From: a virus
IMG/VR virus record: IMGVR_UViG_3300012041_000016
Span: 1 to 42,749 of that record
DNA length: 42,749 nt
Strand: one strand, 5' to 3'
The notes under the pieces are model-generated. The model was not told where the DNA came from. It was given only the letters and a program-made list of their open reading frames with translations, and searched no databases. The position numbers were made by a program, and so were the translations under genes. Below are positions 1 through 42,749 of the stretch, one piece after another (positions within the stretch are counted from its first letter, which is position 1; the number at the start of each line of letters is the position of its first letter).

Positions 1-123
1 CGGTTGCCGAGGTCGTGGCGTCCTGCTTGAGGTTGCCGAACGCGGTTGCCGCGGTAGACGCCCCCGTGCCGCCGTCAGCAATGGCAAGATCAGTACCGCC
101 CGAGGTGGCAAGTTTGCCATTCA
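1..123. repeat. Terminal direct repeat identical to 42627..42749 (circular-contig overlap)
   Basis: Base-by-base comparison: the first 123 nt (cggttgccgaggtcg...agtttgccattca) recur exactly as the last 123 nt of the window. Unique length is 42626 bp. Confidence 0.95.
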
Positions 124-598
124 AGGCGGTCTGGAGATCGGTCTGGTCGCTAAGCGTGCCGCCGATCAGGCCCCAGTCGGTAGAACCCGCCCCGCCCGAC
201 GCATTGAGCGTCGTGGTCGAAATCGACAGGTTCGTCCCCATCGTAAGCCACGTCAGGATGCCGCCACTGTCATCCCAGAATAGCACCCGGTCAGCGCCTG
301 GATCAGCCAGATCGGCAATATCCTCAAGGAACGCATCAAGCGGCTGGTAGCCTGCCTGCACTTGGCCAAGGGTAACCGCGTCGGTTGAAAGGGTAGCATC
401 GCCCATATTGCTGACTTTGAAGCCGCCCATGGGGAGCGCAGCCGCCATGGCCTTGGTGCCGGCGACGGGTAAAGAGGCCGTGATTTCACTGCCGAGGTCG
501 GCAATAACCTCGTTGAAATCGCTTGAGCTTGCGGTTTGATTGGCGACAGCGGCGGTATTAGCCGGCTGTTCGTAGGTCCCGCTGCCGTTTCGGGGCAT
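1..598 (-). CDS. Tail fibre protein, N-terminal part (gene wraps the circular junction and continues at 42626..42223)
   Basis: ATG at 598 preceded by GAGGA (SD). It is absent from the ORF track because no stop occurs before the window edge. Translation MPRNGSGTYEQPANTAAVANQTASSSDFNEVIADLGSEITASLPVAGTKAMAAALPMGGFKVSNMGDATLSTDAVTLGQVQ... is a typical phage tail-fibre N-terminus. The frame joins ORF 42223..42615 across the overlap: 598+404 nt = 1002 nt = 333 aa plus stop. Confidence 0.85.
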   Translation of the reverse strand, partial: MPRNGSGTYEQPANTAAVANQTASSSDFNEVIADLGSEITASLPVAGTKAMAAALPMGGFKVSNMGDATLSTDAVTLGQVQAGYQPLDAFLEDIADLADPGADRVLFWDDSGGILTWLTMGTNLSISTTTLNASGGAGSTDWGLIGGTLSDQTDLQTALNGKLATSGGTDLAIADGGTGASTAATAFGNLKQDATTSAT

Positions 599-600
599 GG

Positions 601-630
601 TTGCTTTCCTCTTCCGTATCGTGGCATATT
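601..630 (+). promoter_or_regulatory. Putative sigma70-like promoter for the opposite-strand HNH gene (TTGCTT-N18-CATATT)
   Basis: TTGCTT at 601-606, 18-nt spacer, CATATT at 625-630. AAGGAG SD lies 8 nt before the ATG at 668. The -10 context TGGCATATT is shared with the promoter at 21749-21777. Confidence 0.45.
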
Positions 631-667
631 GTGTTAGCGTGGTCTCAATCGAAAAGGAGACCTGCAA

Positions 668-1249
668 ATGCCGTTTAAGAACCCGCATCCGCTCTATGGC
701 GTCTGGGCTAGGATGCGAGGCCGCTGTTCCAAGCCGGGTTATCAGCAATGGAAAGACTACGGCGGTCGGGGGATTAAGGTCTGTCCTGAGTGGGAGACTT
801 CATTCGCTCAATTTGTTGCGGACATGGGGCCTCGCCCCGAGGGCTACTCTATTGACCGCATAGACAATGACGGCGATTACACCCCCGCCAATTGTCGCTG
901 GGCTACGCGAAAGACCCAGCAACGAAACAGGCGCGGCGCTATCTACCTAACTATCGAAGGAACCTCTTATTTACTGGCAGAACTCGTGGAGCGTTCGGGG
1001 CACAAGCCGGATACGATCACCAAACGTGCTAAGTTAGGGCTTACTCTCGCTGAAGTTCTGGACCGCAAGAAACGGGTATTTACTGCGGGTCTAGCGTTAG
1101 GCGGGCGGGCCTCAGGGGCAAAGAAACAGGCTCTAAGAAAGTGCAAGAACGGCCATTTCTTTACCGAAGAAAACACCCTCATAACCAAGGAAGGATGGCG
1201 AAACTGTCGCCGTTGCCATGCAGATAGACAAAACCGCCGCCACTCGTAA
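668..1249 (+). CDS. HNH homing endonuclease (free-standing, opposite strand to the late operon)
   Basis: 193 aa. 'YSIDRIDNDGDYTPANCRWATRKTQQRN' is an HNH_3-type motif. C-terminal 'CKNGHFFTEENT...RNCRRCH' is a zinc-ribbon-like module. Strong SD. It lies between an ejection-protein gene and the tail-fibre gene. Confidence 0.85.
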   Translation: MPFKNPHPLYGVWARMRGRCSKPGYQQWKDYGGRGIKVCPEWETSFAQFVADMGPRPEGYSIDRIDNDGDYTPANCRWATRKTQQRNRRGAIYLTIEGTSYLLAELVERSGHKPDTITKRAKLGLTLAEVLDRKKRVFTAGLALGGRASGAKKQALRKCKNGHFFTEENTLITKEGWRNCRRCHADRQNRRHS

Positions 1250-1275
1250 CTCTCATCCTTCCAATCGGGAGGGAA

Positions 1276-1581
1276 ATGCGGTATGGGGCGGGGATGCGGT
1301 TGCTTCAGATCGCCATCGTGTTCATGGTCATTGCCTCGAACATTCGATGGCATTGGACGCCCAATCCGCTACTGGCTGGGCTGGTGGGGATTGGCGCGGC
1401 GTTCGTATTTACGGTGACGCCGGTCGCAATCTTTCACAAACTCAATCGTGCAAAGGCGCCAAAGAGCCTTGGCCGGAAATTAACGCCCGGATCAGAGACT
1501 GGCGCCGGCGGTCGGCTACCGTATGGCGAGCCGCCTGCTGCCCTTCCCGACCGACGAGCGCAGTTGCTAAGGCGCGATTAA
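1276..1581 (+). CDS. Possible small membrane protein downstream of the HNH gene (uncertain)
   Basis: GGGAGGG precedes the ATG. Two hydrophobic segments (LLQIAIVFMVIASNI, LLAGLVGIGAAFVFTVTPVAIF). The last about 140 nt overlap the convergent 1442..3016 CDS, so the true extent or reality is doubtful. Confidence 0.3.
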   Translation: MRYGAGMRLLQIAIVFMVIASNIRWHWTPNPLLAGLVGIGAAFVFTVTPVAIFHKLNRAKAPKSLGRKLTPGSETGAGGRLPYGEPPAALPDRRAQLLRRD

Positions 1582-3016
1582 CATTTTGCCTCGTTTTTGC
1601 CCTGGAGGCGTATTTTGCAGCGGTGCCGCCGGCAACGAGTGCCGCGCCTAACACGGGCTCACCGCCCGCATAAGATGCCCCGCCCGCTACGGTCGGGAAG
1701 AACATCGACGGGCTACCAAGTCTTGAGAAATCAAGGCCAAACCGGCCTAGACGTTCCAGCCCCCTGCCGCCGTGGGCCACTTCCATAAAGGCTTCGCGCT
1801 CCTCGGCAGAGAGGCCGCGCGCCTTATTAGAACGCAGATAATTAGAAAACTGGTTGCGCAGCCCGCTTTGCTCGCCTGATTGATAAGTTTCCGCCCTTGC
1901 CTGCATGTCCTCGATCTGGCGAGCGAGAATGTTGCGGCGGGCCATTTCGCGAGCTTGCCTGACCATTTGCGGAACATGCGCCGGGTCGATAAGCCCGTTA
2001 GTGTGGGTAATGCCGTTCGTGCCGAAATCATCAAGCGCGTCGATTATCCTCTCGGCTGCCTCTCTATCAGTAGGCGATGCCGCTTGGTTCCGAAAAATGG
2101 CAGATGTCGTCTTACGGATTGAGTCCAAGTCGTTGAAGTCAAGCGTCCCCGCCTGGATTTGCTCGCCTATGGCGTCAAGTGCATCGGCTGAAAGTGGCGC
2201 CTGCGCCCTGCGGAAACCATCCCGAGTCAAATTCTGCATAAGGCCAACGGCCATCTGCTGAAATCCCTGCTGGTCATAGCCGATCCCGGAATTTCGTAAA
2301 TCGTCATACATTGCGTTTGTGGTGTTGCGGACCTGTTCATGCGAAGGTGCATGGCGCGCCGCTTCCCTGCCAACGGTGCCCCCTCGGCCCGCCGCCACCA
2401 TACCGCCCGTCAGTGCAGCGCCAATCTTGGCATATGGTTGGGCTGCCGTTCCTTCGGTTAATTCGCCAGCCGCGAAATGTGCGAGCCCAGGGGCGAGGAC
2501 TTGCGCGGCCTTGCGCACCGGCCCGCCGGGGGCCACGGCGCCTAGCGCCATGCTGGTTACAGACTCAGTGCCCCGCCCTGCCGGCGTGAGCGCCCTCTGG
2601 TCTGGGCCGATAACACCCTTTAGTACTTCATTTATCTCGCCTGACGTGCGCGGACCTATTTGTGGCACGAAGGCGCCAAGGGGGTTGAGGACATTGCTCG
2701 TTATCTGCTTGCCGGTAGACGCAAGATATTCCGAAGTCTCAGGAGATGCGCCCATCCAACCCGCGACTTTACCAACCCCCTGCCCCGCTAATTCCGCCAT
2801 ATCGCCGGGGAGCCCCAACGTGGAGGTCACGACATTCTTGGCCGTCCACGCCGCCGAATTAAGCATGTCTTTCGCCGTGGCACCGCCGGAGAACTCGCCA
2901 ATATCTGACTTGGCCCCAGCATTGACGGGAGAAGGTTCATCAGGGGGCGCGACAAGGCGGAACCGCTTCTGTGGAGCGGTCTGGCCTTCGGGCGGTGTTA
3001 CGAGTTTGAATGCCAT
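1442..3016 (-). CDS. Structural-module protein, putative ejection/internal virion protein (P22 gp16 position)
   Basis: 524-aa ORF, last of three consecutive ORFs following the needle-like gene. Gly/Ala-rich N-terminal half. Function assigned by synteny only. Confidence 0.55.
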   Translation of the reverse strand: MAFKLVTPPEGQTAPQKRFRLVAPPDEPSPVNAGAKSDIGEFSGGATAKDMLNSAAWTAKNVVTSTLGLPGDMAELAGQGVGKVAGWMGASPETSEYLASTGKQITSNVLNPLGAFVPQIGPRTSGEINEVLKGVIGPDQRALTPAGRGTESVTSMALGAVAPGGPVRKAAQVLAPGLAHFAAGELTEGTAAQPYAKIGAALTGGMVAAGRGGTVGREAARHAPSHEQVRNTTNAMYDDLRNSGIGYDQQGFQQMAVGLMQNLTRDGFRRAQAPLSADALDAIGEQIQAGTLDFNDLDSIRKTTSAIFRNQAASPTDREAAERIIDALDDFGTNGITHTNGLIDPAHVPQMVRQAREMARRNILARQIEDMQARAETYQSGEQSGLRNQFSNYLRSNKARGLSAEEREAFMEVAHGGRGLERLGRFGLDFSRLGSPSMFFPTVAGGASYAGGEPVLGAALVAGGTAAKYASRAKTRQNVNRALATALVGREGQQAARHTVADRRRQSLIRALISGQGSLAPLHD

Positions 3017-3017
3017 C

Positions 3018-4061
3018 TCATTGCACCGGGACTAAGGTTCCGTTTTCTTTGCGGTAGAGGGCGCCCGTCTCATCTTCGACAACGGCGCCTTCGGGGATTT
3101 CGCCAACCTCCCCAAATTCTACCGCGCCGTCTTCCGGCATGGCAGCCTGATCGGCGGGCTGTCCCGCAAGAGCCGGGCCTGCCGTGCGTTTCATAGAGTC
3201 AATGGCGATCTGCCGGTTGCGGCGCTTCTGGGCAATAACGTCCGGTCCATCGCCGGGCTGCGGGAAATACTGCTTGTTAGCGTTGTCGAACTCCTCCGCA
3301 GAGATGACGGCGCCGGATTCTTTGCGCAACTGGGCATTGATGAAATCACGCCGCGCCTGGTCGAACTGCTGATAGTCAGGCGAAACGAGTTCATTGCCGA
3401 TAATAGGCACCTTGCCGCCATAGGTATTCATGCGGTCCATGCCCGCTTGTTCAAACTTTTGCAGCGTGCCCTCACTTGCACTCATCCGATCATAGAAGCC
3501 TGCCGCATTGGATTGATCGCCCGTGGGGCGAAGATTGCGCACTGGAACGGGTTTGTTAGGATCGGCAGGACCGCCTGGAATCGCCTCAAGGTTGCCGTCC
3601 ACTGTGGCGCGGAAACCGGATGGCGCGGTCTGTCGGCCGCGGGCTTCTATCTGGGCGGCGCGCCATGCCTCATCCGCATTGAAATCCTTCTCGCGCCACG
3701 CCTCCTCCGATTCCGCCCGCGAATTGCGCCAGTCCATGTCCTCTTGCCGGTATTGTGCATGTCGCCTGTTGCTCGCAAGCGGCAACAGTTCGTGATAGCC
3801 GCTCCCCATCGCCATGGCTTCGATGTCTTCGGGCGTAGCGCCGCCTTGCAGGGCCTCCTGAATCTTGGCGTAGTTCTCGCTTTCCTGATTATTCGCGTTG
3901 CGCATCATGAGCCCGCCGCCAATGCCGGTCAGGGCGCGTGCAATCCCCTCGCCCCAGCCGCCATAGGCAGGACCGCCCTCAGCGACTTGGCCAAGCAAGG
4001 CTTCCGCCATGCGGCGACGGCTTTCGATGGATGACTTGTTGAGAAGACCGCTATAGGCCAT
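3018..4061 (-). CDS. Structural-module protein, putative ejection/internal virion protein (P22 gp20 position)
   Basis: 347-aa ORF, 1 nt from the next gene. N-terminal Gly-rich hydrophobic stretch 'GIARALTGIGGGLMM'. Function assigned by synteny only. Confidence 0.55.
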   Translation of the reverse strand: MAYSGLLNKSSIESRRRMAEALLGQVAEGGPAYGGWGEGIARALTGIGGGLMMRNANNQESENYAKIQEALQGGATPEDIEAMAMGSGYHELLPLASNRRHAQYRQEDMDWRNSRAESEEAWREKDFNADEAWRAAQIEARGRQTAPSGFRATVDGNLEAIPGGPADPNKPVPVRNLRPTGDQSNAAGFYDRMSASEGTLQKFEQAGMDRMNTYGGKVPIIGNELVSPDYQQFDQARRDFINAQLRKESGAVISAEEFDNANKQYFPQPGDGPDVIAQKRRNRQIAIDSMKRTAGPALAGQPADQAAMPEDGAVEFGEVGEIPEGAVVEDETGALYRKENGTLVPVQ

Positions 4062-4073
4062 GGGCTTTGTCCT

Positions 4074-4550
4074 CTACGCCCAGCCGCCGGGAGCGTTGCT
4101 GTTACCGCCGGGGTTCTGGCCCTGTCCGCCTGCCATCTGCGAGCCCATACCGCCGCCTTGGCCCCACTTCTTATTGCCCTGAATCCAGTTGCCGCTTTGA
4201 AGCTGCTGCAAGAATGCGAGCGGGTTGAACTGGGTTGGTCCCGGTATCGGTTGTTGAATTGGGGCGGGCGCGGCTGCTGGTGTGGGCGCCGGGGGCGTAG
4301 CCATTGCCGGAGCGGGTTGTGCAGCGGGCGCGGGCATTGGTGCGGGCGCGGGTTGGGACACTGCGGCCTGTTCTTGCATGGCGGGCCGCCACGCCTCCGG
4401 ACGGGTGCCAAACATGTTCGACAGCGGCGAGCGTGGCCCATGCCCACGAACCATTGTCTCGTGACGGCCCCCCATTGAGCCAGGCCCCTGGCCCCTGCGT
4501 AGGTCCTGGGTCAGCGCGCCGGCAATGCGGCTATATTGTCCGTTCATCAT
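4074..4550 (-). CDS. Low-complexity Pro/Ala/Gly-rich structural-module protein (P22 gp7 position)
   Basis: 158-aa ORF tightly packed between neighbours. 'PAPAPMPAPAAQPAPAMATPPAPTPAAAPAP' and a Gly/Gln-rich C-terminus. Confidence 0.5.
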   Translation of the reverse strand: MMNGQYSRIAGALTQDLRRGQGPGSMGGRHETMVRGHGPRSPLSNMFGTRPEAWRPAMQEQAAVSQPAPAPMPAPAAQPAPAMATPPAPTPAAAPAPIQQPIPGPTQFNPLAFLQQLQSGNWIQGNKKWGQGGGMGSQMAGGQGQNPGGNSNAPGGWA

Positions 4551-4551
4551 A

Positions 4552-6174
4552 TCAAGCTACCTCTCTAGCGAGCCTGCCATAGTCAACCGCCATCAGGCCG
4601 CGACGATTGCGGCTGACAGCCTTGGGATGCTTGTCCTGAATTTCCTGCGCCATGACGCCAATTTGCATCAGGGGCGATCCCTTATAGCGATAGGCATGGA
4701 CAGGGGTTCCGTCATCGAGCTTGCCGACGCGCTTGGCATCGGTTTTCACGCGCCGGTCGGACATGATTGCCGCACCGCCTATCGTGCCAGCCGCCGAGCC
4801 TATGCCGCCAATAAGGGCATTCTGTCTCTGTTGATCGAGCGCCTGCTGGTTCTGCATGATGCCCGCCGCATCGACCGGCGCAACATTCACCTGCGGTGTG
4901 TTCACGGTGCCAATCGGGGCAACCTGCCCCATCGTGGTCGCGGCTTGCGCTTCCTGGATAGCCTGCTGGCGTGTCGCAAGCTGTTCCTGCACCTGGCGCG
5001 CCCGATCCTGGGCCGCCGCATCGTTGTTCTGCTGTGCCTGCTGGAGGGCTGCCGCGTTCTCCTGCTGCTGACGCTGGAGATCCAATTGCGCCTGCTGGAG
5101 CTGGGCTTGGTTCATCTGCGAAACTTGCGAATTGGCCGCATTTGCCTGCGCTAGTTTCGCTTCGTTCGCCAACTGCGCCTGCTGGTTGGTTGCCGCCGTC
5201 TGCGCCAGCTTGGCCTCGTTCGACATTTGCAACTGCTGATTTTTCGCAGCCGATTCCGTCTGCTTGGCTTGGTTCACAAGCTGAAGCTGCTCGTTGCTGA
5301 GCCGGGCTTCCGCTTCCTTGCCCTGGTTGATGAGCTGTAACTGTTCGTTGGTGATGCCAGCCTGCAAGAGCTTGGCTTGGTTCTGCTGCGAAAGCTGGCT
5401 TGAGTTGAATTGGTTCTGCGACAGACCGGCGGCAAACTGGTCCTTGGAAATCCCCGCCGCCGTCTGCAAGCCCTGCATCATCAACTGGGTGTAGGCGTCG
5501 TTCTTTTGCTGGGCGAATTGTGTCTTGGCGCGGTTATAAGCCTCCATGCCGGGCCGAATGCCCTGATTGGCAAGCTGCTGCTCTAACGCCGCTTCTTCCT
5601 GCTGGAAGCGCGGGTCAAGCCGCTCCCGGCCAAGGTCATAAATGATGTCTTGGCCCTGCTGGGTGAAATCGGTATTGAGGCCGGAGGCGTCGAAATTGGT
5701 CCCTAGCTCGGCGCCCTGATAGCCGGTGTTCATCTGGGCGGACTTGAAGTCGGTTCCCATCGTCGGCGCCGTGTAGCCGGTTGTATTAAGCTGAGCCGCA
5801 CCGAATTTTGAGTCCAGCATGGGCGCCACATAGCCCGTGCCGAGGTTTGTCTTTCCCGCAGCCGTGGTCTGGAGGCTCACCTTCTCCGAGGTCGGCCCCG
5901 TGCCAAGGTTCATCGGGGTTGCGAGCGTGCCTTGCGCATTGGTGAGCGTGGAGCCTGCAAGCCCGGTCTTCTGGTCCTGAATAGCCTGAAGCTCGGGGGT
6001 GAGCTTTTGCTCCACCGTATACATCGGATTTCCGGCTGCCGATGTCCCGGTCTGCGTGTAGGTCGTGGTTCCGCCAGGGCCAACCTGGTTGACCATGTTC
6101 ATTTCGGCTTGCGTCGTGGCGGTCTCTTTGTTCGCCGCCGTCTGTGCCGCTATTTTCCCGAGGCCCTTGCCCAT
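4552..6174 (-). CDS. Gln-rich coiled-coil fibre (tail needle/plug position) with C-terminal peptidase S74 intramolecular-chaperone domain
   Basis: 540 aa. Long repeats of the type NEQLQLINQ/NEAKLAQ. C-terminal 69 aa 'SDRRVKTDAKRVGKLDDGTPVHAYRYKG...GVMAQEIQDKHPKAV...VDYGRL' match the SDxRxK autocleavage signature of endosialidase-type chaperone domains. Confidence 0.7.
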   Translation of the reverse strand: MGKGLGKIAAQTAANKETATTQAEMNMVNQVGPGGTTTYTQTGTSAAGNPMYTVEQKLTPELQAIQDQKTGLAGSTLTNAQGTLATPMNLGTGPTSEKVSLQTTAAGKTNLGTGYVAPMLDSKFGAAQLNTTGYTAPTMGTDFKSAQMNTGYQGAELGTNFDASGLNTDFTQQGQDIIYDLGRERLDPRFQQEEAALEQQLANQGIRPGMEAYNRAKTQFAQQKNDAYTQLMMQGLQTAAGISKDQFAAGLSQNQFNSSQLSQQNQAKLLQAGITNEQLQLINQGKEAEARLSNEQLQLVNQAKQTESAAKNQQLQMSNEAKLAQTAATNQQAQLANEAKLAQANAANSQVSQMNQAQLQQAQLDLQRQQQENAAALQQAQQNNDAAAQDRARQVQEQLATRQQAIQEAQAATTMGQVAPIGTVNTPQVNVAPVDAAGIMQNQQALDQQRQNALIGGIGSAAGTIGGAAIMSDRRVKTDAKRVGKLDDGTPVHAYRYKGSPLMQIGVMAQEIQDKHPKAVSRNRRGLMAVDYGRLAREVA

Positions 6175-6177
6175 GGC

Positions 6178-7734
6178 TTACCCTATTGGATTGCCGACGT
6201 TGTAAATGAGATTAAAGCCGATCAATCTGAACTCAAGATCGGACGTTTCCGACGTAGTAACGGTCACTGCATAATGCAGCGCGATAGCGGTCCCGATATT
6301 GGTGCCGGAACGCCATTGCTTTGAAACAGTGGTGCCGGCCCAGTTCGCCTCATCCCAGTTGGACACGTCCCAAGTAAAGCCGGATATTTCAACGCTCTCC
6401 GATTGGTTCGGGTCCGTGGTCGGGTCCACATAATCGGCGGCAATCTGTACGCCACCATTGACCGTCGCATTGGACCGGATGATCGGCTGGATAAGTTCGA
6501 TCTTCTTCTGTCGGCCCGGCGCGCCGAGCTGGGAATATGAGGTCAGGAGTTCGGCCTGGATCGCCGCGCCATTGTCGCTTGAGCCGGTCTCGGCCTCATA
6601 AACACCGTCCACACCGCCGAAATACAGACTGTCATTGAACACCGCCCAGCACAGCGCATTGATGCCGGTCCATAACCCCCATGCGTTTGACAGGAGGTTC
6701 ATGATATACTGGCGGGATTCGAGCCCTTCTTCCTCCGGCACGTTAACAATCATGATGTTGGTTTCGGGGAACGAAACCATTTGCCAGCCGTCATTACCGC
6801 CATAGGCGAAAGCAGCGTCGGCAAATTCACGCCGTATAGGCGCCGTGATGGCCGCCGCCTCTAACACCGCCTTATCGAGGCTGATCGCCTTGGATAGCGG
6901 AATGATACCCGTCTTGGTGAGTATCATCAGATCGCCGCCAACATTGAACAGGCACCGCCTGCCAATCGGACGGCCAATGTAGTAGAGCCCCTTTAGGGCC
7001 AGTGTCGAAACGGTGTCCGGGTCGGTCATCTCATAGACCGCGACTTCGCCTTCCGACGTAATGAACACGTTCAGATCGTCAATCCCCTCGCCCGAGTCAT
7101 AGGACATCGAGCCGGCAGCCATGAGCTGGCCGCCGCGCTTGAATAACGTGCCAAGCGGAAATTCCGTAGCCGAGCCCGCCACGCTGTCAACTGGCAGATA
7201 CCAGGCCGACATGCTGTCGAGTTCGATGAACCATTGCCGGGTTTTGAATGCCCAGCCGAATACAAGATCGAAGCTGTCTATTCCCGATATGACGGGCTCG
7301 GTCCACGATGTGCCGTCATAGTTCAGGACCGGGTTGTCGCCATTGCAGGCAACGAGGTAGCGCGTCCCGGCAGCGGTCGTGAAATTGAAATGCGAAAACT
7401 GTGCGTTGCCGACGTCGGAAACCTCAGCACCGCCCAATCCGCCCGCTACGGTTACGTCGTAAATCCCCGTCCCGATTGCCGCGAACAGTGCGGAATCGCC
7501 CGCCGCATTATAGGGCATCAGCGTTTCAACAAGGCTTGAGCCCGTCACATGATCGGTATAGCCGCGCCGCAATCGCACCGCGTCCGTTTCCGGCACCCAA
7601 TTGGTGAGCAGCATAGCAACGCCCGGCTGTTCGGCGGTCAGGCCCTTGTCGGAACGCAGGCCACGGATAGGCGCCGGGACAACCTGTTGTGTTGCCGTCT
7701 GGCGGGCGGGTCGCTGTAAGGCTTGGCGGTACAC
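6178..7734 (-). CDS. Putative tail hub/nozzle protein (P22 gp10 / T7 gp12 position)
   Basis: 518-aa ORF directly after the adaptor-like gene. Function assigned by size and synteny only. Confidence 0.5.
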   Translation of the reverse strand: MYRQALQRPARQTATQQVVPAPIRGLRSDKGLTAEQPGVAMLLTNWVPETDAVRLRRGYTDHVTGSSLVETLMPYNAAGDSALFAAIGTGIYDVTVAGGLGGAEVSDVGNAQFSHFNFTTAAGTRYLVACNGDNPVLNYDGTSWTEPVISGIDSFDLVFGWAFKTRQWFIELDSMSAWYLPVDSVAGSATEFPLGTLFKRGGQLMAAGSMSYDSGEGIDDLNVFITSEGEVAVYEMTDPDTVSTLALKGLYYIGRPIGRRCLFNVGGDLMILTKTGIIPLSKAISLDKAVLEAAAITAPIRREFADAAFAYGGNDGWQMVSFPETNIMIVNVPEEEGLESRQYIMNLLSNAWGLWTGINALCWAVFNDSLYFGGVDGVYEAETGSSDNGAAIQAELLTSYSQLGAPGRQKKIELIQPIIRSNATVNGGVQIAADYVDPTTDPNQSESVEISGFTWDVSNWDEANWAGTTVSKQWRSGTNIGTAIALHYAVTVTTSETSDLEFRLIGFNLIYNVGNPIG

Positions 7735-7735
7735 T

Positions 7736-8443
7736 TTACGGCGTTACCGAATTAGGCGGCCAGGTGCGGCGCCGTGACGGCCAGTCGGAATCCTGCGGGC
7801 GAACGGTCGTGAGTGTCTGGAGCCCGCCCTTGTCTTTCTTGATCGAGGCTGCGAGCTTTTCATTGAAGGTGTTGAGGTCTTCGCTAAAGGCAAGGCCCTT
7901 GGCCTGCTTCCAGCGCCAGATAATGCCGTAACTTAATAGAAGCTCCGGGAACTCAAAGGTGTCGGTGTCAGCACTAAAGGTCGCTGCCGGCGTGACGCCC
8001 GCCTGCAAAATCCAGTACTTCGACACATACTCATAGCGGATCGTATCGCCATCGGACGGCGCATAGATGTTGAATACCCCGTCGATCATCCGCCAATGCT
8101 GGGGAAGTGTCGCGACCGAGGCGGTTAGCAGATAGGTCCAGTCCTGCGCGGTCGTGGGGCCGTCAATGCGCCAGTTGGTCGTGTCGTTCCACATCTCGGA
8201 ATTGTCCGACATGCGCTCGAATGCTGCCGGCGGGTAGCCGGTCTGCGCATTGGTCGCCGCACAGGTGAAGGTCGCCGCCGTGAGCAACGCTGACCAGTCG
8301 TGCTTGTCCAGCAGATCGGTCCCGGTTGCCATGAGCAGCCCGCGCAACTGCGCAACCTGCACATCCGTATTGCCAACCACTGTGGTTGGAATCGGGATGG
8401 TCAGGAGTTCGCAGGCTGTGCGGACAGTTGTGAGCAATGTCAT
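7736..8443 (-). CDS. Putative head-tail adaptor (P22 gp4 / T7 gp11 position)
   Basis: 235-aa ORF whose start overlaps the stop of the upstream gene. Position immediately upstream of the hub-like gene. Confidence 0.45.
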   Translation of the reverse strand: MTLLTTVRTACELLTIPIPTTVVGNTDVQVAQLRGLLMATGTDLLDKHDWSALLTAATFTCAATNAQTGYPPAAFERMSDNSEMWNDTTNWRIDGPTTAQDWTYLLTASVATLPQHWRMIDGVFNIYAPSDGDTIRYEYVSKYWILQAGVTPAATFSADTDTFEFPELLLSYGIIWRWKQAKGLAFSEDLNTFNEKLAASIKKDKGGLQTLTTVRPQDSDWPSRRRTWPPNSVTP

Positions 8444-9099
8444 GCGGCCTCGGCGTCCTCTAGCTTAGGTGGGCGGCCACGCCCGCGCTTGGGCTCTGAA
8501 TCCGCAGGGGGAGCAGTCTGCGAAAGCAAAGCCTCCATCTGCGCTCTGAGCGTGGCCAACTCTTCGCCCTGCTTGGCTATCGTGTCGTCCTGCACCTTGG
8601 CACGGGCTGCGGCGACGTTCTTGTCGCCGGCCTCGATGAACCGCTGGGCTTGCTTCTGCAATTCGCGGACGCGCGGGGCCTGTATCTTGTCTCGGGCGCT
8701 ATCAGGAAGCGTTGCAAATTCCTCGATAGTATAGATGCCCTGTTTCTTGATGGCGTCGCGGTCTTCCTCGCGCAGAAAGGTCGCAATACTGAGCGGCGTG
8801 CCTTCCAGCGGCATTTCTTCCGCCTTCTGCCAAGCCCGGTAGCGTTCCATGATATAGGCGCGCTTGAGCCGCGCCTGCTGCACGGTCGGATTGTCGTCGG
8901 CGCCATTCACAACGCGGTCGATGTGGCTGATCTTCTCAGGCACGACGAGCGAATTGGCCTGTCCTTTCGGACACCACATGACCCAATCTTCCATTTCAGG
9001 AAGGCCGGTCTTGGGATTCACATAGGCTACGTCGGATTCAACCTCGCGCGCCTTGGTGTAGAATTTGAGGACGGTGATACTCAGTTCATTGGCAGGCAT
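8440..9099 (-). CDS. Structural-module protein with C-terminal coiled coil and AT-hook-like motif
   Basis: 219 aa. C-terminus '...SEPKRGRGRPPKLEDAEAA' contains a GRP-core AT-hook. Confidence 0.5.
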   Translation of the reverse strand: MPANELSITVLKFYTKAREVESDVAYVNPKTGLPEMEDWVMWCPKGQANSLVVPEKISHIDRVVNGADDNPTVQQARLKRAYIMERYRAWQKAEEMPLEGTPLSIATFLREEDRDAIKKQGIYTIEEFATLPDSARDKIQAPRVRELQKQAQRFIEAGDKNVAAARAKVQDDTIAKQGEELATLRAQMEALLSQTAPPADSEPKRGRGRPPKLEDAEAA

Positions 9100-9108
9100 A
9101 AAGGCTCC

Positions 9109-9342
9109 TTATGTGGCGTAGGGGTTAGTGCGGGCGATGGTCAGCGTTGCCCCGCCATCAACGGTGATCGGTGTATTGAACACCTTGCCGTTGTCGGTCG
9201 ATGACGTAATCATGACCTGTACATTCTTGCGCCCGATGACAGCGCCGGTTGCAGCCGTAAAGCTGGTGATGGACGTGGCGCCGTTGGTGATCGAGCCGGT
9301 TCCGAGAAGGACCGGACGCTTAAAAATCGAGCACGTTGACAT
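9109..9342 (-). CDS. Small Ser/Thr/Gly-rich (likely beta-rich) structural-module protein
   Basis: 77 aa. Strong AAGGAG SD 6 nt upstream of the ATG at 9342. The start lies inside the 3' end of the HNH gene. Confidence 0.6.
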   Translation of the reverse strand: MSTCSIFKRPVLLGTGSITNGATSITSFTAATGAVIGRKNVQVMITSSTDNGKVFNTPITVDGGATLTIARTNPYAT

Positions 9343-9802
9343 GGTTTTCTCCTTTGGCTTTGACGGCGCGGCGCTGATTTCGCCGAAGCGCGTTCACGTA
9401 TTTGTTTCGACAAATCCGACAGGTACGGAATGGGTTTCTCGTTGTCGGTTTGGCGACTATCGTATTTTCCGGCGTGTATTCATGCCCCTGCGGGCAATGT
9501 GTCTTGCGAGAGTTTCGTTTACCGCCCCAATCTCCGCGCGCGATATTTTCGAGATGAGTAACTGCCTCAAGATGATCCGGGTTTACGCAAGACCTGACTC
9601 GGCATTTGTGGTCAAGATCAAGACCGGCTGGTATTGGCCCTTTGTGGGCTTGATACGAGACACGATGTGCGTAATGAACCTTGCGCCGATCCCCAATTCG
9701 ACCATATCCCGCAGGATCAATCGCCGCGATCCAAAGCCAGCACCCAGACATAGGCTCCGGCATGTACTTTTCCGAAAACCGCTCAAGCAGAGTGGCCTTC
9801 AT
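9320..9802 (-). CDS. HNH endonuclease (free-standing, inside the structural operon)
   Basis: 160 aa. 'GLDLDHKCRVRSCVNPDHLEAVTHLENI' is an HNH signature. C-terminal 'CPQGHEYTPENT...RTCRICR' is the same module as in the 668..1249 product. Confidence 0.85.
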   Translation of the reverse strand: MKATLLERFSEKYMPEPMSGCWLWIAAIDPAGYGRIGDRRKVHYAHRVSYQAHKGPIPAGLDLDHKCRVRSCVNPDHLEAVTHLENIARGDWGGKRNSRKTHCPQGHEYTPENTIVAKPTTRNPFRTCRICRNKYVNALRRNQRRAVKAKGENHVNVLDF

Positions 9803-10110
9803 TCGTGTACCTCCGGTGAGGCAGGCTTCGGCACAACGCCGGTGCGCTGCAAAATCTTGATGTGGGATAGCTTCTTTTCCGTCTGCTCCAGACGTGCGTT
9901 GATCTGTTCAACGGCGTCCTTGTTGCCGTGCTCGCCTTCGACGCGATCGACAAGCGCATCAAGCTTGGCCTCGGCCTTGTCTACGCGCGAGCCGATAATC
10001 CGGCACATTTGCCGGAAGATGTCCTCGACTTCAGCCGCGCGCTTGTTTACCTTGAGAAATTTCTTCTGGTAGGTTGTCAGAAAGTGCTCGAATTCTTCCT
10101 GTAGTGTCAT
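9799..10110 (-). CDS. Coiled-coil protein of unknown function
   Basis: Start chosen at the internal ATG 10110 (GGAG SD 8 nt upstream) rather than the ORF-track start 10155. 'MTLQEEFEHFLTTYQKKFLKVNKRAAEVEDIF...'. Confidence 0.5.
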   Translation of the reverse strand: MTLQEEFEHFLTTYQKKFLKVNKRAAEVEDIFRQMCRIIGSRVDKAEAKLDALVDRVEGEHGNKDAVEQINARLEQTEKKLSHIKILQRTGVVPKPASPEVHE

Positions 10111-10723
10111 CGGTATCGCTCCATAGTTCGGTTTCGTGCGGGCGTGGTCGGCCATGGAAACAAATTACCCGCGCATTCTTCGGAACCCCGTCCTGGCATT
10201 CGGTCTTCCACGAGAAAATCTGGTCGGGGATCATGTCTTGCCAGAGGTCGGCGGTTTCCTGAATTTCCTCAATCCATGCCTGGTCGCCGCCGGGGTGATA
10301 TTGCGGCCTGCCACAGCGGTCCCACACACGCCACATATGGTCCATTGTTCCGGCTTCCCATGCCATCAGGCCGGAGTTGAGATTCCCCTTGAAGTAGAAA
10401 TCACGAAGCATCGCGAACTTACCGCGATAGTTGGCAATGTCGGACAGATCGCCAGTTATAACGGTGTCGAGGTCGAAGTATAAAACCCGCTCGCCCTTGG
10501 GCAGTATGCCGGGCCGAAATAAGGAAATTTTTGCCCACCAACCGTGAACCCCAGGATCAGCCTCGACGGTTCGTACCCCATTGGGCACTAAGGCTGGATT
10601 ATCCGTTACGCACCACGGGCGGTATGTGTACAGATGTCGATCTACGCCATCAAAGAGACGACGGATGTATTCCGTCCCGCGTTCGCAGTAATTCCCGACG
10701 TGAACGCAGACGACGTTAATCAT
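10031..10723 (-). CDS. Putative GT-A-type glycosyltransferase (DxD motif)
   Basis: 230 aa. 'VLYFDLDTVITGDL' is a DxD motif in the context expected for nucleotide-sugar transferases. The ATG overlaps the upstream stop (ATGA at 10720-10723). Confidence 0.5.
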   Translation of the reverse strand: MINVVCVHVGNYCERGTEYIRRLFDGVDRHLYTYRPWCVTDNPALVPNGVRTVEADPGVHGWWAKISLFRPGILPKGERVLYFDLDTVITGDLSDIANYRGKFAMLRDFYFKGNLNSGLMAWEAGTMDHMWRVWDRCGRPQYHPGGDQAWIEEIQETADLWQDMIPDQIFSWKTECQDGVPKNARVICFHGRPRPHETELWSDTDDTTGRIRALSDNLPEEISQGKQARG

Positions 10724-12126
10724 TCGCCACCGTACACATAGAGGCTGTCATGCCCGATCCGGGCGGCGCGGTAGTATTGACGCCGTTTCAGCCAGTCGCG
10801 CGCTGCATCCGGCTTCAAGCCATGCAGGTCGGCGGCGAGTTTGTTTTCCTCGATGATAATGGCGGGCTTGAACCGCCTGATCGTACTTTCCGCCCCGCGC
10901 AGCGCCGGCTCCTCATAGCCCTCGATGTCGAGCCAGATCAGGTCGCACTCATCGAGAACCATGTCATCGATTGGCGCGACGATTGTCTCGTCGCCGGCAA
11001 CGATGTGAACCGCGCCTGAATTGCCCTTCTCATGGCTGGCGGTGCCTACCTTGCTCTTGAACTCGCCCAGCGCATAGCGCTTCTTGGTGATGTTGGTCTG
11101 GCTTTCCGTGTTCTTGAGCAGGCAGGCGAAGTTTTCACGGTTCGGCTCGAACGTGCTGACGTGCTCGAAGTAGCTTGCCAACGCCCTCGGATAGACACCG
11201 ACATTGCCGCCGGCCTGAATGCATGTCCCGCGCCGGGGGATTAACTTCATGAACTCCGGGATGTTGCGGGATTCACGCAGGATGAAATTGCGCCCTTGAA
11301 CGTCGGTTGTGGGCCATTCAAACGGCTGGTTTGTCTTGAGCCAATGGCCATAGCGCGCCTGCAACAGTCCATCCCCGAACATCGTGTACTCGGTCGGCTC
11401 GACTTCCGGGTCGCGGCTTTGCTCCATGAGCGAGATAAAATCTTCGACCTGCCCTATGAACGGTATGCGCGTTTGATAGCCGTCGTAATTTACCCACGCC
11501 TTCGCGTCTTGATGGTCGGGGTAAGCGTGTGACGCCTTACCTCGAAATGAACTGTCGAGCCCATGCAGATGGAACTTTCTAAAGCCCAGGTGATAGCCTA
11601 GCGTGATCCAGCGCAGCCCCATGGTGGTTCCGCCCGGTATCTGCGTCCAGCCCTTGTCGCCGTAGTGCTGGCCTAGAAGTTCGTCCAGCCCGTCTATCGG
11701 ATGCAGGTGCCATAGATAAACCCGGCATTTCGCGGCCAGGAGCTTGTCAAAGACCTTGGGATGAACGCATGAGCCAAGGAAGTAAGCGACCTTCGGGTGC
11801 GGCTCTATGATGTCAACAATATTGTCTTTCGGGTGGCAAATGCCGCACATATGCGGCACAACGCCCTTGCCGAGAAGATAGGACAATGACCCATTCACGG
11901 CAGCAACGTAGCCGGTCAGTTGCGGGTAGGTGTCCTCAAGACTAGGCCCGCCGCCGGCAATCGAAAGTATCTGATCGTGCGCGGCGCATTGCGTGACTTC
12001 CGGCAGGCCCAGCGACAGCGCATAGCGGACATTTTCGAGTAGCTGTTCCGGCGTGTGAGTCGGAATCAAAGCGAAGTTGAACGGCGTGGGTTGATAGCCC
12101 ACGCCGCCCTTTGTCATGTCGTGCAC
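10720..12126 (-). CDS. Fusion protein: N-terminal Maf/DUF115 (MptE-like) glycosyltransferase-like domain plus C-terminal FkbM-family methyltransferase
   Basis: 468 aa. N-terminal half has 'SIAGGGPSL', 'AAVNGSLSYLLGKGVVPHMCGICHP' and 'GGTTMGLRWITLGYHLGFRKFHLHGLDSS'. C-terminal half has 'CIQAGGNVGVYPRALA', 'VSTFEPNRENF' and 'LIWLDIEGYEEPALRGA' (Methyltransf_21/FkbM-like). The GTG start abuts the stop of the decoration-like gene; an alternative ATG is at 12117. Confidence 0.55.
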   Translation of the reverse strand: MHDMTKGGVGYQPTPFNFALIPTHTPEQLLENVRYALSLGLPEVTQCAAHDQILSIAGGGPSLEDTYPQLTGYVAAVNGSLSYLLGKGVVPHMCGICHPKDNIVDIIEPHPKVAYFLGSCVHPKVFDKLLAAKCRVYLWHLHPIDGLDELLGQHYGDKGWTQIPGGTTMGLRWITLGYHLGFRKFHLHGLDSSFRGKASHAYPDHQDAKAWVNYDGYQTRIPFIGQVEDFISLMEQSRDPEVEPTEYTMFGDGLLQARYGHWLKTNQPFEWPTTDVQGRNFILRESRNIPEFMKLIPRRGTCIQAGGNVGVYPRALASYFEHVSTFEPNRENFACLLKNTESQTNITKKRYALGEFKSKVGTASHEKGNSGAVHIVAGDETIVAPIDDMVLDECDLIWLDIEGYEEPALRGAESTIRRFKPAIIIEENKLAADLHGLKPDAARDWLKRRQYYRAARIGHDSLYVYGGE

Positions 12127-12633
12127 TTAGTTGCGCACCGTCACAACGTTGGTCGTGAACGGCCCTTCGAGCCAATAGCTGTCAACGAACGTGCCCACGA
12201 CGTGAACGGTCGTGGTCTTGCGCGCGTTGAAGATATGGTCACCGATGACCGACGCATCGTCCACCGAGCCCGCCGTGCCGGTCAAGGCAAGGAAGCCCGA
12301 TGAATGCGTGATCGAGGTCAGGCCGCGGGCCTGCGCGATGCCGTGCGTTTGATACCAGCCAAATTTGGTCGTGGTATCGCAAGCCGCCATTGCAACCGCC
12401 AGCGGGTAAGTCCCGTTAGCAGTAGCGCGGACGGACGTGCCGAGCGCCGGGGCATATCCAACCCAATCGGAAGCGGCGGTAGAGCCGACACCCTTGAGGT
12501 AGATAAACTTGCCGGCGCCGTAGGTTTCGTCAACGGCATCGACGCGCGTACCGAGCGCGTGACGCTGCGTGGTTTCCGGAGTGCTGTTGATCGGTTGCCA
12601 ACCAGCGCCGGGAGTCGTGATTCTCCAAGTCAT
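12127..12633 (-). CDS. Putative capsid decoration/cement protein
   Basis: 168 aa, AAGGAG SD, immediately downstream of the major capsid gene. Function assigned by position. Confidence 0.5.
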   Translation of the reverse strand: MTWRITTPGAGWQPINSTPETTQRHALGTRVDAVDETYGAGKFIYLKGVGSTAASDWVGYAPALGTSVRATANGTYPLAVAMAACDTTTKFGWYQTHGIAQARGLTSITHSSGFLALTGTAGSVDDASVIGDHIFNARKTTTVHVVGTFVDSYWLEGPFTTNVVTVRN

Positions 12634-12657
12634 AGCAATATCTCCTTGTGCTGGCGA

Positions 12658-13608
12658 TTAATCGAATAGGCGGCCTTGCAGCGAGCGATTGCTCGTCACA
12701 AGTTGGCCCATCCAATACATCGGGATAATCACCGCATCCTGGTTCGTCGGGACTTTTTCATCGTCCTGCGTCCACTGAGCGTCTTTGTGCTGCACGAGCT
12801 TCAGGTAATCGGTGTTAAGGAAGTAACCGATTTCAGCAGTCGTGCCGAAGTTGGTGTTGGTGTCGAAGATGACGTCTGCCGTCTTATACTTCAGCGATTC
12901 AAAGCCTGCCGACGCCGATGAAGACGAGGCATAGCGTTGGTTCGCCTGAAGCGCCGACTCGTAGTAATTGAAGAAGTCATGCGAGAAGACGATCAGGTCG
13001 GGCTTGTCCATGCCGCGCACCAGCGACAGCCACAGCGTATTCATATCGCCAATGATTGTCGTAGCGGACGGCGTGCCGGTCGTGACGAACTTCGACTTCC
13101 AGAAGGTATAAGTACCGGAGACGATGCCGCCCACGGTGCCCGTACCATCTGCCGTCGCAATTGCGCCAAGGCCGCCGATCTGGTTTGAGAGCGCACCCGT
13201 CGAATACAGGTCAACCGACATGTTGTTCGCCGTGGTCCGCTTGGCGTTGGCAATACGCGCCTTGACCAGCTTTATCATCGCCTCTTCGCCGCTGTTCATG
13301 CGGATTTCCCGCCCTGAAGCTACGACGTGGATAGCCGACTGTGCCCAATCATACTTCGCAGCCGACAGAACGTCGGACGCGGAGGTGTCGAGCGGATCAT
13401 AACCGGAATAGCGCATGAACGTGCTGTTCTCAGCCCAGTCCAGCGGCTCGACGATTTCGTAGCCGCCGCTGACGGTTTCGATCTGCCCTTTCTTTTTGAG
13501 TCGCGACATCAAGGCATTCTGAAGCGACACGTTGTCAGTGATTTCCTTGGGGTGATGCCTCAAGGTCGTCGTCACCATCTCGGTGAACGTCGAGTTGGGG
13601 GAAGCCAT
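12658..13608 (-). CDS. Major capsid protein
   Basis: 316 aa, follows the scaffold-like gene. 'MASPNSTFTEMVTTTLRHHPKEITDNVSLQNALMSRLKKKG...' resembles podovirus major capsid N-termini. SD AAGGTG. Confidence 0.75.
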   Translation of the reverse strand: MASPNSTFTEMVTTTLRHHPKEITDNVSLQNALMSRLKKKGQIETVSGGYEIVEPLDWAENSTFMRYSGYDPLDTSASDVLSAAKYDWAQSAIHVVASGREIRMNSGEEAMIKLVKARIANAKRTTANNMSVDLYSTGALSNQIGGLGAIATADGTGTVGGIVSGTYTFWKSKFVTTGTPSATTIIGDMNTLWLSLVRGMDKPDLIVFSHDFFNYYESALQANQRYASSSSASAGFESLKYKTADVIFDTNTNFGTTAEIGYFLNTDYLKLVQHKDAQWTQDDEKVPTNQDAVIIPMYWMGQLVTSNRSLQGRLFD

Positions 13609-13621
13609 AGCTCACACCTTT

Positions 13622-14668
13622 CTAGCGTGTGGCCGATCTCCGATAGACTTCCCGCATCGTGTCTTCCATCGAACGAGGTGCTGAGGAATTGGCGGTCGAA
13701 CTCTTGACGTTGAGCGGGGCTGACCGCTTGGCGTCAGATGAACGCTTTTTGGCTTCCTCAAGCCGCTTGGCCTCTTCCGCCTTCTTCTCGGCCTCTAGCA
13801 CTTTGGCGCGCGCTTCCGGGTTTGCCCATCTGGCGCGGTCATAGGCTTTGGCGAGAACTTCGGTTATCGGGAGGTCGGGCGACTTCTGCTTGAGCACGAT
13901 GATTTCATGCTCGATCTCGTCTTCAAGGTCCGCGAAATCGGTTTTGTCTTTCGCAAAATCGGCAATTTGGGTTTGAATGGCCCCTTGTCTGCGCTCAAAT
14001 TCCTGGCGCTCTTGAGAGGACATCCGTTGCGATACTTCGGATTGCCAGCGGCGAAGGTCGGCTATCTCAGCGCGCAACGCATGTTCTGTTGCGTTCTGAG
14101 GTGAACCTTGCAGGCCGGCTAACGCTCGCAGATCGACCCCGTAAGCCTCAGCAAGATCCCGGATGGCAGAACGGGCGTCTCTTTCCAAATAGTCATTAGC
14201 GCGCAGGACTTGGGAAATCCCCTCCTCCACGCTCATGCCGTATTTGTCGAAGGTCGGCCTGCTCTGTTCCAGAACTCTTTGGAACGGCTCGTAGGCTTTC
14301 AACTGCTGCCCTTGCCGTGAGATATGCTCGTGGGCTTCCTGTTCCCGTTTGGCGACAAACGCCTTCACGTCGGATGGCAGGACATCCCACTTCGCCTTCA
14401 CATCGGCGGACCAGGACTGAGGGACGGGGATGGCAGTCGGAGACTGTTCCGGCGTTTTCTCGGTCGGGCTCTGGTCGGATTTGCTTGCGAACCGTCCATC
14501 GGGGGAGCGGTCAGGGTTGTTCTTCGCGTAGATGGCGCGCAGATCATCGTCTACGGACGGCGCAACATCATCTGTCGGTGCGTCTGAGGTATCGGTATCG
14601 GCTACAGCCTCGGTGGGCGCAGCAACGTCGTCAGCAGGCGCTAAATCAGCGCCTTCTTCATCGGCCAT
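13622..14668 (-). CDS. Scaffolding protein
   Basis: 348 aa, very acidic N-terminus and long charged helical segments (…EAEKKAEEAKRLEEAKKR…). Position between the portal block and the capsid gene. Confidence 0.65.
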   Translation of the reverse strand: MADEEGADLAPADDVAAPTEAVADTDTSDAPTDDVAPSVDDDLRAIYAKNNPDRSPDGRFASKSDQSPTEKTPEQSPTAIPVPQSWSADVKAKWDVLPSDVKAFVAKREQEAHEHISRQGQQLKAYEPFQRVLEQSRPTFDKYGMSVEEGISQVLRANDYLERDARSAIRDLAEAYGVDLRALAGLQGSPQNATEHALRAEIADLRRWQSEVSQRMSSQERQEFERRQGAIQTQIADFAKDKTDFADLEDEIEHEIIVLKQKSPDLPITEVLAKAYDRARWANPEARAKVLEAEKKAEEAKRLEEAKKRSSDAKRSAPLNVKSSTANSSAPRSMEDTMREVYRRSATR

Positions 14669-14680
14669 AGGTTATCCTTG

Positions 14681-15019
14681 TTACTTGGTGCGCAGGCTTT
14701 CCGCGATTTCCTCGCGAAGCGGTAGCCCGCGCTTCGCAGCAAACTTAGGGTTCACATACTTGCCTGGGGTTCTGTGGTGCATGGGATGCCTAAGGCTTGG
14801 TTCCCATTCCACGCAGTCATTGGCTTTAAGGTCTTCCCGTCTTGTCGAGCGCGAGCCAATCAGCTTTCCGTCTACGGGCGAGCGATAGGGCTCAATATCA
14901 CGCACGACCATGGGCGCATTGAAATCGGCGCGCTGGGGGCGCTGTGTCACGCATTCCGCTGGCCATGGTTCGTCCAGGTCATGCCATTCCCAGCAGACCT
15001 TGCAGAGACGCTGTGTCAC
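14681..15019 (-). CDS. Hypothetical head-module protein
   Basis: 112-aa ORF in the operon, no recognisable motif. Confidence 0.5.
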   Translation of the reverse strand: MTQRLCKVCWEWHDLDEPWPAECVTQRPQRADFNAPMVVRDIEPYRSPVDGKLIGSRSTRREDLKANDCVEWEPSLRHPMHHRTPGKYVNPKFAAKRGLPLREEIAESLRTK

Positions 15020-15035
15020 GGCGTAAAGTCTCCCA

Positions 15036-15548
15036 TTACATTACCATCAACAGCAGCATAACCGCCGCCTCATCGTCTTCGGCCCGGCGCCCGTCTTCTA
15101 TTTCAATCAGCCGCTCGATCTCGGCCATCGTGCCGTTGATCTGGGCTAGGAGTTCTCTATCCCGGCTGTAGCGTTTTCCTGAGCCTGCGAGCGCGCCTGA
15201 GAGCCTTGCGGCAACGTCTTGGGCAATGGCGACAAGCTGCTCGGGCGGGGCATTCTGGGGCTTCTCTGTGCCTTCCAGCGCATTTGCCGTGCGTTTCTTG
15301 CCGGTTGCGCGGGCGTAGGCTTCTTCAATCGTGTCCTCTAGTTCACGGGCTTTCGCCTTGATTGCGGCGCGGCGTAGGACTTCCTCGCGCTCGGCGCGGC
15401 GCTCCCTCTTGCGGAGGGCTCTTACCTGTTCCTCGGATAGCCAGCCGCCAGTTGTGACGGCGGGAGGCGTAGGTGTTACGCCGCTGGTTCCCCAACTATT
15501 TGCCCAAGCTGATGATGCGCCCCAGCTTGCGCCCCATGCGTCGGCCAC
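15036..15548 (-). CDS. Hypothetical head-module protein (Trp/Gly/Ser repeats plus charged coiled coil)
   Basis: 170 aa. 'ADAWGASWGASSAWANSWGTSG' followed by an Arg/Glu-rich helix. Confidence 0.5.
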   Translation of the reverse strand: MADAWGASWGASSAWANSWGTSGVTPTPPAVTTGGWLSEEQVRALRKRERRAEREEVLRRAAIKAKARELEDTIEEAYARATGKKRTANALEGTEKPQNAPPEQLVAIAQDVAARLSGALAGSGKRYSRDRELLAQINGTMAEIERLIEIEDGRRAEDDEAAVMLLLMVM

Positions 15549-16049
15549 TTATGGCCCCCATTCATCGCCGAGGGCGCCGGTTCCCGTCACTTCCACATCA
15601 TTGACATACTGAATATTGGCGTTGACCTGATTGGCGACGGTGAAGGTGAGCGCGCCCACTTTGGCGTCGAGATCAAGCCCGCCAGCGTCGGAGATCGGCA
15701 AGCCGCCCGCTGCGTCCGCTGCGGCATCCGGCAGTGCCGTCATGCCGCCATTTGTGGCTTTCACCACATTGTAAAGCAGGCCCACGTCATCGATAGTCGC
15801 TACCGCGCCACGAATAGCCAAGGGGCCGACCGTATTGGTATCTCCAGTTCCCAAGCTGACCTTATACCAGCCAGACGAAACCTCCGTGGCATTGGTAGCG
15901 CCCGCTGCCGGGTTGCCGAAGGCGCCGCCATTCTTTGAAATCGTCATGGCAATAGTCTTGCCGGTGGCCTCGGTCACATGATCGGCTGACAGATACGCCT
16001 TGAACATGACGACCTGGGCTATCGACTGCGGGATTGTGAAGCCTGACAT
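15549..16049 (-). CDS. Hypothetical virion-associated protein
   Basis: 166-aa ORF abutting its neighbours. Gly/Ala/Thr-rich composition suggesting beta structure. Confidence 0.5.
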   Translation of the reverse strand: MSGFTIPQSIAQVVMFKAYLSADHVTEATGKTIAMTISKNGGAFGNPAAGATNATEVSSGWYKVSLGTGDTNTVGPLAIRGAVATIDDVGLLYNVVKATNGGMTALPDAAADAAGGLPISDAGGLDLDAKVGALTFTVANQVNANIQYVNDVEVTGTGALGDEWGP

Positions 16050-16052
16050 GTT

Positions 16053-17225
16053 CTAAAATCCCGAAGCGATGCGCGCGCGTGAGCCGGTGGGCGTGCCGTC
16101 GTCAAATGATGAAATGCGGACCCCTAACTGATAGACTGTGACCGGGGTGCCCTCCTCTGCAAAGGCACCAGCGCCATTCTGGCGCGTTCCCTTGCGCAGT
16201 GACGTCCCCTTGCCGAAGAATGTCCGATAAGCAGTGTTGCCAAGAGTGCCCGTACTTACTTGGACATTGCCCGCGCCATTGGCGCGAACGGCCAAACAAT
16301 AGTCCGTGTTTTTGGTGAGGCTTATCTCAGCAGGCAGTGTCATGAATACGGCGCGAGGCGAGTTGACCGGCCCCAGTTGTTCGGCCAAGACGACAACCTG
16401 CGCGCCGCTGATAGCGGTTGGCCCTGCGCCTGCGGCGAGCGGGTCGGAATAAAGCGTTACGGTGTAATCCGACGTGGTTCCGCTGGCTATCCCAATATGT
16501 CCCCAAAAACCATCAACCTTACAATCCCACGGAACTTGGAAAATCATCCCGCGTTCATCGGGGTTATCCGAATCCGCATAGGCTTCCGTCCCGCCGGAGG
16601 TAAGCGGGATGCAGTAGTCTAAAATCCCCAAAGTGCCATCATCAAATGTTATAACAACATTCGGGTTTAAATCAGCATCGGCCCATGTTCCGGCTAACTT
16701 CGTCAAAACCTGGGGGCGTTGCGGGTTAGTGGTGCTACCAGCTAAAACACTGATGGCTTGCGTCGCTATGATAACCGAATCCGTAGCGGCGCGGGCCGTC
16801 ATATCCCACCGAATAGCGATTAGATCGCCATGCGCGATAGTCTTTGACCCGCTGCCGCCCGTCATAGAAACGGTATTCCAAGCGGCGGAAGTTATCCCAC
16901 CGCCATTACCAAGCAACGCAGCAGATGCCACATCTGGGCTTTCGTCCGGCCTGCCGGGGTTGCCCGTCGTCGTACCAACATCCTCAATGCTAACCGTGAC
17001 GGACGTACCAACATCGGTAAATGTACAGGTGCCAGTTCTGAACGACACCGAACCGCCACCTGCGGCGCTGATAGTCTTCGATGCCGGTCTGCCTGCAATG
17101 TAGCAGTGGCCAATCATTCCAACCATCTCACCGGCAGCATCCATAGTGGTAGAGCTTACAAGAGCGACCCACACACCTTGATATAAGGGATATACATATC
17201 CGCCGGGTATTGAGACTTGTGTCAT
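16053..17225 (-). CDS. Hypothetical virion-associated protein with internally repeated Ser/Thr/Gly-rich segments
   Basis: 390-aa ORF between the portal and scaffold genes. Its composition resembles the triple-repeat protein at 36996..38258. Confidence 0.5.
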   Translation of the reverse strand: MTQVSIPGGYVYPLYQGVWVALVSSTTMDAAGEMVGMIGHCYIAGRPASKTISAAGGGSVSFRTGTCTFTDVGTSVTVSIEDVGTTTGNPGRPDESPDVASAALLGNGGGITSAAWNTVSMTGGSGSKTIAHGDLIAIRWDMTARAATDSVIIATQAISVLAGSTTNPQRPQVLTKLAGTWADADLNPNVVITFDDGTLGILDYCIPLTSGGTEAYADSDNPDERGMIFQVPWDCKVDGFWGHIGIASGTTSDYTVTLYSDPLAAGAGPTAISGAQVVVLAEQLGPVNSPRAVFMTLPAEISLTKNTDYCLAVRANGAGNVQVSTGTLGNTAYRTFFGKGTSLRKGTRQNGAGAFAEEGTPVTVYQLGVRISSFDDGTPTGSRARIASGF

Positions 17226-17467
17226 TCTACAAACGCCCCAAGCCCAAGCAGATATGTCCTGATCTGCGCGTAGGTGGTATTCCCGGCAGCTTGGGCTTCA
17301 CGCACCTGGAGCTTAATCCGCTCGCGAATGTACTCATCGTCCGTGGGCGCCGCAGCGATAAGTTCGCTCATCAGATAGGTGCGATTGATCGTCCCTTGCG
17401 ACGTGCTGATCGTGAAATGCACATGGTTGTTGCCAGCGCATCGGCTGATTGCGGTATGTTGGGCCAT
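17222..17467 (-). CDS. Small hypothetical protein
   Basis: 81 aa. Start and stop overlap the neighbouring genes. Confidence 0.45.
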   Translation of the reverse strand: MAQHTAISRCAGNNHVHFTISTSQGTINRTYLMSELIAAAPTDDEYIRERIKLQVREAQAAGNTTYAQIRTYLLGLGAFVE

Positions 17468-19716
17468 TAGTTCATCCGCCTGTTAAGCCGCTTCTGTGCG
17501 CCGACAGGTCTGCCTTGATCGTCGCGTATAATCTCAGCCGGGGCCGCGGCGATTGCATGAAGCTCGGCGATGCCCTGCTGGATGGCCTGATCGGACTGCG
17601 CCTGCATCTGCATTGATTGCCGCATGAACTGGGCGAGCTGGTTGACCGCGCTCATCATCTGATCGAACGGCCCGGCCTCGGCTTCCTGGTTAAAAGCATC
17701 CATGCGCTTGACGCTGCGCTGGAAGCCCAGTTCCTGATCGCGCATCTGCATATCGCGGTCGAATTTCTGCTGCTCGAAGGCTTGCGACATCTGGAGCTTC
17801 TCGCGCTCGAACGCCATCGCCTGCTCATGGCGCTGCAGTTCGATTGCCATTTTCTGTTGCTCGGCCTGAGCTTGCATCTGCATCTTCTGGCCCTCGGCCT
17901 GCGCCTTGGCTTGAGCTTCTTGCTGCTTGGCGCCGGCTTCTGCCTGCTGCTGTTGTGCGGCTTGATCGGCCTGTTGCTGCTGTGCCTGTTGCTCGGCCTG
18001 TTGGGCCTGCTGTTGCTGTTGCTGCGGGCTCGGCTGCTGGGCAGCAAACTGCACCGCCTGATCGAGCGCGTCCTCTACCGTCTTGGACAGATTGAAGTTG
18101 CGCGCGAACGCACCGTAGACCGTCATCACCGTTGCCGGCTGCACCATGCCCAACTGAACAGGCGCCGTCATATTGCCGAAGAACGTCCCCGTGGCCTCAA
18201 GGAAGCCTGACATTTCCTCCTGGTTGAATTGGAGGTCGCCTTGGATGGTCGAGTCCGTCTCGATGTCCACGCGGTAGGAGCGCAGATTATCGTCTGCGAG
18301 CATTTGCAGGACCTGCGGATCAATCTCAAACCCGCAAATCTGCTGTAGCAACTGCGGCGTCTTGGTGAATTTCTTGCAGATTATTTCTGCCTTGAGGCGC
18401 AGAATGTCCCTTGCGAACCGCTGCGCTTCTTTCTGACGCTGGCGGATGCGGATGGCGCCCCACTTGTTCTTGATTTCCTGCGCGGTCGCTGTTTCGTTCG
18501 GATCACTGTCACCCCGGACAATGTCCGACATGCCGGTGACTTCATAGATCGACTGCTTGACCTGCTCGCGCTGCGAATAAAGCGATTCGAGCGCCTTGAC
18601 GGTTGGGTCGAGCGGCCACCAGGCAAGCGCCTTTTCCATGCCGCCGGATTGGAGAAACCCGACTGCATCGGGCGCCTCTACGCCTTCACCGTCACCAGCC
18701 TTCGCCCATGCATCGATTGCGTCACTCTTGCCGGCATACATGAACCGGACGCGTAACTGCGCAATGAGCGTGGTAATGCGGGTCGTGATCTTGTCGAGTT
18801 CGTTGAGCAGGCGCTTATAAATGGTATATTCGCAGATCGGCGTCAGTTCGCCGGGAATGCGCGTTCCCATCATCGGGGCGGGAACAGGGAAGAAGCTCTC
18901 CAATTCCAGCGGGTCGTCAGCATCGGCCAGGAAAGCATCGCGATAGCCGGGCGCTATGAATTTGACCTTTCGGCTTTCCTTGTCCCAGACCTCCCAAACT
19001 AGAGCGCGCTTGAATGTGTCCTTGGCTGGCCTATCGCCCTCGGCTCCGTCCTTGCCGTCCTGAAGCTGCATATCGAGCGGAACCTTGGCGCCATGCTCTG
19101 GCGAGAGTTCCTGCAATGCCTCTTTGGTGAAATAATTCGCAAACGCTACCCACGGGACGTCCGTCCAGCTACGGCCCGGCCCATGGCGAAAGGCAGCCCA
19201 CGGCACATGGGCGCAGGATACCGATTGATAAACCACGTCCTCGATTGGCTGGCCCATCTCATCCATGCCCACGGGGCCAAGGACCGGCTTATAGGCGATC
19301 TTGGCCACGCCCCTGCCCGCATTGGACATATCGAATACGCTCGACTCCATAACCGAGTCGAAATCGTATTCGTCTATGGTGTGGTTCAGGCTGCGCTCGA
19401 TGACCTCCGCGCCTTGGTTGGCTATCGGGTCAGGGTCGGGAAAGCGGGGCCTGATGTCGGGAATGGGCGTGGAATTATAGACCGCCGGGACAAGCGTCTG
19501 AACGTTCGAGTGGTAGATGTTGAACGCCGTGCCCTGCTCGCCTTCCTTGCCCCGGAACACATCTGTTGCGGTCTCAACGTCCTTGCGCCAGTCCTTCTCG
19601 ACCTTGCCGGCAAGGTCAATAGCCTCCATCCAGACGGCAACCGGCGAGGTAGCGTTGTCTTGCGCTGCCTGCTTGCTGTCGAACTGGCCGACTTCACTGT
19701 CGAGAACGTCAGACAT
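17467..19716 (-). CDS. Portal protein with long Gln/Ala/Glu-rich C-terminal extension
   Basis: 749 aa, the largest ORF, downstream of terminase. The N-terminal 550 aa are portal-like. The C-terminal about 200 aa are 'QQPSPQQQQQQAQQAEQQAQQQQADQAAQQQQAEAGAKQQEAQAKAQAEGQKMQMQAQAEQQK...'. Confidence 0.8.
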   Translation of the reverse strand: MSDVLDSEVGQFDSKQAAQDNATSPVAVWMEAIDLAGKVEKDWRKDVETATDVFRGKEGEQGTAFNIYHSNVQTLVPAVYNSTPIPDIRPRFPDPDPIANQGAEVIERSLNHTIDEYDFDSVMESSVFDMSNAGRGVAKIAYKPVLGPVGMDEMGQPIEDVVYQSVSCAHVPWAAFRHGPGRSWTDVPWVAFANYFTKEALQELSPEHGAKVPLDMQLQDGKDGAEGDRPAKDTFKRALVWEVWDKESRKVKFIAPGYRDAFLADADDPLELESFFPVPAPMMGTRIPGELTPICEYTIYKRLLNELDKITTRITTLIAQLRVRFMYAGKSDAIDAWAKAGDGEGVEAPDAVGFLQSGGMEKALAWWPLDPTVKALESLYSQREQVKQSIYEVTGMSDIVRGDSDPNETATAQEIKNKWGAIRIRQRQKEAQRFARDILRLKAEIICKKFTKTPQLLQQICGFEIDPQVLQMLADDNLRSYRVDIETDSTIQGDLQFNQEEMSGFLEATGTFFGNMTAPVQLGMVQPATVMTVYGAFARNFNLSKTVEDALDQAVQFAAQQPSPQQQQQQAQQAEQQAQQQQADQAAQQQQAEAGAKQQEAQAKAQAEGQKMQMQAQAEQQKMAIELQRHEQAMAFEREKLQMSQAFEQQKFDRDMQMRDQELGFQRSVKRMDAFNQEAEAGPFDQMMSAVNQLAQFMRQSMQMQAQSDQAIQQGIAELHAIAAAPAEIIRDDQGRPVGAQKRLNRRMN

Positions 19717-19719
19717 TCG

Positions 19720-19965
19720 CTAATACCGATCGTAAATCCAGCCGCTTTGCTCGGTCCAGTAGCGACCCGGCATTCGCGGCCCCATTGGCCTGGCTGAAAC
19801 GATGTCAACGCATCCCGGTAGGTTCATCGGCTTAACGCTCTTGAGGCGAACCTTGATGCGGAAATATCCCCGCCTGCCTATTCGGCGCGGCGCGGTAATG
19901 CCGTATTTACCAAGCTCGCGCTTTGCCACGTAGGTCAGCTCGCAATGTTCGAGAACGTCAGACAT
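19720..19965 (-). CDS. Small hypothetical protein sharing its first 17 nt with the portal gene
   Basis: 81 aa. It starts MSDVL, as the portal does. Exact 17-nt repeat at 19949..19965 and 19700..19716. Confidence 0.45.
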   Translation of the reverse strand: MSDVLEHCELTYVAKRELGKYGITAPRRIGRRGYFRIKVRLKSVKPMNLPGCVDIVSARPMGPRMPGRYWTEQSGWIYDRY

Positions 19966-20208
19966 CTAGATCGGGTTGCCCCACTTGGGTTTGAACGGCC
20001 AAAACGGGTCTTCCCGCATATTGCGCGGCCAGATTCGGCAGACGGTCTTTGCGCTGTAGACGTGAAGCGTAGGCCATGGCCTTACACCTACCCATGCAAT
20101 CTCATAGCCGCCGCTGTGTGGGCGCCAGACGTGCGGGATGAGCGAAACCAGCCAACACCCGAAAGGCGTTGCCCAGCGAATGCGCCGGAAATACCAGCCA
20201 ATGCTCAT
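19966..20208 (-). CDS. Small Trp-rich hypothetical protein
   Basis: 80 aa. The ATG overlaps the TerL stop (ATGA) and its stop abuts the next start. Confidence 0.4.
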   Translation of the reverse strand: MSIGWYFRRIRWATPFGCWLVSLIPHVWRPHSGGYEIAWVGVRPWPTLHVYSAKTVCRIWPRNMREDPFWPFKPKWGNPI

Positions 20209-21680
20209 GCATTCGCCTTGCGCTTCTTGCTCAATTGCTCAACCCTCTCTCTAACGCTCATGTTACCGACGATCCGGCCATCGGCCCTCGCCTCGTAAAT
20301 CAGATCGGTCGGCTTTTTGCCTTTCTTGACGCTCCCGATATAGGGCCGCGACATGCAGGCATAACGAGCTTCATCCGCCACGTGGTCTTCAGCGTCCGTG
20401 TCTAAGTCTTCGGGTTTGTCAGGGTCGTGCTGTAGGACCGGCACGGTGCGGATGAAGTCCTTGCAAGTGTCGAATATGAACAGGGCCGGATATTCCCCGT
20501 CGCCGGCGAGCCTAGCCCGCATTTGATCCCAGCCGCCCATGGCACCACCGCGTTGGACGCGCGCATTGTCGGCCCTGCGGAATATCACGCCCTCTTTGAG
20601 CATCCGCTCGGCAATGGAAGGTCCGCCGTCAGATGTGAACGCAGCCGGGTCTAGAACGCCGTAGGAGACCTTCTCGTCCTTTTCCTTGGCTTTGATGCCT
20701 TGGGCGATTTGCTCGGCTGTAGCCCTTATTCCTTCGTTGGGCGTGCCGGTGCAACCGTACCACTCACGATAGCGGACAAGAGCCCCTCGTGGAATGAGAC
20801 GGCCATCTTCGAATATGTCGTCCTGAGCGACGGCCCACCAGCCCACGCTGAAAGGCTTAGCGAATCCCCAGTCCATTGAGCGGAACCGTAGCCACTGGTC
20901 CGGAATTGCGAAAGGCCGCATGACGTGGCGGGCGTGGGACCATCCATCGAAGAAAGCTCCTTCAACAACATCCCAGTCTCCCTCCAGCCATGCACGAACG
21001 AGTTCCGCACTGCCGACCATTTGAAGGTTAGCGACGTACTCAGCTCCCAAGTATCGGTTATCGGTGAGGCGGGATGGGATGTAGACGCGCTCACGATTTA
21101 TGACTTCACCAGTGAAAGGGTTTGTGAAGGGTTCAGAGAGTACTTGCCACCCGGCTGGGCAGGGGTCGATGTACCGGGATTTAACGTGATTGTGACCTGG
21201 ACCTCCTGGGTTCCCGGTTGCACGGAAGCCGACAGGTACGCCTGCTCCGGACCGCAGAGTAGCCATGAGCTTGGCGATTGGAGCTCGGGAGGGGAAAGTT
21301 CCAATCTCCTCAACATAAACTCGACTGTAGCTGTGTCCTTGGTAGGCGTCGGCATCGGCGTCCCTGTCCAGATATGCGAAGCGCAGGCGTGCCCCATTGG
21401 GCATCCTCCACATCTTGTCCTGCTCGTGGTACTTGGCCCCTAGGAGCGTGTAGATGTTGCGGCTGCGCTCGATGGTTTCGAGGAGCTGCGTGCGGTCCCT
21501 GCGGACCATGAGGCCGATTGCATCCTGGCCGTATTGAGCGGCATGGGATACCCAGTCGCCCAACATGCCGTCAGTCTTGCCGCCGCCTCGGGCGCCGCCG
21601 AAGAAAACCTCAAATATCGGACACTGGATTAGTGCGGTTTGTGGGCCGGGCTGGGGCTCCCAGACGATGTTTTCGGTCAT
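20205..21680 (-). CDS. terL: Terminase large subunit
   Basis: 491 aa. Walker A 'FFGGARGGGKTDG', Walker B-like 'RVYVEEIG', C-terminal nuclease-like region. Confidence 0.9.
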   Translation of the reverse strand: MTENIVWEPQPGPQTALIQCPIFEVFFGGARGGGKTDGMLGDWVSHAAQYGQDAIGLMVRRDRTQLLETIERSRNIYTLLGAKYHEQDKMWRMPNGARLRFAYLDRDADADAYQGHSYSRVYVEEIGTFPSRAPIAKLMATLRSGAGVPVGFRATGNPGGPGHNHVKSRYIDPCPAGWQVLSEPFTNPFTGEVINRERVYIPSRLTDNRYLGAEYVANLQMVGSAELVRAWLEGDWDVVEGAFFDGWSHARHVMRPFAIPDQWLRFRSMDWGFAKPFSVGWWAVAQDDIFEDGRLIPRGALVRYREWYGCTGTPNEGIRATAEQIAQGIKAKEKDEKVSYGVLDPAAFTSDGGPSIAERMLKEGVIFRRADNARVQRGGAMGGWDQMRARLAGDGEYPALFIFDTCKDFIRTVPVLQHDPDKPEDLDTDAEDHVADEARYACMSRPYIGSVKKGKKPTDLIYEARADGRIVGNMSVRERVEQLSKKRKANA

Positions 21681-21748
21681 TCTGCGTGTTTATTGGCATC
21701 CGAGCGGCTACTATTGCAAAATAGTTTGCGCTTTCGTGTCGATTGTTG

Positions 21749-21777
21749 TTGACAGCCTGCCCAGATGTTGGCATATT
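21749..21777 (+). promoter_or_regulatory. Near-consensus sigma70-like promoter (TTGACA-N17-CATATT) driving the plus-strand two-gene module
   Basis: TTGACA at 21749-21754, CATATT at 21772-21777. It is bracketed by the 11-bp inverted repeat TTGTTGTTGAC (21743-21753) / GTCATCAACAA (21781-21791). AGGGAG SD at 21791. Confidence 0.6.
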
Positions 21778-21803
21778 AAGGTCATCAACAAGGGAGAACG
21801 CAG

Positions 21804-21974
21804 ATGACCAAGACAACCTCAGCCAACGAACTCAAGTGCGACATCCTGGCGAGCAAGTGGCTTGGCAACGCGAACGAAGCCGAGGAAAAGGGCGAATATG
21901 CCAAGGCCGAGCGGATGTACCAGAAGGCCCAGTATTGGCTGGACCGTTACAACAAGGCGGCGGGCAATCGATGA
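21804..21974 (+). CDS. Small helical protein (56 aa), unknown function
   Basis: Below the ORF-track size cut-off. ATG at 21804 after AGGGAG. 'MTKTTSANELKCDILASKWLGNANEAEEKGEYAKAERMYQKAQYWLDRYNKAAGNR'. The stop overlaps the next ATG (ATGA at 21971-21974). Confidence 0.6.
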   Translation: MTKTTSANELKCDILASKWLGNANEAEEKGEYAKAERMYQKAQYWLDRYNKAAGNR

Positions 21975-22159
21975 CCCCCGCATCCTTAATCGCATGGCGT
22001 GATCGCCTTCATCTTAACCGGGTGGAGGCGGCTGCCGCTTTAGGCATCAGCCGCGAAACGCTGCGTTTCTACGAGGCCGGCAAGCACCCTATACCGCGCT
22101 ATATCGCGCTGGCTTGCGCCGCTGTAGCCCTAGGAATCGAGCCGCACGGGCAGCTTTAG
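21971..22159 (+). CDS. XRE/Cro-type helix-turn-helix protein (62 aa)
   Basis: 'MTPASLIAWRDRLHLNRVEAAAALGISRETLRFYEAGKHPIPRYIALACAAVAL'. Start taken at the coupled internal ATG, not the ORF-track 21743, which would span the promoter. Confidence 0.7.
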   Translation: MTPASLIAWRDRLHLNRVEAAAALGISRETLRFYEAGKHPIPRYIALACAAVALGIEPHGQL

Positions 22160-22420
22160 CTCGTACTTAGCCCGCCATGAATCAGATTGCAGGGGCTCCG
22201 GCGTGCGGACGACGTAATTGTGGATGGTCTGCTCGACGGTCGAGGCGCTTAGATCGGGGAGCACTTTGCGTAAAAGTGCAATGGCTGCCGTGACTTGCGT
22301 GGCGGACATCTCTCGCGATCCGCCGACGTGCTCGATTAAGCAACTAAGAATGTTACTGTTTTGAATTTTAACCCGATGGTCGTCTGACATGACGAAACCG
22401 GGCTTGCGGCCTCTGCTCAT
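22130..22420 (-). CDS. Putative terminase small subunit / DNA-binding protein (first gene of the late transcript)
   Basis: 96 aa. 'MSRGRKPGF...MSATQVTAAIALLRKVLPDLSA' resembles small-terminase N-termini of some podoviruses. Position is upstream of terL but separated from it by the plus-strand module. Confidence 0.45.
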   Translation of the reverse strand: MSRGRKPGFVMSDDHRVKIQNSNILSCLIEHVGGSREMSATQVTAAIALLRKVLPDLSASTVEQTIHNYVVRTPEPLQSDSWRAKYELKLPVRLDS

Positions 22421-22540
22421 TTTATGATTTCCGGCAATAGTCGGCCTTGCCCTGCGTCAAGCGCCTGGGGTGCAGGCCCGTGGTCGGCCCTATTGTTGTT
22501 ATTGGGCTCCAGCAGGATCAGCCATATGCAACCAGGGCAC

Positions 22541-22570
22541 ATTATGGGGTTGTCTCGGATGATTTGTCAA
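22541..22570 (-). promoter_or_regulatory. Putative late promoter (TTGACA-N18-CATAAT on the minus strand)
   Basis: The reverse complement of 22541..22570 reads TTGACAaatcatccgagacaacccCATAAT. It lies in the 240-nt gap between the NusG-like gene and the TerS-like gene and predicts a leader of about 110 nt. Confidence 0.55.
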
Positions 22571-22660
22571 TAGGTGGTGTTGGGAAGCCAATGCGGCCCA
22601 CAATGAGCTTAATTTCGGTCACCCCATGCGGAAGGGTAAAAGTGAGTCCCTGAGAATATT

Positions 22661-23143
22661 TCATGCCGCCTCCTTCTGCCTGAATAGCTCGTATAAAGCC
22701 TCAATCTTGCCCTGTGCCCGTACAATCCTGACCCTGCGCTCGGCGTAAGGCCCGCTTACGATTTCCGCCGTCTCGCCTTGGCCACGGCTGCGCTTGGCCT
22801 TTGCTGTTCTCACGAACGGAATCGGGCGCTGATGAAACAGGGTCGCTATCGTGTGCATGTCCCTGTGTGTGAATCGGGTTGGCCCCTGCCCGTCAATGGA
22901 AACGAAACCTTGGATAAACCGGAAGTCGTTTAGCCGGCCCATGTTCTCGCCAGGGTTGAGCCCAACAAAAATATGGCCGGGGAATGCTGGCCTTGCGAGC
23001 AGCAGGCGGCGTTTTGCGTGCCGCCGGTTGGCATAGCGCAGGCCGTGTTCTATCGGGATGAATACGGTAAAACCCTCCACCTTGAGTATCTGCTCGGCAA
23101 AAAATTCCCGCTGGCGAGTGACTTTGAGAGCATACCAGATCAC
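22661..23143 (-). CDS. NusG/RfaH-family transcription antitermination factor
   Basis: 160 aa, GTG start. NGN-like 'IWYALKVTRQREFFAEQILKVEGFTVFIP...RPAFPGHIFVGL...IQGFVSIDGQGP'. KOW-like 'GETAEIVSGPYAERRVRIVRAQGKIEALYELF'. Confidence 0.8.
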   Translation of the reverse strand: MIWYALKVTRQREFFAEQILKVEGFTVFIPIEHGLRYANRRHAKRRLLLARPAFPGHIFVGLNPGENMGRLNDFRFIQGFVSIDGQGPTRFTHRDMHTIATLFHQRPIPFVRTAKAKRSRGQGETAEIVSGPYAERRVRIVRAQGKIEALYELFRQKEAA

Positions 23144-23223
23144 GATTCAAGCCACCACATTATCGCCGCAGTGGCGGCAAAGCTGAGCAGAACCAAGACT
23201 ATCGGCGTGGCGATATCTTCCAT
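23140..23223 (-). CDS. Possible 27-aa transmembrane peptide
   Basis: MEDIATPIVLVLLSFAATAAIMWWLES. The ATG overlaps the upstream stop (TGATG) and its stop overlaps the NusG-like GTG (GTGA). Confidence 0.35.
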   Translation of the reverse strand: MEDIATPIVLVLLSFAATAAIMWWLES

Positions 23224-23402
23224 CACGGCTTGTCCTCCGGGGCCTCTATGAGGCCGATTGTGTATTCGAGAACAATGCGAGATGCATAAACGAGGTCGCG
23301 CTGGTGGTCGTCCGCCAAGTGATCAAAACCCTTCACGCCAGGTATGGCGTCCCACAGTTTCTTCGCATGAGCTTTCACGATCTCGTCTGTTAAGCCGGTC
23401 AT
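23223..23402 (-). CDS. Small hypothetical protein (59 aa)
   Basis: Start chosen at ATG 23402, downstream of the stop of the upstream gene at 23423. 'MTGLTDEIVKAHAKKLWDAIPGVKGFDHLADDHQ...'. Confidence 0.5.
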   Translation of the reverse strand: MTGLTDEIVKAHAKKLWDAIPGVKGFDHLADDHQRDLVYASRIVLEYTIGLIEAPEDKP

Positions 23403-23422
23403 GCCGTTTTCACGTGAAACAT

Positions 23423-24142
23423 TTAGGCGGTCTTTCTTTCCGGCTCTGGATACTCGCTCGGGAAGTACCAGCCACCCTTTGGGGTGCGTGGTGGTGTCTT
23501 CTTCAGCACCGTTCGATAGTAGCGCTCCCATGCATCGCCAGCATCCGTGCCGTATTGGACGTAGACTTGCGGCCAGTTCACTTCAACAGGCTTTGGAGGC
23601 TGCAAATCCTCATCCTGCCAGCGTCCGTCGTTGAGCCACGTTGCTGGGTGCGGAATGAATTGTTTTTCCTTGCCGGCGCACAATGCCGCGTGTTTTGACA
23701 CAGCGGTTTTGAGCGTTTCGAGATCGACACGGCCCCTGATGCGCTTCCAAGATCGCAAAGCCTCGTCCTTGCCGACCTTGCGGGGGAACAACTCCCACAG
23801 GTTCTCAAATTCCGGTGGATAGACGTGGCGTTGAGGAATAGTTTTATTATTTAATACTGATAGAGAAGTATTATTATCTATATCCCTCATTTGCGGATTT
23901 CCGGTGGAATCCGGTGGATTTCCGGTGGAATTAGCGGAATCTTCAGGTGCATTCTCGGGTGTGGAATTCCGCGGAATTTCCGCTTTATTCCGCTTGCGCT
24001 CGCGGTCATAAGCGCGGCGACGTTCCATAGCCTCGTCTACCGGCTTGGGCAATTGAGCGTCAATGCGACGGCACGCGGCCTTCAAGGCATCCCCTGAAAG
24101 CCCAGCGTCGATAAGCTCGCAAATCACTTGTGCCGTTATCAT
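23423..24142 (-). CDS. Putative replication initiation protein containing the origin (lambda O-like arrangement)
   Basis: 239 aa. 'FENLWELFPRKVGKDEALRSWKRI' is common in phage/plasmid replication-module proteins. The coding sequence contains the iteron array and an AT-rich tract (codons ...NSTGNPPDSTGNPQMRDIDNNTSLSVLNNKTIP...). Confidence 0.6.
   Translation of the reverse strand: MITAQVICELIDAGLSGDALKAACRRIDAQLPKPVDEAMERRRAYDRERKRNKAEIPRNSTPENAPEDSANSTGNPPDSTGNPQMRDIDNNTSLSVLNNKTIPQRHVYPPEFENLWELFPRKVGKDEALRSWKRIRGRVDLETLKTAVSKHAALCAGKEKQFIPHPATWLNDGRWQDEDLQPPKPVEVNWPQVYVQYGTDAGDAWERYYRTVLKKTPPRTPKGGWYFPSEYPEPERKTA
23811..23980. repeat. Putative origin of replication: iterons plus AT-rich unwinding element
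   Basis: TCCGGTGGA occurs at 23811, 23900, 23910 and 23921 (the last three at 10-11 bp phasing). There are further GYGGAWT copies at about 23893, 23933, 23961 and 23971. The 23831-23890 tract (aatagttttattatttaatactgatagagaagtattattatctatat) is strikingly AT-rich in a GC-rich genome. Confidence 0.7.
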
Positions 24143-24612
24143 CCGACCATAGGCTCCGCGTCTTTGCCGTACAGAAACGCATCAAGCGCTGCTGTCTCGT
24201 CTTTGAATGTGCCGGGGTTCTTTCCCGCACTCCGCGAATAGTGAATGATTGTCGTGTGGTCGCGGTTGAGGATTCTGCCAAGCTGGTGCAGCGAGGCGCC
24301 GAAGTCCCGTCTGGCGATATAGCAAAGATGCTTCCTTGCCCGGACATAGGCGCGGGTGCGAAGCTCGCTCGATAGTTCATCCCGTGATATCCCGTAGACC
24401 GTGCATACCGCGACGATGAGGTTGCGAAGACTCGGATGGCCGGCTATTTCCAGGCGCAGTTCGCTAAGGCGATCCAGTTCCGATTGCGCTTCCCTGATGT
24501 GACGGCGAATGTCTTCCAATTCGGCCTTGGCCTTCACTAACTCGCCGTCAATTGGATAGAACCTTGCTTTCCGCTCCTTGTGGAGCTTTGCTAGGTCTTG
24601 CTGATAGCTCAT
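24139..24612 (-). CDS. DnaA domain IV-like (Bac_DnaA_C) DNA-binding protein
   Basis: Start at ATG 24612 (AAGGAG SD). N-terminal coiled coil, then 'RTRAYVRARKHLCYIARRDFGASLHQLGRILNRDHTTIIHYSRSA', matching the DnaA C-terminal HTH signature (…RDHTTV…). Confidence 0.7.
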   Translation of the reverse strand: MSYQQDLAKLHKERKARFYPIDGELVKAKAELEDIRRHIREAQSELDRLSELRLEIAGHPSLRNLIVAVCTVYGISRDELSSELRTRAYVRARKHLCYIARRDFGASLHQLGRILNRDHTTIIHYSRSAGKNPGTFKDETAALDAFLYGKDAEPMVG

Positions 24613-24670
24613 GGGGTGTCTGCTCCTTTGCCTTCGTGCGGAATCATTGAGAGTTGTGTTTGGACTTGCA

Positions 24671-24766
24671 TCAGTCCTCCCAGGGGTCTTTGTGATGAGG
24701 CCAAACGGCGACAAGGCTAATGATGGCCAGCCCGATTCCTAAAACGATGATGGCTTCCCAATTCAT
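24671..24766 (-). CDS. Possible 31-aa transmembrane peptide
   Basis: MNWEAIIVLGIGLAIISLVAVWPHHKDPWED. The ATG overlaps the methyltransferase stop (ATGA at 24763-24766). Confidence 0.4.
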   Translation of the reverse strand: MNWEAIIVLGIGLAIISLVAVWPHHKDPWED

Positions 24767-25425
24767 TCGTAGTCGCCCTCGCGCTCTAGATTCTTGCGAC
24801 AAGGCGGAATCCACTGGAACTCAGTCTGGCCCCGCCACCCCTGCATCCAGACAAGCCAGCAATACGCCGTCGCCGTAGTAGCTTTGTTACTCAGGCGCCC
24901 CTTGACCATTGGGACGCGCTCGGCAAACTGAGCAATTATGGTCGGGGGGCGGACGCGGAATAGCCCATAGTAGCGCCCGACGCTTTCAAGGAAAGCGATG
25001 CGAACAAGTAGAGCAACACCTTTTCTGGCACGCCCTAACGCGGCGAACGCGAACTCCAATCCCAATCGAAATGGTGGGTTGGTGATTACCCAATCGAAGC
25101 CAAGCGGGCTGGGCATCAGAAAGTCCACGACATCGCCGTGGCCATACAGGTGCACGTCGCTCGAATATACTTCAGTGAAGTATTCAGCCAATGGCCGCGC
25201 CATATGCCCCTCGCCGCAAGCTGGCTCCCACACACTAAGAGACGACAAGCTATCTCCGCCCCCCAAGACGCGCTCGCAAAGCGCCCGCGTTGCCCATGGC
25301 GGCGTCGGAAAGAAATCAAGCGAATCGTGTGGCTCGACACGGCGCTGCATGACTGCTGTCGAGGTGTTCTGCGTCATGCAATACTCGCTCTTTGCAGGTG
25401 CGGTAGAATGCAAAGCTGTAGACAC
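24763..25425 (-). CDS. Orphan SAM-dependent DNA methyltransferase (N6-adenine type, NPPF motif)
   Basis: 220 aa. 'DFFPTPPW', motif I 'VWEPACGEGHM', motif IV 'VITNPPF'. No cognate nuclease nearby. The start is uncertain (GTG 25425 or ATG 25377). Confidence 0.75.
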   Translation of the reverse strand: MSTALHSTAPAKSEYCMTQNTSTAVMQRRVEPHDSLDFFPTPPWATRALCERVLGGGDSLSSLSVWEPACGEGHMARPLAEYFTEVYSSDVHLYGHGDVVDFLMPSPLGFDWVITNPPFRLGLEFAFAALGRARKGVALLVRIAFLESVGRYYGLFRVRPPTIIAQFAERVPMVKGRLSNKATTATAYCWLVWMQGWRGQTEFQWIPPCRKNLEREGDYE

Positions 25426-25426
25426 C

Positions 25427-25804
25427 TCACGCCGCCCTCTTCAGTGGCGAAGATGCCGAAGTGATAATCACCTCAACGCCCTCGAATGGCTCTTGAGCTA
25501 GAGCTATGTTAACGCCCTTGACCCACTCGGTCGTGTCGCCGGGAATGACGAGGTGCTGGACTAGCAAATCCTCAAGCGCCTTGACGCGGTTTGAGACGTC
25601 TGACCCCGCCCTGAGCTTGCCGATCAGAATTGTGAGATAGACGGGCTCTTTCCAAGCCTGCGGACGCTGTTGCAGTAAGTCCCACCCTGCGGCTTGCAGC
25701 CATGTTCTATAGCGGGCCGTCTTCACCCTGCCCTTGCCTCTGACATTGGCGTAGAGCGAGTTAGTACTCGGCGGGACGTGCAGGAGCTTGATGATCGACT
25801 TCAT
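25427..25804 (-). CDS. rusA: RusA-family Holliday junction resolvase
   Basis: 125 aa. 'PPSTNSLYANVRGKGRVKTARYRTW...DVSNRVKALEDLLVQHLVIPGD' matches the RusA pattern. Confidence 0.75.
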   Translation of the reverse strand: MKSIIKLLHVPPSTNSLYANVRGKGRVKTARYRTWLQAAGWDLLQQRPQAWKEPVYLTILIGKLRAGSDVSNRVKALEDLLVQHLVIPGDTTEWVKGVNIALAQEPFEGVEVIITSASSPLKRAA

Positions 25805-25817
25805 TTTATTTTCTGAA

Positions 25818-25835
25818 CTGTTCCGTATTGAACAG
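25818..25835. promoter_or_regulatory. Perfect palindrome CTGTTC-N6-GAACAG just upstream of rusA
   Basis: Seen at 25818-25835, inside an unusually long (161-nt) non-coding gap that also contains TATATAAT (about 25853-25860) and GC-rich hairpins. Confidence 0.35.
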
Positions 25836-25965
25836 AGCCCGTGGAACTTCCGGTATATAATCCGTGTTCTGACGTTGCCGCAGCGCGCGCCCGATAGCCC
25901 TTACCCCCTCGACAGGGGTCGGGGCCGCAAGTGCTGTGCGGGGGGGTAAAAATCATCGCAGCTTA

Positions 25966-26346
25966 TCAGCCGCTACGAGCAGTCTTCGGATGACCTTCGC
26001 CAAGACCCGGCGCATGATAATCTTCATGCTCCGTTTCATGAGCGAGTAAGTTGTATCGAGCCTTGAGTTGGCTGAACTCTCTATCAATCTCGTGTTCATT
26101 GCGTCTGACCGCGTCTCTGATTATGTCCACCACGTCCCCCGGTGGTCTTAGGGATTCGCGATACCACAGCCTTCGGATTTGGCCGAAGCTAAGCTGCGTC
26201 TTCTTTGCTACTCTGCGGATGCAGGATTTGACACTTTCGCCGGGCTCGCTTGGCCTGGCGAGAAGGTGAACCTTGTCCTGCATTTCGGTTCGTAGTTTTT
26301 CAATCGCGGGCATGATGCCCCGCATCTCGGATGAATGATCCGACAT
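25966..26346 (-). CDS. Hypothetical early protein
   Basis: Start taken at ATG 26346 (GGAG SD, 8-nt spacing). In-frame alternatives at 26379 and 26451 lack an SD. 'MSDHSSEMRGIMPAIEKLRTEMQDKVHLL...'. Confidence 0.55.
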   Translation of the reverse strand: MSDHSSEMRGIMPAIEKLRTEMQDKVHLLARPSEPGESVKSCIRRVAKKTQLSFGQIRRLWYRESLRPPGDVVDIIRDAVRRNEHEIDREFSQLKARYNLLAHETEHEDYHAPGLGEGHPKTARSG

Positions 26347-26503
26347 CTGACGCACTCCAACGGCTACATTCTCGGCCATGGAGACGCACAGAAGAGGCAA
26401 AGCCTCCAAAAACCAGGATGGTAACAGCGCGCTGGGGTCGTGGAAAAGCATCGGCGCGCTGGCGGAAGAGATTGCGAATCGCTGCTGCCCCGCAGCGGAG
26501 CAA

Positions 26504-26546
26504 GGCGCCCGGAAGAACGTTCCGCGTAAAGAGAAAGCCGGGCGCC
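26504..26546 (-). other. Stem-loop (9-bp perfect GC-rich stem, 25-nt loop) immediately after the small TM gene
   Basis: GGCGCCCGG (26504-26512) pairs with CCGGGCGCC (26538-26546). The loop contains the palindrome GAACGTTC. A second 6-bp hairpin lies at 26480-26497. No U-tract follows. Confidence 0.4.
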
Positions 26547-26549
26547 AAT

Positions 26550-26699
26550 TTATTCCCCGCCTTGTATGGGTTGGTCGGGCTGATAGCGTGGCGGCTCAGG
26601 CTCGGCGACTCTAGTGTCATGACGCGCCATAGCGAGCGCGGTGATACCGATGGCCAGCACAAGGCCAATGAGTATCAATGCATGTTCAATGCCCATCAT
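26550..26699 (-). CDS. Small transmembrane protein (49 aa)
   Basis: Start at ATG 26699, just downstream of the terminator. 'MMGIEHALILIGLVLAIGITALAMARHD...'. The longer ORF-track version (to 26792) would run through the terminator hairpin. Confidence 0.5.
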   Translation of the reverse strand: MMGIEHALILIGLVLAIGITALAMARHDTRVAEPEPPRYQPDQPIQGGE

Positions 26700-26708
26700 G
26701 CCCTCGCT

Positions 26709-26742
26709 AAATAAGAAAAAGCCGAGAGCCGAAGCCCTCGGC
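26709..26742 (-). terminator. Rho-independent terminator downstream of the Cro-like gene
   Basis: The minus strand reads GCCGAGGGC-TTCG-GCTCTCGGC (9-bp stem with one G-U pair and a UUCG tetraloop), followed by TTTTTCTTATTT. Confidence 0.75.
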
Positions 26743-26797
26743 CAAGTTTCGCCATGCGATGACCAGGGAGGTGCTGATCGCTTGGCGCGCATAAGGT

Positions 26798-26829
26798 GGC
26801 CCCGACAGGAAACGGGATATGTCGGGGCC
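26798..26829 (-). other. 10-bp perfect GC-rich stem-loop in the Cro-like gene 3' region
   Basis: GGCCCCGACA (26798-26807) pairs with TGTCGGGGCC (26820-26829), with a 12-nt loop. It lies about 55 nt after the Cro-like stop and about 55 nt before the terminator. Confidence 0.5.
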
Positions 26830-26883
26830 GCGCTCGAAGGTGAGGAATGGGGGAGACGCCAACTCCGAGCGTTTCTGAAACTG

Positions 26884-27090
26884 TCATGCGACGCCCTCGC
26901 GATATGAGAGGATGTCGCCGTGGGTAATTCCGGTTACTTCCTTGATACGGATCATCGAGTGATAAGAAGGCCATCGCTCGCCCGCTTCCCATCGCGAAAC
27001 TGCGGCACAACTAACACCGAGTTGGTCGGCCAGATCGGTCTTGCTGATCTGCCTACTCTCTCGGAAAGCCGTCAGTGGGTGAGTTTGCAT
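26884..27090 (-). CDS. Cro-like XRE-family HTH regulator (first gene of the replication/late-direction operon)
   Basis: 68 aa from ATG 27090. 'MQTHPLTAFRESRQISKTDLADQLGVSCAAVSRWEAGERWPS'. No SD, and the promoter -10 ends 7 nt upstream, so the transcript may be leaderless. Confidence 0.7.
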   Translation of the reverse strand: MQTHPLTAFRESRQISKTDLADQLGVSCAAVSRWEAGERWPSYHSMIRIKEVTGITHGDILSYREGVA

Positions 27091-27097
27091 GAATACC

Positions 27098-27126
27098 TTG
27101 TTACCAACACGGCAACAGGCCGTCAA
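27098..27126 (-). promoter_or_regulatory. Putative PR-like promoter (TTGACG-N17-TAACAA, minus strand)
   Basis: The reverse complement reads gggcTTGACGgcctgttgccgtgttggTAACAAggtattcATG. Operator 27100-27116 occupies the spacer and -10. Confidence 0.55.
27100..27116. promoter_or_regulatory. Operator (GTTACC-N5-GGCAAC)
   Basis: One of four copies of the imperfect palindrome GTTRCC-N5-GGYAAC. Confidence 0.6.
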
Positions 27127-27134
27127 GCCCTTTT

Positions 27135-27152
27135 GTTACCAATCCGGTCAAC
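27135..27152. promoter_or_regulatory. Operator (GTTACC-N5-GGTCAAC, one extra base)
   Basis: Starts 35 bp from the 27100 copy. Related sequence gttaccaatccggtcaac. Confidence 0.5.
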
Positions 27153-27160
27153 GACTCAAG

Positions 27161-27505
27161 ATGCTGGGGTTCCTACACTCCGGCATGGTCACCAAGATCG
27201 GCGGAAAGCGCAGGCAACACCTCTACATCACGCAATGGCGCGAGGGTAAGGGCTTGTCTGTTGAGAAGGTCGCGGACCGGGTTGGCGTCAGTCGGGAATC
27301 AGTATGGCGCTGGGAAAATCAGCAACACCGGCTTAATCCAGGCAAAATCAAAGCGTTAGCCGACGCGATCGGCTGCAATCCCGAGGATTTCTGGCGACTA
27401 CCAGCGCGCCCTAGCCTTGATGCCATGGTCAAGGACCTGGACGACGACACCTACGAGCTAACTGTCGATCTTGTCCGACGCGCCGCTCGGAAAAAAGCGG
27501 TCTAA
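27161..27505 (+). CDS. CI-like XRE-family HTH repressor candidate (no peptidase S24 domain)
   Basis: '...QWREGKGLSVEKVADRVGVSRESVWRWENQQHRLNPGKIKALADAIGCNPEDFW' plus a helical tail of about 45 aa. The start is ambiguous: in-frame ATGs at 27089, 27161 and 27185, none with an SD. The 27185 start sits 6 nt after a TACACT -10-like hexamer, so that transcript may be leaderless. Confidence 0.65.
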   Translation: MLGFLHSGMVTKIGGKRRQHLYITQWREGKGLSVEKVADRVGVSRESVWRWENQQHRLNPGKIKALADAIGCNPEDFWRLPARPSLDAMVKDLDDDTYELTVDLVRRAARKKAV

Positions 27506-27524
27506 TTCAAACATTTGTGAGATT

Positions 27525-27541
27525 GTTGCCTATCCGGTAAC
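27525..27541. promoter_or_regulatory. Operator (GTTGCC-N5-GGTAAC)
   Basis: gttgcctatccggtaac, the same palindrome family as 27100-27116. Confidence 0.6.
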
Positions 27542-27559
27542 GATTGTGCTTGCGTTGTT

Positions 27560-27576
27560 GTTGCCGATTTGGTAAC
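27560..27576. promoter_or_regulatory. Operator (GTTGCC-N5-GGTAAC)
   Basis: gttgccgatttggtaac, 35 bp from the 27525 copy. This is the same spacing as the other operator pair. Confidence 0.6.
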
Positions 27577-27606
27577 GTCCCTGTCATCAACACAGGGGCA
27601 AAGCAA

Positions 27607-27780
27607 ATGACACGGCCAAGTATAGACAATCGCCTCGACGCGCGGGCTGAATTCCTGGCGGAGAAGTTCGGACTATCGCTGCAACTCACAACGATATGGG
27701 TCAAGGAAAATCCAGAAAAGGCGCGGCGCCCGATGCTGCCAAGCGCCGTCAACGAACTGAAAGTGTGGGCGAAAACATGA
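27607..27780 (+). CDS. Small early protein (57 aa)
   Basis: Start at the internal ATG 27607, downstream of the operator/promoter region. 'MTRPSIDNRLDARAEFLAEKFGLSLQLTTIWVKENPEKARRP...'. Confidence 0.5.
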   Translation: MTRPSIDNRLDARAEFLAEKFGLSLQLTTIWVKENPEKARRPMLPSAVNELKVWAKT

Positions 27781-27875
27781 TCCGCGACCACCTCAAAACA
27801 CTAGGAGCAACGCTTTTCGCTTGGGCGGTCATCTGGGGCTGGTTGGCCCTGTTCGTTAGGGAGATACCGCAATGA
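27777..27875 (+). CDS. Possible 32-aa transmembrane peptide
   Basis: MIRDHLKTLGATLFAWAVIWGWLALFVREIPQ. ATGA overlaps at both ends (27777-27780 and 27872-27875). Confidence 0.4.
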   Translation: MIRDHLKTLGATLFAWAVIWGWLALFVREIPQ

Positions 27876-28234
27876 AGTACATCATCAAATGCAAGGACTG
27901 TGTTTACGGCTGCGACTCCATGGAGGACGTAGCTCGGCTTATCAATGTGGAGTGGGACGATTTCATCTATTGCTACGAAATGGAATACGCCGACGTCGCG
28001 CCGAACTGCGGGCGCTTCTGGGACATCACCGAGAAAGCCTGCCTGTCTTGGATCGAGTTTTACTCCGGCGAGGCGGAATATGCCTTCGGTGAACTGAGCG
28101 TTCCGCTGCAAGTCAAGTTCCACTGCCCCGATGATATAGACGAAATTGAAAGCGAAATTAGGGCGGAAGGCGATTGGTTGCGTGAAGCTGTTCGCGATTA
28201 TCGCAGTTCAACCGGCATCGTTTTCAACAGGTGA
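27872..28234 (+). CDS. Acidic Cys-containing early protein, unknown function
   Basis: 120 aa, lower GC than its surroundings, many Asp/Glu. 'CKDCVYGCDS' near the N-terminus. Confidence 0.6.
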   Translation: MKYIIKCKDCVYGCDSMEDVARLINVEWDDFIYCYEMEYADVAPNCGRFWDITEKACLSWIEFYSGEAEYAFGELSVPLQVKFHCPDDIDEIESEIRAEGDWLREAVRDYRSSTGIVFNR

Positions 28235-28238
28235 TGTG

Positions 28239-28457
28239 ATGGCAAAGAAGCAAGAGAAACTTACGTCCCCAGGTAGGGCATTCCGAACAATCGAAGCCTA
28301 CATGGAACGCGTCGGCCTTCTTCTCATGGTTTCGCATCAAGCGGCATCGTGGATGGAAGGCAAGTTGGACCCGCAGAAGATATGCGAAGTCATGGGGCCG
28401 GAACTGCGAAGGGCCGTGGAGCATGTTCGCGCACTATATGACGAGGACGAGCAATGA
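28239..28457 (+). CDS. Small early protein (72 aa)
   Basis: ATG at 28239 after AGGTGA. 'MAKKQEKLTSPGRAFRTIEAYMERVGLLLMVSHQ...'. Confidence 0.55.
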   Translation: MAKKQEKLTSPGRAFRTIEAYMERVGLLLMVSHQAASWMEGKLDPQKICEVMGPELRRAVEHVRALYDEDEQ

Positions 28458-28687
28458 CAAAGCATTACACATTCTCCGAGATGGCAGACGCCATGAAAAG
28501 CTCAACAGGTGATACGATGGGCCGCCATATAACAATCACGTTCGCCATAGCCGAGACAGATGGCCCGCGCGACCGTCGCTATCAGGCGACGTTCAATGAC
28601 TTTGACCTCGATTGCCCGATTGGCTGGGGTGAGACAGAAGCCGAAGCGATAGAAGACTTACTCGTAATGCATGGATTGCCGAAATGA
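28454..28687 (+). CDS. Small early protein with a HicB/UPF0150-like C-terminal motif
   Basis: 77 aa, 'GWGETEAEAIEDLLVMHG'. ATGA overlaps at both ends. Confidence 0.5.
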   Translation: MTKHYTFSEMADAMKSSTGDTMGRHITITFAIAETDGPRDRRYQATFNDFDLDCPIGWGETEAEAIEDLLVMHGLPK

Positions 28688-29385
28688 AAACCTCAGAGAA
28701 CATCAACGAGCTTGCGGGCGCCCTTGCCAAGGCCCGCGCTGAAATCAAAAACCCCGTCAAGAACAAGACAGTCAGGGTCACACCGCGTGAGGGTAAGGCG
28801 TATTCATACTCCTACGCTGAATTGCCATCGGTGCTAGATGCCATCACCGGACCGCTGGCCAATAATGGGCTGGTTATTGTTGAAACCATTTCCCGCGAGG
28901 AAAATCACTTAATACTGCACACCCGTCTTGTTCATTCGTCGGGCCAGTGGATTGAGGGCGCTTATCCCATTTTCTGCGACATGACCAAGCCGCAAGTGAT
29001 CGGCGGGGCGCTGACATATGCGCGGCGGTATGCAACATCAGCCATCATCAATATTGCCAGCGACGAAGACGACGACGCCAGCACAACGCACGGCGAAGAT
29101 TATAGCATCGCCCCAAAGAATGGCAACGGACAGAAACCGTTCCCGAACGGGAACCCGGATGTCAAATACACCAAGACGACAGCCACCACGCCCCGGGCTG
29201 CGATGGCGACCGATAACAACGCCTTCTATGTGAAGCTCCAGAAGGAGATTGACGAACTCAAGACGAAGGATGAGGGCCGCGCGTGGAAGGCCATGCGGGA
29301 ACTCGACCTGCAAGAGCGCGTCTCGCCAGAGGCCATGCTGCACCTCTCTGAGCGCTATGAGACACAGATGGCGGCGCTACCATGA
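28684..29385 (+). CDS. erf: ERF-family single-strand annealing protein
   Basis: 233 aa. 'YSYSYAELPSVLDAITGPLANNGLVI...LVHSSGQWIEG...IGGALTYARRYATSAIINIASDEDDD' matches the ERF pattern. Confidence 0.8.
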   Translation: MKTSENINELAGALAKARAEIKNPVKNKTVRVTPREGKAYSYSYAELPSVLDAITGPLANNGLVIVETISREENHLILHTRLVHSSGQWIEGAYPIFCDMTKPQVIGGALTYARRYATSAIINIASDEDDDASTTHGEDYSIAPKNGNGQKPFPNGNPDVKYTKTTATTPRAAMATDNNAFYVKLQKEIDELKTKDEGRAWKAMRELDLQERVSPEAMLHLSERYETQMAALP

Positions 29386-29708
29386 GCAACGAACTCGTCA
29401 GCGATTCCGATGTCAGCAAGGCGCTTGACTATCTCAGAGACAGCGCTGTCCCACTGGGGAAAATTACGGAGCGAGCCACGTTCGCTTCCAGTTATACGAA
29501 GCACGTCAAAGCGCTTGAAATGAAAAGATTTGACGGATCGGCGGCGGCGCAGGAGCGAGAAGCACTGGCGGGCGAACGATACCTCGAATCCATCAAGGAT
29601 GAAGCCGAAGCGGTCGGGGAAGTAGCAACGGCCCGCGCTTATCGTGAGGCTGCAATGGCCAAGATCGACGTGTGGCGTACCCAGTCACGGAACATGAGGG
29701 AGCGGTGA
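29382..29708 (+). CDS. Hypothetical recombination-module protein
   Basis: 108-aa helical ORF coupled to erf (ATGA). Confidence 0.55.
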   Translation: MSNELVSDSDVSKALDYLRDSAVPLGKITERATFASSYTKHVKALEMKRFDGSAAAQEREALAGERYLESIKDEAEAVGEVATARAYREAAMAKIDVWRTQSRNMRER

Positions 29709-30034
29709 TGCGCAGCGTCCGTGCGGAGTTCCCGAAGAGTGTAAAGGAGAAAGCCTATGAACGAGCAAAAGGCAAGTGTGAACATTGTAGCCAGGGATTC
29801 GATGGAAGGAACCCTCACTACGATCACCATCCTATCGCCGCGTCCCTTGGGGGGCCGGGAAATTTGGCGAATTGCAGAGTGCTGTGCGTCAAATGCCACC
29901 GTGCCATCACAGCAAGTATTGATCAGCCTCGGATCGCCAAGTCAAAGCGAATAGAAGAAAAGCGCAAAGGCATCCGTCGATCAAAGTACCAGTGGCGTTC
30001 GCGTCCAATGCAAACCAATAGGAGCGACCAATGA
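29708..30034 (+). CDS. Small HNH nuclease
   Basis: ATG at 29708 overlapping the upstream stop. 'CEHCSQGFDGRNPHYDHHPIAASLGGPGNLANCRVLCVKCHRAIT' (Cys4 plus HNH core). Confidence 0.75.
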   Translation: MRSVRAEFPKSVKEKAYERAKGKCEHCSQGFDGRNPHYDHHPIAASLGGPGNLANCRVLCVKCHRAITASIDQPRIAKSKRIEEKRKGIRRSKYQWRSRPMQTNRSDQ

Positions 30035-30300
30035 ACATGAGCGATCTTATCACCCGCGTTGCCGATTTTGTCGATGAAGACGCTATCCAGACCAAGGCGG
30101 AACTAACAGCCGCCAAACGTCGCCGTGCCGGAACAATCGAGGCGTTCCGCACCTTCCGCGCCCAGCTCGACATATTCGAGGGCCGGATTCTGGAGGACTA
30201 CGACGCAACGATTAGCGAGAATGAAAAGCGCCTTGCCAGGATCGAAGCGGCGCCTGAGGCAGAGCCCGGCAATGTCGTCCAGATGGCGGCAGCGGAGTAG
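30031..30300 (+). CDS. Hypothetical coiled-coil protein
   Basis: 89-aa ORF coupled to the upstream gene. Confidence 0.55.
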   Translation: MNMSDLITRVADFVDEDAIQTKAELTAAKRRRAGTIEAFRTFRAQLDIFEGRILEDYDATISENEKRLARIEAAPEAEPGNVVQMAAAE

Positions 30301-30307
30301 CAGCCTG

Positions 30308-30517
30308 ATGGCGAAGAAGACGTGGAAAGCGTGGGGCGGGTTTTGCGATGACACCCTCCACATTGAGCGGATTGACGACGCCTATGGTGAATTGGGCGGC
30401 TATCGTGACACCCCGGCTGTGTTCACAAATCTACGCGAGGCCCGGCAGCGATTCCGAGACGTCCGACCGATTCTCATCACCATCGCCCCCAAGGCCAAGC
30501 AAAGGGGGAAGACGTAG
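30308..30517 (+). CDS. Small hypothetical protein (69 aa)
   Basis: Internal ATG 30308. 'MAKKTWKAWGGFCDDTLHIERIDDAYGELGGYRDTPAVF...'. Confidence 0.5.
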   Translation: MAKKTWKAWGGFCDDTLHIERIDDAYGELGGYRDTPAVFTNLREARQRFRDVRPILITIAPKAKQRGKT

Positions 30518-30530
30518 ATGTGTCCCCCCA

Positions 30531-30752
30531 ATGCCTGAAATCTCATGGACGCCAAGAGGAATGAGCCGAGACGAAGCGGCCCGTTACATCGGTATAGGCG
30601 TCACCTTGTTTGACGAGATGGTGCGGGATGGCCGGATGCCGGGGCCTAAGATTATCAACTCCCGCAAGGTCTGGGATCGGCTGGACCTTGACGCGGCTTT
30701 CCGGGAGCTTCCCTATAGCGCCCCAGCGCGTCCAAGAGTGTTCGCGCTATGA
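30531..30752 (+). CDS. xis: Excisionase / AlpA-like HTH protein
   Basis: 'MSRDEAARYIGIGVTLFDEMVRDGRMPGPKIINSRKVWDRLDLDAAF' is typical of the excisionase family. It lies directly upstream of int and is coupled to it (ATGA). The start is uncertain (30531 or 30561). Confidence 0.65.
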   Translation: MPEISWTPRGMSRDEAARYIGIGVTLFDEMVRDGRMPGPKIINSRKVWDRLDLDAAFRELPYSAPARPRVFAL

Positions 30753-31798
30753 GGGAGGCGAACATGGTCCGTGTGGAATTTCGCTATCTGATAGCCGACA
30801 TCGACGTTAATGGGAATGTTCGCCGCTATGTCCGCAAGCCAGGGTGTAAAAAAGTTAGACTTAGGGAGAAATTCAACTCTCCTGAGTTCGTGCAGGAATA
30901 CCTCGCTGCAATGGCCGGCGCAATTAAGGCGCAGCCGCGCCCCTTATCTGGCAAAGCCGACGAAAACAGCCTGCAATGGCTAGTCAACCGCTACTACGGC
31001 AGCACCACATTTCGGGAGCTTGGCGATGAAACCCAAAAGGTCAGACGACGAATCCTCGATAAAATTTGCGACCGCAACGGTTCAATGGACTATCGAGACA
31101 TTACAGGGGGGCACGTTCGTCTCGCTATGGATGCCCTACGGGCCGCTCCGGAAGCAGCGAACGGCTATCTTAAGACACTTAGAGGATTATTTCGGTTCGC
31201 CTGTGAAAGAGAACTGGTCCCGTCCGACCCGTCAGCCGGGATCAAAAAGGTCCGCCACAAGACGGACGGCCACCACACCTGGGCGATAGAAGAGGTCAAG
31301 CAATATGAAGCAAGACACCCGGTCGGAACAAAAGCCAGATTGGCGCTCGCCCTGCTTCTTTACACGGGCCAAAGACGCGGCGACGTGGTGCGGATGGGGC
31401 GTCAGCACGTCGAACACGGTCTTTTGCGCGTCGTGCAGGGAAAGACCAGAGAAGCGCTCCAGTTGCCCGTGCTCCCAATATTGGTGGACATACTCGCCGC
31501 CTCCCCCGTGGGAGACCTAACCTATCTCGTTACCCAATGGGGCAAGCCATTCACGGCAGCCGGATTCGGGGGGAAATTCAGGGAATGGTGCGATCAGGCA
31601 GGCTTAAAGCACTGCACAGCCCACGGGCTTAGGAAAGCAGGGGCGACCATCGCAGCCGAAAACGGCGCGACCGATCGAGAATTGATGGCGATGTTTGGAT
31701 GGCGCACCGCTGCGCAAGTCACTGTTTACACGCGGAAAACGGAAAACAAACGGCTGGCGGCGAGCGGAATGCCGCTGCTTACGATGGAGAGGAAATGA
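30749..31798 (+). CDS. int: Tyrosine integrase
   Basis: 349 aa. 'LLYTGQRRGDVV' (Arg), 'AHGLRKAGAT' (HxxR), 'VTVYTRK' (Tyr). Confidence 0.9.
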   Translation: MREANMVRVEFRYLIADIDVNGNVRRYVRKPGCKKVRLREKFNSPEFVQEYLAAMAGAIKAQPRPLSGKADENSLQWLVNRYYGSTTFRELGDETQKVRRRILDKICDRNGSMDYRDITGGHVRLAMDALRAAPEAANGYLKTLRGLFRFACERELVPSDPSAGIKKVRHKTDGHHTWAIEEVKQYEARHPVGTKARLALALLLYTGQRRGDVVRMGRQHVEHGLLRVVQGKTREALQLPVLPILVDILAASPVGDLTYLVTQWGKPFTAAGFGGKFREWCDQAGLKHCTAHGLRKAGATIAAENGATDRELMAMFGWRTAAQVTVYTRKTENKRLAASGMPLLTMERK

Positions 31799-32001
31799 GC
31801 GAGGACCACCCAAACGTGCCAGCCTATTTCGCGCTGTTCCATCGTTATCACTGGCACTACGCGCCCCCTATCGGGCCGATCCTGCCAGGATATGACTATC
31901 AACTCTGGTGCAAGTGGTGCGGGTTTCGAATGACGGTCCCCAACCCGAATAGTCCCAATCCGATCCAGGATCAGAAAGTGGGACTATCGGATGATAAATA
32001 G
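31795..32001 (+). CDS. Small hypothetical protein coupled to int
   Basis: 68 aa from the ATG overlapping the int stop (ATGA at 31795-31798). 'MSEDHPNVPAYFALFHRYHWHYAPPIGP...WCKWCGF'. Confidence 0.4.
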   Translation: MSEDHPNVPAYFALFHRYHWHYAPPIGPILPGYDYQLWCKWCGFRMTVPNPNSPNPIQDQKVGLSDDK

Positions 32002-32151
32002 TGCAATGAAATCAACGGGAAAGAAACAGAAACGGCTATGGGTGGCGACCCCGAGTGGGTCTTCGTATTTCAGCGAAATAAGCCGTGAATCCGCGTCCCA
32101 ACAGCGGCGGTTTCTTCGTGAGGTCTTGCATGATTTCAGGAGGTAGTCCCG

Positions 32152-32424
32152 ATGCAACATGAAATCACGGATGAGATGGTGGAGCAGGCAATTGCGGCTA
32201 TCGCAATCCACTCGACAACTTACATGCAAATGCGCGCCGCCCTCGGCGCCGTCGCTCCGCTCATCAGGGCGCAGGGGATGGGGGAGGCGGCAGAGATTGC
32301 GGCTGCGCGAAAGGAAGATTTCACAGACGATTGTGATTGGGTTAGCGGTTGGCGGACGGCATTTGACCGAATGGAGGACTCCCTCCTCGCCCGCGCCGCA
32401 GAGCTAGAGAAGGCCATCCCATGA
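32152..32424 (+). CDS. Hypothetical protein (moron-like, beyond int)
   Basis: 90 aa, AGGAGG SD 8 nt upstream. Confidence 0.6.
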   Translation: MQHEITDEMVEQAIAAIAIHSTTYMQMRAALGAVAPLIRAQGMGEAAEIAAARKEDFTDDCDWVSGWRTAFDRMEDSLLARAAELEKAIP

Positions 32425-32729
32425 GCCCTACTCAATACCCTCCCGACGAAGCGGATTTTTCCGAAGAATGGAAAACCGACCTGACCTCCCCCGCGCTGGT
32501 CGATGACGAGAAGCTGGTGGAGCGGTTGAATGCGCTATTTGAAGAGATGGACATTGACGCCTGTAAGGAAGCCTCTTCCCGCATCCAATCACTCTCGGCA
32601 GAGGTGACGCGGCTGCGGGAGGCGCTGTGGGACTGCCTGCTCTACGGGGTTGAAAATGGCGACTGGGTCGATAAACAAGCCCGCGCCGCGCTCAGCCCGC
32701 CTTTAGAAACACATAGCCCAAAACCATAG
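32421..32729 (+). CDS. Hypothetical acidic protein (moron-like)
   Basis: 102 aa, ATGA-coupled to the upstream ORF. It converges on the last lysis-cassette gene. Confidence 0.55.
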   Translation: MSPTQYPPDEADFSEEWKTDLTSPALVDDEKLVERLNALFEEMDIDACKEASSRIQSLSAEVTRLREALWDCLLYGVENGDWVDKQARAALSPPLETHSPKP

Positions 32730-33096
32730 TGCTAACGACCGCCTCGGCTGCATCAAGGTCGGAAACAAATACGGAGAAATCAGCATCCAAGCCCAATCCC
32801 CGCACCCAGAAGCGCAAGGCCCAGTAAAGCATGACGGACGCGACGAGGGTATAACTCCACAGCCGGAAAAAGAAATGCTTCCGGTCTTCCTTGCCTAGAT
32901 CGGCCTGGAGCCGCTTTATTTCTATTTCAGTGTCAAGCTGTTTGATCTCGCGCTCTAATTGGATTCTGCGCGCGTCGTTTTTCAGCTTCTCGGCCTCGAT
33001 CAGAAGCTCTTTTTTGTGATCCAAGATTTTAGTGAGCGAGCCGAGCCCCGCCGTGCCCAGGAAGTTCAAAATCATCGGCAGGATCAAGGCGATCAT
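32692..33096 (-). CDS. Membrane protein of the lysis cassette (N-terminal TMD, coiled coil, two C-terminal TMDs)
   Basis: 134 aa. 'IALILPMILNFLGTAGLGSL', a charged coiled coil, then 'FFFRLWSYTLVASVMLYWALRFWV' and 'AVVSTMVLGYVFL'. Lower GC than the neighbouring genes. Confidence 0.55.
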   Translation of the reverse strand: MIALILPMILNFLGTAGLGSLTKILDHKKELLIEAEKLKNDARRIQLEREIKQLDTEIEIKRLQADLGKEDRKHFFFRLWSYTLVASVMLYWALRFWVRGLGLDADFSVFVSDLDAAEAVVSTMVLGYVFLKAG

Positions 33097-33314
33097 GGCG
33101 TCGGCTTCTTGTTGCTCGTCCAGTAGACCGCAATGAAGCCCAACACCCCGGCAAGGCTGTAGGTCGCCGCGCTCTCAAGCTCGGTCGGCGGCGGGTCCGT
33201 CTCAAGCCCCATCATGGTCATGACAGCCTGAATAACGAACGTGGCGATCTGCACGCCTGACGTGGCGAGGATGCCGCCGACATAAGCCTTGGCCGCTCCG
33301 AGATCGAGGACCAT
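33093..33314 (-). CDS. Two-TMD holin/antiholin candidate
   Basis: 73 aa. 'AYVGGILATSGVQIATFVIQAVMTMMG' and 'YSLAGVLGFIAVYW'. Confidence 0.55.
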   Translation of the reverse strand: MVLDLGAAKAYVGGILATSGVQIATFVIQAVMTMMGLETDPPPTELESAATYSLAGVLGFIAVYWTSNKKPTP

Positions 33315-33317
33315 GGC

Positions 33318-33491
33318 CTAGCCCACAGGCGGGACAACGCCCGTCAGCACTTCCCAGAACGCCGCAACCGCCATTGCAACGGCGGTGAGAAGCGTGGTGA
33401 TGATGCCCCACGCCTGGGCGAACCCGTACTTGTAGACCAGCACGCCAGCGGCGGCGAGGATGGCAAGCACGGCGAGAATGAAAAACCACAT
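33318..33491 (-). CDS. Two-TMD holin candidate (57 aa, below the ORF-track cut-off)
   Basis: MWFFILAVLAILAAAGVLVYKYGFAQAWGIITTLLTAVAMAVAAFWEVLTGVVPPVG. It lies directly downstream of the endolysin. Confidence 0.55.
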   Translation of the reverse strand: MWFFILAVLAILAAAGVLVYKYGFAQAWGIITTLLTAVAMAVAAFWEVLTGVVPPVG

Positions 33492-33493
33492 GG

Positions 33494-34069
33494 CTACTTC
33501 CTCCTAAACAAAGATGCGATCAGATCGAGGATGGCTTTCAGAATGCCCCTGGGAGCCGCAGGCGCGGGCGCTGGGGGCTGTTCTATGTCGGGGGGTACTG
33601 GAGGTGGGGGGATTGGCGAAGAGCCACCAGAACGCCGGAAAAGGGCCTCCTCATCGGCGCGGCGGTTGACCAGCCCTTGCAGCACCTTGCCGCCAGCCTT
33701 GCGCCAGGAGGAGAAGGCATTGGCGGCGCCCTCCATGTCCCCGACGTTGAACAGCTTGACGAGGGTTGATTTGGCAAAGTTGCCCGGCCCGATATTGAAG
33801 CACAAAGAGGTCATGGCATCGAACTGGTTCTGGGTTGCCGGGCGGGTGATGGCATTGGCCACGGCGGTTTCGTATTTGACCAGGTCGCGGATGAGAATGT
33901 CCTCGGCTTCCTGCCGGGTGATTTTCATGCCGGGGACAGGCTTGGGCGGGCCTGCCATGGCGGTATGGCCGAAACCGATGGTCCAGACGCCAACCGCGTC
34001 CGCATAGGCATCGAGCCTGACGCCTTCCCATTTCTTTATGAGGTCGATTCCGGTTCGGCTAGTTTTCAT
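33494..34069 (-). CDS. GH24 lysozyme-type endolysin with Pro-rich linker and C-terminal amphipathic helix
   Basis: 191 aa. 'LIKKWEGVRLDAYADAVGVWTIGFGHT' carries the catalytic Glu/Asp/Thr pattern of T4-lysozyme-like muramidases. The C-terminus is 'PIPPPPVPPDIEQPPAPAPAAPRGILKAILDLIASLFRRK'. Confidence 0.85.
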   Translation of the reverse strand: MKTSRTGIDLIKKWEGVRLDAYADAVGVWTIGFGHTAMAGPPKPVPGMKITRQEAEDILIRDLVKYETAVANAITRPATQNQFDAMTSLCFNIGPGNFAKSTLVKLFNVGDMEGAANAFSSWRKAGGKVLQGLVNRRADEEALFRRSGGSSPIPPPPVPPDIEQPPAPAPAAPRGILKAILDLIASLFRRK

Positions 34070-34072
34070 TGC

Positions 34073-34243
34073 TCAGTTCCATCGATAATCCCTCTCGCCT
34101 TCACGCGGCGCGTATTCCCCGGTGATCAGCCGCCATAGGCGGGCATGGGCTATTGCATCAGCCCACGATCTGATCGCGTCTATGCGCCAATCATACTCTG
34201 GGCTGATTAGGTTGACTCCATCTCCAGCGCCCGGTTTAGACAC
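34073..34243 (-). CDS. Possible small protein upstream of the endolysin (start unclear)
   Basis: The protein-like part 'VNLISPEYDWRIDAIRSWADAIAHARLWRLITGEYAPREGERDYRWN' has no in-frame ATG nearby. The GTG at 34243 is the nearest candidate start. It overlaps the preceding ORF. Confidence 0.3.
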   Translation of the reverse strand: MSKPGAGDGVNLISPEYDWRIDAIRSWADAIAHARLWRLITGEYAPREGERDYRWN

Positions 34244-34371
34244 TGGTTCGCCAGTTGCATGAGCGCCCGCCGATTTAACTGCGTGTGATGTGATGTGCCG
34301 TCTTCCATGAGGATGCGGAGATAGGCGTGGTTGTCCCCGTCCGCGACTATCATCCATGACTTAATGGTCAT
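34207..34371 (-). CDS. Possible small protein (54 aa)
   Basis: 'MTIKSWMIVADGDNHAYLRILMEDGTSHHTQLNRRALMQLANQCLNRALEMEST'. No clear SD. The ORF-track start 34455 would overlap the upstream gene by 50 nt. Confidence 0.35.
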   Translation of the reverse strand: MTIKSWMIVADGDNHAYLRILMEDGTSHHTQLNRRALMQLANQCLNRALEMEST

Positions 34372-34405
34372 GTTAGGAACTGTCGGCAGTTGCGCGGGGG
34401 TGCCG

Positions 34406-35464
34406 TCATTTTGAACGCAGCCAAGTGAGGTATTCAGCACCCTGTTCAATGTCATCGAAGGCTAACACCGAGCCGGGATTGCTGGGATCGAATATGGTCA
34501 GGATTGAACAGCCATCTTGCTGCTCCTGAATGCCAAGGTGGCGCGTGTGGTCGTCGAGAAATTTGTAGCCGCGAACGCGCAACAGGGTTTGCGTCAGATT
34601 GCGTTCGGCATTCTCGAATCTGAAGACGCCCCAATTGTGCTTGTCGCCGCAGACCAACAGGTGAGCCTCCTGGCCGAGCATTGCAGCCTTCATCGGGCCA
34701 TGCATCGGGTTCCACTGGGAATGGCCCTTGAAATTATGCGCGGCGTGAATGCGGAATTGCGCGGCGTTTGGGAACTCAAGTATAAACCGGGCTTCCCAGT
34801 CATGGCAGACGAGCTGTTGAGTCCCGTACCGTTTCGCCATCTGGGCGAGAACGCCAGCGCCATCACCCCAGGCGTCGTGGTTTCCTATCAAAAAGACCAA
34901 CCACTTGAGGCCAGCCTCAAGCATGAACCATGCGGCTAGTCGCTGAGCAGTTTTTAAGCTGGTGTCTTGTTTAGAATAAAGATGGACGAGCCGCCCCGAC
35001 CAATTATTCGTGGTATCTCCGATATTTGAAGTCCAGATTCCCGGCGTTTTGTTGCAGATTTCAATGTGCTTTTGAAGCACGGGCCAATTACAGCCGTTAT
35101 CGTCAAGATGCGGGTCGCCCATCCACAAGATGCCGATAGGCTTCTTATCTTTGACCTTGACCGTGAACCAAGTGTGCGCCTTGTGCGATTCCCACCGCTT
35201 TACAAAGCTGTTTGACATGTACCCGATGATTTGCTCAATCGGGAGGTTTTCATCGGGGAATGTTGGCAGTTCAATCGCCGGTTCCGGCACGGCGGGTTCG
35301 GCGCGGTTATGCGCTTGCGCCGCCATTACTCGGCTGATGATGGTCTGACGCGGTATCCCTGACGCTATCGCTGCCTTTGACGGGCTGCCGTGCTCCTCGA
35401 TGAGCAGGACAGCCTCACGTCGCTTGGCTTCAAGCTCATCCTTGACCTTGACTGGAGTTACCAT
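34406..35464 (-). CDS. N-terminal HTH fused to a calcineurin-like metallophosphoesterase
   Basis: 352 aa. HTH-like 'SPSKAAIASGIPRQTIISRV'. MPP motifs 'LWMGDPHLDD', 'IGDTTNNW', 'FLIGNHDAWG' and 'LLVCGDKHNWG'. Confidence 0.7.
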   Translation of the reverse strand: MVTPVKVKDELEAKRREAVLLIEEHGSPSKAAIASGIPRQTIISRVMAAQAHNRAEPAVPEPAIELPTFPDENLPIEQIIGYMSNSFVKRWESHKAHTWFTVKVKDKKPIGILWMGDPHLDDNGCNWPVLQKHIEICNKTPGIWTSNIGDTTNNWSGRLVHLYSKQDTSLKTAQRLAAWFMLEAGLKWLVFLIGNHDAWGDGAGVLAQMAKRYGTQQLVCHDWEARFILEFPNAAQFRIHAAHNFKGHSQWNPMHGPMKAAMLGQEAHLLVCGDKHNWGVFRFENAERNLTQTLLRVRGYKFLDDHTRHLGIQEQQDGCSILTIFDPSNPGSVLAFDDIEQGAEYLTWLRSK

Positions 35465-35528
35465 CCATTTTTAGCTTTCGGTCGTTGACGGGAAAGCGCA
35501 AACTTGAAACGCAGGTATTCAGAACAGG

Positions 35529-35774
35529 TCATCGGAAACGCTTAGGGACACGACGCCATCCGTCGTCCCAAAGAATTTGACCTATAATTTTCTCTGATTT
35601 GGTCGCCGCAACTTCACTATCGTCGTCATGAGCGATGTGGTGGCCCTCATGAACCAACGTGAAAAGCCTCTCTTTAGGACCGAGGCGTGGGTCAATCTCA
35701 ATTTTGTTTTTGCCCAGATAGGCGAGGCCATCGGCCCCCTCACGGCCAAGTTTGCGTTCGCGAACCTTGACCAT
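35529..35774 (-). CDS. Minimal HExxH (zincin-like) protein
   Basis: 81 aa. 'LFTLVHEGHHIAHDDD' contains HEGHH. Confidence 0.5.
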   Translation of the reverse strand: MVKVRERKLGREGADGLAYLGKNKIEIDPRLGPKERLFTLVHEGHHIAHDDDSEVAATKSEKIIGQILWDDGWRRVPKRFR

Positions 35775-35979
35775 TTGTCACCCTGCGAAACAATGAGCCA
35801 TTGCAGATGGTGTGAACTTTGCGGGCGCCGAACCCGAATACCCGGCCTATGTAAGACGGCGCATAACCCGCCTCATACATCTCGCGCATAAGGCGGACAT
35901 CATCAGCACTGAAATGCTCTGCGCGGGCTTTCTGCAAGCGCACCGGGAGCCACTTGCGTTTATATTCATCAGCCGTCAT
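35740..35979 (-). CDS. Small putative HTH protein
   Basis: 79 aa, ATGA-coupled to the upstream gene. 'DVRLMREMYEAGYAPSYIGRVFGFGARKVHTICNG'. Confidence 0.5.
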   Translation of the reverse strand: MTADEYKRKWLPVRLQKARAEHFSADDVRLMREMYEAGYAPSYIGRVFGFGARKVHTICNGSLFRRVTNGQGSRTQTWP

Positions 35980-36311
35980 GACGGCTCGCCCGGCTTCTTC
36001 TCGAACGCAGCAGAATGGTCGCCGCCGATTGAGAAAACGAGACAGCCTTCAGGGCTGACAAGTACAAAAGTCCATGAGGTTGTTTCAGGATTTCGTGCTA
36101 GAATGCCGGTAGAACCGCGCGGGCCAACGCCGACAATGGCGGGCGCTTCGCCTATCGCCTCAAGCCCGGCGAATAGTTGCGCTGCTGGATGACAGACGCG
36201 CTCAGGGGATGCGGGGGGAGTTGGCGGCGTTGGTTGCTGCGCGAACGCGACAGGCGCGACGACAAGAAACAGAAAGGCAAGCCCTAAGAGTTTGAGGGGA
36301 TGTAAAGGCAT
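35976..36311 (-). CDS. Exported protein (signal peptide)
   Basis: 111 aa. 'MPLHPLKLLGLAFLFLVVAPVAFA|QQ' is a signal peptide with an AxA site. GAGG SD. Confidence 0.6.
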   Translation of the reverse strand: MPLHPLKLLGLAFLFLVVAPVAFAQQPTPPTPPASPERVCHPAAQLFAGLEAIGEAPAIVGVGPRGSTGILARNPETTSWTFVLVSPEGCLVFSIGGDHSAAFEKKPGEPS

Positions 36312-36598
36312 AGGAACCTCGTTGAGGTAGCGCAGCCATGGAAACGCCCGTCTTGCGAGTGCCGCGTCTTCTCGCGAGGCATGAAGCCGCGAACGGGGAA
36401 GCCTTGCTTAGAGAAGTATGAAACTTCGTATCCCGTTTCTGTTTCTGTGACGCTCTCTATGTCCAAAGGCTCGCAGTCCTTTTGCGAACAGCAGGCCAAG
36501 TCGTACCAACTATGAGCCAGTGCCAGGTTCACCGTCATGAACAGGCAGAACAGCGCAGCGAGAGCGAGGAGGAGAAAGGCGATATAGTTGGGCTTCAT
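36284..36598 (-). CDS. Exported Cys-rich protein (signal peptide)
   Basis: 104 aa. 'MKPNYIAFLLLALAALFCLFMTVNLALA|HS', then 'WYDLACCSQKDCEPLD...HGCATSTRFLCLY'. Confidence 0.6.
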   Translation of the reverse strand: MKPNYIAFLLLALAALFCLFMTVNLALAHSWYDLACCSQKDCEPLDIESVTETETGYEVSYFSKQGFPVRGFMPREKTRHSQDGRFHGCATSTRFLCLYIPSNS

Positions 36599-36909
36599 GG
36601 CTGTCTCCGGGCGGGCAGCCTGTCCCGTATTTCATTGAGGATTTGACGGCTTTCGCGAGAAAACTCTCTGAACTCTTTGAGTTGTTCTTCAACCCCCGAC
36701 AAGCGCGAAAACACCTCTTGCCAATCCTTGCGCCTCGCCTCGCGCGTCAGGTCCAAGTAAGTCTGGATTTCGGTTATATCTTTTTTTGTCTCGGCTACGT
36801 CAGCCGTTAGCCCGCTAATCCACCATCCGATCCCGAACGTCTGGATTAGAATGGCGCCGATAATTGAAATCGGCACTTTCTTGTCAAGGTGCCATTGGTC
36901 ATCGTCCAT
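36595..36909 (-). CDS. Single-pass membrane protein with coiled coil
   Basis: 104 aa. TMD 'ISIIGAILIQTFGIGWWISGL', then a charged helix. GAGGAGG SD. Confidence 0.6.
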   Translation of the reverse strand: MDDDQWHLDKKVPISIIGAILIQTFGIGWWISGLTADVAETKKDITEIQTYLDLTREARRKDWQEVFSRLSGVEEQLKEFREFSRESRQILNEIRDRLPARRQP

Positions 36910-36995
36910 GCGGCCTCCTCATCGAGGTTGCGTGGTTAGGGGGCTGGCGGTCGTAGGAGCGCCCGTCAGTTCCCGCTCATGATTTGACTTGGGGG

Positions 36996-38258
36996 CTAAC
37001 CGATCATTCCGCCAGCACGACCGACGCCGCCGCCGACGACGCCTGCGCCGCCACCGGCAGCAGCAGGGGCTATGTAAGCGACCATGCTGCCTACTATGGC
37101 AACAGAATCAGTAGGCGAACTCGTCGGAACGGTCCCGATGGTCAGAATATCGTTGGCGGAAACTGAGACAGAATCCGACGTGTTCTCTTTTTCCAGCTCG
37201 TCGCCAAGAGTAACCGTCAACGCTGTGTCAGACTGGCCGCCGCCCGTACCCTTGCGAAGCGTCCATGTTCGGGTATTACCCGATCCAGGCGAGACGTTGG
37301 CTTTGATATACAGTTTCCGCGCAACAAAATCTATTGGCGCGATTGCATGAACCTGCGATTCCACCGAAGTAGACGCGGCGCTGCCGCCGGCGACAAAACC
37401 ATATCTTTCAGCGGTTACAGCGCCGCCGGTGAAGGTTATAATTCTTGAGGCCATAATAGATTCGCCAATAATATCTGGCACGAATCGGACTGACCAGCCA
37501 GTCGCGCTGTAAGCGGGCGACGGCCCTGAACTTGTCATTGTAAGAGAAATTGTATCATCCGCCGCAAATGTAACCGCGTGGCCCGTGTCTGTGTCATTGC
37601 CAGTGACGGCCCCGTCAACAATGCTACAAGTTAGCCCCGTCGAAGAACCATTCTTGTTTATCGTGAACGTTAGCGTATCGCCTCCCGCGCCGGGGGCTGT
37701 CTGTACTCGCACATACAATTGGTCCACAACTCCAGCGCAAGGCATACGTGCCGAGACATTCGTTTCCGCCGACGTGCTGGCGGTCACAGAGGCGGGGAGG
37801 AAATAAGTCGGGGCTGTGGTCGCAATGAAAAATCCAAAGATGGCTGACTCGTTAGCGACAGAACTTTCAAATACACAGGAGACCGGCGTGCCGTCTGTCT
37901 GCGCTGTCGGTGTTCCTGTCGGTTCTGATTTGATGCTAACGTCATCGCCGGCGGAGATAGACAGACTATTCGTGGTATCGCGACCGCCTTGAGCGCCATT
38001 CTGAACCGTAAACTCTGGCCCCGAAATCGTCGTGCTGCCGTTCTTGCACATTCCGACGCGGTATGATCCAGACGCAATCGCTGTCTGGAAGACGCCGGTT
38101 AGGTATTTGAACGACCCTGCAATCGGGACCGGCATCCGGGTGGCCGCAATTTGCGACTCCCATGTGTTACCTCCAGAGGAAGCAATCGTGATATAACGAC
38201 TAGCGGAGGTTGACGGAGCGGAAGTATTAGAGTTGGAGCAAAAAATGACTGTTTGCAT
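36996..38258 (-). CDS. Fibre-module protein built from three tandem domains of about 125 aa, with a Gly-rich C-terminal tail
   Basis: 420 aa. Repeat register: 'MPVPIAGSFKYLTGVFQ...ISAGDDVSIKSEPTGTP', 'MPCAGVVDQLYVRVQ...FAADDTISLTMTSSGPSP', 'IAPIDFVARKLYIKAN...VSANDILTIGTVPTSSP'. It ends 'AAAGGGAGVVGGGVGRAGGMIG'. Confidence 0.6.
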   Translation of the reverse strand: MQTVIFCSNSNTSAPSTSASRYITIASSGGNTWESQIAATRMPVPIAGSFKYLTGVFQTAIASGSYRVGMCKNGSTTISGPEFTVQNGAQGGRDTTNSLSISAGDDVSIKSEPTGTPTAQTDGTPVSCVFESSVANESAIFGFFIATTAPTYFLPASVTASTSAETNVSARMPCAGVVDQLYVRVQTAPGAGGDTLTFTINKNGSSTGLTCSIVDGAVTGNDTDTGHAVTFAADDTISLTMTSSGPSPAYSATGWSVRFVPDIIGESIMASRIITFTGGAVTAERYGFVAGGSAASTSVESQVHAIAPIDFVARKLYIKANVSPGSGNTRTWTLRKGTGGGQSDTALTVTLGDELEKENTSDSVSVSANDILTIGTVPTSSPTDSVAIVGSMVAYIAPAAAGGGAGVVGGGVGRAGGMIG

Positions 38259-38259
38259 T

Positions 38260-39816
38260 TTATGCGCCCCTGTATGTTTGCCACATAGCCATCATGAACC
38301 CGACGCCGGTTCCGCTGCTAACACCCCCGTATCCGTGGTAGTCGTTCTTTCCGGTCGTGCCCGAACTCGGCCAATAGCTCGTCATGGTCGTCCAGCGGTC
38401 GCAGTAGTCGAGATAGGGATCGTGTCCCCAAAGTGCGTCCGCTCCCATGAGGTGTACGGCCAACCGCGTCCCGATGATGGAAGAACTTGTTGACACCTGA
38501 TAGGCCCCGGCAGGTGACGGAAGATCGATATTATCAAGCAACCCAGCCGGATCGCGGCATGAGTTTTGGCTTTGTGACGAGTCGCCTATCGTTACCGCGC
38601 AATCTTCGCCCCACAATTCCGACGACACCCCCTCGTAAGTATACGCGTCTTCTTCAAATTTTAGTTCCCCCGATGCGCCCGTGACGTAATAGGGAGGCGC
38701 CTTCATGTCGTTATCATCAAGCATGATCCCGGCAAAAAGGATCGGCCATTTCCTGCCCCATCCGTGGCCGCCATTCCGTGACCATCCATTACCGTTCACC
38801 AGTGAGATCGGATAGAGGTCAATCCCGTACTGGATTAGGCGGTTGGCGTAAGTTTCTGCGTCAGGAATATCAGCGCAGGCGTGAACCGCGAGTTGTGAGA
38901 CAAATCGCGCGCCATCTAGCCCGTAGGTTGCGCCGTTGTTAACGCCCTTGCAGCGGTTCCAAATCGACGGGCCGGCATCGAGCCACACGCGCGCAAGGGC
39001 GCGTGAATTGTTGACCAGAGGAATAGGCGTTTTGCCCGGTGGGACCGCAAGGCCGGGAAGCAAGCCGTAATCAACATCGCTTTGGTTCCAGAGCGTCTTT
39101 GTCGTTCCGAAATATGGAGGGCGGAAACTATTAGCCGGAGGTGCTGACGCCACGCAGGTCAAAACAGCGGCATTGAGTAGAACAGGAGCCCCGGCGCCTG
39201 TCTCCGGCACTGCCAACCCTTCTACCGAAATGAGGGAATCCCCCGGCGACATTGCAAGCGGGAACACGGCCCGCAAGGAAGCGTTATACGGAAACTGCGC
39301 ACCTGATGGCCGGGAGTCATAGCCCTGCTGTGCGCATTGGGTCGGGTTCACCATCGCGCCATTCTTGGCGCCGTCCCATGCAGGGGTTTGGGCAACAACA
39401 GTGCAGGCCCCTACGACGTAATAATCACCATTCCAGTATTGGCCGACTGTAGGCGACCCTGTGATCGTCCAAGTGATACCATTCTGGGTGATTACGATAT
39501 CGCCCTCTTCCTCGTCAGTGACGAGAATGGTGAATATCTGATCGCGAGGCGTGTTCACGCCGTCGTCCATTCTGAGCGTGATCTGGTGCTGAATAGCGGT
39601 CTCGTAATCAAGCGCGCCCGCAACGCGGAGCTCACTCCCAACGATTGTAAAGAGGCCGTCCGCGTCATCAGTTAGGGACAGCGTATATGGCTGTGAACCG
39701 CCGCCTGTGATGGTAAAAGTCCCGATGACAGTACCAATGGACGAGTTCTCAATAATCACATCATTCGACAGACTCGCAATTGGGATGGATTTTCGCTTGA
39801 GATAAAGCCTGCCCAT
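38260..39816 (-). CDS. Tailspike/receptor-binding candidate: cadherin-like repeat plus large C-terminal (possibly glycan-degrading) domain
   Basis: Start at ATG 39816, 5 nt after the upstream stop. N-terminal 'VIIENSSIGTVIGTFTITGGGSQPYTLSLTDDADGLFTIVGSELRVAGALDYETAIQHQITLRMDDG...ILVTDEEE' follows the cadherin-repeat pattern. The remaining about 400 aa are unassigned. Confidence 0.55.
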   Translation of the reverse strand: MGRLYLKRKSIPIASLSNDVIIENSSIGTVIGTFTITGGGSQPYTLSLTDDADGLFTIVGSELRVAGALDYETAIQHQITLRMDDGVNTPRDQIFTILVTDEEEGDIVITQNGITWTITGSPTVGQYWNGDYYVVGACTVVAQTPAWDGAKNGAMVNPTQCAQQGYDSRPSGAQFPYNASLRAVFPLAMSPGDSLISVEGLAVPETGAGAPVLLNAAVLTCVASAPPANSFRPPYFGTTKTLWNQSDVDYGLLPGLAVPPGKTPIPLVNNSRALARVWLDAGPSIWNRCKGVNNGATYGLDGARFVSQLAVHACADIPDAETYANRLIQYGIDLYPISLVNGNGWSRNGGHGWGRKWPILFAGIMLDDNDMKAPPYYVTGASGELKFEEDAYTYEGVSSELWGEDCAVTIGDSSQSQNSCRDPAGLLDNIDLPSPAGAYQVSTSSSIIGTRLAVHLMGADALWGHDPYLDYCDRWTTMTSYWPSSGTTGKNDYHGYGGVSSGTGVGFMMAMWQTYRGA

Positions 39817-39820
39817 CGGC

Positions 39821-40948
39821 TTACCCCGCAACCGTGTAATAGCTGTAGGTAACGCGGAGATTGCCGGTGACAGGATCGCCACAGGTTATTCTCAAGTCCT
39901 CGTTATCGGCGCCGACTGCAATGATACCAGCACCATTGCCGACTTGCTGCCCGCCTGAAGCCGCAAACTGACCTTCAAGGATAATACCGACTGTGCCCGC
40001 TAGGGATGCCGCCGGAATGGTTGCAGTCCCAAAGCCGATCTTGACAGCCACGTTCGTCGTGTTCGACGCATCCGCTTTGACGGACAACTGCGTGATAACG
40101 ATTTTTGAACCGGCAGAAACCGTCAGCAACGCGGCGTCTGTCTGCGCGCCGTCCGAGTCCGCAATAACGTGCGAGCGCGTGATGACATTCGGGTGCCCTC
40201 CGATAGTGAACAGAACCCCGGCGAGGTTCGCATAAATGTCCGTGACATCTGCCGTGTCTACCGTGGCGGGGTTCGTGCCATGCGCAATAGCTTTGACACC
40301 AATTTTTAGCGGTTCCTCGGTGTCGGGGTCGCCGTGCGCGACGGTCGTGATGCCCGTATCATTGATGGCTGTTTCAACGTCGGCGACAGCATTCAGGACG
40401 GCTTCGTCTGCCGTCCTGGCATTACCTGCCCCGTCAATAGAGAGCGGAACATAATCGCCATCCGCGCCAAAATCTGACTGGGTATCTTGCCGAACAGCCA
40501 GCATCATGACGCCGGTATCGCCTGACGAATGCGCTGCGTCTTCGGCCTTGCCGAGTGACGAAGCAGTTACGCCGGGAACGATCGACAGCACGTCAACGTC
40601 GCCGATGTTATTGGTGCCAGCAGGCAGGGCCGGCAGCGTTACCACATCGACATTGCCGATGTTATTGTCGCCAGCGGCAATGCTTGTGATGTCTACATCG
40701 CCAATATCCACACCGCTATTTGCGGCGAGTTTGCCAATGGCGTTCGTCCCCGCCGGGAGCGCGACGTTAGTCGCCAATGACACGCGCTGGACGCCCGTGC
40801 TATCAACACCGCTGCCGCCCACCGCATCAACAGCCGTCCCGTCTGCGCCGAGGCCGAGCTTGACACGTTGAACCAATACCCCGGCGCCAATGTCGTCTGC
40901 GGCGATTGTCGTGCCGCTACCAGCAGTTACTTCGATGTTGTCAGCCAT
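39821..40948 (-). CDS. Fibre-module protein with LPAGTNxIGxV repeats
   Basis: 375 aa. 'LPAGTNAIGKLAANSGVDIGDVDITS', 'AAGDNNIGNVDVVTLPALPAGTNNIGDVDVLS'. Confidence 0.6.
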   Translation of the reverse strand: MADNIEVTAGSGTTIAADDIGAGVLVQRVKLGLGADGTAVDAVGGSGVDSTGVQRVSLATNVALPAGTNAIGKLAANSGVDIGDVDITSIAAGDNNIGNVDVVTLPALPAGTNNIGDVDVLSIVPGVTASSLGKAEDAAHSSGDTGVMMLAVRQDTQSDFGADGDYVPLSIDGAGNARTADEAVLNAVADVETAINDTGITTVAHGDPDTEEPLKIGVKAIAHGTNPATVDTADVTDIYANLAGVLFTIGGHPNVITRSHVIADSDGAQTDAALLTVSAGSKIVITQLSVKADASNTTNVAVKIGFGTATIPAASLAGTVGIILEGQFAASGGQQVGNGAGIIAVGADNEDLRITCGDPVTGNLRVTYSYYTVAG

Positions 40949-40972
40949 GTTAGGTTGCCTTTGTTAAAGATG

Positions 40973-41296
40973 TCACGCGGTGGAGGTGATTGCCATGAGA
41001 AGTCCAACGGGCGAACCCACGCCGCCTGGGCCGGCGCCACCGCCGAGCGAAGCGTCGAATGATCCGAGAGATGAGAAGTTGTCGACGCCCTCATCGGCAG
41101 CGAGTGCCGCCATTGCGCCGTTAAGTTCTGTGTAAGTGACGCCGAGCTTTTCATTGATGTAGAGCAGCATCCGTTGATTAAATGGCCCCGCAGCTATGCC
41201 CTGCCCGTCCCACATGGCGTGCCAATCGCCCTCGTAGTTGAGCGTGGTTCCGCTTTCCGCGCGAACGGATGCTTGTCTAAGTCCCTGCTGGCTCAT
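40973..41296 (-). CDS. Small fibre-associated protein
   Basis: 107 aa. 'YEGDWHAMWDGQGIAAGPFNQRMLLYINEKLG' is a recurring motif next to podovirus fibre genes. Confidence 0.5.
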   Translation of the reverse strand: MSQQGLRQASVRAESGTTLNYEGDWHAMWDGQGIAAGPFNQRMLLYINEKLGVTYTELNGAMAALAADEGVDNFSSLGSFDASLGGGAGPGGVGSPVGLLMAITSTA

Positions 41297-41302
41297 GATG
41301 CC

Positions 41303-42223
41303 TCACTCGTATGCTGAGTAGATCAGGACAACGAGGCCATCTTGGCCGTCCGCATCGGAGGCCCCGCCATTGCCCTTGCCGGCGACATAATCGCTGTCAC
41401 CTGAATTGGCGACGGTAGACCCGGAGCCCGCCGTAAAGGTCGTGCTGGTTACGCCCCCGGCTGCATAGCTGGCGCCACCACCACCGCCGCCGCCGGAAGC
41501 CGAACCCGTAGCACCAGCTTCGCCGCCGCCACCGCCATGATAACCGGCGCCACCGCCACCGCCATCGCCAGACGCGGAGCCGCCCGCACCGCCGATGCTT
41601 ATTACATCAATGCCCCCGCCCGGACCGCCATTGATAGTGCCGCCGCCGTCGCCGCCATGATAGGTGCCATCTGTGTCACCTGCCTCACCGTCACCGCCTG
41701 CGCCGCCGCTGCCGCCCGCGCCTGCGGCTGATGTCGTGCCGCCCGAGCCGAAGTCACCGCCGCCTGTACCAGACCCGGCAACGCCGTCCTGCGCTGCGCT
41801 TCCGTTGCCGCCCGGCCCGCCAGCACCGCCCGCGCCATTGGTATCGCCCGAACCGCCGCCACCGCCACCGCCCGCCATAACCAGCGGGGTTGAACCATTG
41901 AACACACCGCTATAGGCACCACCACCGCCACCGCCGGAACCGCCCGCCGTATAGCCGCGCCCGCCCGGTCGAATAGAGAGCGAGGCAATGCCGGTTAGAT
42001 CAATCGTGCCCTGCGCAAAGGCACCACCACCACCGGCGCCGCCCGCGTTGGTATTTGGATCACCGCCGCCGCCGCCCGCTGCCCAGCATTTTACGATGAC
42101 GGAAGTTGCGCCGTCTGGCACAGTCCATGTGGATGAGACGCCGAGCGACGTACCTTCATAGGTGTCCACTTGTGCGACCAGGGTTCGCACAACCCTGGGC
42201 GCCATGATGCCGGGTAGCGGCAT
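41303..42223 (-). CDS. Glycine-rich domain fibre-like protein
   Basis: 306 aa. 'STWTVPDGATSVIVKCWAAGGGGG', then long Gly-rich tracts, ending 'GQDGLVVLIYSAYE'. This is the pattern of phage glycine-rich-domain proteins. Confidence 0.65.
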   Translation of the reverse strand: MPLPGIMAPRVVRTLVAQVDTYEGTSLGVSSTWTVPDGATSVIVKCWAAGGGGGDPNTNAGGAGGGGAFAQGTIDLTGIASLSIRPGGRGYTAGGSGGGGGGAYSGVFNGSTPLVMAGGGGGGGSGDTNGAGGAGGPGGNGSAAQDGVAGSGTGGGDFGSGGTTSAAGAGGSGGAGGDGEAGDTDGTYHGGDGGGTINGGPGGGIDVISIGGAGGSASGDGGGGGAGYHGGGGGEAGATGSASGGGGGGGASYAAGGVTSTTFTAGSGSTVANSGDSDYVAGKGNGGASDADGQDGLVVLIYSAYE

Positions 42224-42749
42224 CAGGCAATGGCCTTCAGAATGCCGGTGATAACCACGCGCGTTGATGATATGATATAATAAAATAGCAAATCCTGCGC
42301 ACCGATAGCCGTCGAAAGCACCGGAGCCGTACCGCCGGCAAATTCATAATCAGAGGCATATGCCAAGGTCCGAGAGCCAGTACCGTCCTGCACAACGCGA
42401 ATCACGCCGGATTGCCCGGCCTTCTCGTTTGTGCCGTTGCCCAGCGTGCGATTGCCGCCAAGGGTTACGGTGAAATTGATGCCTAGTGACCAGTCAACCG
42501 CAATCGTCGCGCCGTCGCTCAAGGCTACTTCGGCAGCCGCCGTCCAGACTTCAGCCGGGGAGAGGGCAAGATTTGCGGTTGCAGTATTATTGCGGAACTC
42601 CGCCGCCGTGGCCATTTCGACAACGCCGGTTGCCGAGGTCGTGGCGTCCTGCTTGAGGTTGCCGAACGCGGTTGCCGCGGTAGACGCCCCCGTGCCGCCG
42701 TCAGCAATGGCAAGATCAGTACCGCCCGAGGTGGCAAGTTTGCCATTCA
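42223..42749 (-). CDS. Tail fibre protein, C-terminal part (same gene as 1..598; 42627..42749 duplicates 1..123)
   Basis: The frame of ORF 42223..42615 stays open upstream to the window end and is continuous with the 598..1 frame. '...ATGVVEMATAAEFRNNTATANLALSPAEVW' is a common fibre motif. Confidence 0.85.
   Translation of the reverse strand, partial: NGKLATSGGTDLAIADGGTGASTAATAFGNLKQDATTSATGVVEMATAAEFRNNTATANLALSPAEVWTAAAEVALSDGATIAVDWSLGINFTVTLGGNRTLGNGTNEKAGQSGVIRVVQDGTGSRTLAYASDYEFAGGTAPVLSTAIGAQDLLFYYIISSTRVVITGILKAIA
42627..42749. repeat. Terminal direct repeat identical to 1..123 (circular-contig overlap)
   Basis: Exact 123-nt identity with the window start. Confidence 0.95.

Follow-up and report, generated by a model that had tools for sequence, protein, structure and literature searches.

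A two-gene enzyme cassette in the head operon of the phage analysed here is interpreted, with a probability of roughly 0.6, as a module, encoded by the phage, for cytoplasmic protein glycosylation late in infection, with the phage's own decoration protein, p168, as its target. Sugar-coating of this protein at one serine, by a 468-aa fusion of a Maf-like transferase domain with an FkbM-family methyltransferase together with a second, GT8-like transferase, is the most likely reading of the data. Phage-encoded virion glycosylation of such a kind has so far been demonstrated only in mycobacteriophages, and the same arrangement is present in dozens of uncultured relatives. The window, that is, the whole stretch of DNA that was analysed, comprises 42,749 nucleotides.

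Position of the cassette in the head operon

The operon structure was observed directly. On the minus strand, the major capsid protein (MCP) gene is the first gene of the local head block and is followed by p168, the fusion, and the 230-aa enzyme, which are translationally coupled in a late operon (Table 1). From p168 through the HNH endonuclease gene, successive gaps or overlaps (negative values) are 0, -4, -125, and -4 nt. As the initial annotation had reported, a GTG start (12124-12126) abuts the TAA of p168 (12127-12129), and the enzyme genes overlap by an ATGA at 10720-10723. In a public gene call for a twin contig, the fusion starts at an ATG located 9 nt downstream (12115-12117, giving 465 aa) and the 230-aa ORF is missed; the tight coupling of p168 and the fusion is kept with either start. 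Ribosome-binding sites are weak for the enzymes and strong for the structural genes, p168 having a strong AAGGAG. The enzymes had also been placed between the capsid and decoration genes and the tail genes, which is correct insofar as they directly follow p168; on the other side, the 118-aa ORF, the HNH endonuclease gene, a 77-aa gene, and the 219-aa gene precede the adaptor and tail genes.

Table 1. Features of the head block and cassette (positions in the window)
Feature	Position	Strand	Evidence or remark
Major capsid protein (MCP), 316 aa	12658..13608	-	NCBIfam NF033394 capsid_maj_Podo, 2.2e-92; phrog_9953 major head protein, 2.1e-79
p168, 168-aa decoration-type major virion protein, predicted substrate	12127..12633	-	phrog_29386 virion structural protein, 2e-16
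Codon of p168 Thr106, second enzyme-specific conserved residue	12316..12318	-	covariation
Codon of p168 Ser128, loop VDDA-S-VIGD, predicted O-glycosylation acceptor	12250..12252	-	covariation, no demonstration
468-aa fusion ORF	10720..12126	-	N-half PF01973, C-half FkbM
N-half, MptE/Maf-like (sialyltransferase-like) transferase domain	11317..12126	-	Pfam core aa 29-195 = 11542-12042
C-half, FkbM-family SAM methyltransferase	10720..11316	-	TIGR01444 and Pfam FkbM matches together 10774-11226
230-aa GT8-like enzyme	10031..10723	-	phrog_1962 'glycosyltransferase', 1.3e-34
Orphan 118-aa ORF	9799..10155	-	no family match
HNH_3 homing-type endonuclease	9320..9802	-	PF13392, 4.8e-16; phrog_826, 3.3e-49
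219-aa Mx8-p50-like head/neck gene	8440..9099	-	synteny in p168-sampled loci: MCP, p168, p219, adaptor
SU10-type adaptor/tail protein, start of neck and tail genes	7736..8443	-	PF24175, 3.4e-5; phrog_6013 tail protein, 9.8e-49

The HNH gene is an insertion that separates the cassette from the 77-aa gene. It is missing in the syntenic relatives L005 and L011, and its GC3 is 0.516, whereas most head and tail genes nearby have 0.69-0.75. The 118-aa ORF, for which profile searches found no family and which is missing in the same two relatives, is part of an insertion and probably lies outside the glycosylation module. In cassette-less relatives the 219-aa gene directly follows p168 and thus shows where the insertion site ends downstream.

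Cooccurrence and covariation of the enzyme with p168

p168 is 40% identical to Mx8 p49 (AAK94384), whose annotation is 'major virion structural protein' and whose gene likewise lies directly after the Mx8 MCP gene. A Foldseek search with p168 gave weak matches, nearly all of them to decoration or cement proteins of capsids and to DUF2190, and those to solved decoration proteins were not significant (E at least 0.2). More than 567 p168 homologues were found in IMG/VR, and in other loci the protein is often present without the enzymes.

Gene order was observed in about 70 uncultured phage loci with very different capsid types. The Maf-like gene stood directly after a p168 homologue in 62 of the 63 loci in which the interval was covered, while MCP identity across the Maf-like loci ranged from 27 to 77%. 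The cooccurrence of cassette and decoration type that the initial annotation had proposed to survey is found across different capsids. Similarity of p168 tracked that of the Maf-like domain (Spearman 0.80) and did not track MCP (-0.17), adaptor (0.02), or p518 (-0.04) similarity. The unvarying position next to p168 may also be due to a preferred site of insertion. For related contigs, the only named organisms were those of three metagenome bins (Alphaproteobacteria, Xanthobacteraceae, and Planctomycetales).

Fusions of the Maf-like domain were observed repeatedly in the relatives, with unrelated methyltransferase families (FkbM, and class-I methyltransferases at either end), with the GT8-like enzyme (single ORFs of 450-510 aa), and with GT2. 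Class-I methyltransferases of other Pfam families occupy the FkbM slot in other phages of the group, and the minimal module consists of p168 and a lone 270-aa Maf-like protein (e.g., L166). The Maf-FkbM fusion, of which the initial annotation knew no characterised example in a Gram-negative podovirus head module, remains uncharacterised but is not rare, since 354 protein clusters match it; the Maf-like half was found in no cultured phage of a 50,697-record collection.

Covariation between p168 residues and the enzyme was likewise observed. Among diverged nonredundant p168 proteins of the VDDA-S-VIGD loop type, position 128 was Ser in 40 of 42 proteins followed by a Maf-like gene and in none of 50 without one. 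The mean pairwise identity of the 42 enzyme-linked proteins was 49%, and only 15 of the 168 positions were as conserved as Ser128. In the 50 enzyme-less proteins the residue was V, A, Q, T, I, D, or N and the rest of the loop was conserved. A second position, 106, was Ser or Thr in all 34 proteins with the Maf-like gene versus 8 of 48 without it. Glycosylation of capsid or decoration proteins, as first suggested from the gene arrangement, is thus supported comparatively by synteny, fusions, and Ser128, without being proven, and no such site was found in the MCP.

It is unlikely, although not to be dismissed, that the virion is modified elsewhere, on the MCP, another virion protein, or another p168 residue such as Thr106, with Ser128 being only a clade marker. 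The Ser128 association requires just 2-3 transitions on the p168 tree and therefore represents few independent events. It also has exceptions. Val128 accompanies the enzyme in L097; Thr128 is found without it in L195, L242, and L225; and in L218 the loop contains a Ser but no enzyme gene adjoins. In approximately 30 loci whose Maf-like/class-I methyltransferase fusion is distant, the p168 loop is of a different kind and lacks Ser128. Conservation of Thr106 reaches 95% or more in the enzyme-linked set alone, where Leu105 is specifically conserved too, and both capsid and tail-tube proteins are modified in mycobacteriophages. Exposure of Ser128 cannot be judged, because this region of the p168 model is poorly resolved (pLDDT of about 49). 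However, no Ser/Thr column in the MCP tracked the enzyme (best column, 21/54 versus 1/48), MCP similarity was uncorrelated with enzyme similarity, and position 128 varies freely in the enzyme-less p168 set even though that set is more closely related overall.

Quite unlikely, too, is a lysogenic-conversion or host-takeover moron that modifies flagellin, pili, or LPS/capsule precursors, and so changes receptors or excludes other phages, its position in the head module being incidental. The phage is temperate (integrase and Erf recombinase), the substrates known for Maf/PseD-type enzymes are flagellins, GT8 has LPS enzymes among its members, the PHROG class of the glycosyltransferase family is 'moron, auxiliary metabolic gene and host takeover', and the GC3 of the GT8-like gene (0.584) is lower than those of its neighbours. 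However, promoter-like and terminator-like sites were no more frequent than expected by chance and the enzyme genes are coupled to structural genes, so that the enzymes would be silent in a lysogen. Furthermore, neither enzyme contains a hydrophobic segment that could span a membrane (maximum KD(19) at most 1.04), the position directly after p168 is fixed in about 70 phages with different capsids, and the covariation of Ser128 would be left unexplained.

Domain identities and proposed reactions

The domain identities are also shown. PF01973 (MptE-like) matched residues 29-195 of the fusion (E of 8.9e-13; 48.8 bits; cut-off, 34.6), PF05050 (FkbM) matched residues 322-451 (E of 1.1e-13; 52.1 bits; cut-off, 22.7), and TIGR01444 matched aa 301-426 (56 bits; cut-off, 37.7). 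The AF2 model of the fusion had a pLDDT of 91.6, and the best structural match of the C-half was the FkbM protein 2py6 (1.5e-5 by sequence and 2.6e-9 by fold). Members of the FkbM family include O-methyltransferases, among them NoeI and FkbM, whose substrates are sugars and polyketides.

The 230-aa protein scored below the cut-off of the Pfam GT8 model (E of 0.048; 13.7 bits; cut-off, 24.3). Its family profile matched the Skp1 alpha-galactosyltransferase 6mw5 (6.4e-9), glycogenin-1 (2e-6), and the GT8 entry 5gvv (2.5e-3), whose targets are in all three cases proteins or glycans linked to proteins. Invariant or nearly invariant positions in the family include D84, L85, and D86 (the D84-L-D86 motif at 10466-10474), G146-D147, H190-G191, P193, and P195. 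On this sequence evidence, the GT-A assignment first made from the DxD motif is narrowed to a glycogenin-like GT8-type enzyme. The last ~29 aa, which overlap the 118-aa ORF by 125 nt and are missing in 25 homologues, are a lineage-specific tail. The initial annotation had named profile and structure searches as the test of its DUF115, FkbM, and GT-A calls, all of which held, and every motif that it quoted was found in the translations.

That the N-half is no glycosyltransferase but a kinase- or diphosphokinase-like group-transfer enzyme, as in archaeal MptE, which together with the methyltransferase would place a nonsugar mark (e.g., a methylated phospho-group) on a virion protein or small molecule, is improbable but has several points in its favour. 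PF01973 is named for the archaeal 6-hydroxymethylpterin diphosphokinase; the Foldseek match of the N-half to the Maf glycosyltransferase 5mu5 (1.5e-5) was only ~30-fold better than that to the M. jannaschii HPPK (8sbu, 4.5e-4; 8sd5, 6.5e-4); and sequence searches of the PDB with the window's own N-domain matched neither Maf nor Cst-II. In addition, the Maf-like domain is almost obligatorily fused to a methyltransferase, a feature of no Maf protein known to us. Nevertheless, the Maf fold match is the better one, syntenic relatives match the NCBIfam model 'flagellin modification protein PseD' (2e-10 to 4e-6) and no archaeal MptE model, and the GT8-like and GT2 fusions are glycan-building contexts. 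The GGGPS and H-x-H-G-x-D-S-S motifs also resemble the CMP-binding motifs of the Cst-II sialyltransferase, a resemblance that serves as a lead only.

Hypermodification of phage DNA by glycosylation or methylation of bases is scarcely credible, since, although glycosyltransferases and methyltransferases serve phages in that way, the cassette lies in the head module and not in the replication module, a separate DNA methyltransferase is encoded at 24763-25425, neither FkbM nor GT8 is to our knowledge a DNA-modifying family, and the link to p168 would be unexplained.

If the cassette glycosylates p168, the Maf-like domain would put a sugar on the hydroxyl of Ser128 in the conserved loop, the donor being, by analogy with Maf, PseD, and Cst-II, a host-supplied CMP-activated nonulosonic or ulosonic acid. 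The GT8-like enzyme would then add an alpha-linked hexose from a UDP-sugar, the fused FkbM domain would O-methylate the glycan, and the decorated p168 would afterwards assemble on the capsid surface. No sugar-nucleotide synthesis genes were found among the phage ORFs scanned. Candidate benefits are surface shielding, stability, adhesion, and a requirement for assembly. The substrate, site, donor, reaction order, and benefit to the phage are inferred, there being no biochemical or proteomic evidence for any of them.

Comparison with known systems

Maf enzymes work in the cytoplasm, where they O-glycosylate Ser/Thr residues of a protein from which a surface structure is later polymerised. The PF01973 central domain and its fold are common to the phage domain and the Maf/PseD proteins (M. 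magneticum Maf, 5mu5; C. botulinum Maf; S. oneidensis Maf-1 and Maf-2). Compared with the ~630-aa Maf, however, the phage domain has ~270 aa, lacks the N-terminal Rossmann-like and C-terminal helical/TPR domains, and is fused to methyltransferases or glycosyltransferases; no flagellin is involved, and the donor sugar is unknown. The C-half exceeds both curated cut-offs of the FkbM family (PF05050/TIGR01444, 2py6) and differs in its fusion to a Maf-like transferase, its substrate being unknown. In the GT8 family, glycogenin and Skp1 alpha-galactosyltransferase (Gat1) are cytoplasmic enzymes that glycosylate proteins or glycans attached to them; the DxD and C-terminal H-G-x-P-x-P motifs are conserved in the phage enzyme, which is shorter (~200 aa), falls below the Pfam GT8 cut-off alone, and has an unknown acceptor.

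Among phage proteins, P1 PmgQ shares 32% identity with the GT8-like enzyme across 70% of its length (E of 9e-15) and, judging from its record name, 'putative morphogenetic function protein', belongs to the P1 morphogenesis genes; unlike the enzyme described here, it has no adjoining Maf-like gene, and we know of no characterisation of its function. Mx8, whose p49 occupies the same slot as p168, lacks the cassette and has Val at position 128. With respect to head decoration proteins of the lambda-gpD/DUF2190 type, the weak fold neighbours of p168 comprise decoration or cement proteins of T1, Sf11, Pam3, lambda, and P21 as well as DUF2190 proteins.

Another close system is that of the mycobacteriophages, in which glycosyltransferase and O-methyltransferase genes modify the phages' own capsid and tail-tube proteins (Che8, Corndog, and cluster O; Freeman et al. 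2023, via PMC11600133). Those phages have actinobacterial hosts, whereas the host here is unknown; the key enzyme here is instead a Maf-like PF01973 domain fused to FkbM, accompanied by a GT8-like enzyme; and the cassette is part of the head operon and immediately follows the gene of the decoration protein, with one serine of that protein as the predicted target and no experiment as yet. The two systems have in common glycosyltransferases with an O-methyltransferase, enzymes that are soluble and expressed late, and a target that is a virion protein, which in the present phage is predicted.

Genome context and coupling of the cassette

The window contains the entire genome of a temperate podophage, with genes for terminase, portal, scaffold, major capsid protein (MCP), adaptor, endolysin, integrase, Erf recombinase, and DNA methyltransferase. 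Twin contigs of 42.7 kb were present in public assemblies; among 50,697 phage records there was no near-identical DNA and no close cultured relative. No tRNA genes were detected in the window by ARAGORN. The initial annotation had described two enzyme genes translationally coupled to the gene for p168, a 168-aa decoration-type protein, and both junctions were present in the sequence: the TAA of the p168 gene abuts the GTG of the 468-aa ORF (the fusion), and an ATGA overlap joins the fusion gene to the 230-aa ORF. All of the protein motifs quoted there were likewise found. From p168 to the HNH endonuclease gene, successive spacings were 0, -4, -125, and -4 nt.

Coordinates and strands of genes in the window
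Feature	Position	Strand
518-aa protein	6178-7734	-
SU10-type adaptor	7736-8443	-
219-aa Mx8-p50-like gene	8440-9099	-
77-aa ORF	9109-9342	-
HNH endonuclease	9320-9802	-
Orphan 118-aa ORF	9799-10155	-
230-aa ORF	10031-10723	-
468-aa ORF	10720-12126	-
p168 (168 aa)	12127-12633	-
MCP	12658-13608	-
Scaffold-like	13622-14668	-
DNA methyltransferase	24763-25425	-
Erf-like annealing protein	28684-29385	+
Tyrosine-type integrase	30749-31798	+
Endolysin	33494-34069	-

Ribosome-binding sites of the AAGGAG type were strong in the structural genes but not in the two enzyme genes, and promoter-like and terminator-like sites did not exceed their frequency in shuffled sequence. The GC3 of the fusion gene (0.723) was similar to that of its neighbors, the GT8-like 230-aa gene being the only one lower (0.584). 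Neither enzyme contained a hydrophobic segment. In the public gene call, the fusion starts at an ATG 9 nt downstream, giving 465 aa, and the 230-aa ORF is absent; on the twin contig L004, where this ORF occupies positions 11395 to 12087, a 109-aa ORF was called on the opposite strand instead. The JGI label of fusion homologues is only "FkbM family methyltransferase." Automatic annotation reduces the fusion to its methyltransferase and can overlook the GT8-like gene entirely.

The HNH_3 endonuclease gene and the orphan 118-aa ORF form an insertion (9320-10155, minus strand) between the GT8-like and 77-aa genes that was lacking in two syntenic relatives, L005 and L011. The endonuclease gene had a GC3 of 0.516, versus about 0.72 in its neighbors. 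The final ~29 residues of the 230-aa protein, which overlap the 118-aa ORF, were exclusive to the window phage, and both this tail and the 125-nt overlap seem to have arisen through the insertion. A second HNH endonuclease gene (668-1249, plus strand; phrog_3377, 1.2e-47) was located on the opposite strand, close to the tail-fibre end.

Domain assignments of the two enzymes

By curated thresholds, the fusion belongs to both the PF01973 and FkbM families, as the initial annotation had proposed for its DUF115/MptE-like N-terminal and methyltransferase C-terminal halves. Residues 29 to 195 matched PF01973 at 48.8 bits (cutoff, 34.6), covering model positions 3 to 169 of 171, and 10 syntenic relatives also passed this cutoff. 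The C-terminal half matched PF05050 (residues 322 to 451; 52.1 bits versus 22.7) and TIGR01444 (56 bits versus 37.7). An AlphaFold2 model built with 41 homologues (pLDDT, 91.6; pTM, 0.79) had as its best Foldseek neighbor in the PDB the FkbM methyltransferase 2py6 (2.6e-9), which was also matched by sequence (1.5e-5). Further neighbors were the Maf flagellin glycosyltransferase 5mu5 (1.5e-5; 292 aligned columns of the 632-aa entry), Mycobacterium hassiacum MeT1 (6g80, 1.1e-4), a sugar O-methyltransferase, and archaeal HPPK (8sbu and 8sd5; 4.5e-4 and 6.5e-4, respectively), the MptE enzyme.

Neither sequence nor profile comparison with the PDB gave a match to the N-domain; FkbM and generic methyltransferases were all that came up. 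In three syntenic relatives, the N-domain matched the NCBIfam model "flagellin modification protein PseD" (2e-10 to 4e-6) and did not match the NCBIfam MptE model. The Maf link of the N-domain therefore rests on the Pfam and fold matches together with the PseD matches of relatives. Assignment to archaeal MptE, which would call for MptE as closest relative and a folate or methanopterin context, was not supported, as HPPK was a weaker match than Maf and the neighboring genes are those of a phage head module. The GGGPS and HGLDSS motifs resemble those of Cst-II, and H188, D191, and H200 line an invariant pocket of the Maf-like domain. O-glycosylation of Ser or Thr from a nonulosonic or ulosonic acid activated with CMP is inferred by analogy, from fold and profile similarity only.

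The 230-aa protein, previously called a GT-A-type enzyme from its DxD motif, matched phrog_1962 "glycosyltransferase" (1.3e-34) but did not reach the Pfam GT8 threshold (PF01501; 13.7 versus 24.3 bits, E 0.048), and only 4 of 26 family members matched PF01501 at an E of ≤0.1 (best, 2.7e-4). Searched against the PDB, the 26-member family profile matched Skp1 alpha-galactosyltransferase (6mw5, 6.4e-9), glycogenin-1 (2.2e-6), and the GT8 entry 5gvv (2.5e-3). Residues D84, L85, D86, D147, and P193 were invariant in the family, and G146, H190, G191, and P195 were nearly so. Profile homology, a DxD motif, and a C-terminal His motif were thus all present. These profile matches and conserved residues mark the protein as a glycogenin-like GT8-type GT-A enzyme, which bears out the GT-A call by family profile and not by the Pfam cutoff.

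A similar protein, PmgQ of phage P1 (NC_005856, 81545-82099; 32% identity to the 230-aa product, E 9e-15), is named a "putative morphogenetic function" protein in P1 records, and jumbo phages of Xanthomonas and Stenotrophomonas also carry genes similar to that of the GT8-like enzyme. There are hints here that virion-linked GT8-like enzymes are perhaps more widespread.

Linkage of the cassette to p168 and to Ser128

p168 matched a PHROG "virion structural protein" family and was 40% identical to p49 of phage Mx8, whose gene follows the Mx8 MCP gene and is annotated "major virion structural protein." Residues 1 to 105 were modeled well and the remainder, including the region of Ser128, poorly. 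All PDB fold matches were nonsignificant (E ≥0.2), and almost all were decoration or cement proteins; the neighbors included T1, Sf11, Pam3, lambda gpD, P21 SHP, and the phi29 head-fibre base. In BFVD, significant matches were to uncharacterized phage proteins, with DUF2190 weaker (E 0.025). Because of the p49 homology, the PHROG match, and the decoration-type neighbors, "decoration-like" is a reasonable description of p168, although it is not proven by fold.

Fusion homologues comprised 354 protein clusters, including full-length MptE-FkbM fusions, stand-alone MptE-like proteins of ~265 aa, and fusions of an MptE-like domain with a class-I methyltransferase. In 73 IMG/VR loci and in contigs from an exact protein look-up, the order was always MCP, p168 homologue, Maf-like gene, further genes, and adaptor. 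Among loci in which the MCP-to-adaptor interval was covered, 62 had both p168 and the Maf-like gene, 11 had neither, 1 had the Maf-like gene without a detectable p168, and none had p168 alone. Selection of the loci by the enzyme had biased this count. Sampling by p168 yielded >567 relatives; 80 loci were kept, just 15 of them with the enzyme, so the proposition that p168 and the enzyme always occur together was rejected. The co-occurrence of cassette and decoration type, which the initial annotation proposed to survey, therefore holds in one direction: the enzyme implies p168, and most p168 genes lack it. As an accessory element, the cassette is inserted behind p168 and ahead of the 219-aa p50-like gene.

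Across 50 nonredundant loci, the similarity of p168 to that of the window tracked Maf-like domain similarity (Spearman, 0.80) and was uncorrelated with that of the MCP (-0.17), the adaptor (0.02), or the 518-aa protein p518 (-0.04). Therefore, p168 and the enzyme travel or evolve together. The nearest capsid relatives (MCP identity, 77% and 67%) lacked both. The closest of them, L086, encodes a different 159-aa protein behind its MCP (7716-8195); BLASTP gave no match of this protein to p168, and hhalign assigned 22% probability over a shared YGW.Q..G motif, so homology to p168 was not demonstrable. From this replacement, the exchange of decoration genes seems to be independent of that of the capsid gene.

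Several fusions were observed. Maf-like and GT8-like domains formed a single ORF in five loci (L035, L020, L030, L023, and L032), the Maf-like domain was fused to GT2 in L031, and in nearly every locus with the Maf-like enzyme only, it was joined at one end or the other to a class-I methyltransferase. In its minimal form, for example in L166, the module consisted of p168 and a single 270-aa Maf-like protein. In the loci of the enzyme-based count, GT8-like genes occurred only with a Maf-like gene and FkbM only with both, a nested pattern that weakly suggests an order of action of Maf-like enzyme, GT8, and methylation. By tblastn against the 50,697 phage records, the Maf-like half matched nothing even at an E of ≤1, and the 29 matches of the whole fusion all covered the FkbM half only. 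No isolate genomes of relatives identified a host; there were three metagenome bins only.

Gene duplications and interruptions were also seen in these loci. Two tandem p168 paralogues were found in L165 (5410-6798), and tandem Maf-like gene pairs were found in L031 (3597-6289; one member being the GT2 fusion), L041 (3424-5548), and L042. The MCP gene was split into pieces 0.3 to 0.9 kb apart in L007 (7501-9338), L014, L017, L018, L044, L063, L078, L161, and L165, with an opposite-strand HNH gene (7691-8317) between the pieces in L007; these splits look like intron or homing-endonuclease invasion.

Within p168, one residue tracked the enzyme. Among p168 proteins with a VDD-type loop, Ser128 was present in 34 of 34 with a Maf-like gene behind (enzyme linked) and 0 of 48 without one (enzyme-less). 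A single mixed clade gave 19 of 19 and 0 of 19, the latter having mostly Val; Mx8 p49 also has Val at this position. After addition of motif-selected loci (133 nonredundant ORFs), Ser128 was found in 42 proteins with the enzyme, 0 without, and 1 undetermined; for Thr, the numbers were 5, 3, and 1, respectively. The 42 enzyme-linked proteins with a VDD-type loop had a mean pairwise identity of 49%, with just 15 of 168 positions conserved at ≥95%, including Ser128 and Thr106. The 50 enzyme-less proteins were closer to one another (61%), yet had V, A, Q, T, I, D, or N at position 128, with the surrounding loop conserved (G122..D125-D126-x-V129-x-G131). The raw Fisher P value of 8e-24 is not valid as a measure of significance: on a neighbor-joining tree, the enzyme trait required 3 changes and Ser128 required 2, implying few independent events, and the motif-selected scan yielded exceptions (L097, L195, L242, L225, and L218).

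About 30 loci with a distant fusion of Maf-like and class-I methyltransferase domains had a different p168 loop. This second Maf-like lineage (L056, L072, L079, and about 30 others; p168 clusters 1 and 2) lies behind p168 proteins lacking the VDDxS loop and having "GLA-IAAAT," with a conserved Thr or Ser 1 to 2 residues later as a conceivable equivalent acceptor.

Proposed modification of p168 and known systems

The preferred reading, given a probability of roughly 0.6, is that the cassette forms a cytoplasmic module, expressed late, by which the decoration protein is O-glycosylated before heads are assembled or while they are. Domain identities, coupling, synteny, fusions, and covariation were directly observed; which protein and residue are modified, from which donor, in what order, and to what benefit is inferred. 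The Maf-like domain would act on Ser128 of p168, the GT8-like enzyme would extend the glycan, and its methylation would fall to the FkbM domain. The host would supply the donor sugars, since the scanned ORFs included none for sugar-nucleotide synthesis. Virion glycosylation, as proposed initially, has comparative support from synteny and covariation without experiment; the underlying gene-level observation is confirmed.

Modification of a virion target other than Ser128 is unlikely, although it keeps some room; no MCP column tracked the enzyme comparably, the best being 21 of 54 versus 1 of 48. Improbable as well is a moron or lysogenic-conversion function, in which the enzymes would modify the host surface or flagellin. 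A moron would be expected to have its own promoter and terminator, expression from the prophage, and often a deviant composition; promoter-like and terminator-like signals did not exceed chance, only the GT8-like gene deviated in GC3, and the fixed position behind p168 and the covariation also argue against it. Kinase-like, non-sugar chemistry is a still poorer explanation, given that Maf and PseD match better and that the domain is fused to glycosyltransferases. DNA hypermodification can be dismissed almost entirely, as the genes lie in the head module and it offers no link to p168.

A broader proposal is put forward only tentatively, short of even odds: that this is an unrecognized, widespread system of uncultured, probably proteobacterial podophages, in which a stripped-down Maf-type enzyme with a sialyltransferase fold places a host nonulosonic or ulosonic acid on one conserved decoration serine, followed by extension by a glycogenin-like GT8 enzyme and an O-methyl cap. 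Literature searches returned neither an account of a Maf-like or MptE-like enzyme encoded among phage head genes nor an experimental case of phage-encoded virion glycosylation beyond mycobacteriophages. If true, the system would take phage-encoded virion glycosylation beyond actinobacteriophages for the first time, and in a modular form in which methyltransferases and glycosyltransferases are swapped across lineages. It would offer a concrete, testable acceptor site in Ser128, a minimal two-gene system (p168 and the 270-aa transferase), and a natural domain-swap series that could be used for phage-capsid glyco-engineering.

The key enzyme of the cassette is envisaged as working like the Maf/PseD flagellin O-glycosyltransferases. 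Maf proteins have three domains, an N-terminal Rossmann-like domain, a central Maf_flag10 domain, and a C-terminal helical/TPR acceptor-binding domain (PMC11339370; 10.1101/2023.12.03.569772); in that work, the Maf enzymes of C. botulinum and S. oneidensis were expressed in E. coli strains engineered to make the donor sugars. The fusion has the central domain only (about 270 aa), followed by FkbM. Whereas Maf enzymes act on flagellin and are encoded in flagellar loci, the fusion gene lies in a phage head operon beside a virion protein, and no flagellar genes were found in the window ORFs scanned. With neither the flanking domains nor flagellin, the fusion falls outside the three-domain Maf family. 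A non-flagellin substrate would be the first for a Maf-type enzyme and would give these enzymes a second substrate class.

As described in PMC11600133, which cites Freeman et al. 2023, mycobacteriophage glycosyltransferases and an O-methyltransferase modify capsid and tail-tube proteins, and virion glycosylation weakens the neutralizing-antibody response. The cassette is alike in combining glycosyltransferases with a predicted O-methyltransferase; in contrast, its modified protein has not been observed, and support is comparative. The strategy would here reach a different and apparently common group, environmental temperate podophages, with other enzymes: a Maf-like domain, a methyltransferase of the FkbM or class-I type, and a GT8 or GT2 glycosyltransferase.

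Follow-up and report, generated by a model that had tools for sequence, protein, structure and literature searches.

What does a NusG-like gene do when a phage carries it immediately before a long late operon? The question is raised by a 42,749-nt viral DNA (the window, which here means the whole stretch analysed) whose source is a temperate phage with a soil alphaproteobacterium as its host. Specialised NusG paralogs are known from cells and plasmids, where they control operons for polysaccharides, toxins, conjugation, and antibiotics. RfaH, LoaP, UpxY, and TaA each serve as antiterminators reserved for long operons gained by horizontal transfer, and several of them are encoded beside their targets (PMC7593976, PMC7819879). 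NusG-like phage genes are already annotated in databases and are uncharacterised. In the literature searched, a phage late-switch role for such paralogs is not described; there are database labels and one passing remark on prophage-borne rfaH-like genes (PMC7593976).

Position of the NusG-like gene in the genome

The genes that frame the question are the following.

22661..23143, (-) strand: NusG-paralog gene (short-KOW form), 160 aa, GTG start
22542..22664, (-) strand: 40-codon ORF, uncertain as to coding; its start codon overlaps the stop codon of the NusG-like gene (ATGA)
22130..22420, (-) strand: first late gene, encoding a 96-aa protein in the small-terminase position (family of 968 proteins)
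21804..22159, (+) strand: convergent two-gene insert, encoding a 56-aa protein (21804-21974) and a 62-aa Xre-type HTH protein (21971-22159)
21749..21777, (+) strand: promoter-like site of this insert, TTGACA-17-CATATT with extended TG
20205..21680, (-) strand: large terminase subunit (TerL)
668..1249, (+) strand: HNH endonuclease inside the late region
33494..34069, (-) strand: endolysin, near the distal end of the late region

On the (-) strand the late genes extend from 22.4 kb down to 0.25 kb and again from 42.6 kb to 32.7 kb. They include the genes for TerL, portal, structural proteins, a tail-fibre-like protein, and the endolysin. The two ends of the window are a 123-nt exact repeat, and it is therefore legitimate to read the late operon across the junction, as was originally done. 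In the early-right region the NusG-like gene comes after RusA-like, methyltransferase, DnaA-C-like, and replication-initiator genes. It occupies the boundary between replication and packaging genes, directly before a strong promoter. No Q-like protein and no Q family match was found among the early-right genes scanned.

The Q-like position assigned by the original prediction holds, but the NusG-like gene may not be the last of its operon, as the 40-codon ORF follows it. This ORF also covers half of what had been described as a 240-nt non-coding gap, and the promoter claimed for that gap is present inside the 3' end of the ORF. No homologue of the 40-aa product was found in the loci compared; its C-terminal ..PPIDKSS.. 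resembles ..PPLAKSS.. of locus L030.

The gene called TerS-like has no match to terminase families. Judged from its sequence relatives it is nevertheless a real gene, and a homologue immediately precedes TerL in Bradyrhizobium phage ppBeUSDA76-2 and in L082. In these two the two-gene insert is missing and the TerS-like gene overlaps TerL. Each of the two opposite-strand inserts had been credited with its own promoter. A promoter-like site is found at 21749-21777, but none was found for the HNH insert at 668-1249. The late transcript crosses the 21804..22159 insert antisense, and the stretches left untranslated opposite the inserted genes are 21681-22129 and about 628-1441. Neither stretch has the C-over-G bias of a Rho site (rut-like).

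A phage-borne NusG paralog with a complete NGN domain

Two domains are distinguished in the protein.

22847..23140, (-) strand: NGN domain, residues 2-99 (Pfam PF02357, AlphaFold2 model, Foldseek)
22664..22777, (-) strand: truncated KOW-like C-terminal domain, residues 123-160; three strands, with beta4 and beta5 missing

The product of 22661-23143 is a real NusG-family protein and a phage-borne specialised NusG paralog (NusG-SP). In NusG and RfaH, NGN is the module that binds RNA polymerase. The NGN signature read originally from the translation was borne out by Pfam (PF02357, E 2.5e-9; 38 bits, cut-off 22.2), and the structural evidence agrees. The AlphaFold2 model has a pLDDT of 87.9, mostly above 90 in the NGN part, and its top Foldseek matches are NusG and RfaH (RfaH 8pen_P, TM 0.81, rmsd 2.1 over the NGN). 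Searched against the PDB, a profile built from the protein's family matches NusG (1e-14 to 1e-11), RfaH (4e-13 to 4e-9), and also isolated KOW domains (1nz9, 2.6e-5). The alignment keeps the NGN core motifs W-Y...FPG-x-hydrophobic-F-V. The NGN domain is complete, with putative binding to the beta' clamp helices.

The protein matches PHROG 6386, "transcription antiterminator" (2.7e-15), and passes none of the curated models for RfaH, UpxY, LoaP, and NusG. The UpxY model NF033644 is the best of these matches (7e-13; 48.9 bits, cut-off 100); TIGR01955 for RfaH gives 28.3 bits (cut-off 144.5) and NF033641 for LoaP 18.4 bits (cut-off 125). Another RfaH model, NF006534, gave no reported match at E up to 1. 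The housekeeping model TIGR00922 is also absent from the reported matches, and the gene lies in a phage early operon, not in a secE-nusG-rplK context. DNA and tblastn searches of cultured phages with the window gave no match even at E = 1, and IMG/VR scans with single proteins gave none either. At the same E value, tblastn with the window protein recovers none of the annotated phage NusG homologues.

The KOW domain is shortened

What had been taken for a clear KOW signature is sub-threshold in Pfam (PF00467, E 0.082), and the domain is truncated to three strands. In the AlphaFold2 model these are E124-128, E137-143, and E146-152. The model has beta strands here, not the alpha-hairpin that RfaH adopts in its free, autoinhibited state, and there are three of them, against five KOW strands in the model of the long-form relative P0029. 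The pTM of the window model is 0.78 vs 0.59 for the long form, which hints that the C-terminal domain may be docked and possibly autoinhibited. Truncation could signal partial loss of function. The short KOW is not a one-off lesion, however, because about 22 of 151 representative relatives share the tail length. In the closest relative (P0002, 86% identity) the tail is identical to that of the window protein.

It is reported that K10 and R73 are DNA-reading residues of RfaH and that E48 is an autoinhibition residue (PMC7593976). At the RfaH positions for DNA reading and autoinhibition, the alignment places T9, I19, V22, E23, and R51 of the window protein. H20, R23, and Q24 (E. coli RfaH numbering) are taken here to be further DNA-reading residues. 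V22 and E23 stand at the positions of R23 and Q24, and R51 at that of E48. Of 15 short-form relatives, 11 are net acidic at the positions equivalent to R23/Q24.

The late promoter and the conserved sequences around it

Downstream of the NusG-like gene the following elements are recognised.

22541..22570, (-) strand: sigma-70-type late promoter TTGACA-N18-CATAAT, 11/12 matches
22553..22578, (-) strand: conserved -35 and spacer block ACCACCTATTGACAAATCATCCGAGA, matching L030
22502..22549, (-) strand: conserved block of the -10 element and about 40 initially transcribed nt (GTGCCCTGGTTGCATATGGCTGATCCTGCTGGAGCCCAA), a candidate loading site
22421..22534, (-) strand: late-transcript 5' leader (predicted), reaching the ATG at 22420 after about 113 nt (start site inferred from the -10 position)
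22449..22477, (-) strand: leader hairpin GCCUGC...GCAGGGC

The TTGACA-N18-CATAAT promoter is real and non-random, as originally proposed. It is the best-scoring site within 19.5-28.5 kb, and chance would supply 0.24 sites of at least 11/12 per window and about 0.0007 for this gap and strand. It lies about 90 nt 3' of the NusG-like stop codon and points towards about 32 kb of genes for packaging, virion, and lysis, all in its own orientation. The predicted leader agrees with the earlier estimate of about 110 nt.

Aligning the region with relatives, one of the checks first suggested, did reveal conserved blocks. The evidence comes from two comparators, L083 for the -10 element and initial transcript and L030 for the -35 element and spacer. 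L083 shares the promoter architecture (TTGACG-N18-CATATT at 5286-5315), and 38 of 48 positions of the 22502..22549 block are identical to it; the Smith-Waterman score is 42 vs 18.9 +/- 2.4 for shuffled sequences, and none of 500 shuffles reaches it. The 22553..22578 block is identical to L030 at 22 of 26 positions (score 32 vs 18.2 +/- 2.4; again 0/500). The NusG-like proteins of L083 and L030 are only 34-40% identical to that of the window. That the -10 and initially transcribed region is conserved although the adjacent gene is only 40% identical (L083) points to a linked cis element. The 22502..22549 block could also be ordinary promoter or 5'-UTR sequence, or sequence of a mosaic junction. 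In pattern form the promoter-proximal block reads GGTTGCAT..GGC.GAT.CTGC.GGAGCC. IMG/VR pattern scans for the conserved initially transcribed region returned L083 itself and one chance match in a tail-fibre gene, and nothing else.

Folding forms no stable RNA hairpin in the conserved initially transcribed region, and the leader has no stable RNA structure (z = -0.07). The hairpin GGCAA-N9-TTGCC reported earlier for the leader exists, but at 22451..22433 and not at 22441-22459, and it is not special in a leader with this z value. The hairpin at 22449..22477 has two compensatory pairs relative to L083, which, coming from two sequences, may be a weak hint of a conserved structure. The E. coli ops sequence GGCGGTAGnnTG is absent from the leader, in agreement with the first reading, and matches with at most two mismatches are at chance level in the whole window (49 vs 44 +/- 6.5).

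No intrinsic terminator was found on the (-) strand from the promoter to TerL, and none convincing across the late region, where counts are at chance level. With no terminator after the promoter, an antiterminated target is not evident here. A search for a sigma-dependent pause motif gave none either. A promoter so close to consensus, if no terminator follows it, would be constitutively active, unlike lambda PR'-tR'. Some further control would then have to be invoked, be it Rho, a repressor, or interference by the convergent insert.

NusG-like genes before the terminase of other phages

In 22 loci, which represent 21 distinct phages, a NusG-like gene is found 0.2-3.6 kb upstream of the terminase and on its strand. 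These are L002, L068, L069, L075-L080, L085, L086, L088, L089, L091-L093, L095, L099, L100, Sinorhizobium phage phi3LM21, and Bradyrhizobium phage ppBjS10J-1. L091 and L092 appear to be one and the same phage.

Some of these loci have signals that the window lacks. The cultured phage phi3LM21 has two terminator-like hairpins between the NusG-like and packaging genes (L103, 5695-5714 and 6625-6640). In ppBjS10J-1 a hairpin of -25.8 kcal/mol (z = -4.8) is followed by the T-run ACUUUUAUUU ahead of the packaging genes. One phage clade has canonical ops at this position: in L085 the exact 12-mer GGCGGTAGCGTG lies where the RfaH-like gene ends, ahead of TerS and TerL, and in L086 a copy with a single mismatch lies there. 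The proteins of L085 and L086 score best to the RfaH model and keep R23, Q24, and R73. Exact ops is present in L085, L072, L011, and L016. The idea of a recruitment site in the leader therefore gains support from the conservation in L083 and L030 and from ops in L085 and L086, but the window itself has no ops.

The arrangement is not uniform. Nine other loci were tested for a promoter 3' of the NusG-like gene, and none has one matching at 10/12 or better; late transcription in those phages may just continue from upstream. No motif downstream of the NusG-like genes is common to the divergent loci. A candidate, AGCCGCCT, recurred across 10 divergent loci; it codes for a conserved C-terminal ..EAA*/..KAA* and vanished once the coding tail was excluded. 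Unrelated genes occupy the position of the NusG-like gene in ppBeUSDA76-2 and L082, despite the homologous TerS-like gene; such modularity is usual for cassettes of late regulators.

Comparison with known antiterminators

RfaH with its ops signal (E. coli and relatives; plasmid PrfaH/ActX) is, like the window protein, a two-domain NusG paralog with the NGN fold; it serves a long, horizontally mobile operon, as the window protein presumably does. The window protein would also be expected to exclude NusG and thereby block Rho. Unlike in RfaH systems, the window leader has no ops, the protein has V22, E23, and R51 instead of R23, Q24, and E48, and its KOW, short of beta4 and beta5, takes the form of beta strands in the model instead of the alpha-hairpin. 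RfaH acts in trans, whereas the window gene is encoded beside its presumed target. In this it is like UpxY (Bacteroides), LoaP (Bacillus), and TaA (Myxococcus), whose genes are directly upstream of the long target operon and whose signal is in the 5' leader, where the window has its candidate element. The presumed target in the window differs, being a phage late operon and not a polysaccharide or polyketide cluster. The KOW is truncated as well, and the protein is below the cut-offs of the UpxY and LoaP families.

With lambda Q and its PR'-qut-tR' (also Q21/BrrG, GafZ, and AlpA), the window shares a last early-right regulator followed by a strong late promoter, a conserved promoter-proximal sequence, and cassette-like exchange among related phages. 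The protein has no relationship to Q in sequence or fold, and neither a sigma-dependent pause motif nor a tR'-like terminator was found in the window. BrrG of the Bartonella gene transfer agent was considered as a NusG-like precedent and dropped, as a preprint calls it Q21-like. The phage homologues of PHROG 6386 (phi3LM21 p27 and that of ppBjS10J-1) belong to the same family and the same slot between replication genes and terminase. Unlike the window protein, the ppBjS10J-1 homologue has by sequence a full five-strand KOW, and both phages differ from the window in their terminator-like hairpins 3' of the NusG-like gene.

Proposed function and alternatives

From comparison among phages we infer that the NusG-like gene may serve as a late switch. 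NusG-SP, together with the downstream promoter and promoter-proximal element, would form a cassette in the Q position that acts as an elongation or antitermination regulator of the late operon. We consider this reading somewhat more likely than not. The paralog would probably sustain RNA polymerase along the whole 32-kb late operon. NusG-SP would be expressed from the early-right operon after the replication genes. Its NGN would bind the beta' clamp helices of host polymerase that is starting at the late promoter or pausing just after it, the loading site being marked by the conserved 22502-22540 element, probably read as DNA. The NGN would stay bound and displace host NusG, which would suppress both pausing and NusG-stimulated Rho termination. 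The polymerase could then traverse the whole operon, including the untranslated stretches opposite the inserts. The truncated KOW is probably unable to dock S10 or Rho in the manner of NusG and RfaH, and would more likely be a lid or regulatory appendage on the NGN.

An unlikely alternative is a general anti-Rho or anti-silencing factor. The NGN protein would then join every elongating polymerase without a specific site and outcompete host NusG, and the promoter would be an ordinary late promoter under other control. The window's lack of ops, terminator, and structured leader fits such a factor, as does the lack of a recognisable promoter after the gene in the tested relatives. V22/E23 and the net-acidic residues of 11 of 15 short forms argue against DNA reading of the RfaH type, and R51 at the E48 autoinhibition position also fits such a factor. 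A general factor leaves unexplained, however, why the -10 and initial transcript are conserved beside a 40%-identical gene. A global factor would also more naturally be immediate-early than confined to a strict slot before packaging genes in 22 loci, and the pTM of 0.78 vs 0.59 hints at a docked, possibly autoinhibited C-terminal domain.

It is also improbable, and slightly more so, that the late switch is another protein: an activator or repressor at the conserved -35/spacer/-10, the product of the small ORF, or the convergent Xre-type protein, with the NusG-like protein an accessory or a decaying remnant. A conserved spacer is typical of a promoter-overlapping operator, phages with the same TerS-like module manage without a NusG-like gene, and the KOW is truncated. 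Decay, however, is hard to reconcile with a tail length found in 22 of 151 representatives and a tail identical in an 86% identical relative, and the intact NGN motifs, the confident model, and the widely conserved synteny also speak against it. Very improbable, finally, is action on the host, by which the phage paralog would reprogram host operons (e.g., polysaccharide loci of the kind governed by cellular relatives) in lysogenic conversion or takeover. The distant relatives P0159, P0163, and P0165 do head cellular glycosyltransferase or methyltransferase clusters. The NusG-like relatives of phage type, in contrast, all precede the terminase, the window gene is within a lytic early operon and is not a moron with its own promoter, and no ops-like host signal was identified.

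Implications for phage late regulation

The favoured cassette reading can be widened to the short-KOW phage paralogs as a whole, in a form that we put forward tentatively and consider possible but rather doubtful. These proteins would be a distinct class of late regulators, converged on the Q strategy, whose KOW is without the ribosome- and Rho-docking half. Loading would take place at a cognate DNA element within roughly the first 40 bases transcribed from a constitutive late promoter, and the protein would then stay with the polymerase for about 32 kb. The three-strand remnant and ordered linker would be a non-metamorphic autoinhibitory lid, and protein and promoter-proximal site would evolve in step, as a cassette open to exchange.

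With phi3LM21 and ppBjS10J-1, both cultured, the late-switch question can be put to a direct test. If the proposal is true, the short forms (NGN plus three strands) would be natural minimal variants for probing what KOW is needed for, and orthogonal pairs of protein and promoter-proximal element would be usable for long-operon expression in Alphaproteobacteria. NusG paralogs of this kind would then join the Q-type and N-type proteins and the put-type RNAs as a third class, by mechanism, of late antiterminators in phages, one that appears widespread in alphaproteobacterial phages, those of agriculturally important rhizobia among them.

Genome organization and host of the phage

The phage genome is circularly closed at ~42.6 kb, with a unique length of 42,626 bp, a G+C content of ~57%, and an exact 123-nt terminal direct repeat (bases 1-123 = bases 42627-42749). 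It is the rotated reverse complement of JGI metagenome contig Ga0137426_1000033 (sample 3300011435), whose break falls within TerL at window position 20680. A 100% identical TerS-like protein is encoded in four contigs of 20-50 kb from other datasets; in one of these (L081; 42,656 bp, Logan SRR6448247) the gene order matches and the leader is identical. The genome layout is lambdoid, and the late genes after the NusG-like gene are co-oriented as originally predicted.

Main features of the genome
27089-27505, plus strand: CI-like repressor gene, opposing the leftward integrase and ERF operon
Early-right operon, minus strand: RusA-like protein, DNA methyltransferase, DnaA-C-like HTH protein, and replication initiator, with the NusG-like gene next
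22542-22664, minus strand: 40-codon ORF called by gene callers, overlapping the NusG-like stop codon by ATGA and covering the late promoter
22.4 to 0.25 kb, then across the junction 42.6 to 32.7 kb, minus strand: late genes (TerS-position protein, TerL, portal, virion proteins, amidase, tail-fibre-like protein, endolysin)
21804-22159, plus strand: convergent two-gene insert (56-aa helical protein and 62-aa Xre-type HTH protein) with a promoter-like site
668-1249, plus strand: HNH homing-type endonuclease (PHROG 3377, 1.2e-47), opposite strand within the late region

The host is probably a soil alphaproteobacterium, because over residues 3-62 the TerS-position protein shares 75% identity with its counterpart in a Bradyrhizobium elkanii phage and the genome-derived relatives of the NusG-like protein are nearly all alphaproteobacterial. 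Beside the tail-fibre-like gene, 41303-42223 (minus strand) suggests by its composition a glycine-rich repeat protein. At 41.4-42.1 kb, G+C reaches 0.665, GC skew is strongly negative, and degenerate GGC/GGT-rich direct repeats (families D1, D3, D4, and D7) are numerous.

The TerS-like ORF is clearly a gene: 968 proteins make up its family, it immediately precedes TerL in Bradyrhizobium phage ppBeUSDA76-2 (L071) and in locus L082, and most of its DNA differences from the Bradyrhizobium phage fall at third codon positions. It is absent from the JGI gene calls, and it has no terminase family match to bear out its name. Both predicted opposite-strand inserts exist, but a promoter-like site of its own was found only for the first and not for the HNH endonuclease insert. 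The first insert separates the TerS-position gene from TerL, two genes that overlap directly in L082 and ppBeUSDA76-2. In the window the TerS-like C-terminus diverges from about residue 63 and shares 30 nt with the HTH gene. This module might serve as a toxin-antitoxin pair, in immunity, or in regulation.

A NusG paralog with a short KOW domain

ORF 22661..23143 (minus strand) is as originally predicted, and its NGN domain is supported by Pfam (PF02357, E 2.5e-9, exceeding the gathering score), PHROG 6386 'transcription antiterminator' (2.7e-15), a family profile that finds NusG and RfaH among PDB chains (1e-14 to 4e-9), and an AlphaFold2 model (pLDDT 87.9) whose best structural matches are NusG and RfaH. 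RfaH 8pen_P superposes on the NGN domain of the model with TM 0.81 and rmsd 2.1 Å. The protein is therefore a member of the NusG superfamily through its NGN domain. It passes none of the curated subfamily models, scoring 28 bits against the RfaH cut-off of 144.5, 49 against 100 for UpxY, and 18 against 125 for LoaP. While RfaH has ops and a helical C-terminal domain, the window lacks ops, as had been noted for the leader, and its protein has a C-terminal domain modelled as strands. In the alignment V22/E23 stand in place of R23/Q24, which belong to the ops-reading surface of RfaH. Residues there are net acidic in 11 of 15 short-form relatives and mostly basic in long forms. RfaH numbering follows PMC7593976 in part.

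A KOW-like C-terminal part is present, but the clear KOW signature claimed originally is sub-threshold in Pfam (E 0.082). In the AlphaFold2 model this part has three strands, neither the helical hairpin of RfaH nor a full barrel. The tail after the GP[YF] motif has 30 residues, against 41-42 in most relatives, which end in ELFGxxxxVEIPLxxLEAA, corresponding to beta4 and beta5. The model of a long-form relative (P0029) has five strands and a flexible linker (pTM 0.59); in the window protein the linker is ordered (pTM 0.78). Among 151 representatives drawn from an exhaustive search (260 matches at E <= 1e-3), 22 have the short form and 90 the long one, and an 86% identical relative has an identical tail. 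The truncation is thus a clade trait, not a lesion.

Conserved position before the terminase genes

Synteny was judged for every phage-type relative on a sufficiently long contig. The NusG-like gene is on the same strand as the terminase, 0.2-3.6 kb upstream, despite different packaging modules (e.g., a P22-type portal in L068 and HK97-type genes in L069). This arrangement recurs in a Hyphomicrobiales prophage (L002), IMG/VR contigs L075-L079, loci L080, L085, L086, L088, L089, L091-L093, L095, L099, and L100, and two cultured temperate rhizobial phages, Sinorhizobium phage phi3LM21 and Bradyrhizobium phage ppBjS10J-1. For phi3LM21 the existing annotation of p27 reads 'transcription antitermination protein NusG'. 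More distant relatives (E ~1e-10) are the first genes of cellular clusters for glycosyltransferases or methyltransferases, where specialised NusG paralogs are classically found.

Two terminator-like hairpins lie between the NusG-like gene and TerS in phi3LM21, and ppBjS10J-1 has a hairpin (-25.8 kcal/mol, z = -4.8) with a U-run after it. The RfaH-like gene of phage contig L085 closes with codons (8498-8509) that form the exact ops 12-mer GGCGGTAGCGTG, immediately upstream of TerS and TerL, and L086 has it at the same place with one mismatch. Some phages thus do encode RfaH-like proteins and carry ops at the Q position. An exact GGCGGTAGCGTG also occurs on the coding strand within 70 nt after the RfaH-like stop codon in a cellular locus (L072, 8582) and two Magnetospirillum fulvum genomes (L011, 7996; L016, 8548). 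With L085 included, these loci account for four of the five exact copies in the 1.08 Mb of DNA fetched. Conservation of ops thus seems to reach beyond enterobacteria, with the site in cis directly behind the regulator gene. Relatives with hairpins or ops display what an antiterminator would need.

Cassette exchange at this slot is known for lambdoid late regulators. In phages that have the TerS-like module and no NusG-like gene, unrelated genes occupy the slot: ppBeUSDA76-2 has a gene (L071 6145-6678) with a near-threshold DUF6456 match (25.9 bits, cut-off 26.3), and L082 has an unassigned 137-aa protein and also encodes a GcrA-like regulator (4336-4749 and 2552-3058). These are candidate alternative late regulators. 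Three IMG/VR phages share a conserved non-coding stretch directly after the NusG-like stop codon (L077 1613-1700, L078 2355-2440, L079 1809-1900), which contains TAATGGTGG, CTTTT, and GTGTTGCGTTC, with a hairpin, AAGGGCAATGCGCCCTT, common to L077 and L079. It may be a leader element belonging to another clade.

The late promoter and its proximal element

The predicted promoter TTGACA-N18-CATAAT (22570..22541, minus strand) is real in being non-random for its location: by chance, a site matching at 11/12 or more should turn up 0.24 times per window and ~0.0007 times on this strand of the gap. Another such site, the second of the window, is TTGCCA-16-TATAAT (29099-29126, minus strand; extended TG); it is antisense within the ERF recombinase gene and may be due to chance. 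The gap after the NusG-like gene, originally called non-coding, is half-covered by the 40-codon ORF. No homologue of this ORF is found in the fetched loci. ATGA-coupled ORFs also follow NusG-like genes in L083 (4904-5221, 104 aa), L104 (5522-5716, 64 aa), and the P0002 contig (74 aa). The four products, including the 40-aa one of the window (22542-22664), have no detectable mutual similarity and may represent a coupled partner protein or coincidence.

Alignment of the leader with related phages, proposed as a search for an ops-like element, gives a conserved block at the promoter. Two other short-form loci, L083 and L030, have the promoter region of the window. In L083, whose NusG-like protein is 40% identical, the order is NusG-like gene, ATGA-coupled ORF, TTGACG-N18-CATATT, and GCGCCC-GGTTGCATCAGGCCGAT-CTGCCGGAGCCAAA. 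The corresponding window sequence, GTGCCCTGGTTGCATATGGCTGATCCTGCTGGAGCCCAA, is identical at 38 of 48 positions (score 42 against 18.9 ± 2.4 in shuffles; 0/500 as high). In L030 (protein 34% identical) the -35 and spacer are identical at 22 of 26 positions (0/500 shuffles as high). Since this non-coding conservation exceeds that of the adjacent protein, it argues, from two comparators, for a functional promoter and promoter-proximal element linked to this clade. The element forms no stable RNA hairpin, so a signal read as DNA seems more likely. Pattern scans of IMG/VR gave no further copies, and no obvious promoter (at least 10/12) follows the NusG-like gene in the nine other loci tested.

The leader hairpin noted originally lies at 22451-22433 rather than 22441-22459 and is not a notable feature, the whole-leader fold being no better than shuffled (z = -0.07). 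A second leader hairpin has two compensatory pairs, from two sequences only. At 22441-22459 (minus strand) a block of ~19 nt, GACGCrGGGsAAGGCCGA, is shared with L082 (~4965-4985), 20-45 nt upstream of the TerS-like start codon. A more diverged copy, CAAGCGGGTGAAGGGCTGA, is found in ppBeUSDA76-2 (L071 ~6965-6985). Both of these phages lack the NusG-like gene, and the block may be a translation, pac, or regulatory signal of the packaging module.

Proposed role in late transcription

The early operon ends, in the genomic slot of lambda Q, with a gene for an NGN protein whose KOW is minimal. Next to this gene is a strong, conserved promoter directed at ~32 kb of late genes. We lean somewhat toward a role as late switch, in which the protein would bind polymerase at or just after the promoter, guided by the element at 22502-22540, and displace host NusG. 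Pausing and NusG-assisted Rho termination would then be suppressed, allowing transcription through the whole operon, including ~450-nt and ~800-nt stretches that are untranslated because they are antisense to the inserted genes. The truncated KOW is probably unable to couple to S10 or Rho and may be a lid on the NGN domain. The protein would act by analogy like RfaH, UpxY, LoaP, and TaA.

This recruitment mechanism is weakened by the lack of a detected terminator downstream of the promoter in the window and of rut-like composition in the untranslated antisense stretches, and by the element having two comparators and the other loci no obvious promoter. Suppression of Rho independent of any site is a fairly improbable alternative, set against the conserved block beside the promoter. 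It is unlikely that another factor is the real switch and the NusG-like protein accessory or decaying; here the short tail is kept across a clade. Action directed at the host is very improbable for a gene placed so regularly before the terminase.

The general idea fits known roles of specialised NusG paralogs. Phage NusG homologues are already present in PHROG 6386 and GenBank annotations, and prophage rfaH-like genes are mentioned by Wang et al. 2020 (PMC7593976). Our literature search, the phi3LM21 paper included, found no paper analysing or testing phage NusG homologues as late regulators. What is new is the clade with a short KOW, the promoter-proximal block cognate to it, and a cassette resembling that of Q. 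With synteny this broad, ops in some phage relatives, and phages available in culture, the lead is concrete and testable.
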